A stretch of DNA of 64,000 nucleotides from Candidatus Omnitrophota bacterium. Lineage in GTDB: Bacteria > Omnitrophota > Gorgyraeia > Gygaellales > Profunditerraquicolaceae. How positions within the stretch are numbered: position 1 is the first letter of the stretch; each line of letters opens with the position of its first letter. The position numbers and the translations under genes are program-made. The stretch covers positions 3,979-67,978 of the forward strand of contig JBAZNT010000010.1 of NCBI GenBank assembly GCA_041649115.1. Direction: 5' to 3'. Positions 1 to 64,000 of this stretch are shown piece after piece. Below the pieces are notes generated by a model, which had not been told where the DNA came from, did no database searches, and worked only from the letters and a program-made list of their open reading frames with translations.

Positions 1-55
1 ATAGAATTGAGCCCGTGGATTTTCCCGTGGCAGGACCTTATTAAGCGCAGGCACA

Positions 56-1549
56 ATGAAGCAAAACCATAAATTCAAGAGAACGCTTGAAGTCATCCCG
101 GGGGCGATGTCCTGGGGGATAATACTAATCCTGATCCTGCTGGCAGCCATAAAACCGGTGTTTTGCGCTGCCCTGGTTATTACCTTTGATTTTTACTGGA
201 TTGTGCGCACCCTTTATCTTACCACTCTTTTGGTCTTGGCACATCAGAAGCTGCGCCGTCAGAAGAACCGTAACTGGCTGGCAGATTGCCGGGCCCTGAA
301 GGAATGTAAAAACTGGCAGGGACTTTATCACCTGGTTATCTTCCCCGTTTACAAGGAAGGGTTGGATATCCTGCGGCCGTCACTGGCGGCTATCCGGGAT
401 ACCAATTACCCCAAGGACAAGATTATCGTGGTAATGGCTTTTGAGGAACGCCACCAGCCCTCACGACAGCTATCAGAGGAATTAGAGAGGGAATTCAAGG
501 ATTGCTTCTTCGGTTATCTTACCAGTATGCACCCCGACGGCCTGCCGGGAGAGGCCCGCACCAAGGGCGCTAACGCCACCTGGGCGGCAAAGAAAGCCAG
601 GGATTTCCTGGATGCCAAAGGAATACCGTACGAAAGGGTGCTGCTTTCCTGCTTCGACGCCGATACCTGCGTGGAAAAGGAATACTTCGGCTGCCTTAGT
701 TATCATTTCCTGACTACGCCCAATCCGCACCAGGCGAGTTACCAGCCCATACCGGTTTATAACAACAATATCTGGAATGCCCCTTCTTTGGCCAGGCTGG
801 TTGAGATCAGCGCTTCTTACTGCCAGATGATCGAAAGCATGCGGCTGGAAAAATTCGTGACCTTCTCCAGCCACAGCATGAGTTTTAAGACCATCGTTGA
901 CATCGATTACTGGCCGGTGAACATGATATCCGATGATTCGGTAGTCTACTGGAAGGCATTTATTTTTTACAACGGCAACTACCGGGTAGTGCCGCTTTAC
1001 ATTACGGTTTCCATGGATGTGGCATACTCCAGTAATCTCTGGAGGACGCTTGCGGTTCAGTATAAGCAGAAGCGCAGATGGGCCTGGGGGGTGGAGAATT
1101 TTCCTTTTGTGCTGAGCCGTTTCTTCAACAATAACGATATCCCTTTTCTCCTTAAGGCGCGGCGGGCGTTCCATCTCCTGGAGAGCCATGTTACCTGGGC
1201 GATCTGGGCGGTCATTATTACGTTGTTGGCGCCGCTTCCGGTGCTTCTGGGAGGGGCTTTATTCCACCAGATGCCCATTGGCTACAACCTGCCTTTGATC
1301 ACCGGGCTGCTTTTGAGGTTTACTCTCGGAACGAGCCTTGTCTGGATACTGCTCAGCCGCACGATGCTGCCACCGAGGCCGAGGGACGTGCCGTGGATGA
1401 AAAACATCGTTATGGTCCTGGAGTGGGTTATTGTGCCGCTTATTATTTTGATACTCGGCTCGACTCCCGCACTGGATGCGCAGACCAGGCTTGCGCTGGC
1501 TAAGTATATGGAATTTTATCCTACCGAAAAGAAACGCAAAGTGGTATAA
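56..1549 (+). CDS. Family-2 glycosyltransferase, polytopic membrane protein (processive beta-glycan synthase-like)
   Basis: 497-aa ORF with TM segments at both ends. It has a DxD-type motif (SCFDADT) and the Q-x-x-RW motif (QKRRWAWG) typical of processive GT2 enzymes. Confidence 0.75.
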   Translation: MKQNHKFKRTLEVIPGAMSWGIILILILLAAIKPVFCAALVITFDFYWIVRTLYLTTLLVLAHQKLRRQKNRNWLADCRALKECKNWQGLYHLVIFPVYKEGLDILRPSLAAIRDTNYPKDKIIVVMAFEERHQPSRQLSEELEREFKDCFFGYLTSMHPDGLPGEARTKGANATWAAKKARDFLDAKGIPYERVLLSCFDADTCVEKEYFGCLSYHFLTTPNPHQASYQPIPVYNNNIWNAPSLARLVEISASYCQMIESMRLEKFVTFSSHSMSFKTIVDIDYWPVNMISDDSVVYWKAFIFYNGNYRVVPLYITVSMDVAYSSNLWRTLAVQYKQKRRWAWGVENFPFVLSRFFNNNDIPFLLKARRAFHLLESHVTWAIWAVIITLLAPLPVLLGGALFHQMPIGYNLPLITGLLLRFTLGTSLVWILLSRTMLPPRPRDVPWMKNIVMVLEWVIVPLIILILGSTPALDAQTRLALAKYMEFYPTEKKRKVV

Positions 1550-1578
1550 TAATTCACCATTTCAATCAGGAGGTATTA

Positions 1579-2652
1579 ATGAATATCAAGGGTTACCTAA
1601 AGATGATGGTAGAGAGGAACGCCTCGGATATGTTCTACCGCACCGGCTCTAACGTGCGCATGCGCATTGACGGCAAGGTAGTAAGCGTGGACGAGCGCAT
1701 CGTTACCCTCGATGAGGTCAACGACGCCGTCAAGGACCTGACCTCCAACGAGCTGAAGGATTTTTTCCAGAGGCACCTGGATGTGGATTTCGGCATCTAC
1801 CTGCCGGAGCTGGGGCACCGTTTCCGTATCAGCATCTTTATGCAGCGCAACTGGCCGGCGCTGGTTATCAGGAATATCCGCTCAGACGTGCAGACCTTTG
1901 AGGAGCTGAACCTTCCCGCAGAGGTGCTGCGTAAATTATCCCTTGAGGCCCGCGGCCTCATCCTTTTGACCGGCAGCGCCGGCAGCGGCAAGTCCACTAC
2001 CATCGCCAGCATGATAGGGTATATTAACCAGGAGAACCACAAGCATGTCCTTACGGTGGAGGAGCCGATTGAGTTTACTTTCAAGGACAAGAATTCCATT
2101 GTCAACCAGAGGGAACTGGGGATGGATGTTTCTTCCTATGCGGTGGCCCTGCGCTCCTTTACGCTGCAGAGCCCCGACGTTATCTACATCGGCAACATCC
2201 GTGATTACGAGACCATGGCCGCTGCCCTTACCGCAGCGGAGATGGGGGTTTTGGTTTTAAGCACCATGCATACCATCAATGCCAGCCAGACAGTGGAGAG
2301 GATTGTGAATTTCTTCCCTCCGCATCAGCACCAGCAGACCCGTACGCAGTTATCTTCTTTGTTAAAAGGCGTTATATCGTTGAGGCTCGTCCCCTTAAAG
2401 GACGGCCCGGGCCGTATACCGGCTTACGAGACCATGCTTCTTACGCCTACTATCAGCCGCCTTATCCGCGAAGGAAAGACCTGGGAAATACCCCAGTTTA
2501 TCGAGGACGGCTCGATCTTCGGGATGCAGTCTTTTACCCAATCGCTCATCAGGCTGGTGCGCGAAGGCAAGATCGGCGAGGAAGAGGCCTGCAGGGTGGC
2601 GGATAACAGCGATGAATTTCTCTTGGCCTTGAAAGGTATCAAGCGTTTGTAA
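1579..2652 (+). CDS. pilT: Type IV pilus retraction ATPase PilT/PilU family
   Basis: 357 aa. Walker A is GSAGSGKST. The PilT-like block LVLSTMHT is present, and the length and architecture are typical. An SD (AGGAGG) lies upstream of the ATG. Confidence 0.88.
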   Translation: MNIKGYLKMMVERNASDMFYRTGSNVRMRIDGKVVSVDERIVTLDEVNDAVKDLTSNELKDFFQRHLDVDFGIYLPELGHRFRISIFMQRNWPALVIRNIRSDVQTFEELNLPAEVLRKLSLEARGLILLTGSAGSGKSTTIASMIGYINQENHKHVLTVEEPIEFTFKDKNSIVNQRELGMDVSSYAVALRSFTLQSPDVIYIGNIRDYETMAAALTAAEMGVLVLSTMHTINASQTVERIVNFFPPHQHQQTRTQLSSLLKGVISLRLVPLKDGPGRIPAYETMLLTPTISRLIREGKTWEIPQFIEDGSIFGMQSFTQSLIRLVREGKIGEEEACRVADNSDEFLLALKGIKRL

Positions 2653-2682
2653 TCATCAATAATCGGTAACAGGGGGTATGCA

Positions 2683-3793
2683 ATGTTAGAGGCTATCGCG
2701 GAAAAACTCTCCTATATCCAGGCTCACCTTGAACAGCTTAGAGGTTATCTTTGACGTCGATAACAAAAAAAAGCTGATAGATGAGTTGTCCTCTCGGATG
2801 TCTGATCCGGGTTTCTGGAACGACACCGAGAAATCCTCCCAGACGGTAAGAAAGCTTAAAATCCTAAGATCCGCGGTAGAGCCATGGCAGGATGCTTTCC
2901 GCGAGCACCTGGAATTAAAAGAACTCGCGGAGATTACCGGAGCCAATGAGGCGGGCTTGCTGGAGGGTCTTGCCCGGGGCTGCGAAGGCCTCATTAAGAA
3001 GATAGATAAACTTGAATTCGCCAGTCTTTTAGACGGCGAGTTTGACCCTAATAACGCAATCTTAAGCATTAACGCAGGAGCCGGGGGCACCGAATCCTGC
3101 GATTGGGTAGGAATGCTTTTTCGCATGTATAACCGCTGGGCAGAGAGGCGGGGTTACAACGTCAAGGTTATTGACGTGCTTTTCGGGGAAGAAGCGGGCA
3201 TCAAGAACGCCATGCTCCTGGTGGAAGGGGAATACGCTTACGGGTATCTGAAGGCAGAGCGCGGGGTGCACCGGCTGGTGCGCATCTCTCCCTTTGACGC
3301 AAATAAGCGCCGCCATACATCTTTTGCCTCCGTAGACGTGATACCTGAGCTTGAAAATGAGGCAGAGATAGATATCAACGAAAAGGACCTTGCTATAGAA
3401 ACCTACCGTTCATCCGGACCGGGCGGCCAGCACATGCAGAAGACCGATTCGGCGGTGAGGATTACGCACCTGCCTACGGGTATCGTAGTGCAGTCGCAGA
3501 ACGAGCGCTCGCAGCATCAGAACAAGCAGAATGTCCTCAGGATCCTGAAGGCCAGGCTTTATGAACTGGAGCAGAAAAAAAAGGAGCAGGAGCTGGCAAG
3601 CCTGGGAGGGCAGAAGAAGAAGATTGAATGGGGCAGCCAGATACGCTCTTACGTGATGCACCCCTATAATATGGTAAAGGACCACCGCAGCGGATACGAA
3701 ACCGGCAACGTCGGTTCATTCATGGACGGAGAAATAGATTCCGCCATCGAGGCGTATTTAAAGACGCAGAAATTAGGAAACCGCAGGAAATAA
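2683..3793 (+). CDS. prfB: Peptide chain release factor 2, expressed through a programmed +1 frameshift (ORF0 2683-2751, then frame +1 from 2753)
   Basis: ORF0 reads [23 protein letters not shown] and ends at in-frame TGA 2752-2754 inside CTT TGA C. The downstream frame continues D-VDNKK..., giving the conserved LRGYL-D junction. The SPF (RISPFD) and GGQ (GPGGQH) motifs are present. The TTG start at 2729 in the ORF track is an artefact. Confidence 0.93.
2740..2755 (+). promoter_or_regulatory. RF2 autoregulatory +1 frameshift site (internal SD-like AGAGGT, 3-nt spacer, slippery CTT TGA C)
   Basis: The sequence AGA GGT TAT CTT TGA C parallels the E. coli prfB site AGG GGG TAT CTT TGA C. Confidence 0.9.
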
Positions 3794-3800
3794 TAAAGGC

Positions 3801-6749
3801 TTGGATATGTTGGTTTTTATCAAGAAGCAATTACTTAAGAACAAGCAGGGCACGCTGAAGAGGAAGTATCCGGGGGTCAGTATCGCGCTTCATCCCGAGA
3901 TGCCCAGCCCTTCCCTCGCCAAGATGGTAGAGCTCGCCGGGATTGTGGATAAGGTTAATAAGCTTGAGCCGGCGATACAGTCCCTTTCAGACAGCGGGAT
4001 AAAAGCCAAGACCGCCTCTTTCAGGGAAGCGATCAATGCCAAGGCCGTAGAGTATGACGCGGCTATTAAAGAGCTGGAAGAGGCGATGCTGTCGGTGGCA
4101 ATGCCGGAAGAAAAGGAGAGGCTTAAGGAGAAGCTCAGGGATACCAGGAATAAGATATTCAGCGATATCCTGCCTGAGGCATTTGCAGTTGTGAGGGAGG
4201 CCTCGCGCCGCACCATAGGCCTTAGGCATTTTGACGTGCAGATCGCGGGAGGGGTGGTTTTGCATGAAGGCAAGATTTCGGAGATGGCTACCGGGGAAGG
4301 CAAGACCCTGGTAGCAACGCTGCCGGCTTATCTGAATGCGCTCCTTGGCAGGGGGGTGCACGTGATTACGGTTAACGATTACCTGGCGCGCCGCGACCGG
4401 GAATGGATGGGGCCGGTTTATGAATTCCTGGGTTTAAGCGTCGGGGTCATCCAGCACGATATGCCGGACGAAGAGAGAAAACTCGCCTATGCCTGCGATA
4501 TTACTTACGGCACAAATAACGAGTTTGGTTTTGATTACCTGCGCGACAACATGAAATATAACGTAGGTGACCTGGTGCAGCGGCCGTTCTATTATGCCAT
4601 CGTAGATGAGGTTGACTCCATCCTGATAGACGAGGCGCGCACCCCGCTGATTATATCCGGCCCGGCTGAGGAATCTACCGAAAAGTATTATACCGCCAAG
4701 GTCATCAGCCAGCAGTTGAAAGGCCGCAGGGTAACCGAGGCCGATGAGATTGAGGCCAAGCACCGGGGTGAAAACCTCGCCGTCGGATATGACTATCTTG
4801 CCGACGAAAAGAACAATACCATTTCTTTAACCGAGGAGGGCGAGGCCAAGGCCACCAAGCTCTGGGGCGTAGAAAGCCTGCACACCATCGAGACCACGGA
4901 ATACCGCCACCATAGCATCCAGGCGCTCAGGGCAAAGGAGTTCTTCAAGCGCGACGTCCATTACGTCGTCAAGGACGGCCAGGTCATTATCGTAGATGAG
5001 TTTACCGGCAGGCTCATGCCGGGGAGGCGCTGGTCCGACGGCCTGCATCAGGCGGTAGAGGCAAAGGAAGGAATGAGGATTGAGCGGGAGAACCAGACGC
5101 TCGCCACCATTACCTTCCAGAATTATTTCCGCATGTACGAGAAGTTGGCCGGCATGACCGGTACCGCCTTTACCGAGGCCAATGAGTTCAAGTCCATTTA
5201 CAAGCTCGACGTCGTGGTTATCCCCACCAACAGGATGCTGATGCGCAGCAATTACCCTGACCGCGTTTATAAGAGCGAAAAGGAGAAGTTTGGTTTGGTG
5301 GTAGAGGAGATCTCCGAGCTTTACAAGGCCGGCAGGCCGGTTTTGGTAGGGACGATTTCGATTGATAAGTCCGAGCGGCTATCGGAGATGCTCAAGCGCC
5401 GCGGCATCTCCCATCAGGTGCTGAATGCCAAATATCACGAACAGGAGGCGCAGATTGTAGCCCAGGCCGGACGTTACCGGGCAGTGACTATCGCTACCAA
5501 TATGGCGGGGCGCGGCACAGACATACTTCTCGGAGGCAATCCCGAATATATGGCGCGCAGCTTTGCGCGGGAGAAGCTGCCTGCGGATGAGGCGAATTAT
5601 AAGGAGGAATACCTTAAGATCTTAGAGCGCTACCGTAAACAGGCCCAGGAGGAACACGATAAGGTCGTATCTTTAGGCGGGCTCCATGTCATAGGCACGG
5701 AGCGCCATGAGGCCAGGCGTATTGATAATCAGTTGCGCGGGCGCTGCGGCAGGCAGGGGGACCCCGGCTCTTCGAGATTCTATGTTTCCCTGGAAGACGA
5801 CCTCATGCGGCTGTTCGGGTCTGACCGCCTGATCGGGATTATGAACAGCCTCGGCCTGGAGGAAGGGCAGGTTATCGAGCACCCCTGGGTCACTAAGTCC
5901 ATTGAGATTGCGCAGCGCAGGGTCGAGCAGCACAATTTTGAGATACGCAAGCAGATACTGGAATATGATAACGTGATGAATAAGCAGCGTGAGGTAATCT
6001 ACGCCCAGCGCCGCGAAATACTGGAGGGTGTTTCGTTAAAGGAGTATATCCTGGAGGTTCTAAGGAAGGTGCTTGGCGAGCTGGTATCAACCTATGCCCC
6101 TGAATCCGGCGAGATAGACTCGGTGGGCCTGGAGAATATCTTAAGATTAAGGTTCGGGTTGCAGCTTGATAGCGCGCAGATCGATAATTCTGCGGGGAGG
6201 CAGATTGAGGAAGATGTTTACCAGAAGGCCTCCCTTGCTTACGATGCCAAAGAGCGCGATATCGGAAGCGATGTTATGCGCCAGTTGGAACGCATGGTTT
6301 TCCTGCAGATTATCGACAACAAATGGAAAGACCACCTTTATGCCATGGATAGCCTGCGCGAGGGTATCGGCCTGCGCGCCTATGGCCAGCGCGACCCCTT
6401 GATTGAGTATAAACGCGAGTCATTTCAGATGTTCAGCGACATGATGAGCGGCATAGAGGAAGAGGCCTTGGATATTATATTTAAGTTGCAGCCTGCCAGG
6501 CCCAGCGCTCCCCTGCGCGGCGCATTCAGTGCGGTATCCAAAGAGATGCTTCATCCCGAGGCAGAGGCATTTTCCTCTCCTGCGGCTACGGAGGATAAAC
6601 ATGTGACAGCACCCCCCTCCGTTACCCCTGTTTCGCAATCCTCCCATATTAAGGTCGGCAGGAACGATCCCTGCCCTTGTGGGAAAAAAGATCCTGTAAC
6701 TGGCAAGCCGGTTAAATATAAAAAATGTTGTTATCCAAAATATGGATAG
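3801..6749 (+). CDS. secA: Preprotein translocase ATPase SecA (alternative start ATG 3807)
   Basis: 982 aa. DEAD-like motor blocks are present ([43 protein letters not shown]). The C-terminal Zn-finger tail is CPCGKK...KKCC. Confidence 0.95.
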
Positions 6750-6854
6750 GGAGATTTTTGTAATTTTCTGAGTTTTATTCTTAACGCAGGTATATCATTT
6801 CTGGTTTTTAAAGTAAGGTGTTTTCTTGTAAACAGTGCGTGGCAATTGGAGTAA

Positions 6855-8387
6855 GTGCGAGTAGATTTATTTTTTATGAAAAAGGGCATTTTTTTATCTA
6901 TTTTATCCGGCCTGCTGCTGATTTTTTCCTTCCCAAGTTTTAATCTTTGGATATTTGCTTGGTTTGCCTTTGTGCCCCTGTTTCTTGCGCTTGAGGACTG
7001 CTCTAAAAAGAAGGCTTTTTTATTATCTTACCTGGCAGGAATAGTATTCTGGCTGGGCACTATATATTGGCTGGTGCATGTTACGCTTGCCGGGATGCTG
7101 CTGCTTGTGCTTTACCTGGCTTTATATTTTGGCGTCTTCGGGCTGATAATCTCGCAATCCCGCAGGTTGCCTGTTATCTGCCTTCTGTTTTTTCTGCCTT
7201 CTGTCTGGGTTTTACTGGAGTACCTGCGCAGTCATCTCTTTACGGGCTTTGGATGGGCGCTCCTGGCCCATTCCCAGTATCTTAACCTCCCGGCCATTCA
7301 GATAGCAGATATCACCGGAGCTTACGGCGTCTCATTTATATTGCTGATGGCGAATGCGGGGATAAAGGAGCTTGTTATATTTGCGAGGCGGGGAGGCGAC
7401 AGGAAAAAATCGGCAGCAGCAATATTATTATGCCTGGCGATGATAGGGGGGGTATTTTTCTACGGCTACTTACGCCTGAATATTATAAGACAAAAAGCCC
7501 TTTATGCTTCGCTTCGCGTCTCGGTTATCCAGGGCAATATCGCCCAGCATCTTAAATGGAGGCCGATTGCAAAAAATTACATCCTCCGTAAGTACCTTGA
7601 CCTTTCCCTGGAGGCGGGCGGGAGTAATCCTGACGTGATGATCTGGCCGGAAGCCAGCCTGCCGGCAGTGGTTGAGCAAGAGCCGTTCTTTTTTGAGGCA
7701 GCCAGGAGATTGTCCGATGATATGGGTATTCCTCTTCTGGTGGGGGCGGTTACGCTGCGAGACGGCATTTATTATAACAGCGCTTTTTTAATTACATCCT
7801 ACCAGCAGGAGCCTACCCGTTACGATAAATTGCATCTGGTGCCCTTCGGTGAATATATCCCGCTTAAGAATTTCTTCAGCTTTTTGGAAACAATCGTGCC
7901 CATAGGCGATTTTAGCCCCGGCAGGGAGTATGCGGTTTTTACCCTTCCCGGCGCACGCAGCCAAGGGCCGGTGAGGTTCTCCGTCCTCATCTGTTTTGAG
8001 GATTTGTTTCCTCAGTTATCTCGCCGCTTTGTCGCAAAAGGCGCGGATTTCCTGGTCAATATTACCAATGACGCCTGGTTCGGCGAATCCTCGGCTCCCT
8101 ATCAGCATCTTTCTGCTTCTGTCCTGCGTGCAGTAGAAAATAGGGTTCCCCTGGTGCGCGCTGCCAATACCGGCGTCTCGGGGTTCATCTCAGCCGAAGG
8201 CAGGATTATTTCGCTGGCGGAGGATAACCGCGGGAAAAATATTTTTATTGAGGGGTATCTTAACGACGAAATAAATATCTTGAGGGGTGGCCCGGCATTT
8301 TATACGCGTTTCGGCGACCTGGCAATTTTGGTTTGTCTTATCTTGGCGTTTTACGGCATCGTGCGCATTTTAAGGGGCGAGAGATGA
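6855..8387 (+). CDS. lnt: Apolipoprotein N-acyltransferase (start may be ATG 6876)
   Basis: The N-terminal half is polytopic and is followed by a CN-hydrolase domain with the catalytic Cys context (VLICFEDLFP). Length is typical. Confidence 0.88.
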   Translation: MRVDLFFMKKGIFLSILSGLLLIFSFPSFNLWIFAWFAFVPLFLALEDCSKKKAFLLSYLAGIVFWLGTIYWLVHVTLAGMLLLVLYLALYFGVFGLIISQSRRLPVICLLFFLPSVWVLLEYLRSHLFTGFGWALLAHSQYLNLPAIQIADITGAYGVSFILLMANAGIKELVIFARRGGDRKKSAAAILLCLAMIGGVFFYGYLRLNIIRQKALYASLRVSVIQGNIAQHLKWRPIAKNYILRKYLDLSLEAGGSNPDVMIWPEASLPAVVEQEPFFFEAARRLSDDMGIPLLVGAVTLRDGIYYNSAFLITSYQQEPTRYDKLHLVPFGEYIPLKNFFSFLETIVPIGDFSPGREYAVFTLPGARSQGPVRFSVLICFEDLFPQLSRRFVAKGADFLVNITNDAWFGESSAPYQHLSASVLRAVENRVPLVRAANTGVSGFISAEGRIISLAEDNRGKNIFIEGYLNDEINILRGGPAFYTRFGDLAILVCLILAFYGIVRILRGER

Positions 8388-8872
8388 AAAAAGTTTTACT
8401 GTCTATACTGATACTTCTTCCGGTTTACCTGTTTTTCAGCCTTTATTTTGCCGATAAATATTATTTTCTTTGCCCTATCGAGTATCAGAGTGATATTGTC
8501 ATTCGTTCTGACGGCATGGGGGAAGGGATTTTTGGCAGCCGCCGCAGCGGCGGCAGGATGCACCAGGGGCTGGATTTATACGCTGAGGTTGGCACCCCGA
8601 TCCTTGCCAGCCGTTCCGGGGTTGTGGCGCGCACCGGAAGAACCAGAGGAATGGGTAATTTCATTATCCTGAAGCACCCGGGGGATATCTTTACCGTTTA
8701 CGGCCATCTTTCGGAGATATGCGTGCGTCCGTTGGAGTTGGTGCGTCAGGGCCAGGTAATCGGCGCGGTAGGCAAGACCGGCAACGCCAATTATGAAAAC
8801 ATGCAGCCGCACCTGCATTTTGAGGTAAGGCAGGGGGGGGTAGCCCATGATCCGGCGGACTACCTGCAGTAG
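8384..8872 (+). CDS. M23 family metallopeptidase (secreted or membrane-anchored)
   Basis: HxxxD (HQGLDL) and HxH (HLHFE) motifs follow an N-terminal hydrophobic segment. ATG 8384 overlaps the lnt stop (ATGA). The upstream extension of the tracked ORF (8333) lies inside lnt. Confidence 0.85.
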   Translation: MKKVLLSILILLPVYLFFSLYFADKYYFLCPIEYQSDIVIRSDGMGEGIFGSRRSGGRMHQGLDLYAEVGTPILASRSGVVARTGRTRGMGNFIILKHPGDIFTVYGHLSEICVRPLELVRQGQVIGAVGKTGNANYENMQPHLHFEVRQGGVAHDPADYLQ

Positions 8873-8878
8873 AAGCGG

Positions 8879-9772
8879 TTATTTTTTATTTCTTTTCTTT
8901 TCGCGCGGCTCCATATGCACTACTACGTCCGAGACCGCGGGTATCCCGTTTTTAATCGCCTCTTCAATCCGGTAGCTGATTTTGTGCGCTTCTTCAATGT
9001 GCATCGCGGGGTCTACCTGCACATGCAGGTCTATATTGATGTCATCCGGCCTGCCCCGGGAGCGTATCTTGTGGCAGGCCTTGACCCCTTTTACCCCCAG
9101 CACGATGTCGGAAATTTTTTTATCCTCTATTATCGCCGCGGTGTCGCAGAGGACGCGCGCGCCTTCCCTGACAATCTCCAGCCCCGCGTAGGCGATGAAG
9201 AGGGCGATGATAATTGTAGCAATGGGGTCAAGAATGGGGAACCCCGATTTAATGGCAAGCAAGGTGACGATAACCGAGAACGAGGTAAAGATATCGGCCC
9301 TGGTATGCATGGCGTCGGCAATCAGGAAGTCGCTTTTAAGTTCCCTGCCTCTCTTTTGCTCGTAGTTCATAATCCAGATATTCGCCGCGACGGTAATCAG
9401 CATTACCGCAAAATTTCCCGCGTTGACCTGCGGCAGGACGGGATGCCGGAATCTCTCAATGCCGGCTTCGATTATCTGAAAGGAGAGCAGGAATAGTAGC
9501 GCCGCTATCCCCAGGGAAAAGAAGGTTTCGTATTTTTTATGGCCGTAAGGATGATCTTTGTCCCGGGGTTGGGAGGAGAGCGTTATGCCGATAATCCCGA
9601 TGATATTTGAGGCACCGTCTGAAAGGGAATGAAAGCCGTCGGCAGCCATGCTGGAGCACCTGCTGAAGAGCCCGTAGATAATCTTGGCGAATGCTACTGC
9701 CCAGTTCAATGCCAGGGTCAGAAGAAGGATACGCTTGATGGCGCGGTAGTGTTTGAGGCCGAGTTGTTCCAT
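8879..9772 (-). CDS. Cation diffusion facilitator (CDF) family divalent metal efflux transporter
   Basis: 297 aa with six TM segments. CDF signatures are present (HSLSDGASN, DAMHTRADIFTS) plus a C-terminal cytoplasmic domain. This is the only minus-strand gene in the window. Confidence 0.88.
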   Translation of the reverse strand: MEQLGLKHYRAIKRILLLTLALNWAVAFAKIIYGLFSRCSSMAADGFHSLSDGASNIIGIIGITLSSQPRDKDHPYGHKKYETFFSLGIAALLFLLSFQIIEAGIERFRHPVLPQVNAGNFAVMLITVAANIWIMNYEQKRGRELKSDFLIADAMHTRADIFTSFSVIVTLLAIKSGFPILDPIATIIIALFIAYAGLEIVREGARVLCDTAAIIEDKKISDIVLGVKGVKACHKIRSRGRPDDINIDLHVQVDPAMHIEEAHKISYRIEEAIKNGIPAVSDVVVHMEPREKKRNKK

Positions 9773-9875
9773 AGTTTGAATTATACCTTTTTTTATTAAT
9801 ATTTCAATCCTTTGTTACTTTTCTCAAGGACCGTATTGATTTAGGTGCCTTTATATGATAAGATAGTTAACCGTT

Positions 9876-11306
9876 ATGCGCCTATTATTACCTTTTATCC
9901 TTGCCGGGCTTATTTTAACAGGCGGATGCTCGCATCTGCCAATCCAGGATTTATTTCCATTGGAGGGCGTAGATGAATTAGAGCCTATCCGCAAAAATGA
10001 ACGGATCCTGGTAATGGCTCCGCATCCGGATGATGAAGCTATTGCCTGCGCCGGGATTATCCAGAAGGCCATTGACGCCGGCGCAGAGGTCAAGGTGCTT
10101 TACCTTACTAACGGCGACCACAACCAGGTCGCTTTTATTGTTTACGAGAAGAGGTTGACTTTCAGGAAGGGCGAATTTATCCATATGGGGCAGGTGCGTC
10201 ACAGCGAGGCAGTCAAGGCAATGGAGTTTTTCGGCCTGGATGAGTCACGCTTGATTTTCCTGGGGTATCCGGACTTCGGGACATTTACAATCTTTCGTGA
10301 CTACTGGGATGCCAAGAGTCCGTACAGGAGCATGCTTACGCGTATCTCGCATGTGCCTTACCGGAGTAATCTTTCCTACGGCGCTCCCTATACCGGGGAA
10401 AGCATCCTGGGTGATATCAAGAAGGTTCTTCGGGAGTATCGCCCGGATAAGATATTCGTTTCACACCCCTCGGATACCAATCCCGACCACCGGGCATTCT
10501 ATCTTTTTTTACAGGTTGCCCTCTGGGACCTTGAAGGAGACGATATCCCTCCCAAGGTTTATCCCTATCTTGTCCATTGCCCTGGCTGGCCGCTTCCGCG
10601 GCATTACCACCCTAAGCTTCAGCTCGGGCCTCCCAGACAGTATCCGGTAGGCGCAGGGATTAAATGGCTCAGGTCGGATATGTCCTCCCAGGAGATAGAT
10701 GATAAGCATAAGGCAATCCTGTGTTATAGGAGCCAGACCCAGAGCAGCGCTTTCTACCTTTTGTCATTTGCGCGCCGGAATGAACTTTTCGGCAATTACC
10801 CGACAGTGGTCCTGGATTTAAAAAAAGACGTCTTTCCGGCCAGCAAGGAATGGGTGATGCCGGTGCTGCCTTTCTGGAAACATCCTTCCGGGGATCCTGG
10901 GCTTGATAGCCCCTATGATACGGTGGCAGAGCAGGATAACAAAACCCGGGTCAGGTATGAGTGCGACGGCGCTAATTTTTATATAAAGGTTACCAACAGC
11001 GATGCCTTGAGCAGGAAGTTTGGCACCTTGATTTACCTGTTTGGATATAGCCGCAAGGTTGAATTTGCCAAGATGCCAAAATTACGCATCGTGACTAAGG
11101 GCAGGAGATTCAAGGTGTTCGATTCACGCAAGGTTCTGAAAGCCGAAGGCATAGAATTGAGCCTGGGGGAACAGGAATTTATCTTAAAGATACCGCTTGC
11201 GGTCTTGAAGGATCCCGATGCCATCCTTACTTCGCTTAAGTCATACGGTGCGAGGCCGCGGCTGAATTCCATGGGGTTCCGTAAGGTAATCATCAAGAGG
11301 AGGTAG
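9876..11306 (+). CDS. Lipoprotein with an N-terminal PIG-L/LmbE-type deacetylase domain and a C-terminal domain of about 220 aa with unknown function
   Basis: A lipobox is present (LTGGC). The PIG-L signature is VMAPHPDDEAIACAG followed by ...NGDHN and a ...HPDH-like block (SDTNPDHRA). I recognise no motifs in the C-terminal half. Confidence 0.75.
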   Translation: MRLLLPFILAGLILTGGCSHLPIQDLFPLEGVDELEPIRKNERILVMAPHPDDEAIACAGIIQKAIDAGAEVKVLYLTNGDHNQVAFIVYEKRLTFRKGEFIHMGQVRHSEAVKAMEFFGLDESRLIFLGYPDFGTFTIFRDYWDAKSPYRSMLTRISHVPYRSNLSYGAPYTGESILGDIKKVLREYRPDKIFVSHPSDTNPDHRAFYLFLQVALWDLEGDDIPPKVYPYLVHCPGWPLPRHYHPKLQLGPPRQYPVGAGIKWLRSDMSSQEIDDKHKAILCYRSQTQSSAFYLLSFARRNELFGNYPTVVLDLKKDVFPASKEWVMPVLPFWKHPSGDPGLDSPYDTVAEQDNKTRVRYECDGANFYIKVTNSDALSRKFGTLIYLFGYSRKVEFAKMPKLRIVTKGRRFKVFDSRKVLKAEGIELSLGEQEFILKIPLAVLKDPDAILTSLKSYGARPRLNSMGFRKVIIKRR

Positions 11307-11307
11307 G

Positions 11308-11793
11308 ATGGCGGAGTTAAAGCTTATAAAGATCAAGAAGCCCGCAGAGGTCAATGTGATTTTAGGCCAGAGCCATTTTATCAAGACCGTAGAGGATATC
11401 TACGAGGTTCTGGTAAGCAGCGTCCCGGGGATTAAGTTTGGTTTGGCGTTCGCGGAGTCTTCCGGTGCCTGTAAGGTAAGGTCGGAAGGGACAGACCCCG
11501 GGCTTAAGGCGCTTGCCGAGGAGAATGTCCTGGCAATCGCAGCAGGACACAGTTTTATCATTTTTATAAAGGACAGTTATCCCATAAATGTCCTTAATGC
11601 CATTAAGGCCATACCGGAGGTCTGCTCCATTTATTGCGCTTCGGCTAATCCGCTTGAGGTCGCCGTAATTGAGGGGGATTCCGGGTGCGGTATACTCGGG
11701 GTGATAGACGGGGCTTCGCCTAAAGGCATCGAGACCGCCGAAGATATCTCCTGGCGCCGGGGGCTCTTGCGTAAGATCGGCTATAAATTTTAA
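11308..11793 (+). CDS. Adenosine-specific kinase-like protein (PF04008-type, mostly archaeal family)
   Basis: 161 aa. The N-terminal block VILGQSHFIKTVEDIYEVLVSSVPGIKFGLAFAESSG matches my recollection of this family. The gene starts 1 nt after the preceding stop. The assignment is from memory only. Confidence 0.55.
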   Translation: MAELKLIKIKKPAEVNVILGQSHFIKTVEDIYEVLVSSVPGIKFGLAFAESSGACKVRSEGTDPGLKALAEENVLAIAAGHSFIIFIKDSYPINVLNAIKAIPEVCSIYCASANPLEVAVIEGDSGCGILGVIDGASPKGIETAEDISWRRGLLRKIGYKF

Positions 11794-11884
11794 CATCTTA
11801 ACTTTAATTTTACCATGCCGGGGTTAAGGGGTTGGCCGGCAGACACCGCTTTTTTGCGTTGACGGACGGAAGAACCGATTTTTC

Positions 11885-11912
11885 TTGAAAATCAAACCTG
11901 TTTTGTTATAAT
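11885..11912 (+). promoter_or_regulatory. Sigma70-type promoter candidate (-35 TTGAAA, 16-nt spacer, -10 TATAAT)
   Basis: The hexamers are at 11885-11890 and 11907-11912, 11 nt upstream of ATG 11923. Confidence 0.5.
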
Positions 11913-11922
11913 TCCACTGATT

Positions 11923-12834
11923 ATGGACCGTAAAAAAATACGTAAGACTTTTTCTCGCCTCGCGGCGTGGTGGGGATTGAATATCAGCTCTTTGATAGTC
12001 TCGCTGCTGCCTGAACGCTGCATCTATGGGTTTGCCGACGGGCTGTCCGGTTTGGCCTATTATTGTGCCGTAAAACAGAGGAAGATAGCCTTAAATAGTC
12101 TCAGCATCGCATTTGGCAAAGATAAGAGCCCCCGGGAGATAAGGCAGATTGCCAGGGATTGTTTTGCGCTGATGGCGAAGTCCGGAGTCGAGCTGATGTT
12201 TTTATTAAATAAACCCCGGCTTTTGCGTAAGTATTCCTTTTTCCAGGGACGCGAAAATCTTGATGCCGCCCTGGCAAAAGGCAAAGGGGTGGTTTTGGTT
12301 TCGGCGCATTTCGGAAATTTTCCTCTTCTCTTGGGCAGGTTAAGTATTGAAGGTTACGCCGCCGGGGGGATCATGAGGCCTATGCGCGACAAGACCACCG
12401 AGGATTATTTTTTGAAGACCCGTCAGCGCTACGGCGTCAAGACCATTTACAGCCAGCCGCGCAAGGCCTGCGTTGAAGAGACCATCAGGTCGCTGCGCAG
12501 CAACGAGTTGATATTTATACCGATAGACCAGAATTTCGGCACCGGGGGAGTATTTGTGAATTTCTTCGGCGTCAAGGCCGCTACCGCTACGGGGCCGGTA
12601 GTTTTTGCCCAGCGTACCGGCGCAGCGTTGATTCCCTGTTTTATAGTGCGCCAGCCGGATAACAGGAATAAGATTATTTTTGAGCCAGAAATGGAATTGC
12701 AACACGGCGCTACCGCCCAGGAGACGGTCGCCGTCAATATCCAGCGGCTTACCGACATCATAGAGTCGTACATCCGCAGATACCCTGCTGAATGGGGATG
12801 GATACACCGCCGCTGGAAGAGCCGCCCGGCCTAA
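11923..12834 (+). CDS. Lipid A biosynthesis (Kdo)2-lipid IVA acyltransferase family protein (LpxL/HtrB-like)
   Basis: 303 aa with an N-terminal TM anchor. The acyltransferase H-x4-(D/E)-like block is SAHFGNFPLL. The C-terminal YPAEWGWIHRRWK motif is typical of the LpxL/LpxM family. Confidence 0.8.
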   Translation: MDRKKIRKTFSRLAAWWGLNISSLIVSLLPERCIYGFADGLSGLAYYCAVKQRKIALNSLSIAFGKDKSPREIRQIARDCFALMAKSGVELMFLLNKPRLLRKYSFFQGRENLDAALAKGKGVVLVSAHFGNFPLLLGRLSIEGYAAGGIMRPMRDKTTEDYFLKTRQRYGVKTIYSQPRKACVEETIRSLRSNELIFIPIDQNFGTGGVFVNFFGVKAATATGPVVFAQRTGAALIPCFIVRQPDNRNKIIFEPEMELQHGATAQETVAVNIQRLTDIIESYIRRYPAEWGWIHRRWKSRPA

Positions 12835-12916
12835 AAAAAATAATCGGCGCTCGGCCGTTTTATGATATAATACATCAAACGCCATTTTATAGGTAAAACA
12901 GGAGGAGGTGTAAGAG

Positions 12917-13129
12917 ATGGCAGAAGAAATCAAACAGGAAGAAAAGAAGCTCGATACAAAAAAGTTATTCTGGACTGTCTTCAAGGTAGTCCTGGGCCTG
13001 GTATTTTTGGTTTTGGGCGTATGGGCGATTGTTGCCTGGTGGCAGTATCTCCTGATGGTAGTAAGGGGTTGCATCGGGTTATTTCTGCTTTTAGCAGGCG
13101 TGATTACCCTCGCTATCGCCAAGGAATAA
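12917..13129 (+). CDS. Small two-TM membrane protein, function unknown
   Basis: 70 aa. A strong SD (AGGAGGAGGTG) precedes the ATG. There are two clear hydrophobic helices. Confidence 0.5.
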   Translation: MAEEIKQEEKKLDTKKLFWTVFKVVLGLVFLVLGVWAIVAWWQYLLMVVRGCIGLFLLLAGVITLAIAKE

Positions 13130-13153
13130 ACTCTTAATTTTTGGAGCATTTAA

Positions 13154-13201
13154 GGGGGTTGGTAGTCCAGGAGTCGGTGGGTTGCCAATCCCCATTTTTT
13201 T
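13154..13201 (+). terminator. Rho-independent terminator
   Basis: A 9-bp stem pairs GGGGGTTGG (13154-13162) with CCAATCCCC (13185-13193). A T-run follows at 13195-13201. Confidence 0.7.
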
Positions 13202-13218
13202 GTCTTTATCGGAGAGGC

Positions 13219-13247
13219 TTTACTATTTTCATTTTTTTAGGTATAAT
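13219..13247 (+). promoter_or_regulatory. Promoter candidate for bioY (-35 TTTACT, 17-nt spacer, -10 TATAAT)
   Basis: The hexamers are at 13219-13224 and 13242-13247. Confidence 0.4.
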
Positions 13248-13282
13248 AATCAAAAATACGCTAATAATAAAGAGGAGAAGAG

Positions 13283-13855
13283 ATGCTGACGGCCATAATG
13301 AGGAAAGAAGTTATCAGGGGCAAAATTGCCTGCCGCATTAGCGCAGTGGCGGCATTTGTTATATTGACGAGTCTGGGTGCATTCGTGCGCATCCCCTTGC
13401 CTTTTACCCCCGTACCGTTTACGCTGCAGACATTTTTTGTTTTGCTCTCCGGGGCTTTTCTTGGGGCAGCCTTGGGGCCGCTTTCTCAGGCGCTTTATCT
13501 TTTTCTCGGGATAGGGGGCCTTTCCTTATTCTCGGGGGCGGCCGGAGGAATGTTTTCTTTCTATGGCCCTACCGCAGGATACCTTATCGGTTTTATACTG
13601 GCGAGCTTATTTATCGGCAGGGCTATATCCCGGGTCAAGGAAAACATATTCTTCGCCTCGTGTGTATTGATGGCAGGGGACGTAATACTCTTATGCTGCG
13701 GCACCCTCTGGCTCAAAATGCTTCTCGGCGTTTCTCTTGCTAAGGCATTTCTGCTTGGTTTCCTTCCGTTTTTACCCGGCGACATAGTCAAGGCAATCTT
13801 GGCTGCCGCAGTTTATCTAAGGTTTAAGTCCCGCCTCAAACAGATACTATTCTAA
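13283..13855 (+). CDS. bioY: Biotin transporter BioY (solitary S-component; start may be ATG 13298)
   Basis: 190 aa with six TM segments. BioY-like blocks are present (PFTLQTFFVLLSGAFLG, GPTAGYLIGF, LPFLPGDIVK). Confidence 0.85.
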   Translation: MLTAIMRKEVIRGKIACRISAVAAFVILTSLGAFVRIPLPFTPVPFTLQTFFVLLSGAFLGAALGPLSQALYLFLGIGGLSLFSGAAGGMFSFYGPTAGYLIGFILASLFIGRAISRVKENIFFASCVLMAGDVILLCCGTLWLKMLLGVSLAKAFLLGFLPFLPGDIVKAILAAAVYLRFKSRLKQILF

Positions 13856-13881
13856 AACAGACATCATAACAAGGAGGGTCC

Positions 13882-14334
13882 ATGAAGGTGCAGGATGTTA
13901 TGAGCCGCAATGTCACGCATCTGGCCGCCGATACTACCGTGAAGGAGGCAGCGGAATTACTGCAGAAGAAGCAGATAAGCGGCCTACCGGTAATGGACGC
14001 CAACGGCAGGCTGGTAGGGATGTTTACCGAAAAGGACATCCTTTCCCATATCCTGCCCAGTTACATCGAGAAGGTCGGAAGTTTCGTCTATGAAGAGAAC
14101 CCAAAGGCCACCAAGAGAAAATTCGGGCAGCTCGCAGAGATGACGGTGTCTAAACTGATGCGCCGCGAAGTAGTGACTGTTAACGAGAACGTTACCCTCT
14201 CTGAGGTTGCCAGGGTAATGCTTACGCAAAAGATAAGGCGTATCCCGGTAGTGGATAAGGATTCCAGGGTAGTCGGTATTATAGCGCGTTCCGATATCCT
14301 CAGGGGCCTTATCGAGGAGGAGCGTAAGGTTTAG
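13882..14334 (+). CDS. CBS-pair domain protein
   Basis: 150 aa with two CBS repeats (VMSRNV...GLPVMD and LMRREV...RIPVVD). Confidence 0.85.
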   Translation: MKVQDVMSRNVTHLAADTTVKEAAELLQKKQISGLPVMDANGRLVGMFTEKDILSHILPSYIEKVGSFVYEENPKATKRKFGQLAEMTVSKLMRREVVTVNENVTLSEVARVMLTQKIRRIPVVDKDSRVVGIIARSDILRGLIEEERKV

Positions 14335-14335
14335 C

Positions 14336-15718
14336 ATGATCAGGAAATTCTTCATCCTCATTTCTATCTCCCTGGGGTTGGGGTTTCTTGCAAGATGGGC
14401 GGGGCTTACCACACATCAGGCTACCGCTATTTCGATATTCTCCGCATCGATAATGGGCACGCTTTTTTTCTGGAATTTCCGGCTTGCCTTCGTATTCCTC
14501 GGTACCTCACTCCTTTTAATGACCAGGACCATTGACCTTAAGAGCGTCATAACCTTTGCGTCGCTGGAGGTTATCATGTTTCTGGTCGGGATGATGATCC
14601 TGGTGGGGCTCCTGAAGGACGCCGGTTTTTTTGCCTGGATTGTCAGTCTTATTCTGCGCATCAAGAACCTCACCGCTAATAAGTTTTTCATACTTATCTG
14701 TGTCATCTCCGCCTTATTGGCCTGTGCCGTTGATGAGGTTACGGCCATTATTTTTATCGTAGCGGCGATCTTTGAGATATGCGATTACTTTGAGGTCAAC
14801 CCCATGCCGTTTCTTATATCGGCAGTACTGGCTACCAATACCGGCTCCAGCGGTACGGCGCTGGGTAACCCCATCGGCATACTCATTGCGTCAAAGTCCG
14901 GCTTCACCTTTGAGGATTTCATGCTGAAGGCATTTCCGGTCATGCTGGTCTGTCTTTTTATGGCCGTTGCGGTCTTGAGGTTTTGGTATCGCCGGGAGGT
15001 AGCTGAGCTGGACCGCAAGATGAAGGAGTTCGGTGCCAATGACTTTTTGATAAGGCTTATCTCGGTGCCTCCGGAGAAGGAGCTCAAGGTCAGCCTATGG
15101 GTGTTCGGGATGACCCTGGTTTTTATTGCCCTGCACCACAGGCTGGAACTGTTATGGGGCCTGGAGTCTAATACCATTCTTCTGACCATGCCGCTATTTT
15201 CCAGCGGCTGCGTGATGATATGGAAATGGAGGAAGGCCCGTAAATACATCGAGAAAGACGTAGAGTGGTGGACGCTCCTGTTCTTTATGCTGCTTTTTGT
15301 GCAGGCGGGGGCGCTTAAATACACCGGGGCCACGGACGTCCTGGCTAAGAAGCTCGCCATGCTCTCCGGCAACAGCGTCCCGCTTCTTACCGGCATCGTA
15401 TTGTGGGTTTCCACCATAGGCTCCAGCATGCTTGATAACGTGGTGCTGGTAGCGGCATTTATACCTGTTATCCAGAGCCTCCACGGGTTAAGCTCAAGCC
15501 TCCAGCCTTTATGGTGGGCGCTGCTTTTCGGAGGGTGCTTCGGAGGCAACATTACCCTGGTAGGCTCTACCGCCAATATCGTGGCTTTAGGAATATTAGA
15601 AAAGGAGAGGAATATCCACGTAACGTTCTTCCGCTGGTTCTGGGTCGGGCTGGCGGTGGGGGTAGCGACTGCCTCGCTGGTATGGGTAGCGCTTTTATTA
15701 TTGCCTTTTTACCGATGA
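14336..15718 (+). CDS. ArsB/NhaD-type (ion transporter superfamily) permease, paralog 1
   Basis: 460 aa, polytopic. It carries the C-terminal GGNITLVGSTANIV block characteristic of the ArsB/NhaD/CitMHS-type fold. It starts 1 nt after the stop of the CBS gene. Confidence 0.7.
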   Translation: MIRKFFILISISLGLGFLARWAGLTTHQATAISIFSASIMGTLFFWNFRLAFVFLGTSLLLMTRTIDLKSVITFASLEVIMFLVGMMILVGLLKDAGFFAWIVSLILRIKNLTANKFFILICVISALLACAVDEVTAIIFIVAAIFEICDYFEVNPMPFLISAVLATNTGSSGTALGNPIGILIASKSGFTFEDFMLKAFPVMLVCLFMAVAVLRFWYRREVAELDRKMKEFGANDFLIRLISVPPEKELKVSLWVFGMTLVFIALHHRLELLWGLESNTILLTMPLFSSGCVMIWKWRKARKYIEKDVEWWTLLFFMLLFVQAGALKYTGATDVLAKKLAMLSGNSVPLLTGIVLWVSTIGSSMLDNVVLVAAFIPVIQSLHGLSSSLQPLWWALLFGGCFGGNITLVGSTANIVALGILEKERNIHVTFFRWFWVGLAVGVATASLVWVALLLLPFYR

Positions 15719-16989
15719 AACAGATATCCGTAACTATATTTTTACTGACATACCTGGCAATCGCCTATTTCATGAACCGCCAGAAGAACAGGATGGTGCT
15801 GATTTCGGTCTATGCCGGGGTGGCGGCATTGTTCTTGTCCGGCGCCGTCAGCCCTCTAGAGGCCGCCGCCTCCATTAACATTAACGTTTTGGGCGTATTC
15901 CTGGGCACGATGATACTCTCAAGCCTTTTTATTTATTCCGGGGTGCCTGCCTACCTGGCATGCCTGATGGTAAACAAGTCTAAAAGCGTAGCCATGGCCC
16001 TGTTGCTGGTGTGCGGGCTTTCGGGTTTTATCTCCAGTTTCACCGAGAACGTCGCTACCGTATTTATCGTGGCGCCCATTGCCTTAGAGATTGCCAGGCG
16101 CATCAATACCAATCCGGTGCCGCTTTTGATTGGGGTAGCATTGTCCGCGAACCTGCAGGGGACGGCTACCATGATCGGCGACTCCCCGAGTATTATCCTG
16201 GCAATGCAGTCCGGGATGAATTTCAACGACTTTTTCTGGATGAAGGCAAGGCCGGGGATATTCTTTGCCGTGGAATTGGGAGCGACCGGAGCATTTTTAT
16301 TCCTCTGGTCAGTTTTTCGCCGTTACCGTAGCAGGCCGCAGGGGCTGGAACTAGTCAGGCCCAGGAGTTGGGTCCCCGCCGTTTTGATGTCGCTGATGGT
16401 CTTGACGCTGATTTCCTCTTCTTTTCTTCAGGCCAAACCGGTTTACTCGGTGGCGTTTATATGTTTATCATGGGCAACGGTCGGGATTATCTGGCATGAA
16501 TTAAGGCACCGCGAGGCAATCTCGCTTTTGAAAAATCTGGACTGGCAGACATTCTTTTTCCTGATCGCGATATTTATTTTAGTCAGCAGCCTTACCTCTA
16601 ACGGCGTAATCAACGATATCGCAGGATGGATATCATTGCTTTCCCGCGGGAACGCAGTTTTTGCCTATGTTTTTATCGTATTGCTCTCGGTATTACTTTC
16701 GGCATTTGTGGATAATATACCGTATACCATTGCGATGATTCCCGTGGCTAAGATGGTAGCCGCCGGTTTCGGAATGTCAATATATCCTTTTCTCTTCGGA
16801 CTTTTAATCGGAACCTGCCTGGGAGGCAATATCACCCCGGTGGGCGCATCCTGCAATGTGGTTACGGTTGGCATATTGCGAAAGGAGGGGTATAAAGTAA
16901 AATTCAGCGAGTTCGTAAAATTGGGCTTACCGTTTACATTTATTGCCGTTACTGTCGGCGCGTTGTTCGTTTGGATAGTGTGGAGATAA
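15715..16989 (+). CDS. ArsB/NhaD-type permease, paralog 2
   Basis: ATG 15715 overlaps the upstream stop (ATGA). The product is a 424-aa polytopic protein with the related block GGNITPVGASCNVV. The 68-codon upstream extension in the ORF track lies inside the previous gene. Confidence 0.7.
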   Translation: MKQISVTIFLLTYLAIAYFMNRQKNRMVLISVYAGVAALFLSGAVSPLEAAASININVLGVFLGTMILSSLFIYSGVPAYLACLMVNKSKSVAMALLLVCGLSGFISSFTENVATVFIVAPIALEIARRINTNPVPLLIGVALSANLQGTATMIGDSPSIILAMQSGMNFNDFFWMKARPGIFFAVELGATGAFLFLWSVFRRYRSRPQGLELVRPRSWVPAVLMSLMVLTLISSSFLQAKPVYSVAFICLSWATVGIIWHELRHREAISLLKNLDWQTFFFLIAIFILVSSLTSNGVINDIAGWISLLSRGNAVFAYVFIVLLSVLLSAFVDNIPYTIAMIPVAKMVAAGFGMSIYPFLFGLLIGTCLGGNITPVGASCNVVTVGILRKEGYKVKFSEFVKLGLPFTFIAVTVGALFVWIVWR

Positions 16990-17017
16990 GAATAACATTC
17001 ATAACAGGGGGGCAACG

Positions 17018-17473
17018 ATGCGTTTAAAAATAGCTTTTGTATTATTGGGCGTGGTTTCATTGTTGTTTCTAGGCGTTGCAGCAGGATTTAGCCAGGACGG
17101 GGAAGAGGCAGCGGATAACCAGTCCGAGGCGGCCAACAATACCGATACCCAGATTGTAGAGCAAGCTCCGGCGGCGCAAACTTCCGAGCCGTCTTCCGCA
17201 GCTTCCGATGTGCAGTGGCTTTGGGGAGAGACTGTTTCGGTGGATCCTTCAAAACAGGAGTTGGTCGTAAAATACACGGACTACGATACCGATATGGAAA
17301 AAGATGCCACGGTCGTAATTACCGACAGCACCGTTTTTGACGGCGGCAAGGGGCTTGCTGAAATCAATCCCCACGATATGGTGAGCATAGATTATACCAT
17401 TGATAACAGCGGCAGGTATGTCGCCAAGAATATCGGGACGGAAAATTCGGAAACAGCTCCTCCCCAGGAATAG
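17018..17473 (+). CDS. Secreted protein of unknown function (signal peptide, acidic low-complexity linker, small beta-rich domain)
   Basis: 151 aa with an N-terminal signal-like helix. I recognise no motif. Confidence 0.45.
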   Translation: MRLKIAFVLLGVVSLLFLGVAAGFSQDGEEAADNQSEAANNTDTQIVEQAPAAQTSEPSSAASDVQWLWGETVSVDPSKQELVVKYTDYDTDMEKDATVVITDSTVFDGGKGLAEINPHDMVSIDYTIDNSGRYVAKNIGTENSETAPPQE

Positions 17474-17488
17474 ATAATCTTTATCTTT

Positions 17489-18136
17489 ATGAAGAGATAC
17501 CGGGGAATCAGGCTTGTCATCTTTGACCTTGACGGTACGCTGGTAGATGCCTATCCGGCTATAACGCGAAGCTTCAACCACGCGATGCGGTCTTTGGGCC
17601 TTGGGGCAAAGGCGCCTGCCGTGATACGCCGCGCAGTAGGATGGGGTGACGAGAACCTGCTAAGGCCTTTTCTGGCTAAAAAGGATTTACGAAAGGCGCT
17701 TTCTCTTTACCGTCGTCACCACCGCAAGGCGCTACTGGAGAATTCCAGTTTATTCAAGGGGGCGCTTAAACTCCTTTCTTATCTTAAGAGGAGAGGATAT
17801 AAGTTGGCAGTGGCGAGTAACCGGCCGAGCCGTTTTTCTCTTATCTTGATGCGTCACCTCGGGCTGGATGCTTATTTTGATTACATGCTTTGCGCAGATA
17901 AGCTCAAGCGCGGCAAGCCTTCCCCCCAGATACTGCGGCGTATTATGCGCAGGTTCGGGTTTTACGCGCGCCAGACGCTTTATGTCGGAGATATGGTAAT
18001 CGATGCCCAGGCCGGCAGGCGTGCAGGGGTCAGCACCGTCATAGTCACTACCGGCTCCAGCAGCAAAAAGGATATCCTAAGAGAAATGCCTTCAGCCGTG
18101 ATAAGGAATATCAGGCAGCTCTCGGCGATGCTTTAA
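17489..18136 (+). CDS. HAD-superfamily hydrolase (phosphoglycolate phosphatase-like)
   Basis: HAD motif I is FDLDGTLVD. Motif II is ASNR. Motif III/IV is K...GD(M)VIDAQAG. Confidence 0.8.
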   Translation: MKRYRGIRLVIFDLDGTLVDAYPAITRSFNHAMRSLGLGAKAPAVIRRAVGWGDENLLRPFLAKKDLRKALSLYRRHHRKALLENSSLFKGALKLLSYLKRRGYKLAVASNRPSRFSLILMRHLGLDAYFDYMLCADKLKRGKPSPQILRRIMRRFGFYARQTLYVGDMVIDAQAGRRAGVSTVIVTTGSSSKKDILREMPSAVIRNIRQLSAML

Positions 18137-18158
18137 CCCTTCCCGAAGCAGTTTTCCC

Positions 18159-18187
18159 TTGACCCTCAAATCTTTATAATGTAGAAT
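18159..18187 (+). promoter_or_regulatory. Promoter candidate (-35 TTGACC, 17-nt spacer, -10 TAGAAT)
   Basis: The hexamers are at 18159-18164 and 18182-18187, upstream of the CsgG-like gene. Confidence 0.5.
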
Positions 18188-18211
18188 GAGTTACAAATTG
18201 AGAGCAGTGGC

Positions 18212-18949
18212 ATGAGGAAAATAATTTTAGCCGTTTTTTCGGTTTTTTTGTTGAGCGGTTGCGCTGTCTGGCAGGGCGTAATCCACCGCGGTGCCACGCA
18301 GAATGGCGGCGCCGGCATAACGCCGCTGCCGGCTTATTCCGGTCCAAAGGCCCGCATCGCGGTAGGGGATTTCGAGATTAAGGCTGCTAAGGTTACCAGC
18401 GAAATCAGTTCCGGGCTGCGTGAGATGTTAATAGCCGGCTTAACCGACAGTAACCGTTTTTCGGTGGTAGAATACCAGCCGCTGGCGATAGTTACGCCGG
18501 GACAGGAAGCGAATTCTCCTGCGGCGGCCCAACAGGCTGCGGCCAACCAGCGGATTAAGGCCAAGTCCGCGGACCTGGTGCTTACTGCAGCAATAACAGA
18601 GTTTGAGCCCGAGGCTTCCGGAGGGAGGACCGGCTTAGGAGGCGGAGGAGGAGTGGCCAGCGGCGCAATGGGGGGTCTATTGAGCTCTTCCTTTAATAAG
18701 GCGCATATGGCGCTTGAGATACGCGTCAGTGATGCCTCTGCCTCTAAGGTATTAGGCACTGCCCGCCTGCAGGGAGAGGCCTCAAACATTTCCGGCAATT
18801 TAGCATCGGGATTTTTCGGGAATTGGAGCTTGGGCAAGGGATTGTCAGCTTATGCCAATACCCCCATGGAGAAGGCGATACGGATATGCATTATCGAGAC
18901 TGTCCGTTATATTGCCGGAGCGATACCGGCTAATTATTATAAATATTAA
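18212..18949 (+). CDS. CsgG-family outer-membrane lipoprotein (curli-type secretion channel-like)
   Basis: A lipobox is present (LLSGC). The block ARIAVGDFE...SGLREMLIAGLTDSNRFSVVE is typical of CsgG-family proteins. A Gly-rich loop is also present. Confidence 0.65.
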   Translation: MRKIILAVFSVFLLSGCAVWQGVIHRGATQNGGAGITPLPAYSGPKARIAVGDFEIKAAKVTSEISSGLREMLIAGLTDSNRFSVVEYQPLAIVTPGQEANSPAAAQQAAANQRIKAKSADLVLTAAITEFEPEASGGRTGLGGGGGVASGAMGGLLSSSFNKAHMALEIRVSDASASKVLGTARLQGEASNISGNLASGFFGNWSLGKGLSAYANTPMEKAIRICIIETVRYIAGAIPANYYKY

Positions 18950-18967
18950 AGCAGAGAGGGGATAAAA

Positions 18968-19048
18968 ATGGGAAAACGTAAACGCAGGGGAAAGCTTAAC
19001 TGGCGCTCCAAGAGAGCCAATAAAGGGAGAAAGCCCTGTCTGGGGTAG
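18968..19048 (+). CDS. 26-aa highly basic micro-protein (MGKRKRRGKLNWRSKRANKGRKPCLG), possibly a bTHX-like ribosomal protein
   Basis: It is not in the ORF track because it is too short. An SD (GAGGGG) lies 6-7 nt upstream of ATG 18968. The composition and the RRGK(L/I)xW...G(R/K)xP pattern resemble my recollection of Thermus Thx. Confidence 0.4.
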   Translation: MGKRKRRGKLNWRSKRANKGRKPCLG

Positions 19049-19082
19049 GAGCCGTTTCTTTCTCGGTCCGAGGCAAGCAGAT

Positions 19083-19814
19083 ATGGAGATAAGGGTAAGG
19101 CAGCAGCATGGCGTGATTATCCTGGATATTTCCGGGGCAATCGACGTCAATGCTGCCACTTTGATTGAGGTAGTAGGCCAGTGCCTGCGCGACGGCTATT
19201 GCGATATCCTATGTAATTTTGAAGAGACCGAATCCATTGATTATATGGGGGTTTCGGTAATAGTGATAGCGTATAAGGAGGTAGTCAATCATCAGGGGAG
19301 GATGAGGTTTGCCTGCGTGCCGGCGCACCTGAGGAATATGTTCGCTATCTCCGGGCTTGACCGCGTGATAGAGATTTATCCTACCGAAGAACTCGCCGCT
19401 TCCAGTTTCAAGGAAGACAAGGTCATCGAGAACATCAAAAAATTAAAACTGCGCCGCCGTTTCAAAAGGCTCCCCATCGATATCAAGGTAGAGCTTAAGG
19501 ATAGATACGACAAGAGCGCCAGGTGCCTGAATCTTGATATCCTGGATTTAAGCGCCCTCGGGGCCTATATCTACGGCTGCTCTAATTTCAGGCTGGGGGA
19601 CGCCGTAACTCTTAAATTCAAGCTGCCGCCTAAGCCCGAGGAGCTGGAGCTGGAAGGCAAGGTTGTCTGGCTCTCCGATAAACAGGTGCAGTCGCGCATC
19701 CACCCCGGGATGGGAATTGAATTTTCTAATATCTCCAAGGATAACCAGGAGCGCATCTTCGAATTTGTGGAAAGAAACCTTTCTTTCATGTCCATCGAAG
19801 AGGACCAGGCTTGA
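19083..19814 (+). CDS. STAS (anti-sigma-factor antagonist) domain fused to a C-terminal PilZ (c-di-GMP binding) domain
   Basis: The N-terminal 110 aa are SpoIIAA/STAS-like (ILDISGAIDV..., DYMGVSVI..., LRNMFAISGL). The C-terminal part carries the PilZ motifs RxxxR (RRFKR) and DxSxxG (DLSALG). Confidence 0.75.
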   Translation: MEIRVRQQHGVIILDISGAIDVNAATLIEVVGQCLRDGYCDILCNFEETESIDYMGVSVIVIAYKEVVNHQGRMRFACVPAHLRNMFAISGLDRVIEIYPTEELAASSFKEDKVIENIKKLKLRRRFKRLPIDIKVELKDRYDKSARCLNLDILDLSALGAYIYGCSNFRLGDAVTLKFKLPPKPEELELEGKVVWLSDKQVQSRIHPGMGIEFSNISKDNQERIFEFVERNLSFMSIEEDQA

Positions 19815-19833
19815 TACCGGAGCCGGATATGCC

Positions 19834-19861
19834 TTGACAGGGTTATTTATTGTGTTACACT
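19834..19861 (+). promoter_or_regulatory. nikR promoter candidate (-35 TTGACA, 16-nt spacer, -10 TACACT)
   Basis: The consensus -35 is at 19834-19839. A 4/6 match to the -10 is at 19856-19861. Confidence 0.5.
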
Positions 19862-19878
19862 AACTAAAATAGTAACAC
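19852..19878 (+). promoter_or_regulatory. NikR operator (GTGTTAC-N13-GTAACAC)
   Basis: A perfect 7-bp inverted repeat lies at 19852-19858 and 19872-19878. It overlaps the -10 region immediately upstream of nikR. Confidence 0.75.
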
Positions 19879-19888
19879 TAGGAGCGTT

Positions 19889-20305
19889 ATGGCGTCATTG
19901 GTGCGGTTCGGCGTTTCTTTAGACAAGGATCTTCTCCTGAGGTTTGACAGGGGCATCAGGAGCAAAAATTATACTAACCGCTCGGAGGCTATCAGGGACC
20001 TTATTCGCCAGGACCTGGTAAGGGCCCAATGGCAGGAGGGCGGGGAGATCGCGGGCGCAATAACGCTGATATACGAGCACCATAGGAGGGAACTGGTGGA
20101 TAAATTGCTGGAAATCCAGCATGATTTTGGCAAGATCATCATATCCAGCCAGCACATCCACCTTGACCACCGCAATTGCCTGGAGATTATTGCGGTGAAA
20201 GGGGCGGCAAAAGAGGCCGAGAGGCTGGCCGATACCCTGAGGTCTGTAAAAGGCGTCAAGCACGGCACCCTTAGCATGGCAACGACGGGCAGGGGTCTGG
20301 CATAG
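19889..20305 (+). CDS. nikR: Nickel-responsive transcriptional regulator NikR
   Basis: 138 aa. The N-terminal ribbon-helix-helix is VRFGVSLDKDLL...NRSEAIRDLIR. The C-terminal ACT-like metal-binding domain has His residues (HHRRE, HIHLDHRNC). Confidence 0.9.
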   Translation: MASLVRFGVSLDKDLLLRFDRGIRSKNYTNRSEAIRDLIRQDLVRAQWQEGGEIAGAITLIYEHHRRELVDKLLEIQHDFGKIIISSQHIHLDHRNCLEIIAVKGAAKEAERLADTLRSVKGVKHGTLSMATTGRGLA

Positions 20306-20385
20306 GGAGCGCTTATTATTTTTTTGCCCATTCGTAACACGATTATAATATTCGTAATAATAAAGAGCAGAAGGAGGGGTATGAG

Positions 20386-21741
20386 ATGTTGAGGAAGGGC
20401 ATATTGTTGGCAGCAGCGTTTTTATTCTTGGGATGCAGCGCCTGTTTTTCGGCAGAGCCGTCCATCAAGGAGGAGATCGAACTTTTAAAATCGCGCATCA
20501 CGGCGCTGGAGCAGAGATTGAGCGCGCAGGACGATTGTATCAAGGATCAGAAGCGGTGCATCCTGGACCAGAATAAAAAGATCGCAGACTACGAGGAAAA
20601 ACTTTCTCAATTTGACGTGGACCTGCATCGGCAGACAGGCGTACCGATCGCCATTGCCGAGGGGTTGGAGATCGGAGCCGGAGGAACCATGATCATTCAG
20701 GGCGCAGGCAACGTCAATAACGCCTCCTCCGACGTAGAGAAAAAGGTCTCCCGCAGCGATGCCTCATATTCCGCTGATATTACCATCGGTAAGGAATTCA
20801 AGGAGGTAGGCGGCAAGGCCTTCCTGCACCTTGAGGCAGGCAAAGGCAACGGCCTGGAGGATGACCTCACCCTTTATTCCAACGTCAACCGCGACGCCGA
20901 TGACGATGAGAACGTGCACCTCACCGAGCTTTGGTATGAGCAGGGGTTATTCAGGGAGCGGGCGGTCGTCACTTTCGGAAAGCTTGACCCCAGCGCATAT
21001 TTTGACAATAACGAGGTTGCCAATGACGAAACTACCCAGTTCCTGGGCAGGATATTCCGTAACTCTCCTACCCTGGAATTCCCGGATAATACCGCCGGTA
21101 TCCGTCTGGCTTATATCCCGTTAGATTGGATTGAATTGGGCTACGGCGTATTTGACGCCGATAGCGATTGGGAAAAGATCGGAGATAATCTCTTTAATAT
21201 CGCCCAGGTTACCTTTAAGACCAATTTTTTTAACCTTGCCGGCAACTATCGGTTTTACGGCTGGAGCAATAATGCCTACCACACCAAGTGGGCGGATGCC
21301 TCCAAGACCAAAGAGGCCTCTTACGGTTTTGGTTTAAGTTTTGACCAGAAGTTAAACGATATTACGACTGCCTTCCTGCGTTACGGTTGGCAGAACCCTA
21401 AGGTATACAATCCCGAGATTACAGCCACAGGCGGCCTCTATTATTCTCTGGAGCAGTCCTGGAGCGCAGGCATGCAGTTTGAAGGCAAGCCCTGGGGGAG
21501 ACAGCAGGATGTCTTTGCCTTTGCGGTAGGGCAGGTCATACCTTCCGATGACTATAAGAAAGCAACCGAGCGCCTCGCTAAGACCGAGGGCCACCTGGAG
21601 GCTTATTACAGGATACATATCAACGACCACCTTTCCATCAGCCCGGACTTCCAGTATATCTGGAATCCCTTTGGCAAGGATGTTGCGGATGACACCAGCG
21701 GCATCTTCGTGGGCGGGATGAGGGCGCAGGTGGATTTCTAA
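20386..21741 (+). CDS. OprB-family (carbohydrate-selective-type) outer-membrane porin with an N-terminal coiled-coil
   Basis: A signal peptide is followed by a heptad-like segment (EIELLKSRITALEQRLSAQ...). OprB-like blocks follow (LTELWYEQ, FGKLDPSAYFDNNEVANDETTQFL). The C-terminus ends in the aromatic residue F. Confidence 0.75.
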   Translation: MLRKGILLAAAFLFLGCSACFSAEPSIKEEIELLKSRITALEQRLSAQDDCIKDQKRCILDQNKKIADYEEKLSQFDVDLHRQTGVPIAIAEGLEIGAGGTMIIQGAGNVNNASSDVEKKVSRSDASYSADITIGKEFKEVGGKAFLHLEAGKGNGLEDDLTLYSNVNRDADDDENVHLTELWYEQGLFRERAVVTFGKLDPSAYFDNNEVANDETTQFLGRIFRNSPTLEFPDNTAGIRLAYIPLDWIELGYGVFDADSDWEKIGDNLFNIAQVTFKTNFFNLAGNYRFYGWSNNAYHTKWADASKTKEASYGFGLSFDQKLNDITTAFLRYGWQNPKVYNPEITATGGLYYSLEQSWSAGMQFEGKPWGRQQDVFAFAVGQVIPSDDYKKATERLAKTEGHLEAYYRIHINDHLSISPDFQYIWNPFGKDVADDTSGIFVGGMRAQVDF

Positions 21742-21841
21742 TGAGCGCATAATTTAGAGCAGCGTTAAGCGCAGGCGAGTTATAAACGCGGATTAATCTC
21801 CTCTGGTTTGCGAAAGAAGAGGGGATAAGAAGGGAGGAAGA

Positions 21842-22531
21842 ATGCATATACCCGACGGTTATTTGGGTCCGGCTACATGCGGAATTTTTTACGCTGTGAT
21901 GCTGCCGGTATGGACAGTCGCTTCGCGGATTGTCAAGAAGACGCTTAAGGCCAGGCAGGTTCCCCTCTTGGCCATAGGCGCAGCTTTTAGTTTCGTGATT
22001 ATGATGTTTAATGTTCCTATCCCGGCAGGCACGACAGGGCATGCGGTAGGAGCGGTATTGGTAGCGATTTTAGTGGGACCTTGGGCAGCCTGTATTGCGG
22101 TTACGGTCGCCCTGGTTGTGCAGGCCCTGCTATTCGGGGACGGAGGAGTCACCGCAATAGGCGCTAATTGTTTTAACATGGCGTTCATTGAGGTATTTGT
22201 CGGATATTACCTCTATAGATTCTTAAGCGGCTCATCGGCCATAACATCAGGCAGGCGGGTGATTGCGGCAGGGGTTGCCGGCTACGCAGCCTTGAACATC
22301 GCCGCGCTATCCACGGCGGTTATGTTTGGTATCCAGCCTCTACTGTATAGGGGCGCAAGCGGCCAGTCGTTGTATTGTCCCTATGGTTTAAACGTCGCCA
22401 TACCCGCTATGTTAGGCGAACACCTGCTGGTATTCGGATGGGTTGAGGCGATTGTGACGGCATTAGTAGTAAAATACCTGCAAAAACAGGACCCGTCTCT
22501 TTTGAAGACCGCAGAGGGGGTGAGAGCATGA
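21842..22531 (+). CDS. cbiM: ECF-type Ni/Co transporter substrate component NikM/CbiM
   Basis: The N-terminus MHIPDGYL is invariant in this family. There are seven TM segments. The NikR context favours nickel. Confidence 0.9.
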   Translation: MHIPDGYLGPATCGIFYAVMLPVWTVASRIVKKTLKARQVPLLAIGAAFSFVIMMFNVPIPAGTTGHAVGAVLVAILVGPWAACIAVTVALVVQALLFGDGGVTAIGANCFNMAFIEVFVGYYLYRFLSGSSAITSGRRVIAAGVAGYAALNIAALSTAVMFGIQPLLYRGASGQSLYCPYGLNVAIPAMLGEHLLVFGWVEAIVTALVVKYLQKQDPSLLKTAEGVRA

Positions 22532-22860
22532 AGACTATTACAAAGCTATGGATTGGCCTGGGGATTTTAATACTTCTTTCTCCTTTAGGGCTTTTTCTGC
22601 CCGAACGTTTTCAAGCCGGGGATGCCTGGGGGGAATGGGGAACAGATTCAATAATGGAACTGGTAGGATACGTGCCGCTGGGATTAGAGAGGCTCTCGAA
22701 TGTCTGGCGTGCCCTGGTACCTGACTATGCCTTTACGGGATGGCAGGATAAGGGGTTGGCGCAGCTAAGCCTTGCCTATATCCTTTCCGCATTTATCGGG
22801 ATCTGTATTACTGTTGGTGCGGTATTGTTAATCGGCAGGCTATTGAGCAGTAAAGAGTAA
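22528..22860 (+). CDS. PDGLE-domain small membrane protein (NikN/CbiN-like accessory component)
   Basis: 110 aa with two TM helices flanking a PLGLE motif (a PDGLE variant). Its start overlaps the nikM stop (ATGA). Confidence 0.75.
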   Translation: MKTITKLWIGLGILILLSPLGLFLPERFQAGDAWGEWGTDSIMELVGYVPLGLERLSNVWRALVPDYAFTGWQDKGLAQLSLAYILSAFIGICITVGAVLLIGRLLSSKE

Positions 22861-22885
22861 CCCTTGATGCGGAGGAACGCGGTAA

Positions 22886-23860
22886 TTGGCAAAACGAACC
22901 GTTATTGTAACCGGAGGCGCCGGTTTTATCGGAAGCTGCTTCTTGTGGAAGCTCAATCAAGAGGGGTTTGATGATATAATTGTTGTTGATGATCTCCGGG
23001 AGGACCTGAAATGGAAAAACCTTCTAGGCAAGCGCTTCATTAATTACTTCCAAAAAGACGATTTTCTTGATATACTAGAAAGCGGTAAGATCCGCGGCGT
23101 TAAAACCATAGTCCACCTTGGAGCTTGCAGTTCCACTATTCTAAGCGACGCCGCATATTTCCTTAAAAACAATTACGAATACTCCAAGCGTCTGGCGCTC
23201 TGGGCGGATGCCCATGGCGCGGGCTTCATCTACGCTTCCTCCGCAGCTACCTATGGTAACGGCAGCAACGGATATGACGATTCCGAAGAGGGCCTGTGGA
23301 ACCTGCGGCCGCTTAATATCTACGGTTATTCCAAGCACCTCTTTGACCTTTGGATGCTTAGGAAGGGGTTTCTTAGAAAGACGACAGCCTTGAAGTTTTT
23401 TAACGTCTTCGGGCCCAACGAGTACCATAAAGGCGAGATGGCGAGTATCGTCTGCAGGCGTTTTGAAGACGTAAGGTCCGCAAGGCCCATCGCTCTTTTT
23501 AAGTCTTATCACCCCGACTACCGCAACGGAGAACCGAGGAGGGATTTTATCTACGTCAAGGATGCAGTAGAGTTGTTGTATTATTTTTTTACGAATCCCG
23601 GTAATACCGGCATATTCAATATCGGAACCGGCAAGGCGCATTCCTGGAATGAGGTAGCGCAAGCGATGTTCTCGGCTTTAGGCAGGAGAGCCGATATAGA
23701 GTATGTCGAGATGCCAGATGGCATTCGCCGCAATTACCAGTATTTTACGGAGGCCAGGATAGAAAAGTTAAGGGAGAGCGGTTGTCAGCATAAATTCATG
23801 TCGTTGGAAGAGGCGGTTAAGGACTACAGTTCGTACTTGGAGAATAACGGGTATCTATAA
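22886..23860 (+). CDS. hldD: ADP-L-glycero-D-manno-heptose 6-epimerase (TTG start)
   Basis: 324 aa. The Rossmann motif is VTGGAGFIGS. The SDR catalytic motif is YGYSK. The overall length and pattern fit HldD/RfaD. Confidence 0.88.
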   Translation: MAKRTVIVTGGAGFIGSCFLWKLNQEGFDDIIVVDDLREDLKWKNLLGKRFINYFQKDDFLDILESGKIRGVKTIVHLGACSSTILSDAAYFLKNNYEYSKRLALWADAHGAGFIYASSAATYGNGSNGYDDSEEGLWNLRPLNIYGYSKHLFDLWMLRKGFLRKTTALKFFNVFGPNEYHKGEMASIVCRRFEDVRSARPIALFKSYHPDYRNGEPRRDFIYVKDAVELLYYFFTNPGNTGIFNIGTGKAHSWNEVAQAMFSALGRRADIEYVEMPDGIRRNYQYFTEARIEKLRESGCQHKFMSLEEAVKDYSSYLENNGYL

Positions 23861-23879
23861 AATCTGACTGCAGGATAAG

Positions 23880-24221
23880 ATGCACGATATATGGTTCGCC
23901 AGTAAGATAATTCTTTTATTGAGAGATAAAATCTCTGAAGTGTCCCGGGCCAAGAAGGTTACCGTTAATGTAGTATTAAGCCCTTTTACCCATGTTACCA
24001 GAGAAAGCCTGACCGGGGCCTTTAAGATGTTGAGTTCAAGAGAAAATTTCGGGAACGTCGAGTTGAGCATAGCTACTTCAGGCGTTTCCATTAAATGCGG
24101 TAAATGCGGCGTCGCCTCAGAGGTTACCAGGCCGGTTAGCGCATGCCCTAAATGCGGTTCGGCCGATCTAGAGATCGGTAACGTTGAGGAATTTGTTATT
24201 GAGTCTCTGGAGATAAAATAG
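23880..24221 (+). CDS. hypA: Hydrogenase/urease-type nickel insertion metallochaperone HypA
   Basis: 113 aa. The N-terminus is MHD (an MHE-type Ni site). Two CxxC pairs are present (CGKCG, CPKCG). Confidence 0.85.
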   Translation: MHDIWFASKIILLLRDKISEVSRAKKVTVNVVLSPFTHVTRESLTGAFKMLSSRENFGNVELSIATSGVSIKCGKCGVASEVTRPVSACPKCGSADLEIGNVEEFVIESLEIK

Positions 24222-24232
24222 GTTTAATAAAA

Positions 24233-25324
24233 ATGCAGACAGCCAGCGGGTTAAAGAAAACTCCGCTTTACGAATCCCACCTTTCGCTTCAGGCCAAGAT
24301 GGCTCCTTTCGGGGGGTGGTTGATGCCGATCCAGTATGAGGGGATCTTGGCTGAACACGCACATACCCGCCAGGAGGTTTCCGTATTCGATATCTGCCAT
24401 ATGGGAGAGCTTATTCTTGAGGCGGACCCGGCCACAAGCAGTTTCGACCGTATCATCACCCAGGATGTTGTTTCCATGCCGGTGGGGTTATGCCGTTACG
24501 GTTTCATGCTTAATGAGCAGGGCGGGATAATTGATGACCTCATTGTGTACCGCCTCTATGATAAAAACTGGATGCTGGTGGTTAACGCCGCAACCATTGC
24601 CAGCGATGAGGGGCAGCTTTACAGGCATCTTTCAGGAGGCTGCCGGCTTAAGAATGCCTCCTCCGCCTTAGGCAAACTTGATGTGCAGGGGCCGCGTTCA
24701 AGGGATGTGATGGTAAAAATTTTTGGTGACAGCATCGCGCGATTGGGTTATTATAATTGCGGCGAGTTTTTCTTATGGGGAGAGCGCTGTATCGTAAGCC
24801 GCACCGGTTATACCGGAGAGCTCGGATACGAAGTCTATATTCCGCTTGAGAAGACGCAGCGGTTATGGGATACGCTCCTTAAAGACCGCCGCGTCAAGCC
24901 CGCAGGCTTAGGCAGCCGCGATACCTTGCGTCTTGAAATGGGATATCCTCTTTACGGACAGGATATCGATGCGCAACATACGCCCCTTGCTGCCGGGCTG
25001 GAAAGGTTCGTTGATTTCTCAAAGGATTTTATCGGGAAAGGTGCCCTGATTAAGGAGCGCGAGGCAGGCCCTAAAGAGCGCCTGGTGTATCTGGTATCGG
25101 ATTCCAGGCGTGCGCCGCGCCACGGTTTCGGTATTTTTGACGGGGACAGGCGTGTCGGTACGGTAACCAGCGGTTCTTTTTCCCCGAGCCTGTCAGCGGG
25201 GATTGCCATGGGGTATGTGGCTGGCAATTACCAGGCCGGCAACAGGCTCTTTATCAGGGATGCGGCAGTCGAGATCCCCGTAAGAGTTACGAAGAAGCCT
25301 TTTTACAGCAAAACAGCGTTATAA
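24233..25324 (+). CDS. gcvT: Glycine cleavage system aminomethyltransferase (T protein)
   Basis: 363 aa. Typical blocks are PLYESH, MAPFGGWLMPIQY, FDICHMGE and RTGYTGELGYE. Confidence 0.95.
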   Translation: MQTASGLKKTPLYESHLSLQAKMAPFGGWLMPIQYEGILAEHAHTRQEVSVFDICHMGELILEADPATSSFDRIITQDVVSMPVGLCRYGFMLNEQGGIIDDLIVYRLYDKNWMLVVNAATIASDEGQLYRHLSGGCRLKNASSALGKLDVQGPRSRDVMVKIFGDSIARLGYYNCGEFFLWGERCIVSRTGYTGELGYEVYIPLEKTQRLWDTLLKDRRVKPAGLGSRDTLRLEMGYPLYGQDIDAQHTPLAAGLERFVDFSKDFIGKGALIKEREAGPKERLVYLVSDSRRAPRHGFGIFDGDRRVGTVTSGSFSPSLSAGIAMGYVAGNYQAGNRLFIRDAAVEIPVRVTKKPFYSKTAL

Positions 25325-25338
25325 CCAAAGGAAAAAAG

Positions 25339-25725
25339 ATGGAGATACCGGAAGGACTTTTTTATACCAAGGACCACGAGTGGGCGCGTTTAGAAGGCAA
25401 GACCGCTTATGTCGGCATAACAGATTACGCCAAGACATCACTGGGAGATATTACTTTTGTGGAGTTGCCCAAGATCGGCGAGGCCCTTAAGCAATCCGGG
25501 TTTTCTGCCACCGTAGAGTCGGTCAAGGCCGCCTCTGACGTATACGCGCCTTTCTCAGGCAAGGTTACGCAGGTCAACCAGGAACTTTCCAGCCACCCCG
25601 AACTTGTAAACCAGTCCCCTTACGAGAAGGGGTATTTTTTTGCGATCGAGATTTCCGATGAGGCCGAAAAGGCGGCATTGATGGACGCGGCAGCTTACAG
25701 AAAATACCTGGAAGGCCTTTCTTAA
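25339..25725 (+). CDS. gcvH: Glycine cleavage system H protein
   Basis: 128 aa. The lipoyl-lysine context is ESVKAASDVYAP. Confidence 0.95.
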   Translation: MEIPEGLFYTKDHEWARLEGKTAYVGITDYAKTSLGDITFVELPKIGEALKQSGFSATVESVKAASDVYAPFSGKVTQVNQELSSHPELVNQSPYEKGYFFAIEISDEAEKAALMDAAAYRKYLEGLS

Positions 25726-27057
25726 GTGAATTACGTCCCCCATACAGACACTGATATAAAGGAGATGCTGGCGGCGATCGGGGTAGCGAGCGTCGGGGAT
25801 TTATTCAAGGATATCCCGGCGGCGCTTAGGCCGAAGTCTTTCGATATACCGCCAGGAAAGTCGGAGTTTGAAGTCACGCAGTCCTTAAAGAACCTTGCCG
25901 CCAAGAACGCTACGCATTTGACGAATTTTGTCGGAGCCGGATTTTACGACCATTTTATCCCGGCAGCAGTCGATGCCATAGTTTCCCGCCCGGAATTTTA
26001 CACTGCCTATACGCCATATCAGCCGGAATGCTCCCAGGGGTGGCTGCAGGCGATCTATGAGTACCAGACCATCATCTCGGAATTGACGGGGCTTGAGGTG
26101 GCAAATGCCTCCCTCTATGACGGCGGGACGGCTCTTTATGAAGCAGCAATGATGGCGGTACGGCTTACCGGCAGGAATAAGGTCATCATGGACAGCGGCG
26201 TTAACCTGATTTACCGCACCATGCTTTATACTTATACCTCCAACCTTTCCGTTGAGTTCGTGGAGGTCCCCGTAGCGCACGGCCAGAGTTCGCGCCAGGA
26301 ATTTCTTAAACACCTTGACGATAAGACGGCGGCGGTAATCCTGCAGAACCCGAATTTCTTCGGCGCGGTTGACGACCACAGCGATATCGTAGAAGAGGTC
26401 CATAGGTTCGGGGCGCTTGCCATTGCCTCGGTCTATCCTGTTTCGCTGGGGGTGCTCAAATCCCCCGGAGAGGCAGGATTCGATATTGCCACCGGAGAAG
26501 GACAGAGCCTGGGGATCCCCCTTTCTTTCGGAGGCCCTTACCTGGGGTTTATGTCTGCCAGAAAGAAACTCGTCCGGCAGATGCCCGGCAGGATAGTAGG
26601 CGCTACCGTTGACAGCGACGGCAAGAGAGGCTTTGTCCTGACTCTCCAGACGCGCGAACAGCATATCCGCCGCGAAAAAGCCACCTCCAATATCTGTTCC
26701 AATGAGGCGCTCTGCGCGCTTCGCGCGGCAGTGTTTGTTGCGCTTTTAGGCAAGGAGGGCTTGCGCGAACTGGCGGAACTTAATTATCAAAAATCGGAGT
26801 TTGCCAAAGATGCCCTATCTGGCGTTAGAGGGGTGGAAGTAAAACGCAGCTCTCCGACCTTTAACGAATTTACGGTTTTCCTGCCGCGGCCGGCTGATGA
26901 GGTGGTATATCGTATGGTAGATAAGGGGTTTGCCTGCGGTTTCCCGCTGGGTAGATTCTATAAAGGCATGGAGAATTACCTCCTGGTGGCCGTTACCGAA
27001 AAAAGGACGGTAGAGGAGATCCGCAAACTGGCCGACAGCCTGGAGGCGGTATTATGA
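25726..27057 (+). CDS. gcvPA: Glycine dehydrogenase (decarboxylating) subunit 1 (GTG start)
   Basis: 443 aa. The block YTPYQPECSQGWLQAIYEYQT is typical. It directly abuts the gcvH stop. Confidence 0.93.
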   Translation: MNYVPHTDTDIKEMLAAIGVASVGDLFKDIPAALRPKSFDIPPGKSEFEVTQSLKNLAAKNATHLTNFVGAGFYDHFIPAAVDAIVSRPEFYTAYTPYQPECSQGWLQAIYEYQTIISELTGLEVANASLYDGGTALYEAAMMAVRLTGRNKVIMDSGVNLIYRTMLYTYTSNLSVEFVEVPVAHGQSSRQEFLKHLDDKTAAVILQNPNFFGAVDDHSDIVEEVHRFGALAIASVYPVSLGVLKSPGEAGFDIATGEGQSLGIPLSFGGPYLGFMSARKKLVRQMPGRIVGATVDSDGKRGFVLTLQTREQHIRREKATSNICSNEALCALRAAVFVALLGKEGLRELAELNYQKSEFAKDALSGVRGVEVKRSSPTFNEFTVFLPRPADEVVYRMVDKGFACGFPLGRFYKGMENYLLVAVTEKRTVEEIRKLADSLEAVL

Positions 27058-28502
27058 GGCTTATCTTTGAGAAACATAAAGAGGGGAGGCGGGGTTTTTC
27101 TTATGCCAAGTCCGGCATCCCCGCAGCCAGGCCGCTCGAAGCAAAATACCGGCGTAAAGATAACCTGCACCTGGCCTCATTGAGCGAACTGGACGTGGTG
27201 CGTCATTACACAAACCTCTCAAGGTTAAATTTTTCGGTAGATACTAATTTTTATCCCCTCGGCTCCTGCACTATGAAATATAACCCCAAGTTTACCGAGC
27301 GTATCGCAGGCCTGGAAGGTTTCTCGGGGGTTCATCCCCTGCTGCCGCAGCTTTCGGGGGGCGGGATGCTGGCACAGGGTTCGCTTGAGGTGCTTCATGC
27401 AACTGAGCGGCTCCTGGCTGAGATCACCGGGATGTGCGCTTTCACGATGCAGCCTTTGGCAGGCGCCCACGGCGAACTCACAGGCGCAATGCTCATCGCC
27501 GCATACCATAAGGATAAGGGCGCACGCCGCAGGTATGTTATCGTACCGGATTCCTCCCACGGCACTAACCCTGCCAGCGCCGCTATCGCAGGTTATGAGG
27601 TAAAGGTAATTAAGACCTCTCCCGAAGGTTATATGGATATGCAGGAATATAAAAAATCCCTGGATAAGGATACTGCGGCAGTGATGTTGACCTGCCCGGA
27701 TACGTTGGGGATTTTTAACCCCCGCATAAAAGAGATCGCCGATATGGCGCATGAGGTGGGGGCATTGATGTATTACGACGGGGCAAACCTGAATGCCCTT
27801 CTCGGCAAGGCCCGGCCGGGAGATATGGGTTTTGATGTCGTGCACATCAATCTGCATAAGACATTCTCTACCCCGCACGGCGGAGGCGGCCCGGGTTCCG
27901 GACCTGTCGGGGTAAGCGAGAGGGTGGTTGGTTTCCTGCCGATTCCCCGCGTCGTCAAGAGAAGCGACGGCACATACGCCCTGGATTATCACCGCCATAA
28001 GACAATCGGTTATATCGCTCCGTTTTACGGAAACTTTGGGGTAATCCTGAAGGCATATGCCTATATGCTGCGATTGGGCAAAGAGGGGTTGATTGAGGCT
28101 GCCGAGGCAGCCGTCTTGAACGCCAATTATTGCCTGGTCAAGCTTAAAGATTACTACGACCTTGCTTTTGATAAGACCTGTATGCATGAATGCGTTTTTT
28201 CCGCCTCCCGCCAGGTTAAGAACGGGGTTCACGCCATAGACATAGCAAAATATCTCATTGACCGCGGATATCATCCTCCCACTGTTTACTTTCCCCTTAT
28301 TGTCAAAGAGGCGTTGATGATTGAGCCGACGGAGACGGAATCCAAGGAGACGCTCGACGCCTTCATTGATACCATGGTTGAGATCGCCCGTTTAGCGGAG
28401 AATGACCCTGCTCGCCTCAAAGAAGCTCCTCTTCGGATGCCGGTCAAACGCCTTGACGAGACTAAAGCCGCGCGCGAGCCAAACCTCCGCTGGCAGCCTT
28501 AG
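27054..28502 (+). CDS. gcvPB: Glycine dehydrogenase (decarboxylating) subunit 2
   Basis: 482 aa. The PLP-lysine context is NLHKTFSTPHGGGGPG. Its start overlaps the gcvPA stop (ATGA). Confidence 0.95.
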   Translation: MRLIFEKHKEGRRGFSYAKSGIPAARPLEAKYRRKDNLHLASLSELDVVRHYTNLSRLNFSVDTNFYPLGSCTMKYNPKFTERIAGLEGFSGVHPLLPQLSGGGMLAQGSLEVLHATERLLAEITGMCAFTMQPLAGAHGELTGAMLIAAYHKDKGARRRYVIVPDSSHGTNPASAAIAGYEVKVIKTSPEGYMDMQEYKKSLDKDTAAVMLTCPDTLGIFNPRIKEIADMAHEVGALMYYDGANLNALLGKARPGDMGFDVVHINLHKTFSTPHGGGGPGSGPVGVSERVVGFLPIPRVVKRSDGTYALDYHRHKTIGYIAPFYGNFGVILKAYAYMLRLGKEGLIEAAEAAVLNANYCLVKLKDYYDLAFDKTCMHECVFSASRQVKNGVHAIDIAKYLIDRGYHPPTVYFPLIVKEALMIEPTETESKETLDAFIDTMVEIARLAENDPARLKEAPLRMPVKRLDETKAAREPNLRWQP

Positions 28503-28516
28503 CGCCAAGATAATAT

Positions 28517-29260
28517 ATGAAAAACTTCAGGCTTATCCGTTCCCCCGCGGCATCTGCCTCTTACAACATGTCGATGGATGAGGCTATTTTTAACCGTTAC
28601 CTCAAAGACGGCGTACCGGTACTTAGAATTTACCGTTGGCAGTCCCCCTCTTTTACCTGCGGATTTTCCCAGTCTCTGGATGGCGAATTAGACCTTAGGA
28701 GTTGCGCTTCTTGCGGCGTTGAAGCCGTAAAAAGAATGACGGGAGGGGGCGTCCTTATGCATCACGATGAGATAACCTACAGCTTCGTTTGCAATAAAGA
28801 GGATGTCGGAGAGCCAGAGGGTGTTTTTGTGTCTTACCGCGAGATTTGTGCCTTTCTCATTAGGTTTTACAGGTCCCTTGGACTGGAGGCGGGTTTTGCG
28901 CTGGAATCCCGCGGTTTTAAAGACCGGTGCGCCCCGCATGCGCTTTGCAGCGTATCGCATGAGAAATACGATATTGTTATTAACGGGAAAAAAATCGGGG
29001 GAAACGCCCAGAAAAGGAAAAGGCAGGTTATATTTCAGCACGGTTCCATTCCGCGCAGCATTGACTGGGCTCTTATGCGCCGTTGTTTAAGGAGCGTTCC
29101 CGAAGGCGCGGAATCGGCCGTGACGGCGCTCTCTGCGGAATTAGCCTCCGTGCCGCAAGAAGATGTCCTGGAGGGGATGCTTATCAGCGCATTCTCAGAG
29201 ACCTTTGGCGTAAAATTTATATTTGAAGATGAACCTCTCCTTGAAGCCAGCGTGGCTTAA
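28517..29260 (+). CDS. Lipoate-protein ligase / octanoyltransferase family protein (LplA catalytic-domain or LipM-like)
   Basis: 247 aa with a BPL/LplA/LipB fold. The catalytic Lys block is INGKKIGGNAQ. There is no LplA C-terminal accessory domain. Confidence 0.8.
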   Translation: MKNFRLIRSPAASASYNMSMDEAIFNRYLKDGVPVLRIYRWQSPSFTCGFSQSLDGELDLRSCASCGVEAVKRMTGGGVLMHHDEITYSFVCNKEDVGEPEGVFVSYREICAFLIRFYRSLGLEAGFALESRGFKDRCAPHALCSVSHEKYDIVINGKKIGGNAQKRKRQVIFQHGSIPRSIDWALMRRCLRSVPEGAESAVTALSAELASVPQEDVLEGMLISAFSETFGVKFIFEDEPLLEASVA

Positions 29261-30098
29261 TAAAAAAGTCAGCCTTAAGTCCTGCTTAGAGATGAAGGGC
29301 TTTCTGCGCAACGCGCGCATTGAGACGGTATGCGAACAGGCGATGTGCCCGAATATCGGAGAGTGTTTTTCGCGCCGCCAGGCAACATTCCTGATACTCG
29401 GCAGGTATTGCACGCGCGGGTGCAGCTTCTGCAATATTGCCAAGGGGCTGCCTTCTGCGCCTGAACCCGATGAGCCTGCCAGGGTTGCGGAGGCGGTGGC
29501 GCGCCTTTCGCTTATCCACGCGGTCATTACCAGCGTTACCCGCGATGACCTGCCGGATGGAGGGGCAGGGATGTTCGTTGAGACGGTTTTGTCTATCCGC
29601 AGGCGCTGCGGAGGCGTAAGTATCGAGATTTTAATCCCGGATTTTAATCTTAACCAGGATGCGATTAAGGCCGTAGCCGGCTCCCCGGCCGACATCGTCG
29701 CGCATAACATTGAGACCGTCCCGGCGCTTTACCGGCTCGTGCGTCAGGGTTCTGATTATTCACGTTCGCTGAAAGTGCTGGAGGAAATAAAAAAGATATC
29801 GCCTCATCTAAAGACCAAGTCCGGCTTAATGCTTGGGTTAGGAGAGAACCGGCAGGAGGTTGTTTCCGCGGTGCATGACCTGCGCCTGGCAGGGTGCGAT
29901 TTTTTAAGCATCGGCCAGTATCTTGCCCCCAGCAGGAGTCATTATCCTGTTAAGGAATACGTTTCTCCGGAGATGTTTGCGCAGTACAAGGATATGGCGT
30001 TAGAGGCAGGATTTTTACACGTTGAAAGCGGCCCTTATGTACGCAGCTCTTATCTGGCCGGCGAGTATCTCAAGGATGTCCAGGATGAGCAGGAATAA
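29223..30098 (+). CDS. lipA: Lipoyl synthase (start may be ATG 29229)
   Basis: The N-terminal cluster Cys residues are CEQAMCPNIGEC. The radical-SAM motif is CTRGCSFC. The C-terminal block is RSSY. Confidence 0.95.
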   Translation: MKMNLSLKPAWLNKKVSLKSCLEMKGFLRNARIETVCEQAMCPNIGECFSRRQATFLILGRYCTRGCSFCNIAKGLPSAPEPDEPARVAEAVARLSLIHAVITSVTRDDLPDGGAGMFVETVLSIRRRCGGVSIEILIPDFNLNQDAIKAVAGSPADIVAHNIETVPALYRLVRQGSDYSRSLKVLEEIKKISPHLKTKSGLMLGLGENRQEVVSAVHDLRLAGCDFLSIGQYLAPSRSHYPVKEYVSPEMFAQYKDMALEAGFLHVESGPYVRSSYLAGEYLKDVQDEQE

Positions 30099-30921
30099 GG
30101 GCTTCATTGAACATTCGGTCATGGACGCCCTGTCTTTTATGAAGGATTCGCTTTTTGCGGATGAATACGCCATGAAAAATGGCTTCCTGCAGTCACTCGA
30201 TGCCAGGATTAAGGCGGCAACGTTTATATTTATTATTATCCAGGCAATCCTTGCCAGCAAGATAGCTATTTTATTATGGCTTTACGCGTTTTCCTTGCTG
30301 TTATCGGTTATCTCCGACATACGCCTGGGGTTTTTTATAAAAAGAACCTGGATATTCATACCTCTGTTTTCGCTTTTTATTGCGCTGCCGGCTTTGTTTA
30401 GTTTCTTTACGCCCGGCGAACCGCTATTCACGTTCGGCATAGCCGCTTTTAAACTGACCGTTACCCGTCAGGGCGCCTTGACGGCGGCCTTGTTTGTAAC
30501 GCGCGTTGCCACCTGCGTTTCGTACGTCGTCCTTCTTAGTATCACTACCAGGCATTTTGAGCTCTTAAAGGTCCTGCGCACCTTTAAGATACCGCAGGTC
30601 TTCGTGATGACGCTTGGCATCTGTTACCGTTACATCTATCTTTTTATCGGCATAATCGAGAATACGTACCTGGCCATCAGGAGCCGAGTCGGGACAAGGA
30701 TCCATTACGCGAAAGGGCAGCGTATCGTGGCCTGGAATATAGGCGCCCTTTGGCAGCGTTCTTATAAGCTAAACGATGACGTATATAAGGCGATGCTTTC
30801 CAGGGGCTATAGCGGCGAGCCGGTTATCCTGGAGGAGTTCAGGGCCCGGCCCAGGGATTGGGTGTGGTTTTTTGGTATAGTGGTAATTTCTGTTTTGCTG
30901 CTACTAATAGGCAGAAAATAA
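30085..30921 (+). CDS. cbiQ: ECF transporter transmembrane (T) component CbiQ/NikQ (start 30076 or 30085)
   Basis: The protein is polytopic. CbiQ-type blocks are present (RHFELLKVLRTFKIP, AIRSRVG). The gene overlaps the 3' end of lipA by 14-23 nt. The longer tracked ORF (30022) runs deeper into lipA. Confidence 0.8.
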   Translation: MSRNKGFIEHSVMDALSFMKDSLFADEYAMKNGFLQSLDARIKAATFIFIIIQAILASKIAILLWLYAFSLLLSVISDIRLGFFIKRTWIFIPLFSLFIALPALFSFFTPGEPLFTFGIAAFKLTVTRQGALTAALFVTRVATCVSYVVLLSITTRHFELLKVLRTFKIPQVFVMTLGICYRYIYLFIGIIENTYLAIRSRVGTRIHYAKGQRIVAWNIGALWQRSYKLNDDVYKAMLSRGYSGEPVILEEFRARPRDWVWFFGIVVISVLLLLIGRK

Positions 30922-30928
30922 AAACTCC

Positions 30929-31723
30929 ATGGCAGATATAATATTCGAGCTAAAGGACGTTTATTTTTCTTATCTCGGGAGGTTTCCTGCCCTCTCGGGC
31001 GTGAATGTTGAAATCAAGAGGGGGGAGAAGGTTGCGTTTATCGGGGCCAACGGCTCAGGCAAGTCTACCCTTCTGCACATGCTCGACGGCCTCATCTTCC
31101 CCGAGAGAGGGGTAATCAGGGCCTTTGGGGAATCCTTAAAGGAAAGTGCGTTTGGCGATGAAAAATTCTCGAGAAGCTTCAGGAAAAGGGTGGGCTTGGT
31201 TTTTCAGAATCCCGATATCCAGTTATTCTGCCCTACCGTCAGAGAGGATATCCTATTCGGACCTCTGCAGCTGGAAATGGATAGGCAAGATATTGAGGAG
31301 AATCTCGCGGAGATAGTCGACGCCTTGAGGATCGGCGATTTATTGCAAAGGTCGCCTTATCAGCTTAGCATCGGCGAGAAACGCAAGGTTGCGATTGCCG
31401 CGGTGCTTTTAATTGATCCGGACGTCCTGATACTTGACGAGCCGACCGCGGGGCTTGATCCGCTTACCACCAGGCACATCTTGGATTTTCTTATTCAGGC
31501 GAATGCCTCTGGCAAGACGGTCGTTACCGCTACCCATGACCTGCATATCGTAGAGGAGATATCGGACATAGTCCACGTGGTTAGCCAGGACAGGAAGATA
31601 GTGCGTTCCGGCAGCCCGGATGAAATCCTGAAGGATTCTATGCTCCTGGAGAGCAATAATCTTGCGCATATCCACGCCCACCGGCACGGGGACAAGACCC
31701 ACGTGCATACGCATCAACACTGA
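30929..31723 (+). CDS. cbiO: ECF transporter ATPase CbiO/NikO with a His-rich C-terminal tail
   Basis: Walker A is GANGSGKST. The signature is LSIGEKRKV. Walker B is LILDEPTAGLD. The last 20 residues, LAHIHAHRHGDKTHVHTHQH, contain 9 His. Confidence 0.9.
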   Translation: MADIIFELKDVYFSYLGRFPALSGVNVEIKRGEKVAFIGANGSGKSTLLHMLDGLIFPERGVIRAFGESLKESAFGDEKFSRSFRKRVGLVFQNPDIQLFCPTVREDILFGPLQLEMDRQDIEENLAEIVDALRIGDLLQRSPYQLSIGEKRKVAIAAVLLIDPDVLILDEPTAGLDPLTTRHILDFLIQANASGKTVVTATHDLHIVEEISDIVHVVSQDRKIVRSGSPDEILKDSMLLESNNLAHIHAHRHGDKTHVHTHQH

Positions 31724-31729
31724 TAGATA

Positions 31730-31803
31730 GGGACGGTTCTCAAGGTGAAGCTAACCTGTCCCCTAATAGGGGACAGGTTAAGAACGACTTAAGAACCGTC
31801 CCC
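31730..31803 (+). terminator. Nested double inverted repeat (probable strong bidirectional-type terminator hairpin)
   Basis: The outer arms are 11 bp: GGGACGGTTCT (31730-31740) and AGAACCGTCCC (31792-31802). They enclose a perfect 14+14 palindrome, TAACCTGTCCCCTA-A-TAGGGGACAGGTTA (31752-31780). The sequence GCTATTTT follows. Confidence 0.6.
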
Positions 31804-31898
31804 GCTATTTTAAAGAAAATCTATTGTCCCGCCCATGTGCCTATGTTAAGATAATAGGGCTTTATTCTTAAGACAACCTCAAAATACGGAGGCAAGCT

Positions 31899-32639
31899 AT
31901 GAACTTTGTCTGGGCAGTAACCGCGAGCGTGTTATTGAGCTTGATTTCCCTGATAGGCATCTTTAGTATTCTCCTTAAGGAAAAATTGCTGGAGCGGATT
32001 CTTCTGCTCTTGGTGGGTTTTTCTGCCGGCGGACTTATCGGAGGGGCATTCCTGCATCTTCTGCCCGAGGCCCTGGAACAGAGTAACCCCGGAAGCGTCT
32101 TCCTGTATACCATTTTGGGTTTTCTGTTTTTTTTCATACTGGAACGCTACCTGCATTGGCGTCACTGCCATAAGGAGCACTGCACCATCCACGCCTTTAC
32201 CTACCTTAATCTTATCGGGGACGGCATACATAATTTTACCGACGGCTTGGTTATCGGGGCCAGCTTCATCGTCAGCATCAACTTTGGGATAATTACTACG
32301 CTGGTGCTTGTATTCCACGAGATACCGCAGGAGATCGGGGATTTCGGGATTTTGGTGTACGGCGGATTCAGCAAGTCCAAGGCCCTTACTTACAATTTTA
32401 TATCTGCGCTTACCTGTGTCTTGGGTACGATAGCGGGTTATTATCTTAGTTCTGCAATCGGGAACTTTTCGTCTTTACTTCTCCCTATCACCGCCGGGGG
32501 GTTTATTTATATCGCTGCCTGCGACCTGATACCGGAGCTGCATAAAGAACCGGAATTAAAACGCGCCACCATTTCGGTAGCGGCGTTTTGCTGCGGGATA
32601 TTATTCATCCTGCTTACCGGGCTTATGCGCGGCCATTAG
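31899..32639 (+). CDS. ZIP family divalent metal (zinc) transporter
   Basis: 246 aa with eight TM segments. The ZIP signature is HNFTDGLVIG...HEIPQEIGDF. Confidence 0.88.
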   Translation: MNFVWAVTASVLLSLISLIGIFSILLKEKLLERILLLLVGFSAGGLIGGAFLHLLPEALEQSNPGSVFLYTILGFLFFFILERYLHWRHCHKEHCTIHAFTYLNLIGDGIHNFTDGLVIGASFIVSINFGIITTLVLVFHEIPQEIGDFGILVYGGFSKSKALTYNFISALTCVLGTIAGYYLSSAIGNFSSLLLPITAGGFIYIAACDLIPELHKEPELKRATISVAAFCCGILFILLTGLMRGH

Positions 32640-32664
32640 GCATGCCGGGGCAATAGGAAGAGCC

Positions 32665-32898
32665 ATGAAAAAGATTTCTTTAGTCCAGATGAAAGAGAAT
32701 CAAAAAGGCAAGGTTGCCGAGGTGCTCGGGGGCAGCTCCCTGCAGCACCGTATGATGAGCCTCGGCGTTTATCCGGGGAGCAATATCACCAAACTCAGCC
32801 ATTTCGCCCTGCGGGGGCCGGTTGCCGTAAAGGTCGGCCGCGCAGTGTTGGCGCTGGGGCACGGCATGGCCTCTAAGGTCATCGTTTCGCTGGAATGA
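32665..32898 (+). CDS. feoA: Ferrous iron transport protein A
   Basis: 77 aa. FeoA SH3-like blocks are present (LVQMKENQKGKV, GVYPGSNI). Confidence 0.85.
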   Translation: MKKISLVQMKENQKGKVAEVLGGSSLQHRMMSLGVYPGSNITKLSHFALRGPVAVKVGRAVLALGHGMASKVIVSLE

Positions 32899-34625
32899 TA
32901 AAAAGGGTTTTCCTGATAGGCAATCCCAATGTCGGAAAGAGCGTAGTATTCTCCCGCCTCACCGGGGTCCACGTAGTCTCCTCTAATTATCCCGGCACAA
33001 CCGTAGAAATATCGCGCGGTTACCTCAAAATAGCAAATGACAGGCTTGAGGTAATTGACCTTCCGGGGACATACTCCCTCCAGCCGAGCTCCAGGGCCGA
33101 AGAGGTCGCCGTATCTTTATTAAAGGATAACCAGCGCCATGAGATGGCGGTAGTCAATGTTGTCGATGCCACTAACCTTGAGAGGAACCTGTTTCTTACC
33201 CTGCAGTTGATCGAGGAGGGGTATCCGGTGGTGGTGTGTTTAAATATGTGCGATGATACCGCGCACCGCGGCATTAACATCGATGCGGCAAGATTGTCCG
33301 AGATGCTCGGGGTAGCGGTTATACCGACCTGCGGGCTTACCGGTTCAGGGGTCAAACCCCTGATAGAGGCTATTAGAAACGCCAGGACCTCTGGAGGCAA
33401 GGAACGCACGCACCTGGAGCGTTGGCAGGAGATCGGCAGGATAGTGGAAGAGACGCAACACCTTAGCCACCGCCACCATAACCTGAGGGAAATCCTGGAG
33501 GACGCCTCGCTTAGGCCGTTCAGCGGTATGCTGATTGCGTCGCTGGTTATTTACGCCTCATTTAGGTTTGTGCGTTTTCTTGCCGAGTGGCTTATTGCAA
33601 ATGTTTTTGACCCGGCCTTCTACGATATCTACCAGCCGTTGCTTATCAAAATCAGCTCGGCCCTGGGCTCGGGAGGTTTTCTGCACCATCTTCTTATCGG
33701 GGAATTAATAGACGGCAGGATTGATTTTAAACAGTCCCTGGGGTTACTCACCACCGCCCCTTACATCGAGATTGCAATGGTCCTGCCGTACATTATTTCT
33801 TTCTATCTGGTTCTGGGGATCCTTGAAGACGTGGGTTTTCTGCCGCGCCTTGCGATGCTCCTGGATAATATCCTGCACCGGCTCGGGCTGCACGGCTTCA
33901 CGATTATACCGATTCTCCTTGGTTTTGGCTGCAATGTCCCGGGCATAATCGCCACGCGCGTCTTGGAATCACGCAGGGAGCGTTTTATAGCAGCCACTAT
34001 TATCGCTATCGGAGTGCCTTGCGTGCCTCTGCAGGCGATGATTTTCGGATTCTTAGGAAAGTTCGGGGGATTATACGTAGCCAGCGTTTATCTGACGCTG
34101 CTGTTGGTTATAATATTATTAGGAATGATCCTGAACCGCTTCTTGAAAGGATATAGCCCGGAGTTCCTGCTGGAGATCCCGCCTTACAGATTGCCGCCGC
34201 TGTCGATACTCTTTAAGAAGCTGTATTTTCGCATCAAGGGTTTTTTAATCGATGCGATGCCGGTGGTGCTGCTGGGGGTCCTGGTGATAAATATCCTTTT
34301 ATTTCTGAAGCTCTTTGATTTGTTTACCATGGCATTCGAGCCTCTTATAAAAGGGTTATTCGGTTTACCTAAAGAAGCAGTGGTGGGATTGGCAATAGGA
34401 TTCCTGCGTAAAGACGTGGCAGTAGGCATGCTTATGCCCCTGGGGCTTTCCGTCAAGCAACTTTTTATTGCTACCGCGCTTCTGGCGATGTCATTTCCAT
34501 GCGTGGCGACCTTTGCCGTGCTTCTAAAGGAACTGGGGCTTAAGGATTTCCTGAAATCCGTGTTTGTGATGTTGGCAGTAGGCACGATAGCAGGGACGTT
34601 GCTTAATATTCTGATTCCGGGATGA
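32895..34625 (+). CDS. feoB: Ferrous iron transport protein B (short form)
   Basis: The N-terminal G-domain has GNPNVGKS, DLPGTYSL and NMCD. A polytopic permease domain follows. The start overlaps the feoA stop (ATGA). Confidence 0.92.
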   Translation: MIKRVFLIGNPNVGKSVVFSRLTGVHVVSSNYPGTTVEISRGYLKIANDRLEVIDLPGTYSLQPSSRAEEVAVSLLKDNQRHEMAVVNVVDATNLERNLFLTLQLIEEGYPVVVCLNMCDDTAHRGINIDAARLSEMLGVAVIPTCGLTGSGVKPLIEAIRNARTSGGKERTHLERWQEIGRIVEETQHLSHRHHNLREILEDASLRPFSGMLIASLVIYASFRFVRFLAEWLIANVFDPAFYDIYQPLLIKISSALGSGGFLHHLLIGELIDGRIDFKQSLGLLTTAPYIEIAMVLPYIISFYLVLGILEDVGFLPRLAMLLDNILHRLGLHGFTIIPILLGFGCNVPGIIATRVLESRRERFIAATIIAIGVPCVPLQAMIFGFLGKFGGLYVASVYLTLLLVIILLGMILNRFLKGYSPEFLLEIPPYRLPPLSILFKKLYFRIKGFLIDAMPVVLLGVLVINILLFLKLFDLFTMAFEPLIKGLFGLPKEAVVGLAIGFLRKDVAVGMLMPLGLSVKQLFIATALLAMSFPCVATFAVLLKELGLKDFLKSVFVMLAVGTIAGTLLNILIPG

Positions 34626-35626
34626 AAGCCATAGCCTTGATTTCCGGAGGCCTGGATAGCCTGGTGGCTGTTTCTTTGGTCAAGAAGCAGGGAGTAGCAG
34701 TTACGCCGCTTTATTTTAAAACCCCTTTCTCTAAACGCGATAAAAATCCTAAACTGAATTCCGAGGAATCCCTGCGTAAGCGCCTGGCAGCTCTCGGCCT
34801 TAAACTTGAAACCATAGATATCTCGGGTGCTTTCCTGAAGATGCTCCTGGAGCCTCCTCACGGTTTCGGCTCAAATATGAACCCCTGCATTGATTGTAAG
34901 ATAACGATGCTTTCCATGGCCAGGGAGCTCATGCCCAAGATAGGGGCAAGCTTTGTGTTTACCGGGGAGGTGCTGGGGCAGAGGCCGATGTCCCAGAACA
35001 GGAGGACGATGGAGCTGATCGAGGAATCTTGCGGGTTAAAGGGCTTTTTGCTTAGGCCTTTATCTGCCAGACTGCTTGAAGAGACCATCCCTGAGAGAGA
35101 AGGCTGGGTAAGACGGGATAAATTATTAGGGATAAGCGGCAGGGGGCGCCGGCCGCAGATGGAGCTGGCCAGAGGCCTCGGCATAAAAGACTATCCTAAC
35201 GCTGCCGGAGGGTGCCTTTTGACAGATGCCGGATTTTCCGGGCGCTTAAAAGAGCTTGTTATCCACCGCGAATTGAATGCGCGCACTGCAGAGTTGTTAA
35301 AGCTGGGGAGGCATTTTCGTCTTTCGCCGCGGGCTAAACTTATTGTGGGAAGAAACGAAGAAGAGAACAATGCGCTTGTTGCCATGGCAGCGGAAGGGGA
35401 TTACTTATTTATGCCTGCAGATGATATGGCAGGGCCTAGCTCTATCGGGCTGGGAGAATTTGACTCGGGGTTGGTTGAGCTCTCCTGCGCCGTTACGTGC
35501 CGTTACTGTGATTTGCAGGGCGAGGGGGGTGCCGAGATATTTTACCGGAGGCTCCCGCAGGAAAAGAGGGTTTCGTTTCCAACGCGCCCCCTGGACGATA
35601 AGCACCTGGCCGCCTTAAGGATATGA
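34622..35626 (+). CDS. PP-loop ATP pyrophosphatase, ThiI/MnmA-like sulfurtransferase family (no THUMP domain)
   Basis: The PP-loop is SGGLDS at residues 8-13. A CxxC is present (NPCIDCK). A ThiI-like block is TGEVLGQRPMSQ. Confidence 0.65.
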   Translation: MKAIALISGGLDSLVAVSLVKKQGVAVTPLYFKTPFSKRDKNPKLNSEESLRKRLAALGLKLETIDISGAFLKMLLEPPHGFGSNMNPCIDCKITMLSMARELMPKIGASFVFTGEVLGQRPMSQNRRTMELIEESCGLKGFLLRPLSARLLEETIPEREGWVRRDKLLGISGRGRRPQMELARGLGIKDYPNAAGGCLLTDAGFSGRLKELVIHRELNARTAELLKLGRHFRLSPRAKLIVGRNEEENNALVAMAAEGDYLFMPADDMAGPSSIGLGEFDSGLVELSCAVTCRYCDLQGEGGAEIFYRRLPQEKRVSFPTRPLDDKHLAALRI

Positions 35627-35627
35627 T

Positions 35628-36650
35628 ATGGAGAAAGAAGCCCTGCTTTATGAAAAATTAGAAGATAGGAATGTGCGCTGTTATCTTTGCAGCCACCGTT
35701 GCCGGATCCCGGAGCATAAATCCGGTCTTTGCGGCGTAAGGGAGAATATAGGCGGTACGCTCTATACCCGCGTCTGGGGGGACCTGATCGCCGTACACGT
35801 GGACCCTGTGGAGAAGAAACCCTTGTATCATTTTCTCCCGGGCTCGTTGAGTTTTTCTATTGCTGCGGTAGGGTGCAATTTCCGCTGCGGATTTTGCCAG
35901 AACTGGGAGATATCGCAAGGCCCGGCCAGCGGCAGGCCTGGACTGGACTCTGAAGAAGTAAACCCGCAGGATGTTGTGGGCGAAGCGCTAAAATCTGATT
36001 GCCGCAGTATTGCCTATACCTATACCGAGCCGACCGTATTTTTCGAATATGCGCTTGATACCGCGAAGTTAGCGCGCGCTAAAGGCCTCTCCAACATCTT
36101 CGTTACTAACGGCTATATGAGCGCGGAAGCATTGGAGGAGATTAATCCTTATCTTGATGCTGCCAACGTAGACCTCAAGTTTTTCCGCGATGAATCTTAC
36201 CGCCGCATATGCGGGGCGAGCCTTAAGCCGGTGCTGGAGTCCATACGTTTAATGAAGAAGATGGGGATTTGGGTAGAGGTAACTACCCTGGTGGTTCCGG
36301 GGGAAAACGATTCTGCCGAAGAGCTGAAAGATATTGCGGATTTTATCTTTTCTCTCGATCGCGACATTCCGTGGCACATCTCGCGTTTCCATCCGGATTA
36401 CAAATTTAACGACCTTGCCCCTACCCCCGAGAAGACTCTTCGGCAGGCCCGGGAGATCGGAATGCTGGCAGGTTTACGTTTCGTCTATGCCGGTAATGTC
36501 TATGGGTGGGGTAACGATACGGTCTGTATCCATTGCGGCAGGACCTTGGTTAAAAGGCAGGGTTTTAGCATCTTGCAGTATAATATTAAGGAAGGCAAGT
36601 GTGTTTTTTGCGGGGGGAATGTCCCCGGGGTATTCGAAGGCAAGGAATGA
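35628..36650 (+). CDS. AmmeMemoRadiSam-system-type radical SAM enzyme (PFL-activase-like)
   Basis: 340 aa. The N-terminal motif is CxLCxxxC (CYLCSHRC). The radical-SAM motif is CNFRCGFCQNW. A C-terminal Cys pair is present (CIHCG, CVFCG). Confidence 0.75.
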   Translation: MEKEALLYEKLEDRNVRCYLCSHRCRIPEHKSGLCGVRENIGGTLYTRVWGDLIAVHVDPVEKKPLYHFLPGSLSFSIAAVGCNFRCGFCQNWEISQGPASGRPGLDSEEVNPQDVVGEALKSDCRSIAYTYTEPTVFFEYALDTAKLARAKGLSNIFVTNGYMSAEALEEINPYLDAANVDLKFFRDESYRRICGASLKPVLESIRLMKKMGIWVEVTTLVVPGENDSAEELKDIADFIFSLDRDIPWHISRFHPDYKFNDLAPTPEKTLRQAREIGMLAGLRFVYAGNVYGWGNDTVCIHCGRTLVKRQGFSILQYNIKEGKCVFCGGNVPGVFEGKE

Positions 36651-37234
36651 AAATCAAAAAAGCCCTCTTAGTGGTGGATGTGCAGAATGATTTTTTGCCA
36701 GGCGGCGCCTTAGGGGTGCCCGGAGGGAACAGGATTGTGCCGGTCGTAAATAAATACGTTAGGTTTTTCCTCCAGAAGAAGCACCCCGTTTTATTTACCC
36801 GCGATTGGCACCCGGTAAGGACGATGCATTTTAAGGATTTCGGTGGGCTCTGGCCGGCTCATTGCATCCAGGGGACGCGGGGGGCAGCATTCCACCAGAT
36901 GTTAAAGGTTCCGAAGGAAGCGATCCTCTTGTATAAAGGCATGGACCCCGGCCAGGACAGTTATTCCGCGTTCCACGCCGAGGATGCCAGCGGCAGGAGC
37001 CTGTCCAAGATATTGAACGTATTAGGCACCCAGGAACTTTACATCGCGGGCCTGGCTACCGATTACTGCGTTAAGTACTCTTCTCTGGATGCCCTGAAAA
37101 AAGGCATTAGGGTTAAGGTGCTTGCCGATGCCACCAAGGGGGTGGATTTAAGGCCCGGGGATTCCGAAAAAGCGCTGGCTGCCGTAGTCGAGGCAGGGGC
37201 TAGAAAGACAAAATTTAAAGAGTTAAAGAGATGA
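36647..37234 (+). CDS. pncA: Nicotinamidase/pyrazinamidase (isochorismatase family)
   Basis: Blocks are ALLVVDVQNDFLPGGAL, DWHP and ATDYCV (catalytic Cys). ATG 36647 overlaps the upstream stop. Confidence 0.85.
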   Translation: MKIKKALLVVDVQNDFLPGGALGVPGGNRIVPVVNKYVRFFLQKKHPVLFTRDWHPVRTMHFKDFGGLWPAHCIQGTRGAAFHQMLKVPKEAILLYKGMDPGQDSYSAFHAEDASGRSLSKILNVLGTQELYIAGLATDYCVKYSSLDALKKGIRVKVLADATKGVDLRPGDSEKALAAVVEAGARKTKFKELKR

Positions 37235-37857
37235 AACGCAAACAAGAGAAGGCGCTGATAGGCTACTATTTTATTACCGATGCGGAATTCAGCAGGAGAG
37301 GGAACCTAAGCGACGTGAAAAACGCGGTTCTGGCCGGCGTAAGGTTTATCCAGTACCGCAGTAAAGGTTCTTGCGCCCGCCGGATGTGCGCAGAGGCAGT
37401 TAAGCTTCGGCGGCTCTGCCGCAACGCTACCTTTTTGGTCAATGACCGCGTTGATGTTGCCTTGGCATCAGGGGCTGACGGCGTGCATCTGGGGCAGGAT
37501 GATTTCCCCTGCGTCCTGGCGCGCCGCGTGCTCGGCAGGAAGGCAATCATAGGAGTGACGGTGCATAATCTGAAGGAGGCCAAGAAAGCAGAGACTGAAG
37601 GCGCAGACTACGTTGCTGCCTCGCCGATTTTTTTCACTACTACCAAGAAGGACGCTGCCAGGCCCGTGGGGGTAGGTTTGATAGGAGAGCTCAAAAGGCA
37701 TCTTTGCATACCTTTGGTTGCCGTTGGCGGGATAAACCTTTCTAACGCCAAAGAGGTTGTCGCCGCAGGGGCAGATGGGTTGTGCGCGGTATCCGCGGTG
37801 GTTGCCAGCAGTAATGTAAGGAGTCAGATCCGGAGATTCCAGGAACTATTCAAATAG
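37231..37857 (+). CDS. thiE: Thiamine-phosphate synthase
   Basis: 208 aa. Blocks are YFITD, IQYRSK, GADGVHLGQDD and GGINLSN. Confidence 0.88.
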   Translation: MKRKQEKALIGYYFITDAEFSRRGNLSDVKNAVLAGVRFIQYRSKGSCARRMCAEAVKLRRLCRNATFLVNDRVDVALASGADGVHLGQDDFPCVLARRVLGRKAIIGVTVHNLKEAKKAETEGADYVAASPIFFTTTKKDAARPVGVGLIGELKRHLCIPLVAVGGINLSNAKEVVAAGADGLCAVSAVVASSNVRSQIRRFQELFK

Positions 37858-37869
37858 AAAAAATTTTTC

Positions 37870-37899
37870 TTGACAAATGATACAGTTATGGTATCATTT
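37870..37899 (+). promoter_or_regulatory. Promoter (-35 TTGACA, 16-nt spacer, -10 TATCAT) with an embedded perfect 9-bp inverted-repeat operator
   Basis: TTGACA is at 37870-37875 and TATCAT at 37892-37897. The inverted repeat is AAATGATAC (37875-37883), a 7-nt spacer, then GTATCATTT (37891-37899). Confidence 0.65.
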
Positions 37900-37918
37900 A
37901 CAGTTGAAAGGAGGCAAA

Positions 37919-38002
37919 ATGGACATTACTCTCAGGTATATGCTGCGCCCCGTCGCACATTGTAAGGAGGGCTGTAGTATCTTGTCCCGGGCAAGACGTT
38001 AA
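37919..38002 (+). CDS. 27-aa upstream micro-ORF (MDITLRYMLRPVAHCKEGCSILSRARR) in the Rrf2/hcp leader
   Basis: An SD (AAAGGAGG) lies 4-5 nt upstream of ATG 37919. The ORF lies about 15 nt downstream of the predicted TSS. It is not in the ORF track because it is too short. Confidence 0.4.
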   Translation: MDITLRYMLRPVAHCKEGCSILSRARR

Positions 38003-38058
38003 ACTGCCCATCCGTCCTAATGCGGCGATAATGCCGCGCATTTCTTAAGGAGAAAAGA

Positions 38059-38457
38059 ATGAAACTCATCACCCGCGATACGGACTACGCCATCAGGGCT
38101 ATTTCTTATATCGCCTCTATAAAAGACAGGATGGTCTCGGCAAGAGAACTGGTAGAGGCCCTGGAGATACCCAGGCCGTTTCTTAGAAAGATCCTTCAGC
38201 GCCTAAACCAGGCAGGGCTATTGAAATCTTACAAAGGCCAGGGAGGAGGATTTTCCTTGGAGGTTTCCCCGCAGCGCATATCGCTGATGCGCCTTATAAA
38301 CGTCTTTCAGGGGCCGTTTAGGCTTAATGAGTGTTTTTTCAAAAAAAAGCCCTGCCCTGAAGCCAAAAGATGCAGGCTCAGGAGCCGCATTGAGCGTATT
38401 GAGAAATTTCTTATAAGGGAGCTGAAAGCCATTGATATGGGTTGTCTTTTAAGATAA
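38059..38457 (+). CDS. Rrf2-family transcriptional regulator (NsrR/IscR-like, three C-terminal Cys)
   Basis: The N-terminal wHTH is TRDTDYAIRAISYIA...SARELV. The Cys triad is CFFKKKPCPEAKRC. The gene lies directly upstream of hcp. Confidence 0.88.
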   Translation: MKLITRDTDYAIRAISYIASIKDRMVSARELVEALEIPRPFLRKILQRLNQAGLLKSYKGQGGGFSLEVSPQRISLMRLINVFQGPFRLNECFFKKKPCPEAKRCRLRSRIERIEKFLIRELKAIDMGCLLR

Positions 38458-38549
38458 CGGCATTGATCACGGCAGGGGAGGGCTAGCTGTCCTGCCAAAC
38501 AGGTTTATCTTTAAGAGAGAGTCGGATTCTTAAAAAATGGGAGGTTGGT

Positions 38550-39839
38550 ATGTTTTGCTATCAATGCGAACAGACCCTTAGCGGCAAGGGGTGCACCAAG
38601 CTGGGGGTCTGCGGCAAGAGCGAGGATATTCAAAGTCTGCAGGATATTTTGCTTTTTGGCCTTAAGGGGGTGGCAGCCTATGCCTATCACGCCCGCGAGC
38701 TTGGCAAGCGAGACGAGGAAGTAGATGCCTTTATGCACGAGGCCCTTTTTAAGACGGTTACAAACGTAAGTTTTGACCTCCAGCAGTACCTGGATTTGGT
38801 TTTAAGATGCGGATACATTAACCTGCGTACAATGGAGATGCTAGATAGGGCGCATACGGAGCGTTTTGGAAATCCCCTGCCTACCGAGGTTGATGCCGGC
38901 ACAAGAAAGGGGCCGGGGATACTGATTACCGGCCACGACCTCTTAGACCTCTACGAGCTTTTGAAGCAGACCGAAGGCAGCGGCATCAATATCTACACCC
39001 ATTCCGAGATGCTTCCTGCGCACGGTTATCCGGAACTCAAAAGATTCAAGCATCTGGCGGGAAATTACGGGGGCGCCTGGCAAGAGCAGAAGAAGGAATT
39101 CAATGCCTTCCCCGGGCCGATTGTGGCTACTACTAATTGCGTGCTTATCCCCCCGGATAATACTTATCTGGACCGCTTGTTTACCAGAGGCATCACCGGC
39201 GTGCCCGGTGCAACCCATATCAATAGCAGGGATTTTTCGAAGGTTATAGAGAAGGCCAGGGCCCTTGCGGAACTGCCTGAAAATCCAGGTAAAAAAATCA
39301 CCACCGGTTTCCATCATGGCGCGATTCTTGCTATCGCGGACAAGGTTATCGCTCTGGTTAAGGCAGGAAAGATCCGTCGTTTTTTCCTAATCGGAGGGTG
39401 CGACGGAGCCAAACCCGGCAGGAATTATTACACCGAACTTGCAGAGCTCATTCCGCAGGATTGCATAATACTGACACTGGCCTGCGGGAAATATCGTTTT
39501 AACAAGCTGGATTTTGGAGAGATAGAAGGGGTTCCCAGGCTCTTGGATATCGGCCAATGCAATAATTCATATTCCGCCATCCAGGTAGCCCTGGCTTTGG
39601 CCGGTGCTTTTAAGTCTAGCGTTAATGAGCTGCCGTTGTCGATTGTATTGTCTTGGTTTGAGCAGAAGGCGGTAGCGATACTCTTGACCCTTCTTTATCT
39701 GGGGGTTAAAGATATCCGTATCGGCCCAACCCCTCCTGCTTTTGTGACCCCGGCAGTATTTGAGGTATTAAAAAAGAGGTTTAACCTCGGTTTAATTACT
39801 ACTCCTAGAGAGGACCTGGCAGAGGCCCTTTCGAAATAA
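38550..39839 (+). CDS. hcp: Hybrid cluster protein / hydroxylamine reductase, short (class III-like) form
   Basis: The N-terminal motif is CxxC-x8-C-x5-C (CYQCEQTLSGKGCTKLGVC). Conserved blocks are GHDLLDL, IGGCDG and LDIGQCNNSYSA. At 429 aa it is shorter than the roughly 550 aa of class I/II forms. Confidence 0.9.
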   Translation: MFCYQCEQTLSGKGCTKLGVCGKSEDIQSLQDILLFGLKGVAAYAYHARELGKRDEEVDAFMHEALFKTVTNVSFDLQQYLDLVLRCGYINLRTMEMLDRAHTERFGNPLPTEVDAGTRKGPGILITGHDLLDLYELLKQTEGSGINIYTHSEMLPAHGYPELKRFKHLAGNYGGAWQEQKKEFNAFPGPIVATTNCVLIPPDNTYLDRLFTRGITGVPGATHINSRDFSKVIEKARALAELPENPGKKITTGFHHGAILAIADKVIALVKAGKIRRFFLIGGCDGAKPGRNYYTELAELIPQDCIILTLACGKYRFNKLDFGEIEGVPRLLDIGQCNNSYSAIQVALALAGAFKSSVNELPLSIVLSWFEQKAVAILLTLLYLGVKDIRIGPTPPAFVTPAVFEVLKKRFNLGLITTPREDLAEALSK

Positions 39840-39891
39840 ACGCAATAACTGCTTGGAAGAGGATTTTAATATTGTATAATGAGGATAGATT

Positions 39892-40602
39892 ATGCAAGGC
39901 ATAAGGGTAAAATTTATTGAAGGCATAAAGAGGACTGCGACAATCGAGAGCTTCAGGTTTGCGGCAGCCGGAGGCATTGATTTTGAGGCCGGGCAGTTCA
40001 TGCAGCTGATCTTTAATGAAGCTGACCCCTCTGATAAGATCCTGAACAAGTATCTTTCTTTTTCCTGCGCCCCGGGAAAGGACTATATCGAGGCTACCAA
40101 GCGCTTGAGCGAGAGCGCTTTTTCCAAGCGCTTAAAGGCCCTTAAGCCCGGTGAGGAGGTATTTATTAAGGGGCCGTTTGGCAGCTGTGTTTTTCGCAGC
40201 GATTATCGCAAGATTGCCTTTCTTATCGGAGGTATCGGGATCACCCCGGTAATCTCTATCATCGAGCAGATCGCAACTGCCGGGATACCCACAGATACGG
40301 TTCTTTTTTATTCTAATCGCAGCGAAGAAGAGATCGCCTTCAAACAGGAACTAGATTCATGGGCAGAGGCCAACAGCAATATCAGGGTAATCTACACGGT
40401 TACGGATTGCCCGCCGCGCCAGAAGCGCTGCATCTACGGACGCATTGATGAAAAGCTGCTATCAGAGAAGCTGGGGGATATCTTTGAGAGGGTCGTTTTT
40501 ATCTTCGGACCTCCGAAGATGGTCGAGGCAATGCAGGGGCTCTGCCTTAATCTCGGCTGTCCTAAGGAGAATATCAAGACCGAGAGTTTTATAGGGTATT
40601 AG
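39892..40602 (+). CDS. FNR-like FAD/NAD(P)H-binding oxidoreductase (no Fe-S domain)
   Basis: The FAD-binding block is KYLSFSC (RxYS-like). The NAD-binding block is IGGIGITP. At 236 aa the size matches a plain two-domain FNR module. Confidence 0.75.
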   Translation: MQGIRVKFIEGIKRTATIESFRFAAAGGIDFEAGQFMQLIFNEADPSDKILNKYLSFSCAPGKDYIEATKRLSESAFSKRLKALKPGEEVFIKGPFGSCVFRSDYRKIAFLIGGIGITPVISIIEQIATAGIPTDTVLFYSNRSEEEIAFKQELDSWAEANSNIRVIYTVTDCPPRQKRCIYGRIDEKLLSEKLGDIFERVVFIFGPPKMVEAMQGLCLNLGCPKENIKTESFIGY

Positions 40603-40614
40603 GGGGATTTCTAT

Positions 40615-41358
40615 ATGTCGTTTTTGTCATGGAATCCAGTCGGAGAGAGGCTTAAGGCCTGGCACGGGGAGGAGTGGCATACCTCCAAAGGCAGGGTTAT
40701 CCGGGATGTGGTGTATGCCATTGATACCGGGCTGGTAACTACAGTTTCTTTCTTAGCCGGCGTGTCGGTATCGCTTGTTACGCGTAACAAGGTAGTCCTG
40801 GCAGGGGTAATCCAGATTATCTCCGGGGTTACCGCGATATTCTTCGGCTCCTACATTTCTACCAAGGCGCAGAAGCATTTTTTTGAGAGTCAGATTGAAC
40901 GCGAAAGGAAAGAGATTGAAGATGACCCCGAGAAGGAAACCGGAGAAATACGCGCTATCTTCGCCCAGATGAATTTTACTCCCGAGGAACAGGAGGTGGC
41001 GGTGCGCCGCATTACCGCCGATAAGGATACCTGGCTTAAATTTATGATTCAGGAAGAAATCGGCATTACGCCGGGTTTTATAGATAAGCCCCTGGAGATC
41101 GGCCTTATCTCGGCATTCTCCTTTTTTATCGGGGCCCTGCCGGCAGTGCTGCCGTTTTTCATCTTTAAAGGCGTACCCCGGGCCCTGGCAGTATCGGCGC
41201 TGACAGTGCTGGTTTTTCTTTTTGCGGTGGGAGTTGCCAAGACCAAGATTACCAGGATGCACTGGCTGGCCAGCGGGGTAGAGACCCTTCTTATAGGCCT
41301 GGTTTCATGCTCGTTGGGATTTTTCTTGGGGCGCATCGTAAGCAGCTACTTTCATTAA
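40615..41358 (+). CDS. VIT1/CCC1 family iron/manganese transporter
   Basis: 247 aa. VIT-type blocks are present (RDVVYAIDTGLVTTVSFLAGVS). A cytoplasmic acidic helix region (EKETGEIR...) lies between the TM bundles. Confidence 0.75.
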   Translation: MSFLSWNPVGERLKAWHGEEWHTSKGRVIRDVVYAIDTGLVTTVSFLAGVSVSLVTRNKVVLAGVIQIISGVTAIFFGSYISTKAQKHFFESQIERERKEIEDDPEKETGEIRAIFAQMNFTPEEQEVAVRRITADKDTWLKFMIQEEIGITPGFIDKPLEIGLISAFSFFIGALPAVLPFFIFKGVPRALAVSALTVLVFLFAVGVAKTKITRMHWLASGVETLLIGLVSCSLGFFLGRIVSSYFH

Positions 41359-41376
41359 TCTTTAAGGAGAGCGTTC

Positions 41377-42222
41377 ATGAAAAGGAATATAAAATTTCAA
41401 GGCAATCCCCTGACCCTGGTAGGCAGGGCCATTGGAGTCGGCAGGTCAGCGGCAGATTTCAGGGTAGTCTCGCAGGAATTAAAAGAGCTTGGCCTCGGAG
41501 ACTTTCGCGGTAAGACTAAAGTAATTACCACCTTTCCTTCCCTGGATACGCCGGTCTGCGACCTGCAGGTGAGGGAATTCAATAAAAGGGCGGTCGGGTT
41601 TTCTTCTGACGTGGCAGTCATAGGCATAAGCAAGGATCTCCCCTTTGCCCAGAAGAGGTTCTGTCAGGACCACGGGGTCAAGAATGCCGTAATTGTTTCG
41701 GATTACAGGTATTCCTCCTTTGGCATCAATTACGGCCTTTTGATTAAAGAGCTTAATCTCCTGGCGCGCGCCGTAATCATTGTTGACAAAAGCGACCTGA
41801 TAAGATATATCCAGATAGTAGAGGAGCTGACTATCCCCCCGGACTATGAGGCAGCGTTGAAAGCCCTGGAAGATTCAGCGCAGGCCGACGCAGCCGGCAA
41901 CAGAGAGCCTCTTTTGCGCTGCAGGCCATGCGAAGGCGGGGTTGCGGCATTGTCCAAAGGAAAGGTTGAGAGACTCCTGGCCGAGCGCCGGGGGTGGATA
42001 TTGGTTGAAGACAAAAAATTAGTCAAGGAATTAAAATTCGGGGATTTTATAGAAGCCAAGTATTTCCTGGATATTGTCAGCGCCATTGCCGAGGAGCAGG
42101 GGCATCACCCTATTCTTACCATCAGTTATAATAAGTTAAAGATAGCCCTTACTACCCATGCTGCCGGAGGCTTGACTGATAATGATTTTATCATGGCCGG
42201 TATCATTGATGAACTTGAATAA
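41377..42222 (+). CDS. Fusion protein: atypical 2-Cys thiol peroxidase (Tpx) plus a pterin-4a-carbinolamine dehydratase (PCD/DCoH)-like domain
   Basis: Residues 1-165 are Tpx-like (FPSLDTPVCDLQ peroxidatic Cys, RFCQD resolving Cys). Residues 185-281 are PCD-like (CRPCEGG, GW, EEQGHHP, TTHAAGGLTDNDF). Confidence 0.8.
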   Translation: MKRNIKFQGNPLTLVGRAIGVGRSAADFRVVSQELKELGLGDFRGKTKVITTFPSLDTPVCDLQVREFNKRAVGFSSDVAVIGISKDLPFAQKRFCQDHGVKNAVIVSDYRYSSFGINYGLLIKELNLLARAVIIVDKSDLIRYIQIVEELTIPPDYEAALKALEDSAQADAAGNREPLLRCRPCEGGVAALSKGKVERLLAERRGWILVEDKKLVKELKFGDFIEAKYFLDIVSAIAEEQGHHPILTISYNKLKIALTTHAAGGLTDNDFIMAGIIDELE

Positions 42223-42242
42223 GATTATAAAAGGAGTTTATT

Positions 42243-43433
42243 ATGGCTGTTGAGATAAAGAAGGATATCTACTGGGTAGGAGCGGTGGACTATAATGCCA
42301 GGAGCTTCCATGGCCATACCTATAATACCTCCAGGGGGACTACCTATAATTCTTACCTTATAAAAGACGAGAAGGTCGCGCTGGTGGATACCGTTTACGA
42401 CCCCTTCGCTTGCGAGATGATTGCCAGGGTCAAGGAGATTGTTGAGCCGCGAGAAATAGATTATATCATCGCCAATCACGTGGAAACCGACCACTCCGGG
42501 GCGCTCCCTGATATTATGCGCCTGTGCCCTAAGGCAAAGGTTCTGGGAACAGCCAAATGCAGGGAGGGGTTATGGAAGCATTATTACGGCAGCTGGGACT
42601 TCCAGACCTTAAAGACCGGGGATAAGATTAATCTCGGCAGAAGAGCGCTTTCTTTTATCGAGGCCCCGATGATACATTGGCCGGACAGCATGTTTACCTA
42701 TTGCCCTGAGGAAGAATTACTTATGCCTAATGACGCCTTCGGGCAGCATTACGCTACTTCCAAGAGGTTTGACGACGAGGTAAACCAGGCGGAGCTTATG
42801 GATGAGGCTGCCAAATATTACGCTAATATACTCTGGCCGCTGGGAAGCGTGATCCTCAGGAAAATAGAAGAGGTGCAGAAAACAGGAATCTCCATAAAGA
42901 CAATTGCGCCCAGCCACGGGGTTATCTGGCGCCGCGATCCCGCAAGGATTATCAACGCTTATATGTCTTGGGCGAAGAGCGAGTTGCGCCCCAAGGTAGT
43001 AATAGTCTATGAGACGATGTGGGGAGCGACGGATAGGATGGCGAGGAACATTGCCGAGGGGATTATTGCCTCGGGGATAGAGGTTAAATTATTCGACGTC
43101 ACGGCATCCGACCGCACTGAGGTAATCAAGGAGATGCTTGATGCCGGGGGGTATCTGGTCGGCTCTTCTACCCACGATAACGGCATGCTGCCGGCGATTG
43201 CCGGATTCCTGCAGTTTTTTAAAGGCCTGAAGCCCCGGGGAAGGATTGCAGCGGCATTCGGATCCTTTGGTTGGGCCGGGGGTGCCTTAAAAGAGATTGA
43301 AGAAGAGTTAAGACAGGCGGGGGTAGAGGTAAAACAGGAGGGGCTGGGTGTCAAATACGTGCCGGATACCCCGGAATTAAAGAAGTGTTACGATTTCGGC
43401 AAGGAGTTCGCCCGTAGCCTTAAAACATCCTAA
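42243..43433 (+). CDS. Flavodiiron protein (rubredoxin:oxygen/NO oxidoreductase, FprA/ROO type)
   Basis: The metallo-beta-lactamase-like domain carries HVETDHSGA (HxExDH). A C-terminal flavodoxin domain is present (VVIVYETMWGATDRMA). Confidence 0.92.
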   Translation: MAVEIKKDIYWVGAVDYNARSFHGHTYNTSRGTTYNSYLIKDEKVALVDTVYDPFACEMIARVKEIVEPREIDYIIANHVETDHSGALPDIMRLCPKAKVLGTAKCREGLWKHYYGSWDFQTLKTGDKINLGRRALSFIEAPMIHWPDSMFTYCPEEELLMPNDAFGQHYATSKRFDDEVNQAELMDEAAKYYANILWPLGSVILRKIEEVQKTGISIKTIAPSHGVIWRRDPARIINAYMSWAKSELRPKVVIVYETMWGATDRMARNIAEGIIASGIEVKLFDVTASDRTEVIKEMLDAGGYLVGSSTHDNGMLPAIAGFLQFFKGLKPRGRIAAAFGSFGWAGGALKEIEEELRQAGVEVKQEGLGVKYVPDTPELKKCYDFGKEFARSLKTS

Positions 43434-43434
43434 G

Positions 43435-43653
43435 GCGCCCGGTGCCAAAAGGCACCTGGCGCTAAGCAGTACCCAACGCTAAACGATATACCCGACCTAA
43501 GCGGATAGGTCGGTATCCGCCTGGTAATTAACACCTGGCGCTAAGCGGAATTGCGTTGGTGTCCTGTTTAATGATTAACACCCGGCGCTAAGTGGTATTG
43601 CGTTGGTGTGCAGTTAACATTATTACACCCAATCCTAAAGGATGGATTGGTGT
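43435..43653 (+). repeat. Phased array of structured hairpin units (H0 43435-43462; H1 43488-43516; H2 43531-43562; H3 43578-43609; H4 43625-43653)
   Basis: H1-H4 share one architecture: 5 bp, a 1-nt pyrimidine bulge, 5 bp, and an 8-11-nt loop. The units carry compensatory base changes. G-U pairs are allowed only in + strand RNA. See the findings for detail. Confidence 0.7.
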
Positions 43654-43679
43654 TCTCTTTCTAGAGAAGGAGGTGGGGG

Positions 43680-43745
43680 ATGGCTTGTGGATGCGGATGC
43701 CGTAAGGCGAAGAAAGCGAAGAAGAAGACCAAGAAGAAAAAGTAG
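43680..43745 (+). CDS. 21-aa Cys/Lys-rich micro-protein (MACGCGCRKAKKAKKKTKKKK)
   Basis: A near-perfect SD (AAGGAGGT, 43667-43674) lies 5-6 nt upstream of ATG 43680. The stop is TAG 43743-43745. It is not in the ORF track because it is too short. Confidence 0.45.
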   Translation: MACGCGCRKAKKAKKKTKKKK

Positions 43746-43755
43746 TTTTGAATAC

Positions 43756-43781
43756 GGCGCGGCAGGTGATTTTGCCGCGCC
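43756..43781 (+). other. Perfect 9-bp GC-rich hairpin (intercistronic stabiliser or weak terminator)
   Basis: GGCGCGGCA (43756-43764) pairs with TGCCGCGCC (43773-43781) around an 8-nt loop. Only a poor U-tract follows (GCGCTATTTAT). Confidence 0.5.
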
Positions 43782-43808
43782 GCGCTATTTATAGGAAGGG
43801 GGTTTAAG

Positions 43809-43967
43809 ATGACAAAATACCGTTGCACAGTCTGTGGTTATATCTATGACCCGCAGACAGGAGATCCCGAGCATGACATAAAACCAGGCACTGCATTCGA
43901 GGACCTGCCTGATACCTGGGTTTGCCCGGAATGCGGCGTAGGCAAGGATATGTTCGAGAAAATATGA
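43809..43967 (+). CDS. Rubredoxin
   Basis: 52 aa: [52 protein letters not shown]. It has the two CxxCG knuckles and the conserved YxYDP, FEDLP and W residues. It is not in the ORF track because it is shorter than 60 aa. Confidence 0.93.
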
Positions 43968-44434
43968 TAACGATTCCGCGCGAGGTCGTGCATTTTTTCG
44001 GAGAGCAGGGGTGCGTTATCCTTACTTCTATTGACGAAAAAGGCAGGCCGCATAGCTCCTGTAAAGGGATAGTCAAGATAGACCCGGCAGGGATGTTTTA
44101 TCTTCTGGACCTCTACCGCGCCGCAACCTATAGCAATATCAACAAGGACGCCAAGGTCAGCATTACCGCTTTCAATGAGCATGCCTTTAAAGGGTATTGC
44201 CTTAAGGGAAAGGCAAAGGCCGTGGCAGCAGGGAAGATAGAAGGAAGTATCCTCAGGGCATGGGAGAATAGGATTGCATCCAGGATTACGCAGCGGGTAG
44301 TCCGTGATATCAAAGAAGAGAAAATCCAGCCCAGGCACCCGGAGGTTTCCTTGCCAAAACCGGCTTATATGATTGCAATCACGGTCGAAGAAATAGTCGA
44401 CCTTACCCCGCGGCACCTAAGAGGAGGGGAATGA
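43964..44434 (+). CDS. Pyridoxamine 5'-phosphate oxidase-like FMN-binding protein
   Basis: ATG 43964 overlaps the rubredoxin stop (ATGA). The product is a 156-aa split-barrel-like protein ([18 protein letters not shown]). The upstream extension in the track lies inside the rubredoxin gene. Confidence 0.6.
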
Positions 44435-44437
44435 GAT

Positions 44438-44914
44438 ATGGGCAATATATTTTCCGGCAGCGAGGTTATAGAGCTTGGCATTGAGATTGAAAAGAACGGC
44501 CGCGATTTCTACAATGCGCTGGCAACAAAGTCTAAGAGCGAAGACAGCCGCGCTACCTTTTTAAAACTGGCCACAGAAGAAGAGAAGCACCTCGAGGCAT
44601 TCAACGGGATGCTAGAGAGGGCCGGCTCAAGCGATATGGTAGAGTCCTATTCCGATGAATACAGCGGCTATATGCGCGCCTTGGCCTCCGAGAGCATCTT
44701 CACCCGGAAGGACAAGGGTAGGCAGATCGCCGCCGGAGTAAAAACAGAAGCGGAGGCAATTGAGTTAGGGATAGGCTTTGAGAAGGATTCCATCCTTTTC
44801 TACGAAGGGATGAAGAAGGCGGTTCCGGAATATGACCACAAGGTTATCGATGAACTTATTGCGCAGGAGCAGTCTCACCTTCGCCTCCTGCGGGGGCTGA
44901 AGATGGGCAAATGA
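44438..44914 (+). CDS. Ferritin-like diiron four-helix-bundle protein (rubrerythrin/erythrin family, no rubredoxin domain)
   Basis: It is an internal duplication with E...ExxH twice: EIEKNGRDFY...EEEKHLEAF and GFEKDSILFY...QEQSHLRLL. Confidence 0.75.
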   Translation: MGNIFSGSEVIELGIEIEKNGRDFYNALATKSKSEDSRATFLKLATEEEKHLEAFNGMLERAGSSDMVESYSDEYSGYMRALASESIFTRKDKGRQIAAGVKTEAEAIELGIGFEKDSILFYEGMKKAVPEYDHKVIDELIAQEQSHLRLLRGLKMGK

Positions 44915-44925
44915 AAGGAGAGGCC

Positions 44926-45162
44926 ATGGACAAAAAGGTAAAGATCTACAGTACTCCTACCTGTCCGTTTTGCATCCGTGCCAAGCAATACCTCAAGGAC
45001 AACAATGTTGTTTTTGAGGATGTCGACGTATCCGGCAATCAGCAGGCGGCGGAAGAAATGGTATCTAAGAGCGGTCAGATGGGAGTTCCGGTACTGGATA
45101 TCGACGGAGAGATTATTGTCGGTTTCGACAAAGACAGGATAAGCCAGCTCCTCGGGCTTTGA
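44926..45162 (+). CDS. Glutaredoxin-like small redox protein
   Basis: 78 aa. The active site is CPFC (YSTPTCPFCIRAK). The GVPVL...G block is present. Confidence 0.85.
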   Translation: MDKKVKIYSTPTCPFCIRAKQYLKDNNVVFEDVDVSGNQQAAEEMVSKSGQMGVPVLDIDGEIIVGFDKDRISQLLGL

Positions 45163-46076
45163 AGATGTACGACCTTATTATTATCGGCGCAGGCCCGGCA
45201 GGCATCACCGCCAGCGTCTATGCGGCACGCAAGGGCATGCGTCTTCTGGTGATCAGCCGTGATATCGGCGGCCAGGCCGCCTGGAGCGGAGATGTAGAGA
45301 ATTATACCGGCTATCAGTTCATCAGCGGGCCGGAGTTGGCTGCCAAGTTTGAGGAACACCTGCGCAGATTCCAATTAGAACTGAGGGAAGGCGAGACAGT
45401 CATAGATATCTCCAAGGATGGCGAGCAGGTCGTAGTGAGGACCTCCGAAAACCTCTACCAGTCCAAAACCGCAATTATCTCTTCCGGTAAGAGCTCCCGC
45501 GAACTCAATGTCCCCGGCGAAAAAGAATTTAAAAATAAAGGGCTGACTTACTGCGCTACCTGCGACGGACCGCTCTTTCTGGGCAAGAAGGTAGCGGTAA
45601 TCGGCGGAGGCAATTCCGCCCTGGATGCGGCTATACAGCTGATGCGGATAGCACGCCATGTCTACGTCATCAACAATTCCGAAGAACTGGGCGGTGATAG
45701 CCTGATGCGCGAGAAGGTCCTGGCCGCCGCGAATGTCACGGTTTATAATCATACGCGCGTAAAGGCCGTCTTGGGGGAAAAATTTGTTGGCGCGCTTGTC
45801 ATCCATGGCAAGGGCAGCGAGGAAAAACTGGGGGTGGAGGGGGTATTCGTAGAGATTGGCCTTATCCCGAATTCTCAGTTTGCCGGAGGTATCCAGAAGA
45901 ACGAAATAGGAGAAATAAAGGTAAACTCTCTTAATGAAACCAGCGCCCCCGGCATCTTTGCTGCCGGAGATGTCACCGACGTAGCTCAGAAGCAGATTAT
46001 CATTGCCGCCGGCGAAGGCGCGAAGGCCGCGCTTTCCGCATTCAATTATCTGGTGCAGCATAAATTCTCTTCATAA
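45159..46076 (+). CDS. trxB: Thioredoxin-disulfide reductase family flavoprotein
   Basis: The FAD motif is IIGAGPAG. The redox-active motif is CATCDG. The NAD(P) motif is VIGGGNSALD. The motif GDV is also present. Confidence 0.88.
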   Translation: MKMYDLIIIGAGPAGITASVYAARKGMRLLVISRDIGGQAAWSGDVENYTGYQFISGPELAAKFEEHLRRFQLELREGETVIDISKDGEQVVVRTSENLYQSKTAIISSGKSSRELNVPGEKEFKNKGLTYCATCDGPLFLGKKVAVIGGGNSALDAAIQLMRIARHVYVINNSEELGGDSLMREKVLAAANVTVYNHTRVKAVLGEKFVGALVIHGKGSEEKLGVEGVFVEIGLIPNSQFAGGIQKNEIGEIKVNSLNETSAPGIFAAGDVTDVAQKQIIIAAGEGAKAALSAFNYLVQHKFSS

Positions 46077-46241
46077 TAACAGCGGCTCCCGGCCCGCGTT
46101 ATTACTGAGCGCTCCGGGTTGCCCGCGGTATTGTAAACAGCCCCGGCGGATCCCCGCAAATTTTATTTTTTTAACGGCAGAGGTGTTGTTTTTTTAAGGA
46201 TTGCCTGCTATAATAATGGCATTTAAACAAAGGAGACTATC

Positions 46242-46463
46242 ATGAGAGAGAAAGTGGAAGAGGTAATCAAAAGAATCCGCCCGATGCTGGCTGCTGATGG
46301 CGGAGACCTGGAGTTGATAGATGTCAGCGAGGACGGGATAGTAAAGGTGAAGCTCACCGGCAGCTGCGGATGCTGTCCGATGAGCCAGATGACGCTGAAG
46401 ATGGGCATTGAGCGCATGCTCAAGGAGGCCTTGCCTGAAGTCAAGCAGGTCGTGGCCGTATAA
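46242..46463 (+). CDS. NifU C-terminal-domain (Nfu-type) Fe-S cluster carrier
   Basis: 73 aa. Blocks are IRPMLAADGGDLELIDV and CGCCPMSQMTL (a CxxC variant). Confidence 0.85.
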   Translation: MREKVEEVIKRIRPMLAADGGDLELIDVSEDGIVKVKLTGSCGCCPMSQMTLKMGIERMLKEALPEVKQVVAV

Positions 46464-46480
46464 GTAAGCCGTTTTCTGTT

Positions 46481-47686
46481 ATGAAGAGCATCAGGGAGAT
46501 TAACGAAAAGATTAAAGCCGGCCAGGCAGTAGTGGTTACTGCCGAGGAGGTTATTGAATTAGTAGATAAGAAGGGCGCGAGGAAAGCGGCGGAAGAGGTG
46601 GATGTCGTCACTACCGGCACCTTCGGTCCGATGTGTTCCAGCGGCGCCTACTTTAACATCGGGCATTCGAAACCCCGGATAAAAATCGGCGGAGGCAGCT
46701 GCAAGCTTAATGACGTGCCTGCTTATTGCGGATTTGCCGCGGTTGATATTTACCTGGGCGCAACCGCCATACCGGACGACGACCCCCGCAATAAGGTTTT
46801 CCCGGGTGAGTTCCGCTACGGAGGCGGCCACGTTATCCAGGAATTAGTCGCCGGAAAGGATGTCAGGCTGGAGGCCAGCGCCCACGGCACAAATTGTTAT
46901 CCCCGCCGGAGGCTGGAGACTTACATTAATATCAAAGACCTTAATGAAGCAGTGTTATTTAATATGCGCAACTGCTATCAGAATTACGGGGTGGCGGTGA
47001 ACCTTTCCGATAATATGATTTATACCTACATGGGGGCTCTCAAGCCTTCTCTCGGCAATGCCAATTACTGCTCTGCCGGGCAACTCTCTCCGCTCCTGAA
47101 AGACCCATATTATAAGACTATCGGGATAGGCACCAGGATATTTTTAGGCGGAGGAGTCGGCTATGTGGCCTGGAACGGGACTCAGCATAATCCCGGAGTA
47201 AAGCGCCGCGATAACGGAACGCCGGTTGCATCTGCCGGCACCCTGGCAGTTATCGGTGATTTAAAACAGATGAATCCGCAGTGGCTGGTAGGTACCAGCA
47301 TGTTAGGTTACGGCGCCACCCTTAGCGTAGGGATAGGGATCCCCATCCCGGTATTGGGCGAAGAGGTAATCAGGCACGCCTCTGTCAAAGACGAGGATAT
47401 CTATACCCAGGTTATCGATTACAGCCACGATTACCCCGGCATGACCGGCCGCGTTATCGCAGAGGTAAATTATGCCCAGCTTAAAAGCGGCAGGATTACG
47501 GTAAAAGGCAGAGAGGTGCCTGCGGGGAACCTCTCCAGCTATTCCAGGGCGCGTCAGATTGCGGAAGAATTGAAATCCTGGATTATGGAAAAAGATTTTT
47601 TGCTTACCGAAGCGGTCGCTCCTTTACCCGGCCCGGAATCCGGATATGCCTTCCGGCCTCTAAAGGAAAGGCCGCCGGTGTTTTAA
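46481..47686 (+). CDS. COG1900/DUF39 homocysteine biosynthesis protein (L-aspartate-semialdehyde sulfurtransferase, methanogen MA1821-type)
   Basis: 401 aa. The N-terminal block VVTAEE...VDVVTTGTFGPMCSSGA and the overall pattern match my recollection of the family. Confidence 0.7.
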   Translation: MKSIREINEKIKAGQAVVVTAEEVIELVDKKGARKAAEEVDVVTTGTFGPMCSSGAYFNIGHSKPRIKIGGGSCKLNDVPAYCGFAAVDIYLGATAIPDDDPRNKVFPGEFRYGGGHVIQELVAGKDVRLEASAHGTNCYPRRRLETYINIKDLNEAVLFNMRNCYQNYGVAVNLSDNMIYTYMGALKPSLGNANYCSAGQLSPLLKDPYYKTIGIGTRIFLGGGVGYVAWNGTQHNPGVKRRDNGTPVASAGTLAVIGDLKQMNPQWLVGTSMLGYGATLSVGIGIPIPVLGEEVIRHASVKDEDIYTQVIDYSHDYPGMTGRVIAEVNYAQLKSGRITVKGREVPAGNLSSYSRARQIAEELKSWIMEKDFLLTEAVAPLPGPESGYAFRPLKERPPVF

Positions 47687-47708
47687 AAGCAACGGGAGTT
47701 TTAAGGTT

Positions 47709-48116
47709 ATGATTTCCAAAAGGATAGTTTTGCATTTCCCGCACCGTTTAGTGGACCAGCCTATAATATATAAGCTTGTCCGCGACTATAATATTACCTT
47801 CAATATCCTCAAGGCCTCTGTTACGCCGCAGGAAGAGGGATTAATGGTCCTGGAGCTTGGCGGAGAGGATGCCGATTTCAAGAAAGGAATGGAATACCTT
47901 AAGTCCTGCGGGGTGAAGGTCCAGCCTTTAAGCGAAGATGTCGTACGCAACGAAGCTAAGTGCACCGACTGCGGGGTGTGTGTTCCGATATGCCCGACAG
48001 GGGCGTTGGAGATCGACCCTATTACGCGCAAGGTGAGCTTCTACGATACCAAGTGCATTGCCTGCGAGCTATGCGTCAAGATATGCCCTACTAAAGCCAT
48101 GGAAGTTCACCTTTAA
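47709..48116 (+). CDS. NIL domain + 2x[4Fe-4S] ferredoxin (MA1822-type partner of COG1900)
   Basis: A NIL-like N-terminal domain is followed by two CxxCxxCxxxCP motifs (CTDCGVCVPICP, CIACELCVKICP). Confidence 0.75.
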   Translation: MISKRIVLHFPHRLVDQPIIYKLVRDYNITFNILKASVTPQEEGLMVLELGGEDADFKKGMEYLKSCGVKVQPLSEDVVRNEAKCTDCGVCVPICPTGALEIDPITRKVSFYDTKCIACELCVKICPTKAMEVHL

Positions 48117-48139
48117 AGGAATATCAATCCAGTCCCGAT

Positions 48140-48958
48140 ATGAATAAACTCGCCAGGCTGCGGAGGATACTGCAAAAGACGGGTTCGCTGTTGGTGGCTT
48201 ATTCCGGAGGCGCGGATAGCACGCTTCTTTTAAAGGTAGCGGTTGATACGCTTGGCGATAAGGTCATGGCGGTAACCGCAGATTCCCCTACTTATCCGCT
48301 CCAGGAGAGGCTGTTCGCCAGCCGCATGGCCGCTAAATTGGGCGTGCGCCATAAGATCATAAAGACCGCCGAACTTAAAAACCCGGCTTTTTATCGCAAT
48401 CCTCTCAACCGCTGTTATTATTGCAAGAGAGAACTTTTCAGGCGCCTCAAGGAGATTGCCCGTAAGAACAGGATAAGCTTTGTAGCCGATGCCAGCAATG
48501 TTTCGGATAAGAATGATTTTCGTCCGGGCAGACGCGCCACAAAAGAAATAGGGGTGCTTTCTCCGTTGGAGGAGGCGGGTTTGAATAAAGAGGATATACG
48601 TCGCTTCAGCAGAATGATGCACCTTGAGACCTGGGATAAGCCGTCCCTGGCATGTCTGGCTTCGCGCGTCCCTTACGGTATGGCGATCACCGCTTCTCTT
48701 CTGCAACAGGTGCGCCGGGCAGAGGAATTTTTACGCAGCTTGAAATTCCGGCAGGTGCGGGTTAGGCACTATGGCCGGCTCTGCCGGTTGGAGGTGTCTA
48801 CCCGGGAGATACCGCGTCTCGTTTCCAATCGCGCTGCCGTGGTGAGGAAGCTGCAGAGTCTGGGCTACCGCTACGTTACCGTTGACCTGGAGGGTTTTCA
48901 AAGCGGTAGCATGAATATTCAAAAAAATGATCGAAGAGAAAATCATCGAGTTCCTTAA
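48140..48958 (+). CDS. LarE-like PP-loop ATP-dependent sulfur transferase (TIGR00268-type)
   Basis: The PP-loop is SGGADS. Blocks are RCYYCK and the conserved CLASRVPYG (LarE sacrificial-Cys context). Confidence 0.7.
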   Translation: MNKLARLRRILQKTGSLLVAYSGGADSTLLLKVAVDTLGDKVMAVTADSPTYPLQERLFASRMAAKLGVRHKIIKTAELKNPAFYRNPLNRCYYCKRELFRRLKEIARKNRISFVADASNVSDKNDFRPGRRATKEIGVLSPLEEAGLNKEDIRRFSRMMHLETWDKPSLACLASRVPYGMAITASLLQQVRRAEEFLRSLKFRQVRVRHYGRLCRLEVSTREIPRLVSNRAAVVRKLQSLGYRYVTVDLEGFQSGSMNIQKNDRRENHRVP

Positions 48959-49898
48959 GAAAAAAAGCGGTTATGTCTCCGGGGAGGACCTGAGTAATCA
49001 CCTCCGGATCAGCCGGCAGGCGCTCTGGAAGCACATCCAGAACCTGCGGGAGTTGGATTACGATATCGTGGCAGTTCCGCATTTAGGCTACCAACTCCTG
49101 TCAGTGCCTGACAGGATGTTGCCTTTTGAGGTAACCGACGGTTTATTAACCAGGTTTATCGGAAGGAAGCTTTATTATTTTGAGAGTGTTTCTTCCACCA
49201 TGGACATTGCGGTAAAATTGGGAATGGATAATGCCCCCGAAGGAAGCCTCGTAGTGGCTGAGACGCAGACAAAAGGCAGGGGAAGGCTCAGCCGGCAGTG
49301 GCATTCCCCAAAGTATAGAGGCCTATATTTCTCGATACTGCTTAGGCCGCGTTTTCTCCTGAATGAAACCCCGCTCTTGACTCTCTTAAGCGCGGTGAGC
49401 GTCTGCGAAGGCGTGAAGGAAGCGACAGGCCTGGGCTGCCGTATTAAATGGCCAAACGATATCCTGCTTGGCAATAAAAAGGTGGGGGGGATATTGACGG
49501 AGTTAAATGCCGAGGCAGACGAGATGCGTTTTGTGGCAATCGGCATCGGCATTAACGTCAACAACGATAAAGGCAGCCTTTTTGAGGGAAGCGTTTCCCT
49601 GAGGGAGCACGCCGGAGAAGAGATCAGCCGCATCGGCCTATTGCAGAAGATACTCAAAAGCCTGGAAGACAATTATCTGCTTTTGGAATCCCGCGGCGGC
49701 CAGCCCATTATCCAGAAGTGGCGCGCCTTTAATACTACTATCGGCAGGAGGATAAAGGTTGTCTCTCACCACCGCCACAGCGAGGGGATTGCCGTGGATA
49801 TAGATAAAGACGGCAGCCTCCTCCTTAAGAGTGAGTCCGGCCGGACGGAGAGGATTACCGCCGGAGACGTAACACACTGCCGCCACCATCAATTGTAA
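48927..49898 (+). CDS. birA: Bifunctional biotin operon repressor / biotin-[acetyl-CoA-carboxylase] ligase
   Basis: An N-terminal wHTH is present (SGEDLSNHLRISRQALWKHIQNL). The ligase motif is GRGRLSRQW and KWPND is present. The gene overlaps the larE-like 3' end by 32 nt. Confidence 0.9.
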   Translation: MIEEKIIEFLKKKSGYVSGEDLSNHLRISRQALWKHIQNLRELDYDIVAVPHLGYQLLSVPDRMLPFEVTDGLLTRFIGRKLYYFESVSSTMDIAVKLGMDNAPEGSLVVAETQTKGRGRLSRQWHSPKYRGLYFSILLRPRFLLNETPLLTLLSAVSVCEGVKEATGLGCRIKWPNDILLGNKKVGGILTELNAEADEMRFVAIGIGINVNNDKGSLFEGSVSLREHAGEEISRIGLLQKILKSLEDNYLLLESRGGQPIIQKWRAFNTTIGRRIKVVSHHRHSEGIAVDIDKDGSLLLKSESGRTERITAGDVTHCRHHQL

Positions 49899-49917
49899 AC
49901 CAAAAATATATTATTGG

Positions 49918-49946
49918 TTGACATATAATCCCGCAGGCCTTATGAT
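49918..49946 (+). promoter_or_regulatory. Promoter candidate (-35 TTGACA, 17-nt spacer, -10 TATGAT) ending 6 nt before the GTG start of the TonB-dependent receptor
   Basis: The hexamers are at 49918-49923 and 49941-49946. Confidence 0.5.
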
Positions 49947-49952
49947 AACAGC

Positions 49953-51737
49953 GTGCTTACGGGAAGGGGCCTGCCTTTTATTTTTGCAATCTTATTTGCC
50001 GTCCTGCCGGCGCAGGCAAAGGAACAGTCTGCCCTGGAGCTGGAACCTATCGTAGTCACCCAAAGCGGCTCTCTTGCCACATCCGGCTATTCCGTCAGAT
50101 ACCGCGACCCTCAATATTGGGCATTTGGGTTCCCGCTGGAATCCCTTAAACTGCTGCCTATTGATATGGAGGAGCGTTCTTTATCAGGCTCAAGCCAGAC
50201 GCGCTTTTCCCTGCGCGGCTCGACTACCCGCGGGGTATTGATGCTTCTTGACGGTCAGCGCATCAATGACCCTCAGACAGAATACTATAATTCGGATATA
50301 CCGTTTACAAAAGAGGACATCAGGAGAATAGATATCCTTCCTTCCGGAGCATCAAGGACTGCCGGGCCGGACGCTATCGGAGGAGCAGTAAGCATTGCCC
50401 TTAAGAAGCCGGAGGCGGACAAGAAGGTCCTGGAGCTGGTTTACGGCTCGCATGATGCCGCAAACATGCTTTTAAGCCTCAGCCAAAAGATGGATACTTT
50501 TTCCACGAGGGTTTCCGTAGAGAGCCACCGCGACAGGGGATTTAGTTATGATACGGATTCCAAGGGATTCATCATTTCCTCGGTTTCTTGCCTGGAGGTG
50601 CCGGCAGGGGATATCAATTTGAGTGCCGGTTACCAGGAGAAGGAATACGGGGCTTACGATTTTTATACGCCCGGGAAGGGTAACCCTTCCCGCGAGTGGA
50701 CAAGGACATACCTGTTAAAGAGCGATGCTGATTTTAAAGGGGACGGTTTTTTGATAAAACCTTCCATGCTTTGGCGTAGGCACTACGATAAATTTATGCT
50801 TGATGAGACATCTACCAGCAGCAACCACCATCGCAGTGATATTTATACCCCGGCAGTGTATCTAGAGAAAGAGACCGCGGCAGTTGGTACGCTGGGACTT
50901 AGTCTGGAATACGGTGAAGAGCGGATGAATTCTACAAATCTTGGCAAGCACAACCGTAATCATAAAAGCCTGGCCTTAAGCGATAAAGTGAGGTTAGGCG
51001 AAAAGATCTCCCTGGATTTTTCCCTAAGAAGGGATGATTTTGACGGGTTTGGGGATGCATATTACGGCTCTGCCAATGCCAGGTTCAGGGTCTCTGAATA
51101 CGGCTCATTGTTTATGGGGGCATCCAGGGATATTCGTATCCCTTCATTTACCGAGCTTTATTACGACTACTACGATACCGTGGGGGACGCTGGTTTAGCG
51201 GCAGAAAAATCTTTAAGTTGTGAGCTTGGCTATGATTATTCCCGGGAGGGTCTGAAGGATGGCGTTAAGATTTTTTATAGAGATGAGAACGACCTTATAG
51301 ATTGGGTGTGGACGGATTCTACTCAGAGGTGGCAGGCCCAGAATATCGGCGTAGCCAAGGTAATGGGGGCGGAGTGCTATTTTAATGTCCGGGCAAGCAA
51401 GATCCTCAGCTTCAATTTGAATTATACTTACATCAATAAGAAGTTTAAGGAGCAGGACTACATCTTTAAGTACGGGCCTAATTATGCAAGGCATATCTTT
51501 AACGGCTCTTTTAACCTCAATACCGGCCGTGTTACCTCGATGTTTTGGGTTTTATATAAAAAGAAGCCGTTGCGTAGCGGATGGTGGCTCTTGGGGGTAT
51601 GCTGCGATTATAGGCTGAATGAAAAAGCCGTCTTCTTTTTTAGGGCTACCAATCTTTTAAATGTAGACTACCAGGAGATAGAAGGCATCCCGCAGCCCGG
51701 TCGCTACCTGGAAGGCGGATTGAGGATGGAGTGGTAA
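49953..51737 (+). CDS. TonB-dependent outer-membrane receptor (small, 594 aa; GTG start)
   Basis: A signal peptide is present (...AVLPAQA). Plug-domain blocks are LEPIVVT, LRGSTTRGVLMLLDGQRIND and GGAVSI. The C-terminal beta-barrel ends ...GGLRMEW. Confidence 0.8.
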   Translation: MLTGRGLPFIFAILFAVLPAQAKEQSALELEPIVVTQSGSLATSGYSVRYRDPQYWAFGFPLESLKLLPIDMEERSLSGSSQTRFSLRGSTTRGVLMLLDGQRINDPQTEYYNSDIPFTKEDIRRIDILPSGASRTAGPDAIGGAVSIALKKPEADKKVLELVYGSHDAANMLLSLSQKMDTFSTRVSVESHRDRGFSYDTDSKGFIISSVSCLEVPAGDINLSAGYQEKEYGAYDFYTPGKGNPSREWTRTYLLKSDADFKGDGFLIKPSMLWRRHYDKFMLDETSTSSNHHRSDIYTPAVYLEKETAAVGTLGLSLEYGEERMNSTNLGKHNRNHKSLALSDKVRLGEKISLDFSLRRDDFDGFGDAYYGSANARFRVSEYGSLFMGASRDIRIPSFTELYYDYYDTVGDAGLAAEKSLSCELGYDYSREGLKDGVKIFYRDENDLIDWVWTDSTQRWQAQNIGVAKVMGAECYFNVRASKILSFNLNYTYINKKFKEQDYIFKYGPNYARHIFNGSFNLNTGRVTSMFWVLYKKKPLRSGWWLLGVCCDYRLNEKAVFFFRATNLLNVDYQEIEGIPQPGRYLEGGLRMEW

Positions 51738-51741
51738 ACAA

Positions 51742-51779
51742 CAGAAACACTTTCCCGATCAACTCGGAAAGTGTTTCTG
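51742..51779 (+). terminator. Hairpin terminator after the receptor gene
   Basis: CAGAAACACTTTCCCGA pairs with TCGGAAAGTGTTTCTG (about 16 bp with one bulge). CTTT follows. Confidence 0.6.
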
Positions 51780-51813
51780 CTTTGGGTTGGAAAGCGTTTT
51801 TAAAAAAAGAAGG

Positions 51814-51842
51814 TTGCCCGCAAACTCAAGATAGGGTATAAT
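51814..51842 (+). promoter_or_regulatory. Promoter candidate for nadA (-35 TTGCCC, 17-nt spacer, -10 TATAAT)
   Basis: The hexamers are at 51814-51819 and 51837-51842. Confidence 0.45.
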
Positions 51843-51895
51843 CACAGGCAAGCATTATTAATGACATCCCTGCTCAAAAGGGGCGTTTTAAAAAG

Positions 51896-52852
51896 ATGAC
51901 GACACGCAAGGACCTCAACAGCATCAAGGATAAGATAAGAGAGCTCAAGAAGAAACGTCGGGCCGTTATCCTGGTGCATAATTATCAGCTTCCCGAGGTG
52001 CAGGATATCGCTGATTTCCGCGGGGACTCCCTGGAATTAAGCCGCCAGGCAGCCAAGACAGACGCCGAGGTGATTGTTTTCTGCGGCGTTCATTTCATGG
52101 CTGAGACCGCTGCGATCCTGAGCCCCCACAAGAAGGTAATCATGCCCGATGTTTTTGCCGGCTGCCCAATGGCGAAGATGATTACCGCCCAGGATCTAAA
52201 GAACCTGAAGGAGAGGTATCCCGGCGCGGTAACGGTAGGTTATGTCAATACCTCGGCAGAGGTCAAGGCGGAGCTTGACGTTTGCTGCACCTCTACCAAT
52301 GCCGTCTCAGTAGTCAAGGCGATCTTGGATGACGCCCGCGGCGGCGGCAGGATTTTCGGCGGCAGCAAAGACATTATCTTCGTCCCCGATAAATACCTCG
52401 CGGATTACGTTACAAAACAGACAGGCAAGAGGCTTATCGTTTGGGAGGGTTTTTGTCCTACCCATGTCAGGATTACGGCAGAGGATATCAAAAGAGAGAA
52501 GAAATTTCATCCGCATGCCAAGGTAGTAGTGCATCCGGAGTGTATGCCCGGAGTAGTGGCGCTGGCAGACGCCGCTCTCTCCACCAGCATGATATGTAAA
52601 TTCGCCCGCCAGACAAGCGCAAAGGAGATTGTTGTGGGGACCGAGGTCGGGCTGATTTACCGCCTTAAAAAAGATAATCCCGGCAAGGAGTTTTATCCGG
52701 CCTCTGAAGCCGCAGTCTGTCCTAATATGAAGCGCACCACTCAGGAGAAGGTCCTTTGGGCGTTGGAAGAGCTTAAGGGAGAGGTGAAGGTTGCGGATGA
52801 CATCCGTCGCCGCGCCAGAGGGGCCATTGAGAAGATGTTGGAAATTCTCTAG
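51896..52852 (+). CDS. nadA: Quinolinate synthase
   Basis: 318 aa. Blocks are ILVHNYQ, GDSLELS, FCGVHFMAETA and VVHPEC. Confidence 0.93.
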   Translation: MTTRKDLNSIKDKIRELKKKRRAVILVHNYQLPEVQDIADFRGDSLELSRQAAKTDAEVIVFCGVHFMAETAAILSPHKKVIMPDVFAGCPMAKMITAQDLKNLKERYPGAVTVGYVNTSAEVKAELDVCCTSTNAVSVVKAILDDARGGGRIFGGSKDIIFVPDKYLADYVTKQTGKRLIVWEGFCPTHVRITAEDIKREKKFHPHAKVVVHPECMPGVVALADAALSTSMICKFARQTSAKEIVVGTEVGLIYRLKKDNPGKEFYPASEAAVCPNMKRTTQEKVLWALEELKGEVKVADDIRRRARGAIEKMLEIL

Positions 52853-52854
52853 CG

Positions 52855-53574
52855 ATGTCCGAAATCAAAAAAGACCTTTTTGAAGGAAACGACGACAGGG
52901 GAAGCGCTCCTGCGGTAACGGCGGGAGGGTTCTTAAAACTTTCCCCGTCTTCTCTTAACCTTTTCCTGGATTGCCCCCGTTGCTTCTGGCTGGATATAAA
53001 CCGCGGCATGAAGCGCCCCGGCGTCCCGGTGGCAACCATTACTACCGGATTAGACAGGGTAGTGAAGGAATTTTTTAATGAATACCGCGCCAGGGGGGTC
53101 TTGCCGTCTTTGCTGGAAGGCAGGGTCAGCGGGAAGTTGATGCCGAATTTCCCCAAGAGGGGATGGTTGGATTATAATGACAAGGCGCTCAACGCAAAGC
53201 TCGGCGGATATCTGGACGAGTGCATTCAGCTCGATGAAAAGTATTACGCCGTGCTTGACCACAAGACCAGGGGCAGTGCGCCGGATAGCGTGCATAAGGC
53301 ATATCAGCTGCAGATGGACGTTTACACCTTGCTTCTGGAAGAGAATAATTTTTCCACCCGCCGCAGCGCTTATATCGCCTACTACATCCCCAAGAAGATA
53401 ATCTCCGGAGCGGATTTTCAATTTGAGGTCCTGATAAAAGAGCTCCGTACCGACCCCGACCGCGCACGCGAGGTCTTTGCGTCGGCGGTAAAATCCTTAC
53501 GCGGCCCCATAGCAGCGCCTAATAAGGAGTGCGGTTTCTGTAACTGGACCGCAACCTCCGCTATAAAGCAGTGA
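52855..53574 (+). CDS. PD-(D/E)XK nuclease, Cas4/RecB-like, with four Cys (CxxC + CxxC)
   Basis: Motifs are LDHK (D/ExK) and QLQMDVY (QxxxY). The N-terminal Cys pair is CPRCFW and the C-terminal pair is CGFCNW. There is no CRISPR or cas context. Confidence 0.6.
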   Translation: MSEIKKDLFEGNDDRGSAPAVTAGGFLKLSPSSLNLFLDCPRCFWLDINRGMKRPGVPVATITTGLDRVVKEFFNEYRARGVLPSLLEGRVSGKLMPNFPKRGWLDYNDKALNAKLGGYLDECIQLDEKYYAVLDHKTRGSAPDSVHKAYQLQMDVYTLLLEENNFSTRRSAYIAYYIPKKIISGADFQFEVLIKELRTDPDRAREVFASAVKSLRGPIAAPNKECGFCNWTATSAIKQ

Positions 53575-54200
53575 ACATACCGGTTATTTATGAGGATGAG
53601 TGGTTTCTGGTAGCGGATAAACCGGCGGGGTTGCTGGTGGTTCCAACCCCCAAGAGGGAAACCCGCACCCTGACCAGCATACTTAACGAAGACGCTCTCC
53701 TTAAGGGATATTCTTGCCGGCTCTATCCCTGTCATCGCCTGGACAGGGATACCTCGGGGTTGATTATTTATGCCAAGGGCAAGGCTGCCCGCAAGAAAAT
53801 GGAGGATATCTTTAGAGAGAGAAAGATCAAGAAGTCATATTTTTCTCTGGTTTCGGGGATCCCTCCGAAAAAGGAGTCCAGGATTACCGCCTTGGTTTTT
53901 GGGTTAAGCGCTACGACTGATTACCGGGTAGTTAAAAAATGGAAGGATTTTTCGGAGCTCGAGGTAAACCCGCTTACCGGCAGGACAAATCAGATACGGC
54001 TTCATTTAAAGCAGCTGGGTTGCCCTATCCTCGGGGATTACAGGTTTGCCTTACGCCGCGATTTTAAGATTAAGGCAAAACGTTTATGCCTGCATGCGAA
54101 GAGCCTGGAGTTTACGCATCCTTTTACCGGAAGCAGGATCTGCCTAGAGGCGCCATTGCCGCAGGACCTAAGGGGGTTGCTGCAAAGGCATCACGCTTGA
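53571..54200 (+). CDS. RluA-family pseudouridine synthase (no S4 domain)
   Basis: The catalytic motif is HRLDRDTSGL. The block GRTNQIRLH is present. Confidence 0.88.
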   Translation: MNIPVIYEDEWFLVADKPAGLLVVPTPKRETRTLTSILNEDALLKGYSCRLYPCHRLDRDTSGLIIYAKGKAARKKMEDIFRERKIKKSYFSLVSGIPPKKESRITALVFGLSATTDYRVVKKWKDFSELEVNPLTGRTNQIRLHLKQLGCPILGDYRFALRRDFKIKAKRLCLHAKSLEFTHPFTGSRICLEAPLPQDLRGLLQRHHA

Positions 54201-54204
54201 GATA

Positions 54205-54948
54205 ATGATAAGGTATATTATTCTTGGCCTATTACAGGGGATGACGGAGTTCCTGCCGGTCAGCAGTTCCGGACATCTCGTGATCATGCAGCGGCTGCTG
54301 GGCTTGCACGGGCAAGCGGTAGCGCTGACAGTAGTGCTGCATCTGGGTACGCTTTTGGCGCTGGCGGTATTTTTCTTTAAGGATTTATGGGGGCTTCTTA
54401 GGAATCCTAAGGCCGTCTTTTATCTGGCCGTTGTCACCGTTATTACCGCTGCCATAGGGTTTAGCGGTAAAGATTTTTTTGAGGCCTTATTTACTTCTCC
54501 GAAGCTGGTCGCTTTGGCCCTGATGGTTACGGGTATTATGCTATTGGCAACTAAAAGATTTGTTTCGGGAAACAGGGCCAGCGTTAGTTTAAAAGACGCC
54601 GTTATCCTTGGTTTCACCCAGGCAGCCGCGATTGTGCCGGGCATTTCTCGTGCCGGCGCCACTATCTCTACGCTTCTTTTAAGAGGCATTAAGCCGGAGG
54701 AGGCCTTCCGCTTTTCCTTTCTGGCAGCCATGCCGGTTATACTGGGAGCCGCATTACTGGAATCTAAGGATATCAATCTTGCTTTTAGCATTGATAGCGC
54801 AGGGCTTGCCGTCGGATTTATCTCGAGTTTTGCGGCAGGCCTTATTTCGCTGCGTTTCCTCAAGGTTGTTTTAAAGAAGGCCAAACTCCACTATTTCGGT
54901 TATTACTGCATCGCGGTAGCAATAGCAACCCTTTTATTATTAAGATGA
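54205..54948 (+). CDS. uppP: Undecaprenyl-diphosphate phosphatase
   Basis: Blocks are LLQGMTEFLPVSSSGHL and PGISRAG. The protein has eight TM segments. Confidence 0.92.
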   Translation: MIRYIILGLLQGMTEFLPVSSSGHLVIMQRLLGLHGQAVALTVVLHLGTLLALAVFFFKDLWGLLRNPKAVFYLAVVTVITAAIGFSGKDFFEALFTSPKLVALALMVTGIMLLATKRFVSGNRASVSLKDAVILGFTQAAAIVPGISRAGATISTLLLRGIKPEEAFRFSFLAAMPVILGAALLESKDINLAFSIDSAGLAVGFISSFAAGLISLRFLKVVLKKAKLHYFGYYCIAVAIATLLLLR

Positions 54949-55844
54949 GTATACTGGTATTAGGCACGGCAGCACTGGATGATGTAAAGACCCCGGCGGG
55001 CCTGCGCCGCAATATCCTCGGAGGCTCGGCCGTGCATTTCGCGATGTCGGCACGGTTATTCTCCAAGGTAAATCTGGCGGCTGTTATCGGAGAAGACTTT
55101 CCCCCGGGTTACCTTGATTTTTTGCGTTGCCGCGGCATTGCGCTTGTTTCGCTCCTTCGCCGCAAAGGCAAGACATTCCACTGGAGCGGGGAATACCGCG
55201 GAGACTTGAATAGCGCCGTTACCCTCAAGACGGAATTGGGAGTGCTTGCGGATTTCAAGCCGGAGATTTCCGAAGAGGAGCGCGGTATCAGGTATGTATT
55301 CCTGGCTAATGTCGATCCCCATCTTCAGCGGTATCTCCTGCACCGCCTGCGTTCTCCGAGACTGGTGGGATTAGACAGCATGAATTACTGGATTCATCAC
55401 CAGCGCCCGGCGTTAATGCGTCTGCTTCGAGAGGTCGATATCTATCTTGCCAATGACCAGGAGGCCCGTAGCCTTTCGGGAGAAAGTAACCTGGTAAAGG
55501 CGGCCGGTTACTTGCATCGCCTTGGCCCCAGGATGGTAATTATAAAAAAAGGAGAGCACGGGGTTTTGTTTTATTGCAGCAGTTTTATTTTTTCTCTGCC
55601 GGCTTATCCAGCGGTAAGGTTGATTGATCCTACCGGAGCGGGGGATACCTTTGCCGGCGGCCTGATGGGTTACCTTTCCAGCCAGGGCAGGATTACCACA
55701 GCCGCCATCAGAAAGGCGATTGCCTATGCTACGATAGCAGCCTCTTTTAACGTGGAAGGTTTTGGGGTAGAGCGGAGCGCTTGGCTTAAGATGGGGGATT
55801 TAGACAGGAGATTAGCAGAATTCAGGAGACTGGTTTCTTTCTGA
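54945..55844 (+). CDS. PfkB-family carbohydrate/nucleoside kinase
   Basis: The C-terminal signature is DPTGAGDTFAGG. The fold length is ribokinase-like. Confidence 0.8.
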   Translation: MSILVLGTAALDDVKTPAGLRRNILGGSAVHFAMSARLFSKVNLAAVIGEDFPPGYLDFLRCRGIALVSLLRRKGKTFHWSGEYRGDLNSAVTLKTELGVLADFKPEISEEERGIRYVFLANVDPHLQRYLLHRLRSPRLVGLDSMNYWIHHQRPALMRLLREVDIYLANDQEARSLSGESNLVKAAGYLHRLGPRMVIIKKGEHGVLFYCSSFIFSLPAYPAVRLIDPTGAGDTFAGGLMGYLSSQGRITTAAIRKAIAYATIAASFNVEGFGVERSAWLKMGDLDRRLAEFRRLVSF

Positions 55845-55861
55845 CGCCAAAAGGAGGAACG

Positions 55862-56311
55862 ATGTTAGAAGAGAGGATCCTTAACGATTATAAAGAAGCC
55901 ATGAAAAACAGGGATGCCCTTAAGAGTTCGGTGTTGAGTTTTCTGCGCGCTGCGATGATGAACTCGGCGATAGAGAAGAAAAAGAAGCTCTTGGATGACG
56001 ATGAGGTCATCGCGGTAATCAAAAAACAGCTTAAGCAGCGCCAGGATTCCATAGAGCAATTCAAGAAGGGTAATCGGCAGGAACTTGCAGATAAGGAAAC
56101 GAAGGAGGCGGCGATTTTGGAATCCTACCTTCCCGAGCAGCTTTCTCCTGAAGAGGTGGCAGGAGCGGTGGAGGAGGCAATAGCGGCAACGGGCGCATCC
56201 GGCCCCAAGGATATGGGCAAAGTCATGAAAGAGGTGGTGTCCAGGTTCGGGGCAAGTCTGGATGCAAGGCTCTTAAGCGAACTGGTAAGGAAGAGATTAA
56301 GCGGCGGATGA
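55862..56311 (+). CDS. GatB/YqeY domain protein
   Basis: 149 aa with the typical N-terminus (LNDYKEAMKNRD...) and the block ILESYLPEQLS. Confidence 0.85.
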   Translation: MLEERILNDYKEAMKNRDALKSSVLSFLRAAMMNSAIEKKKKLLDDDEVIAVIKKQLKQRQDSIEQFKKGNRQELADKETKEAAILESYLPEQLSPEEVAGAVEEAIAATGASGPKDMGKVMKEVVSRFGASLDARLLSELVRKRLSGG

Positions 56312-56342
56312 GGCTCAGGTTTTAAGGAGAATTTTATTTTTC

Positions 56343-56371
56343 TTGACAACTGCAGGAGACCGAGGTATATT
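56343..56371 (+). promoter_or_regulatory. Promoter candidate for the hydrogenase operon (-35 TTGACA, 17-nt spacer, -10 TATATT)
   Basis: The hexamers are at 56343-56348 and 56366-56371. Confidence 0.5.
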
Positions 56372-56407
56372 TATATTTGTTGTTAATTATTTTTTTTAGG
56401 GGTTATT

Positions 56408-56423
56408 TGTGATATATTTCACG
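56408..56423 (+). promoter_or_regulatory. CRP/FNR-family type palindrome TGTGA-N6-TCACG
   Basis: The site is at 56408-56423 in the hyd leader and matches TGTGA-N6-TCACA at 9/10 positions. Confidence 0.4.
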
Positions 56424-56504
56424 AATTCATAATCCCCGCCTATCCCCTCACCTCTAAACAGGCCAAAGGATTTATAACAGGGCAGAATTATCGGAGACTA
56501 TTTT

Positions 56505-56981
56505 ATGGAGCGCGTAGTATCGGTTGCGGATATTGAGAGTTTAGCAAAAAAATGGAGCGGCAAGAGGGGCAGCCTCATTATGATCCTCCATGGCCTTCAG
56601 AAGCATTACGGCTATGTCCCCCGCCAGGCATGTTTTGAGCTTTCCCGCCTTCTTAGCGTTCCGCTTGCGCGGATTTACGAAGTAATCACCTTCTATAATT
56701 TTTTCAAGCTTGAGCCCCCCGGCAGGCACCGCATCGCCTTATGCATGGGCACGGCCTGTTATTTAAAAGGGGCCCCGCAGATACTGGAAGAGATAAAAGG
56801 GATCTTGAGTATCCGCGAAGGGCAGGTTACCAAGGACGGCCTTTTTCAATTGGATGTGGTGCGTTGTATCGGATGTTGCGGACTTTCCCCCGTGATGATG
56901 ATAGACGATAAAGTTTACGGCCAGCTTAAAAAATCAGATGTAATGGAGATACTCTCCCGTTACGGCAGGCAGGAGGATTAA
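56505..56981 (+). CDS. [FeFe]-hydrogenase NuoE-like [2Fe-2S] subunit (HydC)
   Basis: 158 aa. The thioredoxin-like 2Fe-2S pattern is CMGTACYLKG...CIGCCGLSP. Confidence 0.88.
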   Translation: MERVVSVADIESLAKKWSGKRGSLIMILHGLQKHYGYVPRQACFELSRLLSVPLARIYEVITFYNFFKLEPPGRHRIALCMGTACYLKGAPQILEEIKGILSIREGQVTKDGLFQLDVVRCIGCCGLSPVMMIDDKVYGQLKKSDVMEILSRYGRQED

Positions 56982-56987
56982 AAGGCG

Positions 56988-57338
56988 ATGGCGAGGTTTT
57001 GCGGTCCGGATGACCTGGAGAGGAAAAAGAAAGAATTGAAAGCCGGTCCCGGCAATTGGATCAGGGTAGGGATGGGGAGTTGCGGCCTGGCTGCCGGGGC
57101 AGAAGAGGTATATAATACGCTGGTTGATGAATCCCGCAAGAGAAATATGCAGATAGAGATCAAGAAATGCGGCTGCCAGGGGATGTGTTACGCCGAACCC
57201 CTGGTCGAGGTCTCCGTTGAAGGCCTGCCCGTCGTTGTTTACGGAAAGGTCAATAAGGAAATAGCGGTTAAGATACTGGATAAGCACGTAGCGGCAAAGA
57301 TGCTTGTTAACGACAGCATCTTCGACCTCAATACCTAG
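56988..57338 (+). CDS. Small thioredoxin-like [2Fe-2S] ferredoxin subunit (HydD-like)
   Basis: 116 aa with four Cys, in GSCGLAAG and CGCQGMCYAEP. Confidence 0.7.
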   Translation: MARFCGPDDLERKKKELKAGPGNWIRVGMGSCGLAAGAEEVYNTLVDESRKRNMQIEIKKCGCQGMCYAEPLVEVSVEGLPVVVYGKVNKEIAVKILDKHVAAKMLVNDSIFDLNT

Positions 57339-57343
57339 AGGAT

Positions 57344-59086
57344 ATGGACAAAAGGATAGTTTTTATAAAGGATACCGATTCCCAGGAGCAGGAGAGGACC
57401 CGCGAGTTTTACACGGCCTTCCTGGATCAGTTGCGCGAAAACAACCTGCAGGATGAGGTACAGGTCTTGAGGGTAGCAGATATCGGGATATACGGACAGG
57501 GGGTAGTAGCCAAGGTCCTGCCTGCCGGGATTACTTACGGCCGCCTCAGCAATGCCGATATTAAAAAAATAATCGAATCTACCATTAAGGAAGGAAAGGT
57601 TATTGAGGAGCTGCTTTTGAATAGGCAGCCACGGCAGCTGCGCATTGTCCTGCGTAACTGCGGGGTTATTGACCCGGAGAGCATAGATGAATATATCGCC
57701 CATGAAGGTTATGCGGCCATCTCCAAGGTTATCAGCGGATATTCCCCCGAAAAGGTAATTGAGGAGTTGAAGGTAAGCGGTTTACGGGGTAGGGGAGGGG
57801 CAGGATATCCTACCTGGATGAAATGGAATTTTACCCGTCAGTCAAAATCAGAAGAAAAATATATTATCTGCAATGCCGACGAAGGCGACCCGGGGGCGTA
57901 TATGGACCGCAGCGTCCTGGAAGGGGACCCGCATTCCGTCATTGAAGGAATGATCATCGCCGGCTTTGCCATCGGGGCATCCAACGGGTTCTTCTATATC
58001 CGTGCCGAATATCCCCTGGCAGTGGAGAGGATTAACAGGGCTATAAGACAGGCTTATGATTACGGGTTGTTGGGCAGCAATATCCTCGGCAGCGATTTCA
58101 GTTTTGACCTTGACGTCAGGCTCGGCGCAGGCGCATTCGTCTGCGGGGAGGAGACGGCATTGATTGCTTCCATAGAAGGCAGCCGCGGGACACCGCGGCC
58201 CAGGCCGCCTTATCCTTCCAGGGAAGGATTATGGGGTAAGCCTACCGCCATCAATAACGTCGAGACCCTGGCTAATATAGCGGCGATTATTTTAAAAGGC
58301 GGGAGGTGGTTTAGCGGTATCGGCACCGAGAAATCAAAAGGGACCAAGGTCTTTGCTTTAACCGGAAAGGTCAAGAATTCCGGGCTGGTCGAGGTCCCCA
58401 TGGGGACTACCTTAAGAGATATCGTATTTGATATCGGGGGAGGCACTGCATCAGGCAAAGGGATTAAGGCGGTGCAGACCGGAGGGCCATCCGGGGGGGT
58501 AATACCCAAGGATTATCTCGATACCCCGGTAGATTATGAAAACCTGCAGAAGCTGGGTTCGATCATGGGCTCCGGCGGCATGATTGTGATGGATGATGAC
58601 GATTGCATGGTGGATATCACCAAGTTTTACCTCGGATTCTGCGTGGACGAGTCCTGCGGTAAATGCGCACCGTGCAGGCTTGGCGGGTATCAACTGCTGG
58701 GTATACTCAGCAGGATTTCCGAAGGCCACGGCGTGGCAGATGACCTTGAGAAGATGCGTAAGATCTCGGAGGCGATGCGCAAGGCCTCGCTCTGCGGTTT
58801 AGGTCAGACCGCCTCCAACCCGGTTTCCTCGACCCTTAATTATTTTGAGTCCGAATACAAGGAGCACATTTTAAACAAGAAGTGCCCCGCGCATAAATGC
58901 AAACACCTTATTACCTACAGCATCATGCAGGGCAGGTGCAAGAGATGCAGGGTCTGCGTGATGAACTGCCCGGTCGGGGCCATCGGAGGCGACAGAGAAA
59001 CCGGTTTTTATATCGAACTGGATAAATGCATCAAATGCGGCAAGTGTTTTGAGGTTTGTAAATTTTCGGCGATATTGAAGGAGTAA
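57344..59086 (+). CDS. [FeFe]-hydrogenase NuoF-like flavoprotein subunit (HydB; NAD(P)H/FMN/Fe-S)
   Basis: Blocks are GRGGAGYPT, CNADEGDPGAY, the SLBB domain and CGKCAPCR. The C-terminus has 2x[4Fe-4S] (CKRCRVCVMNCP, CIKCGKCFEVC). Confidence 0.9.
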   Translation: MDKRIVFIKDTDSQEQERTREFYTAFLDQLRENNLQDEVQVLRVADIGIYGQGVVAKVLPAGITYGRLSNADIKKIIESTIKEGKVIEELLLNRQPRQLRIVLRNCGVIDPESIDEYIAHEGYAAISKVISGYSPEKVIEELKVSGLRGRGGAGYPTWMKWNFTRQSKSEEKYIICNADEGDPGAYMDRSVLEGDPHSVIEGMIIAGFAIGASNGFFYIRAEYPLAVERINRAIRQAYDYGLLGSNILGSDFSFDLDVRLGAGAFVCGEETALIASIEGSRGTPRPRPPYPSREGLWGKPTAINNVETLANIAAIILKGGRWFSGIGTEKSKGTKVFALTGKVKNSGLVEVPMGTTLRDIVFDIGGGTASGKGIKAVQTGGPSGGVIPKDYLDTPVDYENLQKLGSIMGSGGMIVMDDDDCMVDITKFYLGFCVDESCGKCAPCRLGGYQLLGILSRISEGHGVADDLEKMRKISEAMRKASLCGLGQTASNPVSSTLNYFESEYKEHILNKKCPAHKCKHLITYSIMQGRCKRCRVCVMNCPVGAIGGDRETGFYIELDKCIKCGKCFEVCKFSAILKE

Positions 59087-59088
59087 CA

Positions 59089-60834
59089 ATGGTTAAGGCC
59101 AGGATTAACGGGATAGCCGTTGCGGTAGAAGAGGGGTCGACAATACTGGAAGCCGCCAGAAAGGTGCAGGTGAAGATCCCCACCCTCTGCAAGCACCCGG
59201 ATCTGGTTTCTTCGGCGTCCTGCGGGATATGCATCGTTAAAATAAAAGGGACCTCTAAGATGCTGCGCGCCTGTTGCACTCCCCTGGAAGAGGGCATGGA
59301 TATTGTTACCCATGACCCGGAAATAGTCTCTATCCGCAAGACCGTGCTGGAGCTTATCCTTTCCAACCATCCCAACGACTGCTTAAAGTGCGGCCGCAAC
59401 AATAACTGCGAATTACAGACTCTTTTTGCCGATTTCGGCATACGCGAGGAGGTATTTACCAAATCCCTGCGCGAGCTCCCGGTGGACAATTCCACCGGAA
59501 CCATAGTGCTGGACCCTTCAAAATGCATCCTCTGCGGAAGGTGCGTGAAGGTCTGCCAGGAGATGCAGGATGTCTGGGCCCTTTCCTTCCTGGAGCGCGG
59601 CTACGGTACCAGGATCTCTGCCGCAGGCGACATCAAATTGGCTGATTCACCCTGTATCCGCTGCGGCCAATGCTCAAATCACTGTCCTACCGGAGCTATC
59701 GTTGAACTGGACCAGACTGCCAAGGTATGGGAGGAGCTCCTGAATCCCAAGAAATATTGCGTGGTGCAGATTGCCCCTGCGGTCAGGGTGGCAATAGGTG
59801 AGGCTTTTGGTTTTCCCATCGGCGCAAACCTTACCAAGAAACTCTACGCCATGCTGCGCCGCCTGGGGTTTGAGGCGGTCTTTGACACCAATTTCGGGGC
59901 GGATGTTACGATTATGGAGGAGGCCAGCGAGTTCGTGGAGAGGTTTGCGCACGGCAAGGGACCGTTGCCGCTTATTACTACCTGTTGCCCTTCCTGGGTG
60001 GATTTTATGGAGAAGTTCCATCCGGACATGATCGAGCATTTTTCATCCTGTAAATCCCCGCACCAGATCGTCGGGGTGCTCACCAAGACCTATTATGCCC
60101 AGAAGAACAACATTGACCCTAAAGATATCGTGGTGGTTTCGGTTATGCCATGCACCGCCAAGAAATACGAGATTAAACGCTGTGAGGAGATGTATGCCTC
60201 GGGGTCTCAGGATGTGGACGTCTCTCTTACTACCCGCGAGTTGGCGCGTATGATTAAACAGGCGGGGATAGATTTCAATAATCTCCCGGAGGAGGAACCG
60301 GACCATATCCTGGGGGATTATACCGGCGCCGGGGTTATTTTCGGCGCGACCGGCGGGGTAATGGAGGCAGCTCTTCGGACCGCGCACCATCTGGTAACCG
60401 GCAAGAACTTAAAGAAGATTGATTTTGAGGATTTACGCGGCCTGGATGGGGTCAAGGAAACAGAGCTGACCATTGAAGGAAAGACAATAAAGGTGGCGAT
60501 TGCCCATGGTTTAAATAACGTAGAGTACGTCTTAAATAAGATCCGTCAGGCCAAGAAGGATAACCTCACCTTGCCGTATCATTTTGTAGAGGTGATGGCC
60601 TGTCTCGGAGGGTGCGTGGGGGGAGGCGGCCAGCCTTACGGGGTTACCGATGAATTACGCCGCAAGAGGGCGGAGGGGTTGTATCAGGATGACCGCGAAA
60701 AGAAAATCCGCTATTCCCACGATAATCCTTATGTCAAGAAGCTCTATCAGGAATTCCTGGGGGAGCCTTTAGGCCCGAAGTCCGAACAGTTGCTTCATAC
60801 GCATTACCGCAGCCTGCCGCTTTACAGTAAGTAG
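59089..60834 (+). CDS. hydA: [FeFe]-hydrogenase catalytic subunit (HydA, group A3 bifurcating-type architecture)
   Basis: An N-terminal 2Fe-2S plus His-ligated cluster and 2x[4Fe-4S] are present. The H-cluster motifs are TTCCPSW, MPCTAKKYE and EVMACLGGCVGGGGQP. Confidence 0.95.
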   Translation: MVKARINGIAVAVEEGSTILEAARKVQVKIPTLCKHPDLVSSASCGICIVKIKGTSKMLRACCTPLEEGMDIVTHDPEIVSIRKTVLELILSNHPNDCLKCGRNNNCELQTLFADFGIREEVFTKSLRELPVDNSTGTIVLDPSKCILCGRCVKVCQEMQDVWALSFLERGYGTRISAAGDIKLADSPCIRCGQCSNHCPTGAIVELDQTAKVWEELLNPKKYCVVQIAPAVRVAIGEAFGFPIGANLTKKLYAMLRRLGFEAVFDTNFGADVTIMEEASEFVERFAHGKGPLPLITTCCPSWVDFMEKFHPDMIEHFSSCKSPHQIVGVLTKTYYAQKNNIDPKDIVVVSVMPCTAKKYEIKRCEEMYASGSQDVDVSLTTRELARMIKQAGIDFNNLPEEEPDHILGDYTGAGVIFGATGGVMEAALRTAHHLVTGKNLKKIDFEDLRGLDGVKETELTIEGKTIKVAIAHGLNNVEYVLNKIRQAKKDNLTLPYHFVEVMACLGGCVGGGGQPYGVTDELRRKRAEGLYQDDREKKIRYSHDNPYVKKLYQEFLGEPLGPKSEQLLHTHYRSLPLYSK

Positions 60835-60915
60835 CGTCATGACCGCTTTTTTTAGGTTTTGTCCTGTGGCGAGGAAGAGATTCTGAAGCCGAGGGGAAAG
60901 AGCACCAATTCTTTA

Positions 60916-60971
60916 CCCAACCCTTAAGCGCAGGCATAAACCTTGCGCGTGACGGTTGGGATTTTTATTTT
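60916..60971 (+). terminator. Rho-independent terminator downstream of hydA
   Basis: The outer stem pairs CCCAACC with GGTTGGG. An inner GCGCAGG/CCTTGCGC stem lies within it. ATTTTTATTTT follows. Confidence 0.65.
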
Positions 60972-60989
60972 ATAGCAAAGGAGACAGGC

Positions 60990-61241
60990 ATGCAGAAACG
61001 TTTGGGGTTCGTAGGCATTATCGTTGAAAACAGAAAGGAACAGGCGGCTTCGGTCAACGCCGTACTCTCGGCGTTCGGGGATATTGTTGTCGGCCGCATG
61101 GGCATACCCTACCATGAGAGGGACTGCAGCGTGATCGCATTGATTGTAGACGCCGATACCGATATCGTGGGGGCGCTCACCGGCAAGCTGGGCAAGATCC
61201 CCGGGGTTTCGGTGAAGTCCGCCTTGAGCAGGGAGAAATAA
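60990..61241 (+). CDS. TM1266-family small ACT-like protein (putative iron-only hydrogenase system regulator)
   Basis: 83 aa. The pattern is GIIVENRKE...VVGRMGIPY...VIALIVDA. Its position between hydA and hydG is typical. Confidence 0.75.
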   Translation: MQKRLGFVGIIVENRKEQAASVNAVLSAFGDIVVGRMGIPYHERDCSVIALIVDADTDIVGALTGKLGKIPGVSVKSALSREK

Positions 61242-61248
61242 GTATCAA

Positions 61249-62643
61249 ATGAAATTTATAGACGAAGCTAAGATTTTTGAGATTATGGCAGATTCCGGCA
61301 AGGCGGACAGCCTTAAGGTGGAGGGGATCCTGAAAAAAAGCAGGTCTCTGGAGCGCCTGAGCCTTGAAGAATCTGCGGTATTGCTGGCTGTCCGGGACGA
61401 GAGAGTCCTAGAGAAGATATTCGCAGCCGCCAGTTATGTCAAGGATGCCGTCTATGGCAAGAGGGTAGTGTTATTCGCGCCGCTTTATATCAGCAACCTC
61501 TGTTCCAACAACTGCGTTTACTGCGCCTTTAAATCCGACAACGCCGCCTTGGAAAGGAAGGCCTTGGGCCAGGATGAAATCCGCCAACAGGTGCAGTGGC
61601 TCTTGCGGCGCGGACACAAGCGCATCCTGTTAGTGAGCGGGGAGGCCTCTGTGGGCTCTGGCCTGGCGCCGATAGATTACTATATAGAGTCTATCAATAG
61701 CGTTTATTCCGTGCGCTGGGGGGCGCATCGTATCAAGAGGGTCAATATTAACTGCGCGCCTTTATCGGTAGAGGAATTCGGAAGGCTAAAATCTTCCGGC
61801 ATCGGGACATTCCAGATATTCCAGGAGACGTATCACGATGCTACTTACCGCACCCTTCATCCTGAAGGGCCGAAATCCGATCCTGATAACCGCATTGATT
61901 CCGTGGATCGCGCCTTCCTGGCAGGAATAGATGATGTTGGAATAGGCGTTCTTTACGGGCTCTACGATTGGCGCTTTGATACCCTCGCTCTTCTCTCGCA
62001 TATTGAGCACCTGGAGGGGCGTTTTAACGTCGGACCGCATACGATTTCCGTGCCGCGCATCGAGCCGGCAGTGGGAGTAGAGTTCACCAGGCATCTTAAG
62101 TACGGGGTGAGTGATGCGGATTTTAAGAAGTTGGTTGCAGTGCTCCGGCTGAGCGTACCTTACGCCGGAATGATCCTTTCTACCCGTGAGACCGCCGAGA
62201 TGCGCAATGAGCTTTTTGGCCTGGGGATATCGCAGGTGAGCGCTGAGTCGCGCACCTCCCCCGGGGGGTATTCATCCGAAGACAATAACTTGAGCCGCGA
62301 TACCCAGTTTTGCCTGGGTGACCAGCGCAGCATCGATGAGGTGATAGGGATGTTGATAGAACAGGGGTTTATCCCCAGCTTCTGCGCGGCCTGTTACCGC
62401 AAGGAGCGTACCGGAGAGGCTTTTATGAATCTCGCCCGGCCAGGCACCATCAAAGGAAAATGCAAGATGAATGCCCTGATAACCTTAAAAGAATACCTGG
62501 ATGATTTTGCCTCCCCCCAGGTTAAATCATCGGGCTACCGGCTTATTGAGCGCTTCAGGCAGGGCCTCGATATCAGGGAGCAGAGGTCTCTAGAGAGGTT
62601 TTTCCAGGATATAGAATCGGGGATAAGGGATGAGTTTATCTAA
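61249..62643 (+). CDS. hydG: [FeFe]-hydrogenase maturase HydG (radical SAM tyrosine lyase)
   Basis: 464 aa. The radical-SAM motif is CSNNCVYC. The C-terminal Cys motif (FCAACYRKERTG region) is typical of HydG. Confidence 0.92.
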   Translation: MKFIDEAKIFEIMADSGKADSLKVEGILKKSRSLERLSLEESAVLLAVRDERVLEKIFAAASYVKDAVYGKRVVLFAPLYISNLCSNNCVYCAFKSDNAALERKALGQDEIRQQVQWLLRRGHKRILLVSGEASVGSGLAPIDYYIESINSVYSVRWGAHRIKRVNINCAPLSVEEFGRLKSSGIGTFQIFQETYHDATYRTLHPEGPKSDPDNRIDSVDRAFLAGIDDVGIGVLYGLYDWRFDTLALLSHIEHLEGRFNVGPHTISVPRIEPAVGVEFTRHLKYGVSDADFKKLVAVLRLSVPYAGMILSTRETAEMRNELFGLGISQVSAESRTSPGGYSSEDNNLSRDTQFCLGDQRSIDEVIGMLIEQGFIPSFCAACYRKERTGEAFMNLARPGTIKGKCKMNALITLKEYLDDFASPQVKSSGYRLIERFRQGLDIREQRSLERFFQDIESGIRDEFI

Positions 62644-63700
62644 AGTAAAGTCGTTATTAAAGGGGCTTTACGCCAGCGCGTCCCCCCAAGCCAGGGATTT
62701 GGAGTTCCTCTTGGGGTTAGACGGCCATCTTGCGCAAAGGGAGATTTTTGAATTTGCAGACGGGGTAAGGAGGGCGTCTGTGGGTGAGGGGATATTTCTA
62801 AGGGGGGTTATAGAATTTTCCAACTTCTGCCGTAACCGCTGTTTTTATTGCGGCCTGCATTCCGGCAACGGCAGGCTCATCCGTTACCGCCTGTCACAGG
62901 AAAAGATTTTAAACAGCGTATCTCATATCGCCGAATCAGGCATAAAGACCGTAGTGTTGCAGTCCGGAGACGACCCCGGCATGGCACGGGAATGGCTTTC
63001 GGATATCATCAGGGATATAAAAATGCGTCTTGATATCGCGGTAACGCTTTCAGTGGGGGAGAGGGATTACCAGGATTATAAAGCCTGGAGGCAGGCAGGC
63101 GCCGACCGCTACCTGCTTAAGATTGAAACCTCCGACCCCGCACTCTATTCCTCCCTGCATTACGGTATGGATTTTAAGCGCAGGTTAGAGTGCCTGCGGG
63201 ATTTAAAGGAGCTCGGTTATCAGACCGGAAGCGGTAATATCATCGGCTTAAAAGGCCAGACCCTGGAAAGCATTGCCGGCGACATCGCATTTTTTAAAAA
63301 AGAAGGGTTCGAGATGCTGGGCATAGGGCCTTTTATCCCCCATAGCGAGACTCCGCTGGCAGGTCAGCAGAAAGGCGAGGCAGGATTGACCCTAAGGGCA
63401 GTCGCCTTGACGCGCATCGTTTTAAAATCCGCAAACATTCCTGCCACTACTGCTTTAGGCGTCCATGATGCCGATTACCGCGCCAGGGCCTTAAGATGCG
63501 GGGCAAATGTTTTAATGGTAAATTTTACTCCCCGAGAGTACCGCGGGTTGTATCAGATTTATCCCGGCAAAGGGTATCTCGAAGGCGCTTCTGAGGGGTG
63601 GCTTTCGGGAGCATCGAAAATTACGCATGATTCAGGAAGGTTTATAGATTATTCGCGCGGAGATGCCGCCTTAAACAGAGGAGAACCCGAATATGTATAA
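62630..63700 (+). CDS. hydE: [FeFe]-hydrogenase maturase HydE (radical SAM)
   Basis: 356 aa. The motif CRNRCFYCGL is present and the fold is BioB-like. The gene overlaps the hydG 3' end. Confidence 0.9.
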   Translation: MSLSKVKSLLKGLYASASPQARDLEFLLGLDGHLAQREIFEFADGVRRASVGEGIFLRGVIEFSNFCRNRCFYCGLHSGNGRLIRYRLSQEKILNSVSHIAESGIKTVVLQSGDDPGMAREWLSDIIRDIKMRLDIAVTLSVGERDYQDYKAWRQAGADRYLLKIETSDPALYSSLHYGMDFKRRLECLRDLKELGYQTGSGNIIGLKGQTLESIAGDIAFFKKEGFEMLGIGPFIPHSETPLAGQQKGEAGLTLRAVALTRIVLKSANIPATTALGVHDADYRARALRCGANVLMVNFTPREYRGLYQIYPGKGYLEGASEGWLSGASKITHDSGRFIDYSRGDAALNRGEPEYV

Positions 63701-64000
63701 AACACCCGCAAGCAACAGGCTGCATATCGGTATTTTTGGAAAACGCAATACCGGCAAATCAAGCCTTATCAACGCTATCACCGGCCAGGAACTGGCGATC
63801 GTGTCAGAGTTTGCCGGCACCACCACCGACCCCGTATATAAGGCGATGGAGATACTGCCGATCGGGCCATGCATGCTTATCGATACTGCCGGTATTGATG
63901 ACGAGGGTATCCTGGGAGAGGAGAGGGTCAAGAAGACCCGCAAGGTCCTGCGTAAGACCGACGTCGGCATAATCGTAGTTGAGCCCGATACCGTTATTGA
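63693..64000 (+). CDS. hydF: [FeFe]-hydrogenase maturase GTPase HydF (5' part; runs off the window)
   Basis: ATG 63693 overlaps the hydE 3' end. The translation is MYKTPASNRLHIGIFGKRNTGKSSLINAITGQ...TTTDP...DTAG (G1-G3 motifs). It is not in the ORF track because it has no stop in the window. Confidence 0.88.
   Translation, partial: MYKTPASNRLHIGIFGKRNTGKSSLINAITGQELAIVSEFAGTTTDPVYKAMEILPIGPCMLIDTAGIDDEGILGEERVKKTRKVLRKTDVGIIVVEPDTVI

Follow-up and report, generated by a model that had tools for sequence, protein, structure and literature searches.

The question raised by this locus is why a cluster of bulged hairpins should lie between a flavodiiron protein (FDP) gene and a rubredoxin gene in a member of the Omnitrophota, uncultivated bacteria of the PVC group. 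The initial annotation of the 64-kb stretch of DNA analyzed here (the window) described four such hairpins, H1 to H4, as a candidate dedicated RNA element, with CsrA titration as one hypothesis and a REP/BIME-like element among the alternatives. In this study, we conclude that the array is made up of a dispersed repeat unit of ~45 nt, present in four intact copies and one decayed copy, and that it serves neither as a sensor or regulator specific to the roo-rub genes nor as a dedicated regulator of oxygen defense, because such units precede many unrelated Omnitrophota genes.

The hairpin array and its surroundings

The sequences of H1 to H4, their coordinates (Table 1), their start-to-start distances (43, 47, and 47 nt), the linkers of 14, 15, and 15 nt with TAAT or TTAA, and the GGA in the loops of H1, H2, and H4, which is missing from H3, were found exactly as first described. 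Folded singly, each hairpin adopted the proposed structure (-11.2 to -12.9 kcal/mol), in which a bulged pyrimidine separates the 5-bp foot from an inner stem of 5 bp that is capped by a purine-containing loop, and the minimum-free-energy fold of positions 43425 to 43810 retained all four (z = -5.2). The motif ACACC-N18-26-GGTGT was observed three times in the window versus 0.11 expected, a count of three that was reached in 0 of 100 shuffles. The window contains this one array only; no further unit copies were detected elsewhere in it, either by pattern or with the unfiltered covariance model.

Two parts of the array had been overlooked. The first, H0, is a fifth unit in degenerate form, of which the 5' arm and loop start (CACCTGGCGCTAAGCAGTA, 43453 to 43471) match ACACCYGGCGCTAAG with one mismatch; H0 falls into direct-repeat family D3, with 84 to 89% identity to the matching part of H2 and H3. 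Together with an inverted partial copy of the unit 5' arm (inverted repeat I4), the 5' arm of H0 forms a strong hairpin just 3' of the FDP stop codon, which we did not call a terminator because no T-run follows it. H2 and H3 are 81% identical over 47 nt, and H3 is a tandem duplicate of H2. The second overlooked part is a small hairpin directly 3' of H4, which is the second half of the canonical unit and at the final base of which the Shine-Dalgarno (SD) site of a tiny ORF begins. In an alternative register, positions 43654 to 43661 pair with positions 43666 to 43673 and sequester the SD; this 8-bp helix is the minimum-free-energy fold of positions 43625 to 43683, and it is predicted that the last small hairpin can pair with the SD of the tiny ORF in this way.

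Table 1. Features at the hairpin array (window coordinates; CM, covariance model)
Feature	Position	Strand	Sequence or structure	Evidence or remarks
FDP gene	42243..43433	+		ORF; Pfam ODP/Lactamase_B, Flavodoxin_1
Strong hairpin	43435..43462	+	GCGCC-C-GGUGCC-AAAA-GGCACC-U-GGCGC	-22.2 kcal/mol, z = -4.9
H0	43452..43487	+	GCACC-T-GGCGC-TAAGCAG...	Degenerate fifth unit; sequence given is retained, 3' arm gone
H1	43488..43516	+	ATACC-C-GACCT-AAGCGGAT-AGGTC-GGTAT; foot AUACC/GGUAU	Short-loop main hairpin, loop AAGCGGAU; -12.9 kcal/mol; CM 37 bits, E = 1e-7
H2	43531..43562	+		Long-loop main hairpin, loop UAAGCGGAAUU; -11.2 kcal/mol; CM 42.5 bits
H3	43578..43609	+		Long-loop main hairpin, loop UAAGUGGUAUU; CM 44.8 bits
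H4	43625..43653	+		Short-loop unit, loop UAAAGGAU; -11.9 kcal/mol; CM 41.4 bits
Small second hairpin	43654..43667	+	UCUCU-UUCU-AGAGA	Family alignment, helix 2
SD site	43667..43675	+	AAGGAGGUG	AAGGAGG = 43667-43673
Tiny ORF	43680..43745	+	MACGCGCRKAKKAKKKTKKKK	21 codons, Cys/Lys-rich
GC-rich hairpin with T-containing tail	43755..43782	+	tail CGCTATTTAT	12 pairs, 3' of tiny ORF
Rubredoxin gene	43809..43967	+		PF00301, E = 8e-26

No promoter-like site was found in positions 43300 to 43680 and no terminator between the FDP gene and the tiny ORF; the array leads straight into the SD. The idea of a CsrB-like sponge is therefore not supported, since neither a promoter within the array nor a terminator after it was present. 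Stop codons occur in all three frames of positions 43434 to 43683. Homologues of the tiny ORF, 16 to 26 amino acids in length, were found in 21 other loci, and comparison of the tiny ORF with Pfam and NCBIfam identified no family. The GC-rich hairpin downstream of the tiny ORF is terminator-like and lies outside the repeat. The genes surrounding the array form an oxidative-stress cluster.

A dispersed repeat family

In agreement with the earlier statement that no described RNA family has this architecture, the whole window had no Rfam match at the gathering score (CsrB, CsrC, and RsmX/Y/Z among the families without a match), and a search of positions 43300 to 44000 up to an E value of 10 returned noise only (sucC, 19 bits versus a threshold of 50). 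A description of the repeat family was not found in Rfam or by full-text searches of the literature related to Omnitrophota. The covariance-model search for relatives that had been suggested at the outset was productive, returning ~230 matches in 1.68 Mb of mostly Omnitrophota DNA. Model R1 gave ~24 good matches in 909 kb, comprising the window and FDP-seeded loci, and 175 and 31 matches in searches of 769 kb of metagenome loci. Looser regular-expression and structure scans yielded 51 and 129 matches on reversed-sequence controls, and the covariance-model matches were used instead. A strict 32-nt pattern matched at least 120 metagenome contigs and no viral contig. The metagenome loci were almost nonredundant, with 120 loci falling into 113 clusters; the set had been seeded with the long-loop GGW consensus, and beyond the seeded arrays it contained 21 others in 769 kb, a calculated density of ~1 per 35 kb. 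One locus (L164) carries three separate extragenic sites within 9 kb. The inner stem of H4, AAUCC/GGAUU, is common to units in another locus (L014). These matches indicate that H1 to H4 belong to a large dispersed repeat family across many Omnitrophota genomes.

Anatomy and covariation of the unit

In the main hairpin of the family, a conserved ACACC/GGUGU foot is followed by a single bulged C and by an inner stem of 5 bp, for the most part NNCGC, whose changes are compensated; the conserved loop measures either 11 nt (UAAnnGGAAUU) or 8 nt (UAnnGGAU). The small hairpin that follows it has 5 bp and is free in sequence yet self-complementary. The AT-rich linkers of the window array are not conserved in the family; in relatives, the linkers are conserved small hairpins. 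Genome-specific homogenization of the small hairpin was considered and rejected, as copies in one contig differ.

As the initial annotation had proposed on the basis of four hairpins, structure, not inner-stem sequence, is maintained. Across 78 distinct modules, 95.3% of the cells were paired and double changes occurred in 10 of the 15 pairs, a level of covariation that was reached by 0 of 500 shuffles. Both helices of the unit covary, and since the small helix was absent from both the search pattern and the model, its covariation constitutes independent evidence. The module also lies upstream of orthologous genes in different species (greA, lemA, SDR, nifU, and grx), where both helices carry compensatory changes and the encoded proteins are only 64 to 78% identical. 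Variation is concentrated in the inner stems, and the foot and the bulged C hardly change. The loop GG is kept in ~85% of the copies in which the search pattern did not force it, although GGA is absent from several family members. Stabilization alone would not require the foot, bulge, and loop of a hairpin to be conserved; their conservation points to a factor that recognizes them, either a mobilizing enzyme or an RNA-binding protein.

The plus strand had been put forward as the functional one on account of the G-U pairs in H2 and H3. For these two hairpins the argument is sound, with minus-strand folds that lose two G-U pairs reaching only -7.4 and -7.9 kcal/mol; however, the asymmetry is uninformative as a strand test across the family, in which 36 G.U cells were counted versus 26 A.C cells. 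The plus (sense) strand is nevertheless the relevant one, as judged by gene orientation and not by G-U pairs.

Position relative to SD sites and genes

An SD and a start codon lay downstream, in the sense direction, of 138 of 218 matches. Gene calls in this study were ORF based, and the SD filter brings some ascertainment. A sharp peak, with the start codon 21 to 25 nt past the main-hairpin match, contained 85 matches, whereas the antisense control was flat (28 matches). At the level of arrays, 105 of 158 were in sense with a start codon within 30 nt, and 34 were classed as "other," many of which proved to be in sense on inspection. Overall, ~85% were in sense and ~15% of arrays were antisense to the adjacent gene, including those at three TPP-riboswitch leaders. 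Longest-ORF calling, which placed 91% of the sequence in ORFs, was replaced by the direct test for an SD and a start codon. It also created spurious antisense ORFs, for example at ~2714 to 3244 of L035.

The junction between the unit and the SD was precise. GGAG began exactly 1 nt past the small hairpin in 63 of the 78 modules, such that the last unit of an array ends 1 nt before AAGGAG(G), and the start codon follows 6 to 9 nt after the SD. Of 70 genes preceded by a module, 61 had the canonical AAGGAG, versus 43 of 451 genes elsewhere on these contigs. The downstream genes themselves are unrelated: 72 proteins contained 85 Pfam families, none of them more than twice, and included the products of ribosomal protein genes, greA, atpD, smc, carB, and hydrogenase genes, a result that leaves a dedicated roo-rub element unsupported. 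At three loci (L021, L039, and L052), the hairpin begins 5 to 12 nt past a -10 box.

Proliferation, gain, and loss

Several loci carry signs of multiplication. Identical 47-nt tandem units are present in L110 and L195; units are nested in the loops of other units, at two and three levels, in L110, L143, L035, L021, and L014; and L054 retains a 3' half-unit remnant at the place of the nested copy in L035. Copies upstream of unrelated genes are near-identical over ~55 nt. These arrangements show that the units multiply by tandem duplication and by insertion into the loops of other copies. No consistent target-site duplication was found; AAG formed the 3-nt 5' flank in 17 of 78 modules, and the flank was otherwise variable and often coincided with the upstream stop codon.

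Structure was not conserved at orthologous roo-rub loci, an outcome that the initial annotation had named in advance as counting against its proposal. A unit lay upstream of the tiny ORF at 3 of 22 loci (the window, L021, and L142) and was absent from the other 19. The junction between the FDP gene and the tiny ORF was empty in L001, L112, L049, and others, and in L001, the closest relative, only 9 nt separate the flavodiiron stop codon from the SD. Close relatives carry 0, 1, 2, or 4 units. This distribution shows that units are gained and lost at orthologous sites.

A search of the 1.68 Mb for TnpA of the IS200/IS608 type returned one RAYT-like ORF, at 3792 to 4466 of L101, with 75.4 bits against NF047646 (cutoff, 80) and an E value of 4e-15 against PF01797. 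This gene is flanked by another repeat, AATAGGGGACAGCGCCCTATT, and not by ACACC units.

DISCUSSION

The family described here joins the behavior of mobile DNA (tandem growth, self-nesting, gain and loss) with the positional precision of a translation signal, namely, units that lie in sense, stop 1 nt short of a canonical SD, and have helices that covary. The explanation that we favor, with moderate confidence, is that the element proliferates in the manner of a REP or MITE and is maintained as a structural module of the mRNA beside the ribosome binding site, where we infer that it has effects at the RNA level. Points against this explanation are the arrays in antisense (~15%), the absence of an RNA-strand signature in the G.U and A.C counts, the single array in the 64-kb window, and the conserved foot, bulge, and loop, which point to a recognizing factor. 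It can be envisioned that the unit spreads as DNA by some mechanism and is retained at sites where the mRNA tolerates it or benefits from it. There, it would fold into a stable block of structure whose edge falls exactly at the SD; this block may hold upstream sequence away from the SD, and its stacking on the SD/anti-SD helix can also be imagined. The cistrons on either side would gain hairpins, a protective one at the 5' end of the downstream cistron and another at the 3' end of the upstream cistron. In the window, the array is predicted to be cotranscribed with the flavodiiron gene and to supply the SD of the 21-codon ORF. If the RNA-level role is correct, the unit is a natural modular insulator or enhancer of ribosome binding sites and offers a handle on translation initiation in the Omnitrophota. 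In any annotation of this genome, the array should not be labeled a regulator of the flavodiiron or rubredoxin gene or a CsrA sponge.

Such a block has precedents in 5'-terminal stabilizer hairpins and in the intercistronic elements of chloroplasts (PPR10-type sites and intercistronic expression elements), in which a structured or protected block just 5' of the ribosome binding site, at the 5' end of a transcript or between cistrons, can stabilize both flanking RNA segments and keep the binding site open. Those are individual site-specific elements or protein sites, whereas the units considered here form a self-propagating family whose effect on the RNA is postulated.

The REP/BIME-like element was the nearest of the options offered by the initial annotation. 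REPs are imperfect palindromes of 20 to 40 nt with a GTAG/CGTC tag that occur as 20 to 100 units per genome; their subfamilies have alternative complementary stem bases, head-to-tail dimers are rare, and BIMEs alternate in orientation (Di Nocera et al. 2013, PMC3733652). The Omnitrophota units are likewise imperfect palindromes, 29 to 32 nt in length, with 10 pairs and a bulge (-11 to -13 kcal/mol), and they are extragenic, dispersed, and clustered, fall into subfamilies with alternative complementary stems, and lie mostly between codirectional genes, where they are probably transcribed. The likeness ends at the tag and the orientation: GTAG and CGTC were present in only 22 and 2 of 78 small hairpins, respectively, and arrays are head to tail (the window, L110, L195, L035, and L054). 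The units also differ from REPs in their second hairpin, their exact placement at the SD, and their sense bias. The one RAYT-like gene found in the 1.68 Mb has another repeat at its flanks. A second comparison is with mycobacterial interspersed repetitive units (MIRUs), which are apparently mobile and insert at translation starts while sparing downstream expression (PMC12548453). Like MIRUs, which are tandem units of ~45 to 50 nt in operon spacers, oriented with the genes, the units studied here are tandem, with a period of 43 to 47 nt, and predominantly in sense. Unlike MIRUs, which act via a small, translationally coupled internal ORF, the window array is stopped in all frames, and its units are hairpins that lie 5' of the SD, not at the start codon, in a different phylum.

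It is possible, but in our estimation unlikely, that the element is a mobile, portable ribosome-binding-site cassette that installs itself at a canonical AAGGAG, travels with it, and is read by a dedicated factor. The invariant foot, the bulged C, and the GGA loop may then be recognized by the ribosome, by a translational regulator, or by a new mobilizing enzyme. The canonical AAGGAG occurs in only ~10% of other genes. Were the cassette reading true, the spread of the element would alter how dozens of genes in each genome are translated.

We also think it unlikely, if conceivable, that the units are operators of a global RNA-binding protein, CsrA-like or other, which would bind the GGA of the loop together with that of the SD and control translation, with the window array perhaps as a multisite version. 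The resemblance to CsrA/RsmA leaders and CsrB/RsmZ sponges lies in the repeated hairpins with a GGA loop and in a second GGA, ~30 nt away, in the SD. This geometry of two GGA motifs fits, as in the hag and glgC leaders, a CsrA dimer that bridges two sites. The retention of the loop GG, the near-invariant foot and bulged C beside variable inner stems, the sense orientation at a fixed distance from the SD, and the persistence of the module before orthologous genes across species are all in favor of such an operator. Protein-binding sites that have evolved independently, however, do not form near-identical copies of ~55 nt before unrelated genes, nest within one another, or grow in tandem; moreover, GGA is not invariant (H3 and several family members lack it), the orthologous site in most relatives has no element, and antisense copies exist. 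The window array also differs from CsrB/RsmZ sponges in having neither its own promoter nor its own terminator. No csrA gene was found by tblastn with three CsrA/RsmE queries in the window and 200 loci, but since only ~0.7 matches were expected in 1.68 Mb, this absence is uninformative.

It is rather improbable that the element is purely selfish DNA, that is, REP/MITE-like hairpins without a role in RNA that owe their movement to a transposase or nuclease acting on single-stranded DNA. Their position near the SD would then reflect only where insertion is preferred and how little neutral space compact operons otherwise leave. Self-nesting in loops that would be single stranded, tandem arrays, remnants, and presence or absence at orthologous sites are all consistent with this explanation, as are REP-like subfamilies with alternative complementary stems, the RAYT-like gene in one element-bearing contig (L101), and the lack of an excess of G.U over A.C. 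The sense bias of ~85% is less easily accommodated, as it is not explained by replication direction; L021 and L035 carry units in opposite orientations within 6 kb. Neither the SD junction, precise to a single nucleotide in 63 of the 78 modules, nor the strong enrichment of AAGGAG follows from selfish spread, and further points against it are the missing GTAG/CGTC tag, the different repeat beside the RAYT-like gene, and the retention of the module at orthologous genes whose proteins have diverged to 64 to 78% identity. Should selfish spread nonetheless be the whole explanation, the family is a clean example of a mobile element settled in the one neutral place that compact operons offer.

A specific cis-regulator of the oxygen-stress operon that responds to iron or redox state, whether similar to an iron-responsive element (IRE), similar to a riboswitch, or a set of RNase-processing sites, is highly improbable and has already been largely refuted. 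The oxidative-stress genes around the array would suit such a regulator, as would the position of the bulged C, which, as in IREs, lies in the 5' strand between a lower stem and the 5 bp that carry the loop, and several matches in FDP-seeded loci precede rubredoxin, grx, nifU, SOR, and Rrf2 genes. This association with redox genes is a product of the FDP seeding of those loci; the unbiased set has unrelated genes downstream, and the family has no link to iron or redox genes. In addition, the element is missing from 19 of the 22 tiny-ORF loci, including that of the closest relative, the number of units varies among close relatives, and the loops, of 8 or 11 nt (AAGCGGAU, UAAGCGGAAUU, UAAGUGGUAUU, and UAAAGGAU), do not include the CAGUGN hexaloop. 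A DNA-level operator for PerR, Fur, or Rrf2, to which the palindromic foot and the AT-rich linkers might point, was rejected because recognition of duplex DNA does not explain variable self-complementary stems, intercistronic sites, or the sense bias and because the linkers are not conserved in the family. The array likewise differs from a CRISPR array, since its linkers of 14 to 15 nt are not unique spacers of repeat length or longer.

In practical terms, the elements are markers for strain typing in metagenomes.

The window array as part of a dispersed repeat family

The hairpin array between the flavodiiron protein (FDP) and rubredoxin genes of the window is a local expansion of a dispersed repeat family, whose unit, or module, is a main hairpin followed by a small one. 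Re-reading of positions 43200-44000 matched exactly the coordinates, architecture and spacing (43, 47 and 47 nt) of the four main hairpins, H1 to H4, in the initial annotation: each consists of a 5-bp foot and a 5-bp inner stem, separated by a single bulged pyrimidine and capped by a loop of 8 or 11 nt, and each, folded singly, adopted the expected structure (-11.2 to -12.9 kcal/mol). The pattern ACACC-N18-26-GGTGT occurs three times in the window, against an expectation of 0.11. A decayed fifth unit, a small hairpin between H4 and the Shine-Dalgarno (SD) sequence AAGGAGG, and the tiny ORF served by that SD had been overlooked. No further copies were found in the window, even by the covariance model without filters, and no Rfam family matched the hairpins. 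The array linkers are not conserved across the family; the one between H2 and H3 contains a perfect 5-1-5 palindrome, AT-rich like Fur/PerR-type boxes. In the minimum-free-energy fold of H4 and its tail, the canonical 5-bp small hairpin is replaced by an 8-bp register that buries the SD and might modulate the tiny ORF; the pyrimidine tract needed for this register is absent from most family members.

Positions of features in the window and in the comparison loci (L001 to L200)
Feature	Locus	Position	Strand	Remark
Very stable hairpin	window	43435-43462	+	5' arm of fifth unit paired with inverted partial copy
Decayed fifth unit	window	~43452-43487	+	
H1 main hairpin	window	43488-43516	+	foot ATACC/GGTAT
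H2 main hairpin	window	43531-43562	+	foot ACACC/GGTGT
H3 main hairpin	window	43578-43609	+	foot ACACC/GGTGT
H4 main hairpin	window	43625-43653	+	foot ACACC/GGTGT
Linker palindrome	window	43568-43578		TTAATGATTAA
Small second hairpin	window	43654-43667	+	UCUCU-UUCU-AGAGA
SD-burying register	window	43654-43661 with 43666-43673		UCUCUUUC with GAAGGAGG
Tiny ORF	window	43680-43745	+	21 codons, MACGCGCRKAKKAKKKTKKKK
Fusion ORF	window	41377-42222	+	thiol peroxidase and pterin-4a-carbinolamine dehydratase
Putative NifU-like ORF	window	46242-46463		by-eye resemblance
Micro-ORF relatives	L001; L021; L047; L049; L112; L142	7213; 7256; 3193; 7225; 482; 6664		and 15 other loci
Identical 47-nt tandem units	L110; L195	884-1015; 1550-1683		
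Nested units	L110; L143; L035; L021; L014	600-1000; 1-330; 7914-7996; 7549-7632; 10864-10941		
Thiamine leaders	L017; L014; L104	12419-12611; 10864-11134; 2837-3025		
RAYT-like ORF	L101	3792-4466		with flanking repeats, 3640-4500
Cys-rich protein gene	L052	7312-7485		57 aa
Rrf2-type regulator leader	L021	1830-1940		unit at transcript start

A first scan of the FDP-seeded loci revealed the same hairpin with other inner stems in several species, and a covariance model (A1, R1) built from 15 of their hairpins gave approximately 24 good matches in 12 of 81 sources. The strict pattern for the long-loop form, ACACCYNNNNNTAANNGGWATTNNNNNGGTRT, matched at least 120 metagenome contigs and none of 2.9 million viral contigs, the latter search doubling as a control for chance matches. 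These metagenome loci show hardly any redundancy (the 120 loci listed fall into 113 clusters), and those overlapping FDP-seeded loci resemble Omnitrophota sequence; the covariance model made 206 matches in the metagenome loci, often at several separate intergenic sites per contig.

Anatomy and covariation of the unit

Module layout, taken from the flank listing and from an alignment of 78 distinct modules (A3), is constant: main hairpin, small hairpin directly after it, A-AGGAG(G), a 6- to 9-nt spacer and the start codon. The small hairpin has a 5-bp stem of free sequence (UGUGU/ACACA, UGUCU/AGACA, UAUCU/AGAUA, UGCCU/AGGCA, GCCC/GGGC and others) and a 4- to 6-nt loop. In A3, 95.3% of cells are paired and double changes are found in 10 of 15 pairs; none of 500 shuffles and no slid register came near the observed level. 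Because the search pattern allowed any base (N) in the inner stem, and neither it nor the model included the small hairpin, pairing in both is independent evidence. The bulge position covaries too, with C...G becoming U...A in seven copies and one C of a CC(C) run left unpaired. Foot, bulge and loop are conserved. The two helices are kept by compensation, which bears out the earlier view that structure, rather than inner-stem sequence, is maintained. The accompanying argument for the plus strand from G-U pairs holds for H2 and H3 and fails for the family (36 G.U versus 26 A.C cells), where the sense strand is identified by gene orientation and not by G-U pairs.

Position and orientation relative to the SD

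An SD and start codon lie within 70 nt downstream on the same strand in 138 of 218 model matches. The start distance peaks sharply, with 85 matches at 21 to 25 nt past the match end, and secondary peaks one unit farther out represent the penultimate units of arrays; the opposite-strand control was flat (28 matches). Of the 158 arrays, 105 lie in sense and have a start codon no more than 30 nt away, 13 are antisense beside a start, and contig ends truncate 6; many of the 34 others were sense on inspection (nested outer copies or unusual starts). GGAG starts exactly 1 nt past the small hairpin in 63 of the 78 modules. The upstream gene often ends with a stop codon that touches the unit or shares its first base, and the module then occupies the entire intercistronic gap. 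At three clear sigma-70-type promoters (L021 1878, L039 and L052) the hairpin lies at the 5' terminus of the transcript, its start 5 to 12 nt past the -10 box. Opposite orientations are found a few kilobases apart on one contig (L021 and L035); therefore, orientation follows transcription, not replication.

In the metagenome set, 61 of 70 module genes have AAGGAG no more than 24 nt from the start, versus 43 of the 451 other genes on these contigs that encode at least 150 aa (Fisher p = 3e-41), with some ascertainment, since an SD-like 4-mer was required to call a module. The SD is outside the duplicated unit: units within arrays or nested in others stop at the small hairpin. Therefore, the unit sits at strong SDs and carries none inside. 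By rough, ORF-based counts, AAGGAG precedes about 10% of genes without a module (43/451 in the metagenome loci, 5/52 in the window), and an SD match of at least 5 nt of any kind precedes about a third; in these genomes, a strong SD appears to be the exception rather than the rule.

Three thiamine leaders form a recurrent exception to the sense rule, with units antisense beside a TPP riboswitch (Rfam RF00059, 54.6 to 63.5 bits). The units of L014 lie on either side of the aptamer, and in L017 an antisense unit lies between the aptamer/terminator and the start of a putative thi4-type gene.

Proliferation, turnover and neighbouring genes

Identical units occur in tandem, and units are also nested, to a depth of up to three levels, with one unit inside the loop of another; the insert is always one main and one small hairpin. 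Where L035 has a nested copy, its close relative L054 retains just the 3' half of a unit. A unit precedes the tiny ORF in just 3 of the 22 loci that have this ORF: the window (four and a remnant), L142 (two) and L021 (one). In L001, which carries the closest FDP relative (79% identical), the FDP stop and the SD are 9 nt apart. Elsewhere the units precede unrelated genes, and the dedicated roo-rub junction RNA proposed initially is not supported. Modules are kept at orthologous genes across species with both helices compensated (for example at greA, lemA, an SDR gene, nifU and grx), and orthologues of a radical-SAM-like gene, assigned by reading, likewise keep a module with compensatory changes. 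Gain and loss at the tiny-ORF junction, together with this retention, therefore indicate that sites can be both variable and long-lived.

Genes following the FDP-seeded matches have a redox theme (rubredoxin, grx-trxB, nifU, a SOR-like gene, an Rrf2 regulator and the tiny ORF) because these loci were chosen via FDP. In the pattern-seeded set, where names were assigned by reading the sequences, they include ribosomal protein genes, greA, atpD, smc, carB, aroC, yebC, lemA, cysK and genes for aspartate kinase, NiFe hydrogenase and transporters. A Pfam scan found 85 families from 72 downstream proteins, none more than twice; the neighbours are functionally unrelated.

Discussion

We place this family among the short dispersed palindromic repeats, where it is unusual in having a unit of two hairpins, lying in sense, nesting within itself and being placed with nucleotide precision at strong SDs. 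The unit is dispersed, duplicates in tandem, nests within itself, lies mostly in sense, ends 1 nt before a canonical SD and is gained or lost at orthologous sites. The phenomenon is clear-cut and apparently undescribed; our literature search found no account of the family and none linking Omnitrophota with such an element. Nothing ties it to neighbouring genes, and its mechanism is one that we infer. We postulate that the unit spreads as DNA, insertion into hairpin loops hinting at a single-strand-specific enzyme, and that it is retained where harmless or helpful as RNA. A stable structure that stops at the SD would shield this site from the sequence before it and could form a coaxial stack with the SD/anti-SD helix. 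The module would also supply both adjoining segments with a protective hairpin, the upstream one at its 3' end and the downstream one at its 5' end. The conserved ACA immediately before the SD is reminiscent of ACA motifs reported to enhance translation in enterobacteria (PMC3879156). An operator for an RNA-binding protein is a live rival to these roles, mainly because stability alone leaves the conserved loop and bulge unexplained.

The CsrA-titrating sponge or platform suggested in the initial annotation is not supported: the array has neither promoter nor terminator and leads straight into an SD. A csrA gene was not found in the 1.68 Mb sampled, which is less than one genome equivalent. The unit shares a bulged C and a 5-bp upper stem with the iron-responsive element; however, its loop differs and excludes that identity. 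A strict REP/BIME is ruled out by head-to-tail arrays and the lack of a GTAG or CGTC tag, and MIRU by stop codons in all three frames. The one RAYT-like tyrosine transposase ORF found (L101; NF047646, 75.4 bits; PF01797, E = 4e-15) is flanked by its own repeat, AATAGGGGACAGCGCCCTATTTTTCCC, with two copies upstream and a partial one, inverted, downstream; these bear no relation to the ACACC units.

The array lies in an oxygen- and iron-stress cluster encoding an NAD-binding oxidoreductase, a VIT1 family protein, the peroxidase-dehydratase fusion, FDP, rubredoxin, PNPOx-like and rubrerythrin-like proteins, glutaredoxin, HcyBio and a thioredoxin-reductase-like pyridine nucleotide-disulphide oxidoreductase. 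The fusion, in one ORF, is unusual (Redoxin/AhpC-TSA, residues 21-161; pterin-4a-carbinolamine dehydratase, residues 191-280). The best 80 FDP relatives in one-genome-per-species contigs were nearly all from Candidatus Omnitrophota MAGs or TPA assemblies labelled Planctomycetes, the exceptions being one Firestonebacteria MAG and one unclassified; an Omnitrophota genome is therefore the most probable source of the window.

A gene for a Cys-rich protein that ends in a Lys-rich tail follows a consensus promoter and one unit in L052. In L021, the promoter of the Rrf2-type regulator gene has a palindrome, AATGATAC-N7-GTATCATT, between its -35 and -10 boxes, likely an autoregulatory operator. The tiny ORF belongs to a micro-ORF family of 16 to 26 codons (M-[GSA]-C-G-x-C-[GCS]-x, then a Lys/Arg-rich tail) that matched no family in Pfam or NCBIfam. 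It often directly follows the flavodiiron gene, with GGAGGTG or a close variant (AAGGAGG, GGGGGG) as SD and, in most loci, a hairpin downstream; it resembles a gene, so far unannotated, for a Cys-motif/polylysine peptide with a link to oxygen-stress clusters.

Follow-up and report, generated by a model that had tools for sequence, protein, structure and literature searches.

A 21-codon open reading frame (ORF) between a flavodiiron protein gene and a rubredoxin gene is, on comparative sequence evidence, very probably a real, translated and conserved micro-protein gene (43680-43745). The best overall explanation, in which we place slightly less than even confidence, is a trans-acting micro-protein whose thiol- or metal-binding head is carried on a polycationic tail and which would serve in oxygen-stress defence.

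A micro-ORF ahead of the rubredoxin gene

The window is the whole 64-kb stretch of DNA that was analysed. Its features that concern the micro-ORF are as follows.

42243-43433, + strand: flavodiiron protein gene, upstream context (Pfam ODP and Flavodoxin_1)
43654-43673, + strand: possible hairpin sequestering the Shine-Dalgarno sequence (UCUCUUUC / GAAGGAGG), probably non-functional (ViennaRNA)
43667-43674, + strand: Shine-Dalgarno sequence of the micro-ORF, AAGGAGGT (from the sequence; copies of the octamer counted in the window)
43680-43745, + strand: predicted coding sequence, stop included, of the 21-aa micro-protein MACGCGCRKAKKAKKKTKKKK, with a Cys-Gly head and a polylysine tail (from the sequence and homologous ORFs)
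43755-43782, + strand: GC-rich, terminator-like hairpin of 12 pairs with a loop of 4 and a weak T tract CGCTATTTAT (fold z = -3.2)
43809-43967, + strand: rubredoxin gene, downstream context, with its own Shine-Dalgarno sequence GGAAGGGGG (Pfam PF00301, E = 7.9e-26)
44911-46076, + strand: glutaredoxin-like and thioredoxin-reductase genes of the same cluster (Pfam)

The first-pass annotation of this DNA had proposed a 21-aa ORF that starts at ATG 43680-43682 and stops at TAG 43743-43745, and all of these coordinates were confirmed. So was its claim of a strong Shine-Dalgarno (SD) sequence at ideal spacing – the octamer ends 5 nt before the ATG and occurs three times in the window. The polybasic tail that it described is present, at a length of 14 residues (11 of them Lys or Arg) rather than 12. 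The head reads C-G-C-G-C and has no CxxC, and the net charge of the peptide is about +11. A type I toxin or small hydrophobic membrane peptide was rejected as a candidate, since the peptide has no hydrophobic stretch.

The linkage to rubredoxin and diiron genes also stands, the micro-ORF lying between the flavodiiron protein gene (42243-43433) and the rubredoxin gene (43809-43967). On the 5′ side of the flavodiiron gene, the same-strand cluster includes genes for a ferredoxin-NAD(P) reductase-like protein, VIT1 and a peroxiredoxin-PCD fusion; on the 3′ side of the rubredoxin gene, it includes genes for PNPOx-like, rubrerythrin-like, glutaredoxin, thioredoxin reductase and NifU proteins. Taken on its own, a 21-codon ORF is within chance expectation. 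The window ORF stands far above chance because the ORF type and its SD spacing recur in 13 related genomes and at least 81 metagenome contigs.

The same ORF type recurs in related Omnitrophota loci

We compared 80 loci that were chosen only because they encode a relative of the flavodiiron protein (63-79% identity). Nearly all of these loci belong to Candidatus Omnitrophota MAGs. A six-frame scan, which was blind to position, strand, start codon and SD, was filtered for stop-terminated frames with a K/R-rich tail and at least two Cys. It identified an ORF of the same build – 16-26 codons reading M-x-C-G-x-C-G and then a lysine run – in 13 of the 80 loci (e.g., MSCGVCGPRKPKKKAKKKKK, MGCGCGCGTKKKKKKAKKK and MSCGCCSPKKSKKKVTKKSPAKKKKK). 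Homology among 20-residue peptides of such low complexity is beyond proof.

With the window included, the context-selected set comprises 14 ORFs, all of which lie on the operon strand and start with ATG. In 12 of them GGAGGT stands 5-6 nt ahead of the ATG, and the remaining two have close variants (GGGGGAG in L018 and GGAGGG in L047); in the family at large the motif is GGAGG(T) at 5-7 nt. The ORF often begins 10-30 nt past the stop of the preceding gene. Rubredoxin is encoded downstream of the micro-ORF in 12 of the 14 loci, and in the Omnitrophota set the micro-ORF stays with the rubredoxin gene even when the latter is on the other side of the flavodiiron gene. Since a micro-ORF lies within 3 kb of the flavodiiron gene in only 13 of the 80 loci, the cluster does not strictly require it.

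Distribution across metagenomes

We scanned JGI and ENA metagenome contigs, without regard to gene context, for an SD, an ATG, any codon, Cys, Gly, an optional codon, Cys and three Lys codons within 30 nt; M-x-C-G-(x)-C and the three Lys codons were thus imposed by the pattern itself. At least 120 stretches matched. Removal of unrelated sequences (a 77-aa zinc-finger family beginning MKCGICK and a few long ORFs) left at least 81 micro-ORFs, with 69 distinct peptides among the matches listed. The listed ORFs span 13-32 codons and all end right after the lysine run, an ending that the pattern did not demand. The pattern was unmatched in viral contigs. The ORF type totals at least 90 independent contigs, and the sources of all micro-ORFs are uncultured organisms.

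Among the 81 matches listed, 39 have, no more than 3 kb away, a homologue of the window’s superoxide reductase, rubredoxin, ferredoxin, rubrerythrin, flavodiiron protein, PNPOx-like protein, glutaredoxin or thioredoxin reductase. The oxygen-stress neighbours of these 39 are mostly directly adjoining and on the same strand. Genes immediately downstream encode a rubredoxin, a 1Fe superoxide reductase (PF01880), a 61-aa 4Fe-4S ferredoxin (PF13370), a rubrerythrin or rubrerythrin-like protein, a glutaredoxin or a flavodoxin-fold reductase, the first three being the commonest. Glutaredoxin and thioredoxin reductase genes lie downstream of the micro-ORFs in many loci. The number and spacing of the cysteines vary within the family (CGxCG, CGCGC, CGCC, CCGC and CCCC) which, together with a window copy that lacks CxxC, implies that a rigid rubredoxin-type knuckle is not strictly conserved.

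A large subgroup, beginning MSCGKCGKKTKKKAKK, occupies another context that is free of oxygen-stress genes. Its members are followed about 40 nt downstream by a second conserved ORF, which encodes 32 basic-rich residues (MA.KKK.SKKAGKAAKKK.YY.GKEVRA.KSR), and they adjoin genes for an archaeo-eukaryotic primase small subunit and a Ras-family GTPase. This subgroup is probably archaeal. Its context suggests either convergence or a function of wider scope, for example in binding nucleic acids or ribosomes.

One alternative builds on this subgroup: the peptides would be small basic nucleic-acid- or ribosome-binding proteins of a general kind, each a zinc knuckle with a basic tail, and their position among oxygen-stress genes in Omnitrophota would be a lineage-specific accident. 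The pairing of the probable archaeal members with a second basic ORF, away from oxygen-stress genes, is in keeping with this, as is the resemblance of the tail to H1-like and ribosomal basic tails. However, the occurrence of 39 of the 81 listed context-blind matches in oxygen-stress clusters, beside several different genes, is hard to call an accident, and the peptides match no ribosomal family in Pfam or NCBIfam. We consider this alternative quite unlikely.

Evidence for coding and translation

Broken frames in orthologous regions had been put forward by the first-pass annotation as a refutation of the ORF. Among the homologues we found instead that the frame, ATG and stop are kept and that the SD is kept or replaced by a close variant, which favours coding. 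The annotation had also called for a check of reading-frame conservation, and changes among homologues proved to be mostly synonymous or conservative. In the 14 sequences, Cys3 is encoded by TGT in eight and TGC in six and is never replaced, Gly4 is GGA or GGG in 13, and AAA and AAG interchange freely at Lys codons. In the tail, G makes up 14% of the bases at the first codon position, 5% at the second and 55% at the third – a three-nucleotide periodicity.

Closely related pairs show the same pattern. The ORFs of the near-identical L027 and L042 differ at five positions, four of them synonymous and one an Arg/Lys exchange. Between L057 and L068, identity is 84% in the ORF and 75% in the hairpin that follows it, compared with 43-49% in the essentially unalignable flanks. 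The ORF and hairpin form an island of conservation within otherwise unalignable spacers.

Ribosomes slip on long A-runs. Over 85 distinct sequences of the family, the mean length of the longest A-run is 5.45 nt, compared with 6.41 nt in synonymous shuffles that permuted the same Lys codons among the Lys positions (z = -5.7), and none of 500 shuffles was as low as the observed mean. No sequence among the 85 has an A-run of 10 or more, compared with about 8% of shuffles. The avoidance of A-runs therefore points to selection against slippage, and suggests that the full-length peptide matters.

These observations bear on whether the ORF is a gene at all. It might instead have arisen by chance in purine-rich spacer DNA, or the true product might be encoded by a phenylalanine/leucine-rich ORF on the opposite strand. 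The short length of the frame would allow such a reading, and long antisense ORFs do cross the region (43661-43828 on the minus strand of the window). Against it, more than 90 loci keep the start, the frame, the stop and the spacing of the SD, whereas the antisense ORFs are inconsistent in frame, start and length (21-140 aa), have an SD in only one case and are absent in L018. Antisense ORFs arise automatically, because the antisense strand is stop-free and T/C-rich, and we rejected the hydrophobic, F-rich antisense ORF as the product since it is not conserved and is a by-product of that strand. The comparative data largely refute the idea that there is no micro-protein gene here, and we regard it as highly improbable.

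Hairpins and a possible role in cis

ViennaRNA predicts an 8-bp hairpin over the SD, in which 43654-43661 pairs with 43666-43673 (two G-U pairs, 4-nt loop, -7.5 kcal/mol). The pairing of CUCUUU (43655-43660) with AAGGAG (43667-43672), from which the first-pass annotation had derived an SD-sequestering hairpin, therefore exists. Its role as a functional element did not hold up: the stability of the hairpin is what shuffled sequence gives (z = 0.05), and in the homologues it is not conserved, predicted SD accessibility ranging from 0 to 1 and the upstream sequences being unrelated.

The hairpin at 43755-43782 begins 9 nt past the micro-ORF stop and separates the micro-ORF from the rubredoxin SD. 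Most Omnitrophota-type homologues have a strong hairpin 0-20 nt after the stop, though with different stem sequences. Using a single-hairpin search, we found a hairpin of -10 kcal/mol or lower after 61% of members versus 40% of control stops, and a terminator-like site after 24% versus 3%. Nearly all Omnitrophota-type members have a hairpin of between -18 and -34 kcal/mol. The minimum free energy of the 75 nt downstream did not separate family members from controls. The hairpin is missing in L011, L140, L092 and L107, where the next gene starts 17-32 nt past the stop, and in the probable archaeal subgroup.

A strong SD, a short ORF and a following hairpin raise the question of a cis-acting leader peptide or attenuator, in which translation of the micro-ORF would set termination at the hairpin and thereby expression of rubredoxin and the later genes. 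Attenuator leaders of the trp, his, thr and pheA type share with the micro-ORF a length of about 15-25 codons, a strong SD, a run of one codon type and a hairpin before the operon. A short SD-bearing ORF does stand upstream of oxygen-stress genes here, ORF and hairpin are conserved together, and terminator-like hairpins are enriched after the stop; in the window the hairpin directly after the ORF is strong and its T tract is weak.

Several observations speak against a leader. In 39 members with strong hairpins, we found no competing antiterminator: pairing between the 5′ arm and sequence further upstream has a median probability of 0.0006, and formation of the hairpin itself one of 0.95. The hairpin is dispensable in some homologues, being absent from the four loci named above and from the probable archaeal subgroup. 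Unlike in classical leaders, the residues themselves are conserved, Cys3 and Gly4 being kept through synonymous codon changes, and the head motif is also part of larger proteins. In attenuators the repeated codon corresponds to the product of the pathway, whereas Lys and Cys codons have no logical tie to superoxide reductase, rubredoxin, ferredoxin and rubrerythrin genes; the genes downstream encode these proteins or glutaredoxin, not lysine or cysteine biosynthesis.

The first-pass annotation had further suggested that the Lys run modulates ribosome transit into the rubredoxin gene. This found no support: the rubredoxin gene has its own SD, 63 nt downstream and behind a 12-bp GC hairpin, and the next gene in other genomes is one for superoxide reductase, ferredoxin, rubrerythrin or glutaredoxin. 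Of the three roles that had been offered, the thiol- or metal-reactive micro-protein and the nucleic-acid-binding peptide are still candidates and a regulatory leader is the least likely; we think a leader or attenuator very doubtful. The lack of an antiterminator and the dispensability of the hairpin in some loci instead lead us to read the hairpin as a terminator or stabiliser. It probably ends or stabilises a short, abundant transcript, with partial read-through to the next gene.

Relation to known families

A search of the whole window against Rfam returned no family. Searching six family peptides against Pfam and NCBIfam at E-values up to 10 returned no meaningful family, the sole match (DUF7196, E = 1.3) being meaningless, and a PDB profile search gave no relevant match. 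The motif strings were found in no paper of the library searched, and a search of the literature on small lysine-rich CxxC proteins, or on Omnitrophota together with rubredoxin, turned up nothing relevant. The earlier statement that no characterised family resembles the peptide is thus supported by Pfam, NCBIfam, PDB and literature strings alike.

The C-x-x-C-G motif is the rubredoxin or zinc-ribbon knuckle, an Fe(Cys)4 knuckle. Rubredoxin itself (PF00301) has a 45-55-aa fold holding one Fe, with its two C-x-x-C-G motifs separated by about 30 residues; membership was rejected, since the 21 aa of the micro-protein contain only one Cys cluster and gave no Pfam match. The desulforedoxin/desulfoferrodoxin N-terminal domain (PF06397; C-x-x-C-G plus an adjacent C-C in about 36 aa) was likewise rejected, none of the six peptides matching it. 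The PF06397 model does work on these genomes, because a desulforedoxin-like protein in L052, a locus without a micro-ORF, matches it. Desulforedoxin and rubredoxin resemble the micro-protein in being very small Cys proteins of anaerobe oxygen-stress clusters with a C-x-x-C-G knuckle. They differ in having a folded beta-hairpin core and two motifs that together supply four Cys, whereas the micro-protein has a single cluster of 2-4 Cys, no core and a lysine tail of 12-20 residues. Copper chaperones of the HMA type (MxCxxC, ferredoxin-like fold, about 70 aa) were rejected for a 21-aa peptide that carries C-x-C-x-C and has no Pfam match.

Archaeal zinc-finger micro-proteins include Halobacterium Brz (PMC2253796) and Haloferax HVO_0758 (PMC10716476), both with C(P)XCG motifs, and the CxxC-x17-CxxC proteins of Methanosarcina (PMC12704099). 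In known cysteine micro-proteins such as these, four Cys are divided between two motifs (PMC2253796, PMC10716476, PMC12704099). Like the micro-ORF, they are encoded by small ORFs, carry CxxCG-type motifs and are often missed by annotation. They are longer (40-70 aa), have at least two motifs, bind one zinc per chain and lack a polylysine tail. Alignment shows one motif only in our peptides, and we rejected membership of either the C(P)XCG or the CxxC-x17-CxxC group. With one motif in about 20 aa, any (Cys)4 site would have to form between peptides. The micro-protein lies outside every family or system that was tested for membership, and by its sequence it appears to represent a new small-protein family, closest in kind to cysteine-motif micro-proteins and desulforedoxin.

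The tail has relatives of another kind. Histone H1-like lysine-rich tails consist of SPKK, AKKA or PAKKA repeats, as in eukaryotic H1, Chlamydia Hc1 and mycobacterial HupB. The composition of the micro-protein tail fits such (S/A/P/T)-K-K units – lysines with interspersed A, P, S and T, and a literal SPKK in L049. H1-like tails sit on folded DNA-binding domains of at least 100 residues, whereas the micro-protein is nearly all tail.

Head and tail modules in larger proteins

Both parts of the micro-protein have counterparts in larger proteins. Small desulforedoxin-like proteins with a C-terminal polylysine tail are encoded beside the micro-ORFs of L044, L138 and L198, and the L052 protein is similar to them. 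The proteins of a 44-48-aa family carry the same head, reading M-[SG]-C-G-x-C-G-P-K-K, in front of a desulforedoxin-like Fe(Cys)4 body. The AF2 model of this fusion (pLDDT 81) has a confident beta-hairpin body, with desulforedoxin 1dxg as its best PDB match, and a flexible N-terminal head of low confidence; no other part of the fusion family is so poorly conserved or modelled with so little confidence. The genomic contexts of the 44-aa fusion proteins are variable and uninformative. Together, the fusions and the tailed desulforedoxin-like neighbours suggest that Cys-metal modules and polylysine tails recombine at the protein level.

Proposed function

The family build is predicted to be a Met and a small residue, a flexible Cys/Gly head with 2-4 thiols (usually C-G-x-C-G) and a histone-H1-like polylysine tail. 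On balance, sequence and context lean towards a peptide that acts in trans as part of oxygen-stress defence, a reading based on its composition (a thiol head and an H1-like tail) and its context (acidic Fe proteins, glutaredoxin and thioredoxin reductase). The neighbouring rubredoxin, ferredoxin and superoxide reductase proteins are acidic, with net charges of -4 to -5, and we infer that the glutaredoxin and thioredoxin reductase are candidate recyclers of a peptide disulfide.

A specific mechanism can be outlined, in which the peptide is a cationic dithiol or metal buffer on polyanions. Lysine tails of the (S/A/P)KK(A/P) type bind DNA, and thiols that are cationic condense on it and shield it against radicals. 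The very strong SD would drive translation of the micro-ORF, and the polycationic tail would concentrate the peptide on polyanions – DNA, RNA or the acidic Fe proteins encoded nearby. There the thiol head may act as a local dithiol antioxidant, as an Fe or Zn ligand or as both; a (Cys)4 metal site would need two peptides. The cluster’s glutaredoxin/thioredoxin-reductase pair would recycle the oxidised peptide. The variable Cys spacing and the window’s C-G-C-G-C, with no CxxC, favour such a flexible thiol head over a rigid knuckle. We regard this mechanism in its full detail as possible, if on the unlikely side.

In a rival reading, the peptide would be a mini metal centre or docking peptide for the neighbouring acidic iron proteins, not a nucleic-acid-bound protectant. 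In one variant, two peptides would share one Fe(Cys)4 site, as a split rubredoxin or desulforedoxin site; in the other, the tail would bridge acidic rubredoxin or ferredoxin to partner enzymes as an electron carrier, chaperone or electrostatic promoter. Consistent with this rival, the commonest downstream products (rubredoxin, 4Fe-4S ferredoxin and 1Fe superoxide reductase) are all net negative, CxxCG is the knuckle of Fe(Cys)4 sites, the head occurs fused to desulforedoxin-like bodies and polylysine tails occur on desulforedoxin-like proteins in the same clusters. However, variable Cys count and spacing, and a window copy without CxxC, fit a defined Fe(Cys)4 geometry poorly, the head is the part of the fusion family with the least conservation and modelling confidence, and a genuine rubredoxin is already encoded next door. 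We judge this rival unlikely.

The thiol buffer on polyanions has a functional analogue. Cationic low-molecular-weight thiols include trypanothione, glutathionylspermidine and aminothiol radioprotectors, and the thiol-polycation design raises thiol reactivity and concentrates the thiol on DNA. Trypanothione-type thiols resemble the micro-protein in joining two Cys-Gly thiol units to a polycation; they are enzymatically made conjugates, whereas the micro-protein is predicted to be a ribosomal peptide. By this analogy, strict anaerobes may have a gene-encoded counterpart of trypanothione, a polycationic dithiol that would coat DNA, RNA or acidic iron proteins as a recyclable antioxidant and iron buffer. 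The glutaredoxin and thioredoxin reductase of the same operon would keep it reduced, and it would occur widely among uncultured bacteria, and probably archaea, while escaping all gene callers. We offer this extension as a speculation that is somewhat improbable as it stands.

Implications

Although the ORF type occurs in at least 90 independent contigs, an exact look-up of ten family peptides in a collection of 15 billion protein sequences found none of them. Standard gene callers skip ORFs so short, and the family is therefore absent from this catalogue. The case shows cleanly that comparative signals can validate micro-genes in uncultured phyla, here the spacing of the SD, synonymous changes and a shortage of A-runs on which ribosomes would slip. 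The predicted peptide is an easily synthesised 20-mer and is directly testable in vitro.

In Omnitrophota and other uncultured anaerobes, the micro-ORF recurs inside the best-known oxygen-defence module of anaerobes, which comprises flavodiiron protein, rubredoxin, superoxide reductase, rubrerythrin, glutaredoxin and thioredoxin reductase, and it looks like a small part that had been overlooked. This module would gain a new component if the product of the micro-ORF does act as a stoichiometric thiol or metal buffer, or as a docking factor.

Repeats and possibly coupled genes in the window cluster

We observed that the spacer between the flavodiiron protein (FDP) gene and the micro-ORF carries a repeat array:

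43527-43653: tandem repeat, 47-nt unit, 2.2 copies
43435-43471: diverged third copy of the 47-nt repeat

Every copy forms an ACACC...TTGGTGT hairpin, and folding of the entire spacer (43434-43810) gave z = -4.3. We did not find the 47-nt repeat in any of the 206 fetched loci, including the closest relative (L001), in which only 21 nt, without the repeat, separate the FDP stop from the micro-ORF start. The array looks like the product of a local insertion or duplication event, or else like a set of operators.

Two further gene arrangements were identified in the cluster. In the first (41377-42222), a peroxiredoxin (Redoxin/AhpC-TSA) carries a fused pterin-4a-carbinolamine-dehydratase-like domain, and this ‘Tpx-PCD’ fusion is kept in several related loci. 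In the second, an ATGA overlap (43964-43967) joins the stop codon of the rubredoxin gene to the start codon of a PNPOx-like gene, which suggests that these two genes are translationally coupled.

Conserved elements flanking micro-ORFs in other loci

A post-ORF hairpin with the stem GGGCAGATA...TATCTGCCC is common to 10 contigs (L084, L086, L093, L141, L154, L156, L166, L177, L189 and L198), where it lies 5-12 nt 3' of the micro-ORF stop. Post-ORF hairpins in the remaining lineages have GC stems unrelated to this one – the common stem may be due to close relatedness of the contigs, or may mark a specific binding site. Three loci (L089, L110 and L123) have in common a structured leader, AATTCGCAGACG..CTATAACTTACGTCGCT..CCGTAAGTTATCTGCTCATT, located some 100 nt 5' of the micro-ORF, that extends into the Shine-Dalgarno sequence; this may be an RNA element of a single subclade.

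In another subset of loci (L081, L085, L097, L109, L126, L142, L149, L160, L172, L176 and L193), the micro-ORF stop is followed after about 40 nt by a second conserved, unannotated ORF, which encodes a 32-aa basic peptide (consensus MA.KKK.SKKAGKAAKKK.YY.GKEVRA.KSR). We found no Pfam family for this ORF, which is adjoined by genes for a PriS-like primase and a Ras-family GTPase. The lineage with both ORFs is probably archaeal.

Micro-ORF features on desulforedoxin-like proteins

Polylysine C-terminal tails also occur on small desulforedoxin-like proteins (CVPCG ... CCG) in L044, L052, L138 and L198. Two of these are:

L044, 1180-1383: desulforedoxin-like protein, polylysine tail
L052, about 4310-4483: desulforedoxin-like protein, polylysine tail, PF06397 match

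Micro-ORFs lie near the tailed proteins in L044, L198 and L138 (in the last, 1.3 kb downstream), and the micro-ORF is absent from L052.

We identified an unnamed family of 44-48-aa proteins (P0001-P0029; loci L131 and L201-L206) with the consensus MGCGxCGPKKxAKYVCxKCGKEExREVKEGEVVKSCCGQxMxKK. No Pfam domain was found in these proteins, and their genomic surroundings differ between loci. The family is a desulforedoxin-like body with the micro-ORF head fused on.
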